A stretch of 24,182 nucleotides of DNA from a virus (Duplodnaviria; Caudoviricetes). Under the pieces are notes generated by a model that had not been told where the DNA came from, made no database searches, and was given only the letters and a program-made list of their open reading frames with translations. Each line of letters opens with the position of its first letter. Position 1 is the first letter of the stretch. A program made the translations under genes and the position numbers. This document shows positions 1 through 24,182 of this stretch, one piece after another. The stretch spans positions 1 through 24,182 of IMG/VR virus record IMGVR_UViG_3300005512_000325. One strand, 5' to 3'.

Positions 1-2029
1 CGGAAGCTGTAGTTATGCCCGCTAATGCACTGCCAGAGAGGTAGAGGTCTTTGAAGCGGGATACATCAACACCAAGGTCAACTGCGTTATCACGAATACC
101 TTGAGTTGACATATTCCAAGGGTGAATTTTATCTGTAGCAGCGTTAAACAGCAGACCCGTGTCTCCGCTACCCATTGTGAGGTGTGCGCTAGCGTTAGAC
201 CCAATACTCCCCACCGTGGAGCCGTCTTTGCGGAACACTGCAATGTCGCCGTCTGTGGTTTGGCGGTTAAAGATAGCCACCTCACCTGTTCTGCCAGCAA
301 ATATGAAACCATCACCAATTTGAACACCTGAGTTAGACGATGAAGACTGAGGGTCAGTACTCGTAGTCCCCACAAGCAGGTTGCCCGATGCGTCGAGGCG
401 CATGCGTTCTGTGCCATCTTTATCAATAATATAGTTACCAGAACTGTCTACTGAAGTGTAGTAAGACGCAACACCAGTATAACGCAAAGAAAGTTGTTTA
501 TTAGTTGTGCTTGTAGATGCAAGCCTTGCGTTACTATCAGTTTGACCAATAAGCAGGTTGCCCGATGAGTCAATGCGCATGCGTTCTGCGGCATTCGTGT
601 GAAACACCATAGAGTTGTCGCTATTGTTATAACGAACACGACCAATGTCTCTGTCATCAGGGTCGCCAAAGTCTATACCAGCGTTTTCAGTAGTGCTTGA
701 AACTAATCGAATAATGGAAAACGAGGATGAGTCTTCAATATGCAGGTTTGTTTCTGGACTGCTAGTGCCAATACCCAAAGACTCCGCAGACGCATCCCAG
801 AACAACTTCGCAGTCGTGCCAGTGTCTTCGTAGAAGCTAATGTCTCCGCCTGAGGAAATGTCAAAGACTGTTGTCCCACCAAGTTGAAACGCCAAGCTGT
901 CTGATTGCGTACTAGGAGAAGACTTGGGATACAGATTTATTGCTCCTGTACCGTTGCCCGTATGACCAACACTAAAGTCTAGTCCGACTGCATTACTGCC
1001 TAAAGTAGTATTTACACCTGAAGAAGCAGAGGCCACAGTCAGACCGTCGCTGACCACACTACCCGTAACGTCGATGCCTGTGGAGTTAATTCTTAACTTT
1101 TCATTGGCAGATCCAGAATGAACGAAAGTCAAATCTGAACCGTTAGTTCCAATGCCACCTACAAAGCCATTAGGGTTCCTAAACCATGAATGCGTACTAG
1201 CTGAAGTAGAGTTTGATTGTGATTTAAACGCATAAGCTGAAGTCGTCACAGAATCATTATTTGTATAGCCAGTAACGTCGATGCCTGTGGAGGTGGTGGC
1301 TAGTTTGTTAGAACCTAAATGCGAAAGTGTAACGCCGCCATCAGTAAGAATTTTAATCGCTTCGTAATCACTGTGTTCTGCTTGGTCTACAGAATAAAAC
1401 GTAGCAACACCGTCAGCGCCTGAATCACGACCAGCGTCTATTCGTAAACCACGACCAGCAGTATTATATTCGCTTGCTCCAAGATAAAAACGAGATTGGG
1501 TATTGTTGCCAGAGCCAGTATTGTAAACATTAAATGCTTCAGCAGTAGCACCTGCACTAGCAACTTTAACCGTAGCAACGCCATCAGAAGTCACGCCGTC
1601 TGTAGTAATAACACCCGTAACGTCGATTCCTGTGGAGGTGGTGGCTAGTTTTTCGGCGTTGTTGTGATAAAGAGTTACCGCGCCATCTGCAATAGCAGTA
1701 ATAAAATTTTCTTTGGGAGTTTGCCCTGACCTAAACCGCAGGTCAGTGCCTTGAATAAACAGCGTCCCACTGCCCTCTTCTGATATAAAGCTGTTGCCGC
1801 CTGAACCTTCGCTAAAAATCTGCAAATCTGAGCTAGCACCGAAGATGGCCTTGTCGTTGTCGCCGAAGGTGATGTTGCCGCCAAGCGTTAGTCCGGTAAT
1901 CGATGTAGTGCCGTCCAAGATGTCATCAATAGAATCAAAGTTGGCGTTTAATTTGGTTCCCCACGTATCCTCGGAAGCACCTACTTCGGGCTTAGTCAGG
2001 CTGTATGTGGTAGTCGTAGTGTCAGCCAT
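1..2029 (-). CDS. Tail fibre / receptor-binding protein, 3' end outside the window
   Basis: Missing from the ORF track because it has no stop in the window. ATG at 2029 directly follows the upstream TAA. It reads MADTTTTTYSLTKPEVGASEDTWGTKLNANFDSIDDILDG..., and the same frame reads ...RDNAVDLGVDVSRFKDLYLSG at the left edge. Internal KLATTSTGIDVTG and ERMRIDSSGNLLIG repeats are typical of phage fibres. Confidence 0.85.
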   Translation of the reverse strand, partial: MADTTTTTYSLTKPEVGASEDTWGTKLNANFDSIDDILDGTTSITGLTLGGNITFGDNDKAIFGASSDLQIFSEGSGGNSFISEEGSGTLFIQGTDLRFRSGQTPKENFITAIADGAVTLYHNNAEKLATTSTGIDVTGVITTDGVTSDGVATVKVASAGATAEAFNVYNTGSGNNTQSRFYLGASEYNTAGRGLRIDAGRDSGADGVATFYSVDQAEHSDYEAIKILTDGGVTLSHLGSNKLATTSTGIDVTGYTNNDSVTTSAYAFKSQSNSTSASTHSWFRNPNGFVGGIGTNGSDLTFVHSGSANEKLRINSTGIDVTGSVVSDGLTVASASSGVNTTLGSNAVGLDFSVGHTGNGTGAINLYPKSSPSTQSDSLAFQLGGTTVFDISSGGDISFYEDTGTTAKLFWDASAESLGIGTSSPETNLHIEDSSSFSIIRLVSSTTENAGIDFGDPDDRDIGRVRYNNSDNSMVFHTNAAERMRIDSSGNLLIGQTDSNARLASTSTTNKQLSLRYTGVASYYTSVDSSGNYIIDKDGTERMRLDASGNLLVGTTSTDPQSSSSNSGVQIGDGFIFAGRTGEVAIFNRQTTDGDIAVFRKDGSTVGSIGSNASAHLTMGSGDTGLLFNAATDKIHPWNMSTQGIRDNAVDLGVDVSRFKDLYLSGSALAGITTAS
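374..588. repeat. 38-bp direct repeat pair in the tail fibre (374-411 and 551-588)
   Basis: aagcaggttgcccgatg-N7-gcgcatgcgttctg, 35/38 identical; encodes ERMR[LI]DxSGNLL. Confidence 0.9.
1065..1651. repeat. Direct repeats in the tail fibre (1065-1085, 1272-1306, 1617-1651)
   Basis: gtaacgtcgat[g/t]cctgtggaggtggtggctagttt is 34/35 identical in two copies, with a third 21-nt partial copy; encodes KLATTSTGIDVT. Confidence 0.9.
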
Positions 2030-2968
2030 TTAAGCGGCCTCCCATATCTCTTCAGTGATGGTTTGATCAGTCCAAGTGGCGTCACTTACCGTTTGATCCG
2101 TCCAAGTAGCGCCTATCAATGTAACGTCAGACCAGTTGGCATCATTACCATCTCGGTCTGTCCAAGTCTCTGCATCGATCGCTTCATCGATCCAAAGAAT
2201 TATTCCTGCGCCCGTTGTCGTCGAGCTACCTGTTACTACGCTGCTACCTTTTACTGTAACTGCGCCTGTTGGTGATACTGTCGCCACACTGGTGATTGAC
2301 AGAGCGCCGCGCACGACGTTCACACCACTCGCGCTGATTATAACACTTGAAGCGATTTCTGACGCTACATTCCGCGTTCTTACTGCACTTGCGCTTTGTG
2401 CGGCCGTACCAGCAATAGCAGATGCACTGCTAAATGTACGTGCGCCGGTTGCAGATGTGGTCGTAGAGGCGCTTATAACGCTCTCTACCTGACGTATGAC
2501 GCCAGCCGTAGTTGCAGTGGTAGAGGCCGCAGATATTGCTGTATCGCTCTCTCTAACCCTTTGAGAGGCAGGTGTAATAGTTGCTGAGGCAGATACTGCG
2601 GATGCACCTAGTTTTATCTTTTGACCGGCAGAGCTTGTGCTTGACGTTGCGCTTAACCCAGCAGATGCCAAGCGTACTCGATTTGCCGCCGGCGATATCG
2701 TGGCGCTAGCTGCAATGGTAGAGCTAGTTGTGCGTACTCGTGTTGCTACCGGGCTAGTTGTTACCGTAGCCGCGATGGTAGATGCGCTTTCGCGGACACG
2801 CAGGCCCGCCGGAGAAACAGATGCCGCCGCTGCGATCGTAAGGTCGCCAAACCTAACACGTACACAGCTAACGGCTACAGAGGATGTTCCTGGCCCTAAA
2901 CTAGCGCCGTCCTCAAGGTCAGCCGTGGAATACGCGGCATAGCCGTATCTCCACTGACCGTAAAGCAT
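2030..2968 (-). CDS. Ser/Ala/Thr-rich repeat virion protein (fibre-like)
   Basis: 312 aa with about 11 tandem 20-aa repeats starting RVR/KIK/RTR, plus C-terminal Trp repeats every 10 aa. Translationally coupled to both neighbours in the tail module. Confidence 0.7.
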   Translation of the reverse strand: MLYGQWRYGYAAYSTADLEDGASLGPGTSSVAVSCVRVRFGDLTIAAAASVSPAGLRVRESASTIAATVTTSPVATRVRTTSSTIAASATISPAANRVRLASAGLSATSSTSSAGQKIKLGASAVSASATITPASQRVRESDTAISAASTTATTAGVIRQVESVISASTTTSATGARTFSSASAIAGTAAQSASAVRTRNVASEIASSVIISASGVNVVRGALSITSVATVSPTGAVTVKGSSVVTGSSTTTGAGIILWIDEAIDAETWTDRDGNDANWSDVTLIGATWTDQTVSDATWTDQTITEEIWEAA

Positions 2969-3348
2969 TAGTCTAGCGTGATGTCTAGGTCACCAGCAGG
3001 CACACGGAACACGTCGCCAGTCTCTACAGCTTTAGACGCTGATAACGTGCCATAGGCCATTAGATTGCCGCTTGTAAGGGCATCGAATACACCTACGTGC
3101 GTAATGGTTCCCCAGTTGTTGCCGGCAGTTGGAAACTCGACAGCCGCGCTGTTAGTCGCCTCATTGCCTGACACAGTGAACGCCACAGTCTGACGTGCGT
3201 AGTCAGTGCCGGTGCATTCTGTGCCGCCGCCGGTCTCGCCGGGAGCCGCTGTGTACAAAGCGAGGTAGTGAGTGCCTGGAGCTGTATAAGCGTTACCGCC
3301 AAATACATGGTCTAGGATTTCGGTTTCGAGATAGTTAGTAAAGCTCAT
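2968..3348 (-). CDS. Conserved small virion structural protein (fibre-associated)
   Basis: 126 aa; the YLALYTAAP...YARQ...FPTA...WGTITHVGVFDA...GNL pattern is common in phage structural modules. Confidence 0.7.
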   Translation of the reverse strand: MSFTNYLETEILDHVFGGNAYTAPGTHYLALYTAAPGETGGGTECTGTDYARQTVAFTVSGNEATNSAAVEFPTAGNNWGTITHVGVFDALTSGNLMAYGTLSASKAVETGDVFRVPAGDLDITLD

Positions 3349-3968
3349 GCAAGCCCCCTGTTACGCATTACAAGGCCGCTACCCGAATAGACCGCCTCGT
3401 CTGATGATTGATTAAGTCGCTGCATTGCAGCACCGAATAGTTGCGCCCATATAGCCGTGCGCTGATCCTCCGATAGATATGGTGCGGAGTGTACCAGTGA
3501 GCCATATAAGTATGCGTCTGGCGCTTCAGTAAGCAGCCAGTTAGTCGTATTAGAGTCAGATAACGCCGGCACTCGCTGGTAGTACAGTAGCTCTACGCCG
3601 TAGCTGTCATCTGGGCTAGGAAAGAACTCAAACTGGTTTTCAGAGTGCCTGTAGTATCTTGGGATACCTGTTAGGTCTAAGTAGTTAGCGCGCTTATCGA
3701 CCATAGCCTGTGAGCTGAGCAGATCGAGGGGCCGTGTATTCGCAGTCGTAATGTTGATGCGGATAGTCTCAAGCCAGTCGCTAGGCTTGGTCATATACTG
3801 ACTGTCGATAGTCCCTGTCGCCCGGTTCTCCATCTGGTAATGACGTAGATCACGCGCGAACTGAGCCTCTGCCAGTGAAATAAACGTAGGTATAACCGCC
3901 GTCAGGTCATCACGGTTGAGGAAGTCAGCTATGGAGCTTTTCAGCTCTGAGTAGTTAGTAAGTGCCAT
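3345..3968 (-). CDS. Head-tail adaptor / tail tubular-type protein
   Basis: 207 aa; MALTNYSELKSSIADFLNRDDL...FISLAE and NWLL..APDAYLYGSL motifs; first gene of the tail block. Confidence 0.7.
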   Translation of the reverse strand: MALTNYSELKSSIADFLNRDDLTAVIPTFISLAEAQFARDLRHYQMENRATGTIDSQYMTKPSDWLETIRINITTANTRPLDLLSSQAMVDKRANYLDLTGIPRYYRHSENQFEFFPSPDDSYGVELLYYQRVPALSDSNTTNWLLTEAPDAYLYGSLVHSAPYLSEDQRTAIWAQLFGAAMQRLNQSSDEAVYSGSGLVMRNRGLA

Positions 3969-4126
3969 TACTTCTTCTTCTTAGCCGTTTTAGCGGCCTT
4001 CTTAAATTGCTTGGCTGTAGGCGCGCCTTTCTCGCCAGCCTTACGCATTTTCTCGCTAGAGCCGGCCTTTATACGATTACGCTTAGCATGAATATTTGCG
4101 TAGAGACCTTTCTTACTTGCCGCCAT
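3968..4126 (-). CDS. Small Lys-rich basic protein (52 aa)
   Basis: MAASKKGLYANIHAKRNRIKAGSSEKMRKAGEKGAPTAKQFKKAAKTAKKKK. Start moved to ATG 4126 (GGAG upstream). Its stop overlaps the next ATG (TAATG). Confidence 0.75.
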   Translation of the reverse strand: MAASKKGLYANIHAKRNRIKAGSSEKMRKAGEKGAPTAKQFKKAAKTAKKKK

Positions 4127-4220
4127 ATCGCTTACTCCGCTTCTTAGCTCTGCATTTACCGCTTGCCTTGCAAAGTGATGGTGTAGGACAGCCTGCACAG
4201 GGTTTAAATTTACTTGCCAC
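4113..4220 (-). CDS. Tiny Cys4, Lys/Arg-rich peptide (35 aa)
   Basis: Hand-translated from GTG 4220: MASKFKPCAGCPTPSLCKASGKCRAKKRSKRYGGK. AGGGGA lies upstream, and it fills the gap between the neighbouring ORFs. Confidence 0.55.
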   Translation of the reverse strand: MASKFKPCAGCPTPSLCKASGKCRAKKRSKRYGGK

Positions 4221-4260
4221 GCTTCTTCCCCTTTCTCTTCTTACCGTAACCACAAGCCAT
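4210..4260 (-). CDS. Tiny basic peptide (16 aa)
   Basis: MACGYGKKRKGKKRGK; TAATG coupling to the upstream gene and an AAGGAG Shine-Dalgarno. Confidence 0.55.
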   Translation of the reverse strand: MACGYGKKRKGKKRGK

Positions 4261-4514
4261 TACTTACTCCTTGATTTAGTGCCTGAACACTTCCATCGCT
4301 TACGAGACAACCGAAGCGGTGAGTTAGGATTGGCAGCCGCTTTCGGATGCTTCTTCATCTGACCAGCAGATCGCGCGCAATACGCATCGCCTTTACTGGT
4401 TCCGGGCCGTACTCGCGGCTTACCATCCTTGGCTTTACCAGCTTGGCCATACGAGACCTTCTTGCCGGAAGCCGTAACCTTAACTTTTGCCTTACCTTTA
4501 CGTGGCGTTGCCAT
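4260..4514 (-). CDS. Small highly basic phage protein (84 aa)
   Basis: K/R-rich, with a YCARSAGQ...NSPLRLSRKRWKC motif; GAGGTG Shine-Dalgarno. Confidence 0.8.
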   Translation of the reverse strand: MATPRKGKAKVKVTASGKKVSYGQAGKAKDGKPRVRPGTSKGDAYCARSAGQMKKHPKAAANPNSPLRLSRKRWKCSGTKSRSK

Positions 4515-4525
4515 ATTATATCACC

Positions 4526-4942
4526 TCAACGCTCTTCATACTTGCGGCGTGCATATTCAACCGCCATACGAGCCAAGTCTTTATCTTCGACTCGGTCTCC
4601 AGTGAACGCATCGATGCCTGCAACGTTCTCGAAGTAATCTTGCACTGAGTCTTCTGGCCTGTCGCCGTAATCTAAATATTGATAAGCCCGAGCCTGCTCT
4701 TTTGCTATTTGTGGATCTAAACCACTGCGAGCAATCCAGTCGTATCCGCCAGCGTAATTTATGGCCATATCTAAAACACCACGATCAACTCGTGGGCCAA
4801 CGTCTGGATATTGACGCTCTATTTCGCCCTTAATTATATCTGGATATGCTCCGTGCTTTAACCGCGTCATGGGGCCGCCAGACAGAATATGAGCGTCTTT
4901 TAGGAAATTTAGCAGGCCATAATCTTCATAAGGGTTCGGCAT
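4526..4942 (-). CDS. Hypothetical protein (138 aa)
   Basis: The likely start is ATG 4942 (MPNPYEDYGLL), just after the upstream TGA at 4944-4946. Confidence 0.7.
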   Translation of the reverse strand: MPNPYEDYGLLNFLKDAHILSGGPMTRLKHGAYPDIIKGEIERQYPDVGPRVDRGVLDMAINYAGGYDWIARSGLDPQIAKEQARAYQYLDYGDRPEDSVQDYFENVAGIDAFTGDRVEDKDLARMAVEYARRKYEER

Positions 4943-4943
4943 A

Positions 4944-6338
4944 TCAAAGCACCAAGTCAAACAATGCTTGCTGGTTTACAGTGCCGGTTCGACTGCCGGA
5001 GGCCAGCTCAAGCAAGCCTCGCACCACCGTTTCAGGAATGCCAGTAAATGCTGGGCTATAACCGCCTAATAAACCTTTTCGCTCTTCTGGGTCTAATGAC
5101 CTTTTGATTGGCAAAATATCACTGTAGTTATATTCATCCTTGTCTTTTTGCGGGAGCATACCAAGCAAGCCTTCGGACTCTTGCATTGCCTTCATAGTAG
5201 TGAGCGCCGCCAATGGGTTGCTCTGTATTGCAACGTCTGGCTTGCCTGTTTGAAGGTAGCGGTTAACGCTATCTAGCCATTTATCGTCTGCCTTCTGATA
5301 TAGCTTTGGGTCCATCATCAGAGACCCAAGCTGACTGCTAGGCGATCGGTTCTGCGATTGCATCCACTTAAAAGTGTCGGGAAACACAACGTTTGCCGGT
5401 AGCGACTCAAGCAATCCGCCTACATAATCACCGGGTATTATAGTGTCATAGCTTTGATGCAAACCCTCTTCTGCATAAGTTTTACCGCCTGGTACCGCCC
5501 TCATTATCCCGAAGCCAGAATCCCCACGAGCCGCATTCTCTAGCCCCGGCCTTGTGACTGCCTCGACCGCATCTCTTCGTATGGCAAACCCCATGTCTCG
5601 GTATTTTGCTTTATCCATCGTATCGATAAAGTCTATGCGCAGTGCGCCACTACCTTTTCGCTGGTAGTCTCCAGTACCCATGAGCTGGTCAAGCGCGCGA
5701 GGGTCGTCCATACCAACCCAATCTGGCCTAACCTTTCGCAATTCGCTGTCAAATTGAGCTTTACTTTTTTTAGGTATTTGAGCGGCATTAGATTGTTTGA
5801 ACATCAACTCAGCAATTGGCGTCGCAAAGTTGAATGACGGGTCAGCGCCTGCGGTATATACGCCAAGAATACGATCGTTACCCGACCGCTCAGCCGCAAA
5901 GTCTACATTTGCCTGCTTTCGTTTGGCTGCTTCGCCCATTGACATATAGCCCCGGCCAGTGCCGGCGTACCGCTGTGAGTAATCGACACCACCATGCGTC
6001 TCTACCGGAACGTCGAGATCTAATCCTCGCAAGCGGTCTACTTGGCCAATGGCTGTCTTATCACCAAACACAGGTATTAACGTCTGATCGATTAGGTCTT
6101 CTGGCTGTATGATTTTGCGATCACCTAAGTCGAGCGCAGTAAATAACGTCTCTCCAGCCAGCCGTTGCTCTTCGCGGCGACGAACTGCTGGCGACGATTT
6201 AAGAGTCTTTTCATACTTTGTGCGTGCTGACTTGACCGCCGAGGGATTGCTTGCCGACTCTTCTTTTAAGAACCCAAGCCTCACAAGATTAGCGATATCA
6301 CTTCCAGCGTCTAAAAGACCTTTGATGATTTTAGCCAC
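4944..6338 (-). CDS. Hypothetical 464-aa protein, possible internal virion/accessory protein
   Basis: Long ORF downstream of terL with five GLL tripeptides; I recognise no catalytic motif. Confidence 0.75.
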   Translation of the reverse strand: MAKIIKGLLDAGSDIANLVRLGFLKEESASNPSAVKSARTKYEKTLKSSPAVRRREEQRLAGETLFTALDLGDRKIIQPEDLIDQTLIPVFGDKTAIGQVDRLRGLDLDVPVETHGGVDYSQRYAGTGRGYMSMGEAAKRKQANVDFAAERSGNDRILGVYTAGADPSFNFATPIAELMFKQSNAAQIPKKSKAQFDSELRKVRPDWVGMDDPRALDQLMGTGDYQRKGSGALRIDFIDTMDKAKYRDMGFAIRRDAVEAVTRPGLENAARGDSGFGIMRAVPGGKTYAEEGLHQSYDTIIPGDYVGGLLESLPANVVFPDTFKWMQSQNRSPSSQLGSLMMDPKLYQKADDKWLDSVNRYLQTGKPDVAIQSNPLAALTTMKAMQESEGLLGMLPQKDKDEYNYSDILPIKRSLDPEERKGLLGGYSPAFTGIPETVVRGLLELASGSRTGTVNQQALFDLVL

Positions 6339-6444
6339 GCTGAAGTGCCTCGCATGACTTACAGACTATGGCTACTTCTACTTCAACCATTTCAGATCTA
6401 TCACCATGCTCGCCACAGCTCATGCACTCAAATTCAACAGCCAT
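6331..6444 (-). CDS. Micro zinc-finger protein (37 aa)
   Basis: Hand-translated MAVEFECMSCGEHGDRSEMVEVEVAIVCKSCEALQRG; two CxxC motifs; GGAGGA Shine-Dalgarno; stop overlaps the next start. Confidence 0.65.
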   Translation of the reverse strand: MAVEFECMSCGEHGDRSEMVEVEVAIVCKSCEALQRG

Positions 6445-6467
6445 AAATCCTCCAGTGTAGAAAGCCG

Positions 6468-6476
6468 ATTATATCA
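6468..6476 (-). promoter_or_regulatory. Extended -10 promoter candidate (TGATATAAT)
   Basis: Perfect TGnTATAAT overlapping the terL stop codon, 24 nt before the next ATG. Confidence 0.45.
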
Positions 6477-7760
6477 GACAATACCCTGTAAGTTCCTGCG
6501 TATTGGCTCGCCCCAATCTGAGGTCTTTCGGTAACCAATAGCCAAATATCTGAATGCGTCTGCGCAGTGTGATGTCCAATCGTGTAAAGGCCGCTCATTC
6601 CAGACCATCATCGACTCGTTGTACTGCCGGCGATACTGCCGCAGGCAATCGATACCCTTCTCGCACTTATCCTTATCGAAGTAGCATAGGTCAAGCATCG
6701 ACCTAACTGCTTGGATGCCATCGTCTACGTTGAGCTGAGGAGCGATCTCTACAGGCTTCACACCAAGGTTGTCTAACACCTCTAGCCTTGACCGACCGCT
6801 GCCTAGCTCTCTTACCCTGACATCGTGAGGTAGGACGTGCTGCTCGTACACGTAGCCCTTCTCTTGCAAGATACGCGCGTAATGATCCAAGCCCACGCCG
6901 GCGTTCTCGTAGTAATCAATCAGCCTTACCTCTGGCCCGACAAACTGAGCAAACCAGATAGACGTGCTATCGCCTACCCCTAAGTCCCATGCCGTCACTA
7001 CACCGACAGAGCGCTCGTATGGCACACGATCTATCCTGTTCTCGTGTAAGGCATTAGCCATCTCTTGAGTGTAGTACGCGCCTTCTGAGAAGATTCTAAA
7101 GTCACCTTCCCATATGTGATCGTAGACATCCGGCCGCTTCTTGAGGTCTTGCTGGCGCTCCTGTTCCAATACCTCTGGGAACCAAGGATTATCTCGCCAG
7201 TTCATCTCAACAATCTTGCACTGATCTGGCTCTGCTACACGGAAGCGCTGATGAGTAGCGGAGTGCTTGTTCTCAGGGTTCCACGTTACCCATATCTCAG
7301 ATTCATCTTCCCGGACGGTAGGTATAAGTTTCTGCCATGCTGTCTCAGTAACCGTCTCTGCCTCGTCTACCCAGCACAGCAAGATGCGAGCCTTTGACTT
7401 TATGCTATCGAGGTTTCTTCTCAGGCCGGCGAACACGTAGGTGATGCGTCCATCCTTACTGCGTATGTATCTCTCACCGATCTCGTAGTAATCAGCCAGG
7501 CACTGCACGGACCGTATAGCAGACTTGACCTCTTCCATAGAGGATTCATCGAGAGAGTTAAGGTGTTCTCGTGCGCAGAGTATCTGCCCTTGCTTACCAG
7601 CGACGCCCCAGCGCATACCCCATACAGCAGTCATTAGTGCGAATGAGCGCGTCTTAGCACTACCCCGGCCGCCATACGAGCAACGGTATCTAGCCTCCCC
7701 TGTGAACAGGTTGGCTAGCTTAGGCGGTAGTTCAATCGAGACCTTTTGCGACAAGTTCAA
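6474..7760 (-). CDS. terL: Terminase large subunit (PBSX/Terminase_3-like)
   Basis: Walker A GGRGSAKT, Walker B LCWVDEA, TWNP coupling motif, RNase H-like nuclease WDLG...HCADAFRY. Confidence 0.95.
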   Translation of the reverse strand: MNLSQKVSIELPPKLANLFTGEARYRCSYGGRGSAKTRSFALMTAVWGMRWGVAGKQGQILCAREHLNSLDESSMEEVKSAIRSVQCLADYYEIGERYIRSKDGRITYVFAGLRRNLDSIKSKARILLCWVDEAETVTETAWQKLIPTVREDESEIWVTWNPENKHSATHQRFRVAEPDQCKIVEMNWRDNPWFPEVLEQERQQDLKKRPDVYDHIWEGDFRIFSEGAYYTQEMANALHENRIDRVPYERSVGVVTAWDLGVGDSTSIWFAQFVGPEVRLIDYYENAGVGLDHYARILQEKGYVYEQHVLPHDVRVRELGSGRSRLEVLDNLGVKPVEIAPQLNVDDGIQAVRSMLDLCYFDKDKCEKGIDCLRQYRRQYNESMMVWNERPLHDWTSHCADAFRYLAIGYRKTSDWGEPIRRNLQGIV

Positions 7761-8037
7761 TCACCATTGGTGGAGTCATGGAGCCATCGCTACTAGTGAG
7801 ATCTGCGTCTACTTGCTTGAGGTCTGGTAGCGTCTTAGCGAGCATCTTGAGTCGTAGTTCAGCTTGCGTTTTCTTCTGCTGAATCTTAGCTTGGAAATGC
7901 TCGTCTTCTTTAGGGTTTAGTTCGCCAATTTGATCAATCAAATCAAATATATACTCGGCCTTACCCCTAATGCTTAATGCGCGTCTGTTCTCTTCATCTT
8001 TAACAGCGCGAACCTTCTGCCGTCTTGTAGCTGCCAC
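7732..8037 (-). CDS. terS: Probable terminase small subunit
   Basis: Directly upstream of and overlapping terL; helical, with an LPDLKQV motif; start reassigned to GTG 8037 with a GAGGA Shine-Dalgarno. Confidence 0.6.
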   Translation of the reverse strand: MAATRRQKVRAVKDEENRRALSIRGKAEYIFDLIDQIGELNPKEDEHFQAKIQQKKTQAELRLKMLAKTLPDLKQVDADLTSSDGSMTPPMVIELVAKGLD

Positions 8038-8041
8038 CGTA

Positions 8042-8248
8042 TCATTCCTCGTCTGGGTGCGGTATTGAGTCGGCCCAGTACAGCCCCATGCTGTGTCCTG
8101 CTCGTATCTCACCGTCCATAATGTCAGAAGCAGTTAAAGGCCACGACTCGACGGTCATATCGTCGAATGCGACCAGCACTGTTTTCTCGTCGGTTGGCAT
8201 ATTACCGGGTTCGATAATGCGCCAATCTATTTCAACCACTTGCAGCAT
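8042..8248 (-). CDS. Hypothetical protein (68 aa)
   Basis: AGGAG Shine-Dalgarno; acidic, W...MP...VLV...W pattern of small phage proteins. Confidence 0.65.
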   Translation of the reverse strand: MLQVVEIDWRIIEPGNMPTDEKTVLVAFDDMTVESWPLTASDIMDGEIRAGHSMGLYWADSIPHPDEE

Positions 8249-8286
8249 AGCTCCTGCCTCACTGCTCCTGACAAGGATATTTTACG

Positions 8287-8475
8287 CTAATCTTCTGATT
8301 TCACAACATATTGTGGATTAGGCCCATATATTGACTCACCATATAGATCATAATGGCGTAAATACTTGCGCATAGTGTCGTAATGAACACCAAACGCTTG
8401 GGACAATGACCAGATATCAACACCCTTATCGTGAAGGGTCTTGGCCTCTAAAAGGTCTTCTTTCGGAATCTTCAC
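8287..8475 (-). CDS. Small HTH-like protein
   Basis: IWSLSQAFGVHYDTMRKYLR resembles a helix-turn-helix. Confidence 0.55.
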   Translation of the reverse strand: MKIPKEDLLEAKTLHDKGVDIWSLSQAFGVHYDTMRKYLRHYDLYGESIYGPNPQYVVKSED

Positions 8476-8653
8476 ACTCTACCCCCCGTTCTTTGTAGTC
8501 AGGCCATGCGCCACGGCACACCATTTCGTTGTAGAACTCTTGCTCTCGCAACTCATCCTCATAGGAAGCATTACCGCCTACCCCTAAAAGCAACAAGCCT
8601 AACAACAAAAGTACAATTAAAAACGAGTAAACGTCTGGCGGTATCTCTTTCAT
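8426..8653 (-). CDS. Small membrane-anchored protein
   Basis: N-terminal hydrophobic stretch FLIVLLLLGLLLLGVG; GGAGG Shine-Dalgarno; ATGA overlap with the upstream gene. Confidence 0.65.
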   Translation of the reverse strand: MKEIPPDVYSFLIVLLLLGLLLLGVGGNASYEDELREQEFYNEMVCRGAWPDYKERGVECEDSERRPFRGQDPSR

Positions 8654-8826
8654 AGTCTATCCTCCCATAGTGCTACTTCAAAATCTTGACGTTGCGACGC
8701 CATGCGCTTGCGTAGTTTCTTGAGAGCGGCCTCTTCGATCTGCCTTACTCTCTGACGAGAAATACCCATTACATCGCCTATTTGTTGATAGGTCATGTAG
8801 AAGTCTTCGTCTGTTGGTTTTCTCAT
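8650..8826 (-). CDS. Stand-alone sigma70 region-4-like HTH protein (58 aa)
   Basis: Not in the ORF track. MRKPTDEDFYMTYQQIGDVMGISRQRVRQIEEAALKKLRKRM... matches the sigma region 4.2 pattern (TLEEIG...VTRERIRQIE.KALRKLR). AGGGGG Shine-Dalgarno. Confidence 0.85.
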   Translation of the reverse strand: MRKPTDEDFYMTYQQIGDVMGISRQRVRQIEEAALKKLRKRMASQRQDFEVALWEDRL

Positions 8827-8857
8827 GAAAGCCCCCTGTTGTCGTTATGACAAAAAC

Positions 8858-8886
8858 AAGATAACAAAGCGTGTTATGGTGTACAA
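8858..8886 (-). promoter_or_regulatory. Sigma70-type promoter with palindromic operator
   Basis: TTGTAC-17 bp-(TG)TATCTT; ATAACA-N5-TGTTAT palindrome at 8861-8877 overlaps the spacer and -10; A-rich tract upstream. Confidence 0.7.
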
Positions 8887-8963
8887 GGGTTTAGGGAAGG
8901 TTTTTTGTAAATTTAGGGGGCAGTAATCTAAGGTGGCGTCACCCAAACGTCCCGAGCTACTTA

Positions 8964-9155
8964 CTAAGCCGGGTAGTGTTTAGCCATCTCCAGCGCTCGC
9001 GCATTCTCTAGCTTACTTACAGCACAGAGATCGAGATACTCGGACTCAGAAAGCCCTTTCAGTCGCCCAACGAGAACACAGACCTTTTCTAAGTTCTCAA
9101 TGTGCTTATAGCCATTGCGAGTGCAGAACATGGCACGCTTTACTTTCGTACACAT
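8964..9155 (-). CDS. Hypothetical protein (63 aa)
   Basis: GGAGGT Shine-Dalgarno before ATG 9155 (MCTKVKRAMFC); TATAAT lies upstream at 9181-9186. Confidence 0.65.
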   Translation of the reverse strand: MCTKVKRAMFCTRNGYKHIENLEKVCVLVGRLKGLSESEYLDLCAVSKLENARALEMAKHYPA

Positions 9156-9204
9156 AATCACCTCCAATACAGGCAAGGTAATTATACTACATTTTATGTT
9201 ATGG

Positions 9205-9621
9205 CTACACTCCAGCCAGGCGTTCTTCTTGTTCTTTAATGCGTAACTTATACTCAGAAATCAGATCTTCTAAGTCTATTCTGCTGTACTTGACGACTTG
9301 GCGCTTGGTGTCTGATAGCTCTCTCACCATCTCCATGCCGTAGGTGTCGATCATAAATAGCGTGTACTGCTCATGACACCCCGACATAAACCGATTGCAG
9401 CCCTTGCACTGAGGGTGGATATTTTCTTCTGTTAAGAGGTGTGCAGAGTTCCTGCTTATCCAGTGGCCGCCGTCCATCTCTTTGTAGTGGCCCATCTTGC
9501 CGCAGGTCACGCACTTACAAAAACCATCGCAGTTGGCATACTTCATGCGCACCAAGCGCTGTAGGAGGGTTGCGGCTTCTTGCTTTAACTTAGCTACCGT
9601 CTTGGGCTTTCGTGTCGCCAA
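9205..9621 (-). CDS. ninG: NinG/Rap-like recombination endonuclease
   Basis: CVTCG...DGGHWISR...ENIHPQCKGCN zinc/HNH signature; likely TTG start at 9621 after AAAGGA. Confidence 0.85.
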   Translation of the reverse strand: MATRKPKTVAKLKQEAATLLQRLVRMKYANCDGFCKCVTCGKMGHYKEMDGGHWISRNSAHLLTEENIHPQCKGCNRFMSGCHEQYTLFMIDTYGMEMVRELSDTKRQVVKYSRIDLEDLISEYKLRIKEQEERLAGV

Positions 9622-9775
9622 TGTTGAACTTCCTTTCTCGCAGAATGGCTTTCTCAAACTTACCACACTTACAAAGCCAGCCGCGTAAATAGTTAGGCTC
9701 AGCTAATGTAAAGAGAGGTTCCATGCGCTCGTGGCACTTAATGCACCGCTGCTTCGGTATACGTGATGTACTCAT
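9590..9775 (-). CDS. Small zinc-ribbon protein
   Basis: CIKC...WLCKCG; overlaps both neighbours. Confidence 0.55.
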   Translation of the reverse strand: MSTSRIPKQRCIKCHERMEPLFTLAEPNYLRGWLCKCGKFEKAILRERKFNIGDTKAQDGS

Positions 9776-9998
9776 CTAGAGTTTCTGTGTCCCCTGCCAA
9801 CGCTGTAAACCACAACTCACCGAACGCGTCTAAGTCCATGTCTATAGTGACAGGGTCAATAAACGGCTCGGCATAAACGTCAGTGTAGTCTGCGTTCTCT
9901 CTGTTGGTTATAGCGCCACCTATGTTTTTTATAAGTAAAACGACCGATCCCCCTCTTGCCATTGGCACAACGATTAGATCGATCATAGGCGGCCTCAC
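9738..9998 (-). CDS. Hypothetical protein
   Basis: Acidic ORF of up to 86 aa, tiled within the operon; the start may be the second Met. Confidence 0.6.
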   Translation of the reverse strand: MRPPMIDLIVVPMARGGSVVLLIKNIGGAITNRENADYTDVYAEPFIDPVTIDMDLDAFGELWFTALAGDTETLDEYITYTEAAVH

Positions 9999-11167
9999 TT
10001 AGAAATCATTTTATATGAAATCGTATTATACGCCACCTGACCGTATTCTTTGTGGTAAGTGATCACATTAGCTTCCCTTCCGCTAAGCCAGCCGCCACGA
10101 CTGCTATAAGCATCAGCACTAGCAAGCGTTCTGTGCTGCTCAACTATCATAAGGTTTGTCTCTTTCTTATCGACACTATGGTAATGGCCCATGTGCGCGT
10201 AGGCGTGTTCTGTCCTGCCAAACACCTCTCGATACTTTGCCGCAAACACGGTGTCTACGTTTGCCACCTTGCGCTTATGCCCATGATGAAAAAACAGGGC
10301 CGTCTTGCCGAACTCATAGCAGTAGTAAGTATCGGCTGAGTTATCGATCTTTACCCTTGGCTCGTTCTCGTACAAGGCGACCAGTAGCTCGCGCATCCAG
10401 ATAGCACTGAAAGGATCGTGATTAGCGTCACACCATTTAATATGTACGTGCTGGTGTTTCTCTAACAGCATACGAATAATCTGCCTGGTTACCCGTATCG
10501 TAGCTCTGACTATCTTGAAATTTCTTGAATCACTGTCCAGTAGGTGTTTTGAGGCTTGGGTTAGTGGCTCGTAGTCATAATGCGCGAAGTCACCAAGCTG
10601 TGCATATACCGCTGTGTCAGCCTCCGGGCTTATCCTTATAGCTTCGGCAAACCATTTGATTAAAGTGTCCTCAGCAATCTTTAAGTCCCAGTCACCGTTG
10701 CCGGTCTGCCCCGAGGCGTTTACCTCGTCTTTATCGGCAAGCATACCCATGTGGTAGTCAGTAATCACAAAACAGTTGAGCAGCTCCGCGCAGTTAGTCT
10801 CCGGGGCCGGCACTGGCTTTTCTGGCGGGATCTCTTGAGACATTGCCTCAACGACCTCGCGCATTATCTCTAACTGTCTTTGCTGGTCTGCTTGCGACTT
10901 AACCCATTGGCCAACAGGTTTTCCGTCACTGTTATAATAGGTAGAGATCCCTTTAACACCAAAGCCGTCCGGTACAGTGTGGTGCATATCATGAGCGGGC
11001 GAGTAGCCTTTCAGTGCGGCTTTTGTTCTGACGTTTTTAACGATGTCTCTGACTGTCCACCGAGAGCAGCCGACCTCCTTGCTTATATTAGTATAGCCCA
11101 TGCCTAGCTCGTGCATTTCTATAACGCGGCGTTGTTTATCGGTACTACAGTAGTCAAGTAAGCTCAT
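9995..11167 (-). CDS. HTH-fused calcineurin-like metallophosphoesterase
   Basis: N-terminal HTH (YTNISKEVGCSRWTVRDIV); motifs TDYHMG, LGDFAH, DANHD, HHGH, GHYH. Start at ATG 11167 with a GGGGGA Shine-Dalgarno. Confidence 0.85.
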   Translation of the reverse strand: MSLLDYCSTDKQRRVIEMHELGMGYTNISKEVGCSRWTVRDIVKNVRTKAALKGYSPAHDMHHTVPDGFGVKGISTYYNSDGKPVGQWVKSQADQQRQLEIMREVVEAMSQEIPPEKPVPAPETNCAELLNCFVITDYHMGMLADKDEVNASGQTGNGDWDLKIAEDTLIKWFAEAIRISPEADTAVYAQLGDFAHYDYEPLTQASKHLLDSDSRNFKIVRATIRVTRQIIRMLLEKHQHVHIKWCDANHDPFSAIWMRELLVALYENEPRVKIDNSADTYYCYEFGKTALFFHHGHKRKVANVDTVFAAKYREVFGRTEHAYAHMGHYHSVDKKETNLMIVEQHRTLASADAYSSRGGWLSGREANVITYHKEYGQVAYNTISYKMISK

Positions 11168-11183
11168 GATTCCCCCAGAATCG

Positions 11184-11570
11184 TTAGCCCCTGCCAAACC
11201 TCACATCGATGTCTTTGGTTTCAGCCAAGTGCTTTGCAATGACTCGATACACGTCGTCCACATCGTGCATCTTTAGCTGCGTTACGGATTTTTTGTTAAA
11301 TAAAGCAGTCTGCACAGGACGCCATATAATCTCTTTTACGAGCGCTCCTGTAGGCTCTATAGGTAAGGTCACCACCTGTTGCATATCGTGTCCAGAAGCC
11401 GCTAGAGCGCGTGCTATGTCATCACAATAGGCGTGTATGGCTTTGTTCTGTTGACTCGTAAGTTTAGGCGATAAGATCTCGTACACCTTGCCAGAATTCT
11501 GGTGTTCCATGATGTACTCGCAGAACTGTTGCGCCTGGTACTTGTTATTCACTACCCAACGCTCGCTCAT
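11184..11570 (-). CDS. NinB/Orf-like recombination protein
   Basis: LTSQQNKAIHAY...IA and KSVTQL motifs resemble the NinB family; lies in a nin-like region. Confidence 0.6.
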   Translation of the reverse strand: MSERWVVNNKYQAQQFCEYIMEHQNSGKVYEILSPKLTSQQNKAIHAYCDDIARALAASGHDMQQVVTLPIEPTGALVKEIIWRPVQTALFNKKSVTQLKMHDVDDVYRVIAKHLAETKDIDVRFGRG

Positions 11571-11938
11571 GCCTTGACCCTATCACCTTCGAGGGTCATG
11601 TATTGACCATGAGTTTCTAAGCAGCGCTGTCGGAATGCAGCACATCCCATGAAATCGTGGGTCAAACAATCCACCGACGTCCAAGAACGAAGCTCAATTT
11701 TATCACCTTTTTTCGGTAATTGTTTTGCAAACGGAGAGCCTCCACTGTCGTTAGCTCGCTTTAACCAGTTTACGCAAAACCTTGGACCCGACTTCTTACG
11801 ACGCGCTGGGTTAGCGTCAGCCCAATTAGCTATCGCCTGTAGCTCGTTATGAACATCAATGTTTTTGTAAGCCCTTTGCCACTTAATAATCTGCGCATCA
11901 TCGGGTTCGTAGTAAGTACCGTCATTTAAAATTATCAT
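11567..11938 (-). CDS. Replication-initiator C-terminal-like domain protein (123 aa)
   Basis: WQRAY.NIDVHNELQAIANW.DANP.RRK...RF.VNWLKRA resembles C-terminal domains of phage replisome organisers. AAGGGA Shine-Dalgarno before ATG 11938. An in-frame stop shortly upstream excludes an N-terminal extension. Confidence 0.6.
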   Translation of the reverse strand: MIILNDGTYYEPDDAQIIKWQRAYKNIDVHNELQAIANWADANPARRKKSGPRFCVNWLKRANDSGGSPFAKQLPKKGDKIELRSWTSVDCLTHDFMGCAAFRQRCLETHGQYMTLEGDRVKA

Positions 11939-11956
11939 CCACACTTCCCTTTTAAT

Positions 11957-12130
11957 GCCGGAGCAAGCTCCAGCAAATCAGTTAGTTAATAATGGCGAGC
12001 TATGATTACTGTATCGAATCTTGACATCTATCCGCTTGATCTGCTCTCGACCAGCGGGGCGCATCATAGAGAGGGTCAACTCTGCTCCGAGGTTCTTCGG
12101 TTCCTCGGCCTAACGCCCAGTAATCTCTGA
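11957..12130 (-). ncRNA. Candidate structured (pseudoknotted) RNA
   Basis: Complementary pairs 12004-12011/12118-12125, 12058-12061/12114-12117, 12032-12036/12053-12057, 12087-12092/12103-12108, 12021-12025/12075-12079, 12044-12048/12069-12073, plus a G(CUUG)C tetraloop hairpin at 11957-11974. Two mismatches become G.U pairs on the minus strand. Confidence 0.55.
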
Positions 12131-12132
12131 CA

Positions 12133-12217
12133 AAGAAAGGAAGGCATGAGTAGTACAGGGGAGTCTAGGGGTGTCCTAAAGCATCCTTTTGTGTATACTA
12201 CCCATGTCTTATTTCTT
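12133..12217. repeat. Long imperfect inverted repeat
   Basis: AAGAAA..AAGGCATG.GTAGTA.AGGGGA..TAGG against CCTA..TCCTTT..TACTAC.CATGTCTT.TTTCTT. Confidence 0.75.
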
Positions 12218-12270
12218 CGCCGAGTTAAGACTACCACAGATGACACCTACCAGGTCAAGTGGCTCCCTTT

Positions 12271-12297
12271 GGCCCCTCATCCGAGGGGCTTTTCTTT
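12271..12297 (+). terminator. Rho-independent terminator, antisense to all genes
   Basis: GCCCCTC-ATCC-GAGGGGC followed by TTTTCTTT on the + strand; no T-tract on the minus strand. Confidence 0.75.
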
Positions 12298-12499
12298 AAA
12301 TAAACCACTCAGCGATTCTAACGGTTTCACCATATCGGTTAATTACCGGCTTCATCGTTGTTTGGATTTTATGCCCCTCATGCCGCAACTCTGAGATGCG
12401 AGCTGGAGTTTCAATTACCCCCAACTCATCCCATGCGTTCAATCTGGTCAGTGACTTACCCTGTTGCAGGTAACGCAACACTCTATTTTTCTGGCTCAT
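12296..12499 (-). CDS. Winged HTH protein (HTH_39-like)
   Basis: SQKNRVLRYLQQGKSLTRLNA...GV....ARISELRHEGHKI; AAGGA Shine-Dalgarno. Confidence 0.8.
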   Translation of the reverse strand: MSQKNRVLRYLQQGKSLTRLNAWDELGVIETPARISELRHEGHKIQTTMKPVINRYGETVRIAEWFI

Positions 12500-12855
12500 A
12501 CTTTATCCTTGTATTGTTCAAGAAAAGACTCGTTAAGTTTTAACACACGGCGCGCCCTATAAAGAAAGCTGCTAGCCCCATCATGCGCTCGGCGAGAGCA
12601 TCCAACACTTTGCAAGTCTGGATTCTGCATCTGATAGTTATAAAACGCTTGTAGTCGCTCTAATGAACTAACTCGATGACTGACAATGACTGGGTTTAGC
12701 GGTTGCTCTTCAAGCATTTCTACGTACTCACAGATAGCCATTAGTGAACCAATATCCTTGCCTCTGAACACCATAATTGGCTCATCTTCTGGCAAGACAT
12801 ATCCGCTAACGTGATTCATCTTGCCGTCGATTACAGGATACTTTGGATCGCTCAT
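12496..12855 (-). CDS. Hypothetical protein (PEDEP-motif family)
   Basis: 119 aa from ATG 12855 (GGAGG Shine-Dalgarno, ATGA overlaps at both ends); LPEDEPIMVFRGKD motif. Confidence 0.7.
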   Translation of the reverse strand: MSDPKYPVIDGKMNHVSGYVLPEDEPIMVFRGKDIGSLMAICEYVEMLEEQPLNPVIVSHRVSSLERLQAFYNYQMQNPDLQSVGCSRRAHDGASSFLYRARRVLKLNESFLEQYKDKV

Positions 12856-13067
12856 GTTTCCTCCCAATCTAAGAACTCTTCAAAAGTCATGCCAAAGTAT
12901 TCCGCTATATCGACTATGCGACCTAGCTTCATATCAGGCGACTTCTTCCACCTGTGAATAGTCATCGGCGTTACACCCATCTTCTTAGCCATTACATGGC
13001 CACATGGATCGCCGCATGATTGGAGCAACTTCGTGAGCTGCTCGCCTACATTAAAAAGGGATGTCAT
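12852..13067 (-). CDS. Cro/CI-type HTH transcriptional regulator
   Basis: MAKKMGVTPMTIHRWKKSPDMKLGRIVDIAEYFGMTFEEFL is an XRE-type HTH; start uncertain (13067 or 13079). Confidence 0.8.
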   Translation of the reverse strand: MTSLFNVGEQLTKLLQSCGDPCGHVMAKKMGVTPMTIHRWKKSPDMKLGRIVDIAEYFGMTFEEFLDWEET

Positions 13068-13347
13068 CTGAAAAGTCATCCGATGGCTTTGCGAGGGTTT
13101 GTTTAACTTGCTTCACACCTTCAGCGTGGACCTTCGCCGGGTCCGGCTCCCAAGTGTCTAGCTTGGCATAGAGCTTATCGCTTGCCTTCGCTTTTAGCAC
13201 CTCGACGTTTACCCATTCGCCTGGCTGAGAGTTTAAAAATGGCACCAGCTCCGACTTCTTAATCGATAACTTGCAGATAGCGTAGTCAGGTGCGTTACTG
13301 TTTCTCTTGCAGATCAAGCCGTCTACAAACACTATTCCATTACTCAT
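13051..13347 (-). CDS. Putative single-stranded DNA-binding protein
   Basis: Ends in the acidic tail DDFSDDIPF typical of SSBs; follows the putative recombinase. Confidence 0.6.
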   Translation of the reverse strand: MSNGIVFVDGLICKRNSNAPDYAICKLSIKKSELVPFLNSQPGEWVNVEVLKAKASDKLYAKLDTWEPDPAKVHAEGVKQVKQTLAKPSDDFSDDIPF

Positions 13348-13937
13348 GCTGTTTCTCCTAAAATTAGCTTTCTAGCTTGGTTGAACTCGTCAGATTTCAG
13401 ATCACTACGCTCAGCAGTCGTGAAGATGCCGCCCTTACTAGGTGCAACCCACAGTGCCTTCTTGTCGTCATTAGTGATTTCACCCCATGCCTCCGCTACG
13501 GATTCCCATGCGCGAAGAGCAAGGTGTTCTTTGATAAAGTACACAGACGCATAATTACGCTGTAGTGCTTCGTTGTGCGCCATAATAGGCCCAGTGTCTT
13601 GCTGTTGCTGGATAGCGTTAGCTACCTCATCGGCAGACGCGTACTCTGTGCCACCAAACCCTAGCGCGCTTAAACATCGACCAATTGCAGAAGTCTCTGC
13701 ATTCTCAAGTGCTGACGTGGCGTTTATCTTACTCGCAGACCGCACCTCTTCTGAGTAACCAGTAGCCAATAGCCGGCCCTCGTTATCTAAGATGCTGGCC
13801 TTCATAATCACCAGCACATCGTTAGCTTCTACAAGCTCAGTCGATATCGCGTAATCGGGATGCTTTGCCCGAAACTCTGAGACCCGCAATGCGACCGTCT
13901 TGTACTCTTTGCCGTGAATCTTTACTACTCCATCCAT
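13344..13937 (-). CDS. Putative single-strand annealing protein (Rad52/Sak-like)
   Basis: Y.TV..R...F...ATG.SEE...ALENAETSAIGRCL..LG pattern; adjacent to the SSB-like gene. Confidence 0.6.
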   Translation of the reverse strand: MDGVVKIHGKEYKTVALRVSEFRAKHPDYAISTELVEANDVLVIMKASILDNEGRLLATGYSEEVRSASKINATSALENAETSAIGRCLSALGFGGTEYASADEVANAIQQQQDTGPIMAHNEALQRNYASVYFIKEHLALRAWESVAEAWGEITNDDKKALWVAPSKGGIFTTAERSDLKSDEFNQARKLILGETA

Positions 13938-13939
13938 AA

Positions 13940-14191
13940 CTAGGCTCCCTTTGCCATTTCTTCGTAGGTCACGTCCTCGTAACCCTGTTCTGGAGCCGCA
14001 GATGCCGCGTACTCCTGTCGAGCCAGATCAGAGCCATGCGCATACCCTTGCGAGTACGCATCACTCATCCGTGGCTTGATATTCATGTATCGCCCAAAGT
14101 AACCAGCCTCAAAGCCGTGGCGAAACTCCCTTGCAAGTAACTGGTGTGTTTTCTTCCAGCTATCTTCCAGCACCTCGTTATAGTCAAGCAT
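13940..14191 (-). CDS. Hypothetical early protein
   Basis: 83 aa; GGAGG Shine-Dalgarno, TAATG coupling; AYSQGYAHG motif. Confidence 0.7.
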   Translation of the reverse strand: MLDYNEVLEDSWKKTHQLLAREFRHGFEAGYFGRYMNIKPRMSDAYSQGYAHGSDLARQEYAASAAPEQGYEDVTYEEMAKGA

Positions 14192-14529
14192 TACAGGCCA
14201 CCTCCGTAAGCGCGTGAGTTAATGATGATGTCGAAGGCATAACCTAGGTTTTCCTCAATGGTAGGGCGAGCGTAATCCCAAAGCGTATCCCGTAATCCGT
14301 CAATGAACGGGTCAGCAGGGCGCTCAGGGGCAAACAGGTTTACGATAAATTCTGCTGGGTTGTTAGCACGCAGTAGAGCCTCAGACAGGATCTCCCCATA
14401 CTGCTCTTCTACCTCAAGAATAAGGTAGCCGCGATCTTCCATGCTGAACTCGTCTATGAGGCTGAGATCACCACCTACCTGGTCGTAAAGATCTACAGCG
14501 TCATACATGACATCTACTTTTCTAGACAT
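14191..14529 (-). CDS. Hypothetical acidic early protein
   Basis: 112 aa, first gene after the early promoter; AAGGGAG Shine-Dalgarno; D/E-rich. Confidence 0.75.
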   Translation of the reverse strand: MSRKVDVMYDAVDLYDQVGGDLSLIDEFSMEDRGYLILEVEEQYGEILSEALLRANNPAEFIVNLFAPERPADPFIDGLRDTLWDYARPTIEENLGYAFDIIINSRAYGGGL

Positions 14530-14566
14530 AAGTTATCTCCCTTGTGTGCGACATTGCACAAGAGAA

Positions 14567-14605
14567 AAGATAACAGCTTATGTTATATATAACAACCCTT
14601 GTTAT
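14567..14605 (-). promoter_or_regulatory. Early sigma70-type promoter with two tandem operators
   Basis: TTGTTA-17 bp-(TG)TATCTT; ATAACA-N5-TGTTAT at 14570-14586 and 14589-14605. Confidence 0.75.
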
Positions 14606-14619
14606 TATTTATATGGGTT

Positions 14620-14976
14620 TCAGCTACTGTAAGTCCACAATACTGGTGTGGTTGTTCTATCGTCGACGTGTATAAAGCCCTTGGCAATACCTATTCCTCC
14701 AAAGCCCATCTTGAGGGCTTCGTGGACAATGTTCATGCGCTCTACACCGTTGCTTACTGCTATGTCGGCAGCGATGCCCTGGCAATGTGTTCCAGTACCG
14801 GGGGCGGCCTTCACGACTTCATTAGGGTGGGAGGCATCTCGATAACCTGACGTTATCTTAAAGGGGAATCCGCACTTTTCTCGCAACTCATCTAGGCGAT
14901 GCAAAAACGCCTCATCCATCTCGTTGGCGTTAGTGTGTGTGCAGTTAAATTCTTCGAGTCTGAAGTGCTTAAACAT
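14620..14976 (-). CDS. Endolysin, peptidase M15 family (Zn D-Ala-D-Ala peptidase fold)
   Basis: ITSGYR, H-x6-D (HCQGIAAD) and FIHVD zinc-binding motifs. Confidence 0.9.
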   Translation of the reverse strand: MFKHFRLEEFNCTHTNANEMDEAFLHRLDELREKCGFPFKITSGYRDASHPNEVVKAAPGTGTHCQGIAADIAVSNGVERMNIVHEALKMGFGGIGIAKGFIHVDDRTTTPVLWTYSS

Positions 14977-15350
14977 TACTTTTTCCGTAGGTTCATTAGC
15001 TTATCAGCGGAGCGCAAACCAAAACTGGCAGAGATAGCCAGAAACAGCAAGTAAGTATACCAGTCGTCAAGTTCGCCAAGAACTTCAAATCCCATGCGGA
15101 CACGTTCAATCACCTCAGAGTTGTCTGTAATTACGCCGAAACTGATAGCCATCAGCGGCAGCGCAAGTATAATCGTCCAGAACTCGTCTTTCCATGAACT
15201 TTGTGTGGCATCGGCCATCTTGTTTTCCCAAGAGGCGTCGCTTTGAATGACCTGTAATTTTCTTTCGTGTGTGGCTTGCTTTTCTTCAGCCTTGCGCTTG
15301 AAGTGGTCGCCAACAAGCCCAGCAAGTGGTCCTATGAGAGCTTGTAGCAT
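14976..15350 (-). CDS. Putative holin
   Basis: Hydrophobic N-terminus, SWKDEFWTIIL transmembrane segment, second segment ending ASFGLR, basic tail; coupled to the endolysin. Confidence 0.7.
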   Translation of the reverse strand: MLQALIGPLAGLVGDHFKRKAEEKQATHERKLQVIQSDASWENKMADATQSSWKDEFWTIILALPLMAISFGVITDNSEVIERVRMGFEVLGELDDWYTYLLFLAISASFGLRSADKLMNLRKK

Positions 15351-15580
15351 TAGCCCATGATTCCTACAGCAGTAATGAGAAGGCCGATAACTGTAAGGGC
15401 AAACGTGCCGCCGTACATTAGTAGATTTTCGATACGCTTAAATCCAGACTCAGCTTTGGTTTCCAGCTTATCAAAACGATCATGGTGATCATCAAGCGTC
15501 TTCTGGATGTTTGTGTATCTAACAAGGCACTCTTTTTCGTGTGCCTCTAGTTTAATCAATGCCTCTTGACCAACGTCCAT
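15350..15580 (-). CDS. Small coiled-coil protein with C-terminal TM (holin/XhlA-like)
   Basis: LEAHEKECLVRY coiled coil followed by a hydrophobic C-terminal helix; in the lysis cluster. Confidence 0.6.
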   Translation of the reverse strand: MDVGQEALIKLEAHEKECLVRYTNIQKTLDDHHDRFDKLETKAESGFKRIENLLMYGGTFALTVIGLLITAVGIMG

Positions 15581-15584
15581 AGCC

Positions 15585-16118
15585 TCACCTACTAAATGGT
15601 AGCGAGTCGAGAGCCGTCCAAAGGTTCTCGATCTCTGTGTCCACGCGCTTGAGAACGCGCTCCGTCTTCTCTAATGACTGCACTCGGTTGTTTACCGTCA
15701 GCACAGCCTCCGAATTAGACTTCTCTACAGCCGCAATACGATCGCGCAAATCTAACAGATCTTGCTGTGCTTTCATTATAGCTTCTAAATTAGTTCCAAG
15801 CTCGGCCAATTTGCCTTGCAACTCTGATATGTTGTTATCAGCTAGCTGCTGTTCCATGTTGGAGATAGCCACTTGATAGCCCTGTAAGCGCTCAGATTGC
15901 GCCTCACGCAAATCATCGAACCGACCCTGTACAACTGCCGTCTCAGCAGTGGCGCTTGTCACAGAGCTTTCTAGAGCTTCTAATCGCGCAAAGAACTCCG
16001 CGCTTGCATAGATTCCGCCGCCGATAGTTGATGCAAATGTAAATACTATGGCAATCCAAACGCCCTTAATCTGCGTCCCGCCAACATTTACCTCTAAATC
16101 TTCAAGGGCCATAGACAC
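15585..16118 (-). CDS. Membrane-anchored coiled-coil protein (inner-spanin-like topology)
   Basis: TM segment GVWIAIVFTFASTIGGGIYAS followed by about 130 aa of heptad-rich helix. Confidence 0.65.
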   Translation of the reverse strand: MSMALEDLEVNVGGTQIKGVWIAIVFTFASTIGGGIYASAEFFARLEALESSVTSATAETAVVQGRFDDLREAQSERLQGYQVAISNMEQQLADNNISELQGKLAELGTNLEAIMKAQQDLLDLRDRIAAVEKSNSEAVLTVNNRVQSLEKTERVLKRVDTEIENLWTALDSLPFSR

Positions 16119-16962
16119 CTAACTCCGTTAAACAAGCCTCACGGTCCTGCGCAAACCAGCAGCCACCTTCGGGTGATGTGTAATAAAATTCCGATTGCGC
16201 GCCTACGGACATGATCTCAGCGTCTTGCATAAAGTAAGAATTCACGTCGAGCATTACGCTCATGTTGTACGACACAAAGTCTACGCTAACTGTGCCGGCT
16301 ACATTGTCAAAGAATGCGTCGCCGGCCTCGCTATAGCTTGCCGTGTATTGTGCTGCGGCGTCGTTCGCCTCTGCTATTAAGTTTGCGTCGTTAGCCACTG
16401 CAAAAAAGCTAGCAGCCTGTTGAGCGACGGCTACTACGTCATCCATTGACTGGTTATACGTCTCGACCTCTTCATCGGTTAAGACGACGGCTTCTTGGTT
16501 GTCATTGATGTAATTCTGAACTTCGAGTGCGCCAGAGTCGTCTGGGCTATCTTGATTTTGTTCTGCAAGATCGGAGAGGGTTGCAACCTCGATTAAAGCT
16601 GTAGCCGCATCGACATAGTTATCTACTGCCTGACCAAGCTGGTCCATCTGAGTTTCAGCTTGTTGATCGAAAAACTCCTGCGCGCCCATGTTAGTAAACG
16701 AGCCGTCCTGCATTGCCTTTATAGCTGAGTTATAAGCGAGTTGTTTTTGCGAGGTGATATAGGCGTCTTTATTAGCAAGGATATTGTTGCCAGGTATGCC
16801 GCCGGTAGAGGCTGACTCCATCATGCCGCCGACTGCAATAATACCGTTAGAGAAGGTTCGGCGTAGCGCTTTGCTTGAATCGACGAGCTGGTCTAGCTCA
16901 CTCGATTTCGCTTGCACGGAAGCGATCAGACAAACTGCCAGTATCCATCTCTTCGACATCAA
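16102..16962 (-). CDS. Exported acidic helical protein (286 aa)
   Basis: Signal peptide MSKRWILAVCLIASVQA; A/Q/D-rich helices; C-terminal Cys pair. Confidence 0.7.
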   Translation of the reverse strand: MMSKRWILAVCLIASVQAKSSELDQLVDSSKALRRTFSNGIIAVGGMMESASTGGIPGNNILANKDAYITSQKQLAYNSAIKAMQDGSFTNMGAQEFFDQQAETQMDQLGQAVDNYVDAATALIEVATLSDLAEQNQDSPDDSGALEVQNYINDNQEAVVLTDEEVETYNQSMDDVVAVAQQAASFFAVANDANLIAEANDAAAQYTASYSEAGDAFFDNVAGTVSVDFVSYNMSVMLDVNSYFMQDAEIMSVGAQSEFYYTSPEGGCWFAQDREACLTELGVYGP

Positions 16963-17536
16963 CCTCTTCCCCTACACCCAGAATGGCATCGTAATACGCC
17001 TTGTTTTCTGCATACATCGGGATATGTAGCTCTGGATTTTCTTTCAGCTTCAAATAACTCCGACGTCCCACTACAATTTTACCACGTTCTACTAATGGAC
17101 ATGGACTTCCAGATACCATCATGGCCTTATAAACATCTGGGTCTTGGCACATTAAACTTACCGCACTAATCTTTAGCCCTAGCTGGCTTAAAACCAAGGC
17201 ATTTGCCCTGCGGTTACAAAACGGATCTTGCTGATATGTGCCACGAGACACCCCAAAGCTAAAGCCCTGTACGCCGTTAGATGTGCTTTTTAAGCATGAC
17301 TGAACACCGGAGCTTATAAGCGTTGGAGCCACGGCCGTATTGGTCGGCATCGATTTAGGTGCGTTGCCGTTGTACGTTGTGGTGGAGTTGTTGTTGTTAG
17401 AGTTCTGCTGCGAGAGATCGCCTTCCAAATTATTGCCAGGAGGGTCAATTCGGTTATCTGGTATCTCAGGGCTGTCGCGTACTTCTTGTGCGCCTACGGG
17501 CAATGCTAATAGCAAAAGCAGTAGGCAGGCTCGCAT
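16898..17536 (-). CDS. Exported Cys-containing protein (212 aa)
   Basis: Signal peptide MRACLLLLLLALPVGA; N/S/T-rich linker; four Cys in the mature part (SC, FC, MCQD, SPCP). Confidence 0.75.
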   Translation of the reverse strand: MRACLLLLLLALPVGAQEVRDSPEIPDNRIDPPGNNLEGDLSQQNSNNNNSTTTYNGNAPKSMPTNTAVAPTLISSGVQSCLKSTSNGVQGFSFGVSRGTYQQDPFCNRRANALVLSQLGLKISAVSLMCQDPDVYKAMMVSGSPCPLVERGKIVVGRRSYLKLKENPELHIPMYAENKAYYDAILGVGEEVDVEEMDTGSLSDRFRASEIE

Positions 17537-17823
17537 TAGACCTTTCCTTCAACAATCCGCAGCTTCTTAAAATCGGGGTCATTCAGCTTACGCATGATTA
17601 GCTTGCGCCGGCCTTCGTAGTCGTCCCAAGACACGTTCTCTTCTTTCATCCATTGCGCTAACAAGTGCATGGGAATTGATCCGACACACCACGACTCTGG
17701 CAGCTTGCCAGCACCCATAGAGCGTAGCATCTGTGTGCGCTCAAGATATGGAGTGTTGTCGTATTGTTTTTCGACAGTAAACGTGCCGTCATTGTTGTTG
17801 TGGAATGTTTCTTTAGTCTTCAC
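17536..17823 (-). CDS. Conserved phage protein downstream of the capsid gene
   Basis: 95 aa; VGSIP...W....G/V...KLNDPDF..LR...G motif seen in phage head modules. Confidence 0.7.
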   Translation of the reverse strand: MKTKETFHNNNDGTFTVEKQYDNTPYLERTQMLRSMGAGKLPESWCVGSIPMHLLAQWMKEENVSWDDYEGRRKLIMRKLNDPDFKKLRIVEGKV

Positions 17824-17992
17824 TTATCTGCACCTTCTTTTTCCGTGGCGCTCGCTTTGGTTTTGGCGGCTCTGGCATAAGCTCTAAATTTGTTCCGTGT
17901 GGAGCAGCTTGCTCCGCAGTTAGATCAACCATATCGCCTCGAACGTAGCGCTTGCCATCAATAAACCACGTCCCGGTTACTACTTTATACAT
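17813..17992 (-). CDS. Small protein with Pro/Lys-rich tail (59 aa)
   Basis: Not in the ORF track: MYKVVTGTWFIDGKRYVRGDMVDLTAEQAAPHGTNLELMPEPPKPKRAPRKKKVQISED; AAGGA Shine-Dalgarno. Confidence 0.7.
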   Translation of the reverse strand: MYKVVTGTWFIDGKRYVRGDMVDLTAEQAAPHGTNLELMPEPPKPKRAPRKKKVQISED

Positions 17993-18003
17993 AGTGCATC
18001 CTT

Positions 18004-18026
18004 AAAAAAAGGGGGCCGAAGCCCCC
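18004..18026 (-). terminator. Rho-independent terminator after the major capsid gene
   Basis: GGGGGC-TTCG-GCCCCC-TTTTTTT on the minus strand. Confidence 0.9.
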
Positions 18027-18036
18027 AGCCACTCAA

Positions 18037-18993
18037 TTAAGAAGTAGTGTTGTCGGCAATAATACCTGAAGCCTTCTCGTTCTTACAAATGAGAGTAAGC
18101 TCAGTTGTTACCTGACGTGTAGTTGAGTCACCAGTCTTCGCAAGAGCGATGTTCTTAGTTGGACGCAATACACCGACAGCCCACATATCAGACTGCATGA
18201 TGAATACGTCACGCGAACGGTTCTCACGAGAAGGAACGAACTCTACTGTACCCCAAGGAGTAACGTAGACATCCATGTGCTTGATGACACGCTCGTCTTC
18301 TGCCTTAACGGTAGAACGCTGGTTGTTGTTACCAGCAAAGCCGAGGGCTACGTTCATCTGGAAAGCTGACAAGTAACAAACGTCAGGGTTTCCGCCCTGC
18401 TCCCAGATAGACTGCATGACATCGTCAAACTTAGCCTGTGAGAAAGCAGTTGGAGTTCCGTCATCTGTACGTGCGTCAGTTCCGTCACCAGTTGGGTTTG
18501 CACCAGAGTTACCTGATTGGAAGTTCACGTTAGTGATCATCCACGCAGGCGCACCAGCAAGCTCACGAGCGGTAGTACTGTTACCAGCAGCGCGCGCGTT
18601 GTTATCGAAAAGAGCCTTCTCGATGTCGAGCTTCTGCTCTTTTGCAGTCTTGAGCATTTGGTACGCTACTTCTGCTGCACGACCTGCCTTCTTCAGGCCT
18701 TCGTCTGTGTCAGGAATGTTTACTGCGTTCTTGAAGATCTGCGTGTAGTTGCCAAGACGTGAAGTCGCAGTACGCGCAGTTGCAGTAGTTGCATCGCCTT
18801 CAATGTGAGCGTTAGCTGCTGAAGAACGAAGTGCATCTGTCTGCCACTCGTGAAGTGTGTTAGCTGCTTTTAATTTTGCACAAGCAGTGTAAAAAGGAGT
18901 CTCTTCTGGAGACACGTCATAGATGACGTCCTCAAGATCTTCCCGGATACCGACAGCATCATAGCTGTCGAATGAGTTAGTTGGCTGTGCCAT
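18037..18993 (-). CDS. Major capsid protein (DUF5309/SU10-like)
   Basis: REDL.D.IY.VSPEETPF, HEWQTD.L, NYTQIF.., LAKTGDS motifs; follows the scaffold gene and is followed by a strong terminator. Confidence 0.9.
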   Translation of the reverse strand: MAQPTNSFDSYDAVGIREDLEDVIYDVSPEETPFYTACAKLKAANTLHEWQTDALRSSAANAHIEGDATTATARTATSRLGNYTQIFKNAVNIPDTDEGLKKAGRAAEVAYQMLKTAKEQKLDIEKALFDNNARAAGNSTTARELAGAPAWMITNVNFQSGNSGANPTGDGTDARTDDGTPTAFSQAKFDDVMQSIWEQGGNPDVCYLSAFQMNVALGFAGNNNQRSTVKAEDERVIKHMDVYVTPWGTVEFVPSRENRSRDVFIMQSDMWAVGVLRPTKNIALAKTGDSTTRQVTTELTLICKNEKASGIIADNTTS

Positions 18994-18998
18994 GATAA

Positions 18999-19952
18999 TT
19001 ACCTCTCATTAAGAATTAAGCTCATTGCATCGTTGATGCTTCCTGAGCGTTTAAGTTTAGATCGAGCCTGCCTGCTCTGATTGCGATTAGACGACGTCTT
19101 TTTCGATCCAGCTTTCACAACGCTTGAGGGCTTAGGCTTAGCCTTTTCGACGGCCTTCTGTTTCCCTTTCATGATCTCTTGATACTTGATGGCGTCGTTC
19201 AATACACGTATTGCCCGGTGATCCATCACAGCTCCGATCTCTTCTGGCTGATAGCCATAGACTTCTGTACCTATGCGTAGCATAGAGTCTCTTGTCTTGG
19301 TTGCTTTCTCTGGGTCGGAGAACTCAGGCATAACCTGTCGTAACGTCTCCATTTCGCGTTCTAGGTAGGCTTGTTGCGCTTGCTGTTGAGCTTGTTGCTG
19401 GTAAGCAAGCGTTTGCTGCATTTGCGTCATATCTTGTTGATATTTCTGCATTTGTTTATCGTAACGAGCTTTGTCTTGAGTGTATCCAATAGGATCAGAT
19501 TCAAGCATGGCCTCGTCGGGTTCCACTGGCGGCTGTGCAAAGCCGGGCTGTTGCATCTGCTGATACAACGAGAGTACGGCCTCACCAGCTTGAGCCAGTG
19601 TCGCATTAGCGGTTTCAGCTTTCTTGCGCAGGTCAGCGACTTCCTGCATACCCTTCTGAATGTACTGTTGACCACTGTAACCACGCTGTAGCTCATCGAG
19701 CGTAACCTCTGTTTCCGTGCCGTCTATCTTGACGGTGTAAGTTTGAGGCTGCTCTTCTTCGGCTACTTCGTATTCATCTTCGTCAACGTCAGGTTCGGGT
19801 TGCTCCTCTGCCTCGTTTTCTGAGTCCTCTTCGGGTTCCTCAATTTCTGCGACTTCGGGCGCTTCTTCCTGCTCTGGCTCCTCGTTTTGTACGAGAAGGT
19901 CTACTGCTGATTCGATGGAACCATCGAACTTTACTTCATCAGTCGTTTCCAC
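18999..19952 (-). CDS. Capsid scaffolding protein
   Basis: Acidic N-terminus, YTVKIDG.E.EVTLDEL..GYS..Y motif, Q-rich coiled coil, basic C-terminus; lies between portal and capsid genes. Confidence 0.85.
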   Translation of the reverse strand: METTDEVKFDGSIESAVDLLVQNEEPEQEEAPEVAEIEEPEEDSENEAEEQPEPDVDEDEYEVAEEEQPQTYTVKIDGTETEVTLDELQRGYSGQQYIQKGMQEVADLRKKAETANATLAQAGEAVLSLYQQMQQPGFAQPPVEPDEAMLESDPIGYTQDKARYDKQMQKYQQDMTQMQQTLAYQQQAQQQAQQAYLEREMETLRQVMPEFSDPEKATKTRDSMLRIGTEVYGYQPEEIGAVMDHRAIRVLNDAIKYQEIMKGKQKAVEKAKPKPSSVVKAGSKKTSSNRNQSRQARSKLKRSGSINDAMSLILNER

Positions 19953-20191
19953 GGTACTGATCTCCTTTGTTGTTTATCGAAGATAGCTTCATCCGTGAGG
20001 ATGACTGCCATGCGATCTTCAATCTTCGCTAATGCCCTTACAATTTGATGGGCGTCCTCCCGGTCTTCCGAAGAAGAGTGCGGGTTTAGGAAAACATTGG
20101 CCGTGTCTTCTCTAATCTCGTTTAACAGCATATTGAACGATTCATCGTTCTTGAGGCGCTTAACGTGCGCCGCACGATCTTTAATGTTCAA
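19931..20191 (-). CDS. Small head-module protein
   Basis: 86 aa helical ORF between the portal and scaffold genes. Confidence 0.65.
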   Translation of the reverse strand: MNIKDRAAHVKRLKNDESFNMLLNEIREDTANVFLNPHSSSEDREDAHQIVRALAKIEDRMAVILTDEAIFDKQQRRSVPWKRLMK

Positions 20192-20192
20192 G

Positions 20193-22289
20193 TTACATAC
20201 CCATAGGAGTTCTAGGTGCGTTCTGTAGCTGTTTAATGCGTTCTACATCTACGGCTGTGCCGTACTTTCCAATAATATCTGCCGCAGCAATCAATAGGTC
20301 TTGATCCATCTCGTCTCGCTTCAGATCGTCATCGGCCATTGCCTTCTGAGCATCCAGCATCATTTTTTGCTGGTCGAGCTGAGACTTAGCCATAATCTTC
20401 ATTTGGTCTGACTGCATCTTGACCTGAGCCTTCATTTGCTCAGCTTGCATATATGCGGCGTTAGGGTCGCTGCCTTGCTGCTGTCCCTGTTGCTGCTGTT
20501 GCATCATCATCTGCTGCTCCATAGCCGGGTCGATAGGCATAAAGTAGCGCTCCGAGTTGCGGACACCATTGACCGCCAATATGTCTGAAAGCGTATTGCG
20601 GATGTTAGACAATGAGACCATGCCGTTACCCGGTCCGTACGACTGGAATATCTGAATCTGCATCTGTAGTGCCTGGTTCAACACAGAAACCTTTTGGTCT
20701 TCTCGGCCTGTGCCTAAACCGACGTTAATAGACACGTCCATTCCTACATTCCACGACCGTGGATCGACCGGCACATAGCTTTGGCCTTGCAAGCGCATCA
20801 TCTGCTCTTCATCGACATTCTCGACCATAGACTTGAGCATGAGCTTGAACATCTGGCGCATACCGCCTTCTGCTAGGTTGCGAGCCATAACCTCTATCTG
20901 AGCCGCTTGAGCTTGCATAGTGGCCGCGACAGCAGTAGCGGTTGTGCTTTGCAGGGCATCAGGTGACAAGCCAGTAGACGCCTTTGTTACGCCGGTCTTA
21001 TCTTCTACCTGCTGATCGAAATACTGTAAGGCAGAAAGGGTCTGGCCTGCGACGAATGGGACGGCCTGTGGCTGAATGGCACCTGCCTGCTTGACCCGGA
21101 TGATGCCGCCGATCTCGTTGTTTAGTAGGTCGTCTACATTGACCGCGCCATCGATAATTTCAACGCGAGGGTTGTTAGTCAGTGCGACGTTATCTAGCAC
21201 CCCACGAAGCATTGCTGTCGCAGCATCTTGATCGTTCAAGATAAGGTCAGCGATTGACCGGCCATAAAATGTATGTGGCTCAGGGTCCACCTCAAACACT
21301 GCAAACGGAATGTGTCCGCATGGCTCATAATCCAATAGCTTATATTGGTTACCGCCGAGTGTTACCTTGTGTAACTGTGCTACCCCAGTGCCATTTACGT
21401 CGATCTTTATGTAGGCCTCTGTGACCGCCACAAGGCGCATTGAGGGGTCTTGTACGTCCTCGTCAGAGTAATCTTCTTCATACCCTCTACGTTGGTACTC
21501 CTCTACCTCAGAGAACGTATCAGAGTGCTGTAAGCCGCTTAGATCGTAGACCTCTTCGTAGTCATAACCCATAGCCACCAAATCACTAACGCGCATTTCT
21601 GTGCGATGAGCAACACAATAATAGTCATCAATCGAGCGTGAGTTACGATCAATAAAAAACTCTTCTGGAGGCAGGCTTTCAATACACATCTTGCCGCGCT
21701 CAACTGTGCGGGCAATCTTGAGGTCATGACGAGGCGATTCAATTTCCATGCCCATCTCGTCCATTTCCATGACCATCTTGGTTGTATGCTCCAAGACTTC
21801 CACGTCATCTTCATTGACGAGTACAGAAAACTCCATGTCATTAAGGTCTTGGAACTTAAATACTTCTTGGTCTTGGTACATATCCCAATAAACCTTGACC
21901 ACTCCGACCTTCTTAACAAGCGCGTCGTGTATTGCATCGTTAAGCACCCTATAGCCGTTTAGCTCATTGAACTGATAGTGCATATACTTTGTGGCTTGCT
22001 CTGCCATCGCAACGTCTTCCTGGTTGCGGGGAACAAATTCCACAGGCTTGTCAGTCGATAGGAACACACGCATGAGAGAAGGCTTAATAGCCCGTACGGT
22101 ATCACGTACCTTTGTAGACACGACCTTAGATCGACCCTCTTCTTCGCCGATGTCAGTCTCGCCATCAAAGTAACGCTGGGCCTTAATCCGATCTTCAGCA
22201 ATCTCGGATTCACAGAAATCGACAGCATCCTGCACAGCCTCGCGTGCGATACCCTCGATGTCCTGCTCTGTCATTGGTTTTAATTCCAT
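20193..22289 (-). CDS. Portal protein (P22-like, with C-terminal helical barrel)
   Basis: 698 aa; GRSKVVS..VRD, DAL..K.G.VKVYW, PPEEF, PH.FYGRS, TGV motifs; Q/M-rich C-terminal helix. Confidence 0.9.
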   Translation of the reverse strand: MELKPMTEQDIEGIAREAVQDAVDFCESEIAEDRIKAQRYFDGETDIGEEEGRSKVVSTKVRDTVRAIKPSLMRVFLSTDKPVEFVPRNQEDVAMAEQATKYMHYQFNELNGYRVLNDAIHDALVKKVGVVKVYWDMYQDQEVFKFQDLNDMEFSVLVNEDDVEVLEHTTKMVMEMDEMGMEIESPRHDLKIARTVERGKMCIESLPPEEFFIDRNSRSIDDYYCVAHRTEMRVSDLVAMGYDYEEVYDLSGLQHSDTFSEVEEYQRRGYEEDYSDEDVQDPSMRLVAVTEAYIKIDVNGTGVAQLHKVTLGGNQYKLLDYEPCGHIPFAVFEVDPEPHTFYGRSIADLILNDQDAATAMLRGVLDNVALTNNPRVEIIDGAVNVDDLLNNEIGGIIRVKQAGAIQPQAVPFVAGQTLSALQYFDQQVEDKTGVTKASTGLSPDALQSTTATAVAATMQAQAAQIEVMARNLAEGGMRQMFKLMLKSMVENVDEEQMMRLQGQSYVPVDPRSWNVGMDVSINVGLGTGREDQKVSVLNQALQMQIQIFQSYGPGNGMVSLSNIRNTLSDILAVNGVRNSERYFMPIDPAMEQQMMMQQQQQGQQQGSDPNAAYMQAEQMKAQVKMQSDQMKIMAKSQLDQQKMMLDAQKAMADDDLKRDEMDQDLLIAAADIIGKYGTAVDVERIKQLQNAPRTPMGM

Positions 22290-23671
22290 TATTGCTCTTC
22301 CTGTCCTTCCGCGATGCGTTGCGCTGTTGGCCCAGTTTGTGATGCAAGCTGACCCACTAGAGTGCGTTGTTGCTCAGCAGTTAAGTCCCTAGAGTTATAT
22401 ATAATCCTTGCTATTCTTTCTTTGTTTTGAGGAGTCATTAATAACGCACCGCCGGCCAAAATTGCGCCGCCAATTTGCTGGAATAAATCTCCGCCAGCCG
22501 TTGCGCCAAAACCACCTGTCGCGGCTATTGTTTGCCGCAATCCAATTGTTTGATTTTGCCCTAATCTATTTACAGCCCGCTCTAACGCTTCTTGCGCAGT
22601 TAGCAACTTAGAAATATCCATGCCTGTTTCGCCGTAACCTTCTATGGTTTCTCGTAGAGCGCCACGCGCACCAGACGCTGCTTCCTCTGTTATTCTGGTT
22701 TGCAACGGAGGCGTAGTACCACCTATGCGGTCATAGTTAAGCCTGTTATCTAAATTTTGACGTAACTTTCTTACTTCAGTTGGCGTGAGGTTTTGCAAGT
22801 CTCCGACCTCATCCGCCCATGACCCTAAATAATCCTCAATAGCCTTTACGTCTGCCGCAGCGGTAGGGTTTGTTCTTGGGTTCCCTAAATCATTTCGCAG
22901 CTCTCTTATTGGGGTAGCGATATCATACAGGGTGATGGTTTTTCCTTCCCTTTCGGCCATCTCTATCAGCCGATCAAGGTCTGCCGTCCTATTGCTTATG
23001 ATTTTATTTAGCTGTGTTAAGCCTTCTGGCGTTGTTGGTATACCTTCCTCCAGTAAAGTCCCGATGACTTGCTGGCGCGTTTCTTGCTGTCCCATTCTAG
23101 ATCTTGGGCTAGTACCCATTTTTAAATTAGTTTCGTAAGTTGACTCAGGAAAGCTACGCACAGCAGGCACAAGAGCAGACGCGCCTAATGCCAGAGATGT
23201 TGTTGCCGCAAGCGGGTCGGCAGATTCTAAAGCGCCACCAGTTCTTCGTAGCGCTTCAGCAACACTTTGGCCTCTGCCGGTTTTTTTAGCTGCTATTTTT
23301 GCTAAGTTTGAAGCAACCTTAACTGGTGCGCCAACCAGAGAAACGTCGGACATAAAACCAACTGGGTCATCATACGCGGTTTGCATCGCTTTTCTTACGC
23401 TTCCATAACGTCTGCCATAATAACCGCCTAATGCTTGTAGCCCATCGCCAGTAAACATTTCCTTAATGCCCTGAGCAACTAACAGTGGATCAGTAAAAAC
23501 CGTCGCAAGATCACTTGCGTACTGTTGCGCAGACGGAGCTATATTTGCCATTGCACCGCCAGCCGTGTATTCGCGATCTGCAATTCCAGAAGCTCTTTGT
23601 GGCAAGTTTTGGCGCGCAAAATTTGCTCGAGCTTTTGCTTCTATTTCACGCTGTCTTTGCGTTTTAGCCAT
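22289..23671 (-). CDS. Putative internal virion / DNA-ejection protein
   Basis: About 460 aa, A/G-rich and helical, with glycine-rich hydrophobic patches; upstream of the portal gene. Confidence 0.55.
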   Translation of the reverse strand: MAKTQRQREIEAKARANFARQNLPQRASGIADREYTAGGAMANIAPSAQQYASDLATVFTDPLLVAQGIKEMFTGDGLQALGGYYGRRYGSVRKAMQTAYDDPVGFMSDVSLVGAPVKVASNLAKIAAKKTGRGQSVAEALRRTGGALESADPLAATTSLALGASALVPAVRSFPESTYETNLKMGTSPRSRMGQQETRQQVIGTLLEEGIPTTPEGLTQLNKIISNRTADLDRLIEMAEREGKTITLYDIATPIRELRNDLGNPRTNPTAAADVKAIEDYLGSWADEVGDLQNLTPTEVRKLRQNLDNRLNYDRIGGTTPPLQTRITEEAASGARGALRETIEGYGETGMDISKLLTAQEALERAVNRLGQNQTIGLRQTIAATGGFGATAGGDLFQQIGGAILAGGALLMTPQNKERIARIIYNSRDLTAEQQRTLVGQLASQTGPTAQRIAEGQEEQ

Positions 23672-24182
23672 TATCATTATCCTCTAGGTAGGCTTTCCGA
23701 TCCTCTGGCGTCAGAGCAGCCCATGATTCAGCGCCCTCCGTCCAATTTGGCGGAGGTGACAACAGGTCTGGCGTGCTTGTGCTTTCTCCGACCTTAAATA
23801 CTTCACCTAAAAAACCAAAGTTAGGCAATGTCGCAGACGGCGACACCTTCAGTGATTCATCTTGATAATACGATCGCAGGCGTCCGTGCATTTCTTCTGC
23901 GCCGCTATATAACATTCCCGCTCTTTCTAAAAAGTCATTTCTTTGGTCTGGCAACAAAAGTTGTCCTGTCTCAAGTCTTTGCATTGCTTGAGCGACAATT
24001 GCTGGTATGGGAGTGCCTTGTCCTTCTGCTCTTATCAAAGCGGCTCGTGCGCCTGCTGCTGTAGCGAATTCACTTTCACGAACCACTGAGCCAGGATCAA
24101 GAACTTTCATAAAGTTAAAAATCAAAGACAAGTCACCAGCGGCGAAGAAGGGCACGAATCGCATAACTAAGGCAGAAATGAT
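23664..24182 (-). CDS. Putative internal virion / ejection protein, 5' end probably outside the window
   Basis: Frame is open to the right edge; AAGDLSLIFNFMKVLDPGSVVRESEFATA motif. Confidence 0.55.
   Translation of the reverse strand: MISALVMRFVPFFAAGDLSLIFNFMKVLDPGSVVRESEFATAAGARAALIRAEGQGTPIPAIVAQAMQRLETGQLLLPDQRNDFLERAGMLYSGAEEMHGRLRSYYQDESLKVSPSATLPNFGFLGEVFKVGESTSTPDLLSPPPNWTEGAESWAALTPEDRKAYLEDNDNG

What the first reader, a model, noticed from the sequence alone, without database searches (positions are those of the whole stretch)
11957..12130. Compact multi-pseudoknot RNA placed where a replication initiator's DNA-binding domain would be
Seen: in a genome where genes overlap almost everywhere, 350 nt here are non-coding. 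About 122 nt of that fold into abutting helices. On the minus strand GAUUACUG/CAGUAAUC (8 bp) stacks directly on GGCG/CGCC, which abuts CCGCU/AGCGG extended by GGUC/GAUC. There is an inner CCGAGG/CCUCGG hairpin and two crossing pairings, UUGAC/GUCAA and CUCUC/GAGAG; the latter competes with an AGAG/CUCU hairpin, so it could be a switch. A GCUGGAG-CUUG-CUCCGGC hairpin then sits a few nt before the Shine-Dalgarno of the next gene. G.U polarity and the G(CUUG)C tetraloop favour a sense RNA. The downstream gene encodes only a C-terminal initiator-like domain. Inference: this is an undescribed RNA-plus-protein replication initiation module, with the RNA as primer, R-loop former or protein scaffold. 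It could instead be a new ribozyme or riboregulator. I do not recognise it as a known family.
Basis: partly seen in the sequence, partly recalled or inferred. Interest (0 to 1): 0.85.

Follow-up and report, generated by a model that had tools for sequence, protein, structure and literature searches.

The report
Swappable pseudoknot RNAs replacing phage initiators
Marine phages that keep only the tail half of the usual replication-initiator protein carry just upstream of it a conserved, pseudoknotted non-coding element, likely an RNA, that matches no Rfam family and is swapped for unrelated folded elements in close relatives; it likely serves as their replication origin.

Summary
The element is real. 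Its 122-nt core covaries strongly (30 of 31 pairs change on both sides in 74 matches) and matches no Rfam family. A different one, P4 loop to 3' tail, holds in 136 of 137 elements. The downstream 123-aa protein is the C-terminal module of replisome-organiser initiators. Of 156 lone-domain loci found by protein search, 154 carry this element or an unrelated pseudoknotted 'type B' element in the same slot, never both; 0 of 7 fused-initiator loci do. Two complete carrier genomes show no helicase, primase, polymerase or full initiator. Best reading (0.5): a transcription-activated, RNA-dependent origin replacing the iteron plus DNA-binding domain. Rival: a regulatory leader. Function, and RNA versus ssDNA, are untested. 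One Vibrio phage has a third element type beside a full initiator. This scan noted the same theme on other phage DNA.

The parts
12004..12125 (-). Conserved core (type A): outer helix P1 (12118-12125 with 12004-12011), P2 (12114-12117 with 12058-12061), hairpin P3 (12087-12108), hairpin P5 (12070-12083), arm P4 (12032-12057), small arm P6 (12013-12031)
   Evidence: Covariation; coordinates. P6 rests on one covarying pair (70 of 72 paired, three pair types) and one near-invariant G-C pair; its other pairs are inferred.
11997..12046 (-). Pseudoknot: P4 loop GAGC (12043-12046) with 3' tail GCUC (11997-12000)
   Evidence: Invariant in 49 close relatives; 136 of 137 distinct elements form 4 or more pairs, in several unrelated sequence versions; 0 of 5000 permutations of 13 loop classes reach the observed score (loop patterns were chosen by hand after seeing the data).
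11975..11993 (-). AT-rich stretch after the core; possible unwinding element (inferred)
   Evidence: Sequence; present in close relatives; 60-80 nt long in the divergent loci viewed.
11957..11974 (-). 3' hairpin with a CUUG loop closed by G-C
   Evidence: kept with changed stems and loops in about 52 of 55 distinct tails.
11947..11953 (-).
   Evidence: AAGG(G/T) found after 155 of 157 type A elements; about 80-100 nt from the next start codon in the divergent loci viewed.
12142..12209 (-). Variable long 5' hairpin ending in a pyrimidine tract (attenuator-like, inferred)
   Evidence: z -3.12; a hairpin of changing sequence in 16 of the 17 relatives printed out of 65.
12228..12258 (-). Predicted sigma-70-like promoter (-35 at 12253-12258, -10 at 12228-12233, 19-nt spacer) driving the element
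   Evidence: Read by eye; not reported by the scan, which allows 16-18 nt; my -10 pattern matched 68 of 98 close loci but only 5 of 43 A2 and 9 of 40 type B loci.
12194..12295 (+). Predicted short antisense RNA of about 90 nt: -10-like hexamer at 12194-12199, intrinsic terminator at 12271-12295
   Evidence: Terminator; terminator pattern in 83 of 98 close type A and 40 of 40 type B loci, loose antisense -10 pattern in 86 of 98 and 37 of 40. Transcription not shown.
11567..11938 (-). Lone 123-aa initiator C-terminal module
   Evidence: Similar to the C-terminal part of D3 orf73, phiRgIBDN1 gp42 and VaK_0038 (E 1e-11 to 1e-18); 6699 relatives in lone and fused forms; no Pfam or PHROG hit itself.
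12296..12499 (-). 67-aa winged helix protein (HTH_39); possible separate DNA-binding partner, but optional
   Evidence: PF14090, E 6e-16; found near 64 of 86 close type A, 11 of 36 A2, 2 of 6 A3 and 4 of 33 type B loci.

Best explanation
The element is a conserved pseudoknotted structure, likely an RNA, that sits in the lambda O/ori slot of phages whose initiator is reduced to its C-terminal module, and it likely acts as a transcription-activated replication origin. Predicted steps: host RNA polymerase transcribes it from the upstream promoter; the folded core would hold the 3' part of the transcript on the template as an R-loop over the AT-rich stretch, or would recruit the small protein; the lone module would then help load the host helicase, the job that iterons plus the N-terminal DNA-binding domain do in ordinary initiators. 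The short antisense RNA and the 5' hairpin would tune how much is made. Shown: structure, position, link to the lone domain, exchange of cassettes, lack of other replication genes. Inferred: transcription, R-loop, priming, binding, helicase loading.
For: Covariation. 154 of 156 protein-found lone-domain loci with 2 kb or more upstream carry type A or B; the other two have a non-coding folded gap. 0 of 7 fused loci carry either. A and B never co-occur and follow the same terminator and promoter layout. One type A copy per complete genome. No DnaB in 5 of 5 complete records; no helicase, primase, polymerase or initiator family among 95 ORFs scanned. Vibrio phage 1.275.O has a gap element, a lone domain and no annotated helicase, primase, polymerase or full initiator; phage NF pairs the same element type with a different short DnaD-like protein. 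Genes between element and domain vary freely. Precedent: ARRPOF lies in a gene-free region needed for rep-independent plasmid replication (PMC5737381, passages).
Against: No functional data. The element always lies at the head of an operon, as a leader would. Vibrio phage 1.119.O has a full initiator and DnaB, yet carries the 3' core of the type C element before a methylase in the head region. Only 7 fused controls, all distant, one of them (L380) of uncertain length; the lone loci are related marine phages, so counts are not independent events. A separate winged-helix gene is often nearby. The fold search could not tie the protein to DnaD or DnaT (best Z 4.0; DnaD 2zc2 Z 3.5, rank 12). 20 of 55 close 3' hairpins have loops that suit DNA better than RNA (loop classes recalled).
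Confidence: 0.5

Rival explanations
1. The element is a cis-regulatory mRNA leader (attenuator, processive antiterminator or antisense-gated switch) for the long operon that begins here, and its link to the lone domain reflects shared ancestry of the module.
For: Always behind a promoter at the start of the operon, with a hairpin plus pyrimidine tract and a predicted antisense RNA. The type C core precedes a methylase in a phage with an ordinary initiator. No Q-like antiterminator family among the ORFs scanned.
Against: The first downstream gene is arbitrary. Unrelated large cassettes replace each other in one slot. Fused-initiator loci have no such element. It leaves open how these genomes start replication. 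Two divergent loci show a further promoter-like sequence after the element (by eye).
Confidence: 0.25
2. The structure works as single-stranded DNA on the non-template strand (primosome-assembly or priming site) rather than as RNA; it would still be the origin.
For: Sense polarity fits the displaced strand equally well. 3' hairpin loops include GNA triloops and non-GNRA GNNA loops closed by C-G in 20 of 55 tails, classes recalled as stable in DNA. Comparative methods cannot separate RNA from ssDNA (PMC5737381).
Against: Multi-junction pseudoknotted fold with conserved purine-rich joints; UUCG-type loops in divergent members and GNRA loops in L189 and L312.
Confidence: 0.13
3. It is a free non-coding RNA or ribozyme with a job unrelated to replication; the HTH_39 protein and the lone module form a split protein initiator acting on an ordinary DNA origin.
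For: HTH_39 is adjacent in the window and overlaps the lone gene in L312; short direct repeats occur in the 5' hairpin loop of some members.
Against: HTH_39 was not found near 80 of 161 loci; the repeats are missing in many members; no Rfam ribozyme match.
Confidence: 0.12

Closest known systems
Lambda O / P22-like / replisome-organiser initiators with an internal iteron origin (e.g. Pseudomonas phage D3 orf73, Ruminococcus phage phiRgIBDN1 gp42)
   Same: Same genomic slot (after a cro-like gene, before ninB and ninG) and a homologous C-terminal module.
   Different: No N-terminal DNA-binding domain, no phage helicase; a structured non-coding element fills the place.
ColE1 RNA II / RNA I origin and T4 R-loop origins
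   Same: Promoter, folded sense transcript, convergent short antisense transcript and reliance on host enzymes (predicted here).
   Different: No Rfam match; a compact pseudoknotted core; a dedicated phage protein; the antisense RNA would overlap only about 16 nt of the sense RNA.
ARRPOF, GEBRO and PAGEV motifs (PMC5737381; four passages read)
   Same: Structured elements of 223-349 nt on average, linked to replication, mechanism unknown, RNA or ssDNA undecided; pKH9 replicates without its rep gene.
   Different: They occur in plasmids; no match to any Rfam model here; no link to a lone initiator module appears in the passages read.
IncI1/IncB repZ leader pseudoknot with antisense Inc RNA (recalled; named in earlier scan notes)
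   Same: Pseudoknot plus antisense RNA upstream of a replication gene.
   Different: Here the pseudoknot does not involve the ribosome-binding site of the replication gene, which can lie up to 1.8 kb away.

Membership tests
Any Rfam 15 family | Score at or above the gathering threshold | tested here: not met
   Window: 0 matches; best E 0.19 at the terminator; 30 source searches of relatives of types A, B, C, D gave only a tRNA.
Lambda O-type initiator with iteron origin | C-terminal replisome-recruiting module | tested here: met
   (homology; function not tested).
Lambda O-type initiator with iteron origin | N-terminal DNA-binding domain in the same chain | tested here: not met
   123-aa ORF; the 23 homologues in A1 all start at the domain.
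Lambda O-type initiator with iteron origin | Array of iterons inside the gene | not tested
   No repeat finder was run; only short, unconserved repeats were seen by eye in the 5' hairpin loop.
DnaD/DnaT-like helicase-loading domain | Fold match | tested here: inconclusive
   Model pLDDT 87.8; Foldseek PDB none; VIA 2zc2 Z 3.5, rmsd 3.9, 65 aligned and 2i5u Z 3.1, among unrelated helical hits.
ColE1-type RNA-primed origin | Sense transcript forms a persistent R-loop cut by RNase H into a primer | not testable with these tools
   Needs experiment.
ColE1-type RNA-primed origin | Convergent antisense RNA | tested here: inconclusive
   Terminator and -10-like hexamer recur; transcription not shown.
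Antisense-gated rep leader (IncI1 repZ type) | Pseudoknot opens the ribosome-binding site of the adjacent rep gene | tested here: not met
   Both pseudoknot strands lie inside the element; the domain gene is over 100 nt away in 120 of 157 type A loci.
Candidate viral RNAs of PMC10690425 | Same motif listed among the paper's candidates | tested here: inconclusive
   No hit for three short motifs and two contig names in 6 supplementary files; files 1, 2 and 4 could not be searched.

The most novel reading that the evidence does not exclude
A widespread class of phage replication origins in which interchangeable, unrelated pseudoknotted RNAs (at least four types seen here) have replaced the DNA-binding domain and iterons of the initiator, forming an RNA-protein initiator with the lone C-terminal module that loads the host helicase.
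Probability: 0.35. Interest if true: 0.93.

Novelty: new variant of a known kind. Interest (0 to 1): 0.8.

Why it matters
Many small marine phage genomes have no recognisable replication genes. If a folded RNA plus a 120-aa adaptor is their origin, it explains how they replicate, adds a replication strategy to phage biology and gives orphan structured RNAs a testable job. Cultured Vibrio phages 1.275.O, 1.122.A and NF carry an analogous element, so the idea can be tested now. Even on the leader reading this is a new, strongly covarying RNA family with 137 distinct members, plus a second family.

Tried and rejected
A conserved ORF across the gap: none; the short ORFs over it differ between relatives. 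Metatranscriptomes: three RNA runs share 4-8% of the words; contigs cover the element, but in X1 the capsid gene bin is as deep (106.8 against 109), contigs give no strand or level, and the runs were found through this conserved stretch, so this is no evidence of expression. Type A in cultured phages or plasmids: nothing beyond the terminator hairpin; type B none in phages. Prokaryote genome scan with A3: 4 loci, three with fused initiators, one cut at the contig end. RNAalifold on type B was uninformative because two subgroups misaligned; I used anchored counts instead. A first automatic pseudoknot parse mis-assigned loops (44 of 2000 permutations reached the score) and was redone. The DNA-hairpin reading looked strong in close relatives but weakened in divergent ones. 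R1 did not detect L281, which looks type A-like only by eye (z -0.76). Type B folds no better than shuffles by nested energy (z +1.93). GC skew shows no switch at the element. Fold searches gave no clear match. G005 holds two portal and two terminase genes and may be chimeric, so I do not rely on it. The metagenome collection was not scanned. Literature: eight searches (listings and abstract starts only) showed no paper describing this module; most subscription papers are not covered.

Full report
Setting. The window is a 69% complete marine phage record with nearly all genes on the minus strand. The gap 11945-12295 lies between a winged-helix gene (HTH_39) and a 123-aa gene followed by ninB-like, exonuclease and ninG genes. 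This is the slot of lambda O and P.

Observation. Comparative evidence is strong. In 49 distinct close relatives, 97.7% of cells pair and 16 of 35 pairs change on both sides, above all 500 shuffles and all slid controls. A covariance model built from them found divergent subfamilies upstream of divergent homologues of the protein (62 matches in 100 loci). In 74 aligned matches, 30 of 31 pairs change on both sides (this alignment is fitted to the model and includes two weak second hits, which I dropped). G-U cells outnumber A-C cells 133 to 30, which fixes the strand.

Corrections to the fold. UUGAC/GUCAA shows no compensation and is broken in 18 of 49 at one pair; 80 of 137 elements keep the first half without the second. 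CUCUC/GAGAG shows no double change. Instead the P4 loop pairs with the tail just 3' of P1: GAGC/GCUC in close members, GAGU/ACUC, CGGUU/AACCG, CGAUU/AAUCG, CAGUG/CACUG, CGGUA/UACCG, UGACU/AGUCA and UGGCU/AGCCA in others. 136 of 137 parsed elements form at least four pairs, 7 loci could not be parsed, and 0 of 5000 permutations among 13 loop classes reach the observed score; the loop patterns were picked by hand. A small further arm (P6) is marked by one covarying pair. The core thus appears to be a four-way junction (P1, P2, P4, P6) with a P3/P5 domain and one pseudoknot.

No known family. Rfam gave nothing for the window or relatives. Eight literature searches listed no description. The motif could be among the candidates of PMC10690425: I saw its listing and searched 6 supplementary files without a hit, but three files were not searchable.

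The protein. It matches the C-terminal part of D3 orf73, phiRgIBDN1 gp42 and VaK_0038. A profile search found 6699 relatives, both lone and at the C-terminus of longer proteins. Of 39 longer ones scanned, 25 carry Phage_rep_org_N, HTH_36, DUF6291 or Lin1244_N and 14 have no Pfam hit. The predicted fold is confident but has no clear solved match; DnaD domains appear only at Z 3.1-3.5 among unrelated helical proteins.

The link. Among distinct loci found by protein search with 2 kb or more upstream, 123 lone-domain loci carry type A, 31 carry type B and 2 carry neither. Those two have a non-coding folded gap behind a similar terminator and promoter: L281 looks A-like by eye, and L312 has a 500-nt element with GNRA loops. 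Seven loci with a fused initiator (three cultured phages, three Stenotrophomonas prophages, and L380, whose length is uncertain) carry none. Reversed-sequence controls gave no hits. Type B, about 250 nt, shares no detectable sequence with A, never co-occurs with it, sits behind the same terminator and promoter layout and has four covarying helices that cross each other (47 sequences). Vibrio phages 1.275.O, 1.122.A and NF hold a third conserved gap element. Only 37 of 157 type A elements end within 100 nt of the domain; the genes in between vary. Five complete records lack DnaB. Among 95 ORFs of 90 aa or more (37 of 38 in G001, 22 of 38 in G003, 36 of 45 in G005) none matched a helicase, primase, polymerase or initiator family, and each complete type A genome has one copy.

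Against. The loci are related marine phages, so the counts are not independent, and the fused controls are few and distant. Vibrio 1.119.O has a full initiator with DnaB and still carries the type C core elsewhere. The element always heads an operon. A winged-helix gene is near 81 of 161 loci and might supply DNA binding. RNA against ssDNA is open: 20 of 55 close 3' hairpins have loops recalled as DNA-stable, whereas divergent members have UUCG-type and GNRA loops. Metatranscriptome contigs do not decide expression.

Mechanism. I favour a transcription-activated, RNA-dependent origin (0.5): the folded transcript would open or mark the AT-rich stretch and the lone module would help load host helicase. 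A regulatory leader (0.25), an ssDNA origin (0.13) and an unrelated RNA with a split protein initiator (0.12) remain. The nearest precedents are ARRPOF, GEBRO and PAGEV (PMC5737381, four passages) and ColE1 RNA II (recalled). Earlier notes of this scan describe structured leaders beside lone initiator modules on other phage DNA; none shares sequence with this element, and I count them as leads only.

Verdict. A real, uncatalogued pseudoknotted element family tightly linked to truncated initiators and exchangeable with unrelated structured cassettes. Interest 0.8.

Noticed in passing
L170:1749-2015, L269:2249-2496 and 45 more (alignment A4): Type B element, about 250 nt, with four crossing covarying helices; no Rfam match; fills the same slot as type A.
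   Followed up: partly
L137:870-1226, L138, L296:2990-3352, L297, L298: Type C element in cultured Vibrio phages with a long-range helix; in 1.119.O and jenny 12G5 it precedes a methylase in the head region.
   Followed up: partly
L312:1064-1603: A fourth gap element of about 500 nt with several GNRA-capped hairpins; here the HTH_39 gene overlaps the lone-domain gene.
   Followed up: partly
L189:2058-2236: Type A member with two extra GNRA-capped hairpins inserted before P3.
   Followed up: no
L360, L378, L402, L342, after the core: Divergent type A members add a 3' hairpin, an AT-rich stretch and a conserved small hairpin with tandem GA pairs before the next ribosome-binding site.
   Followed up: no
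P0159, P0181, P0190, P0216, P0228: Proteins of about 245 aa with this domain at the N-terminus and an unannotated C-terminal part; P0142, P0150 and P0170 have three matched stretches.
   Followed up: no
G005 (L305, L306): Record rated complete holds two portal and two terminase genes of different types; possibly chimeric.
   Followed up: no
window 12142-12209 and relatives: The loop of the 5' hairpin holds short direct repeats whose sequence differs between relatives.
   Followed up: no
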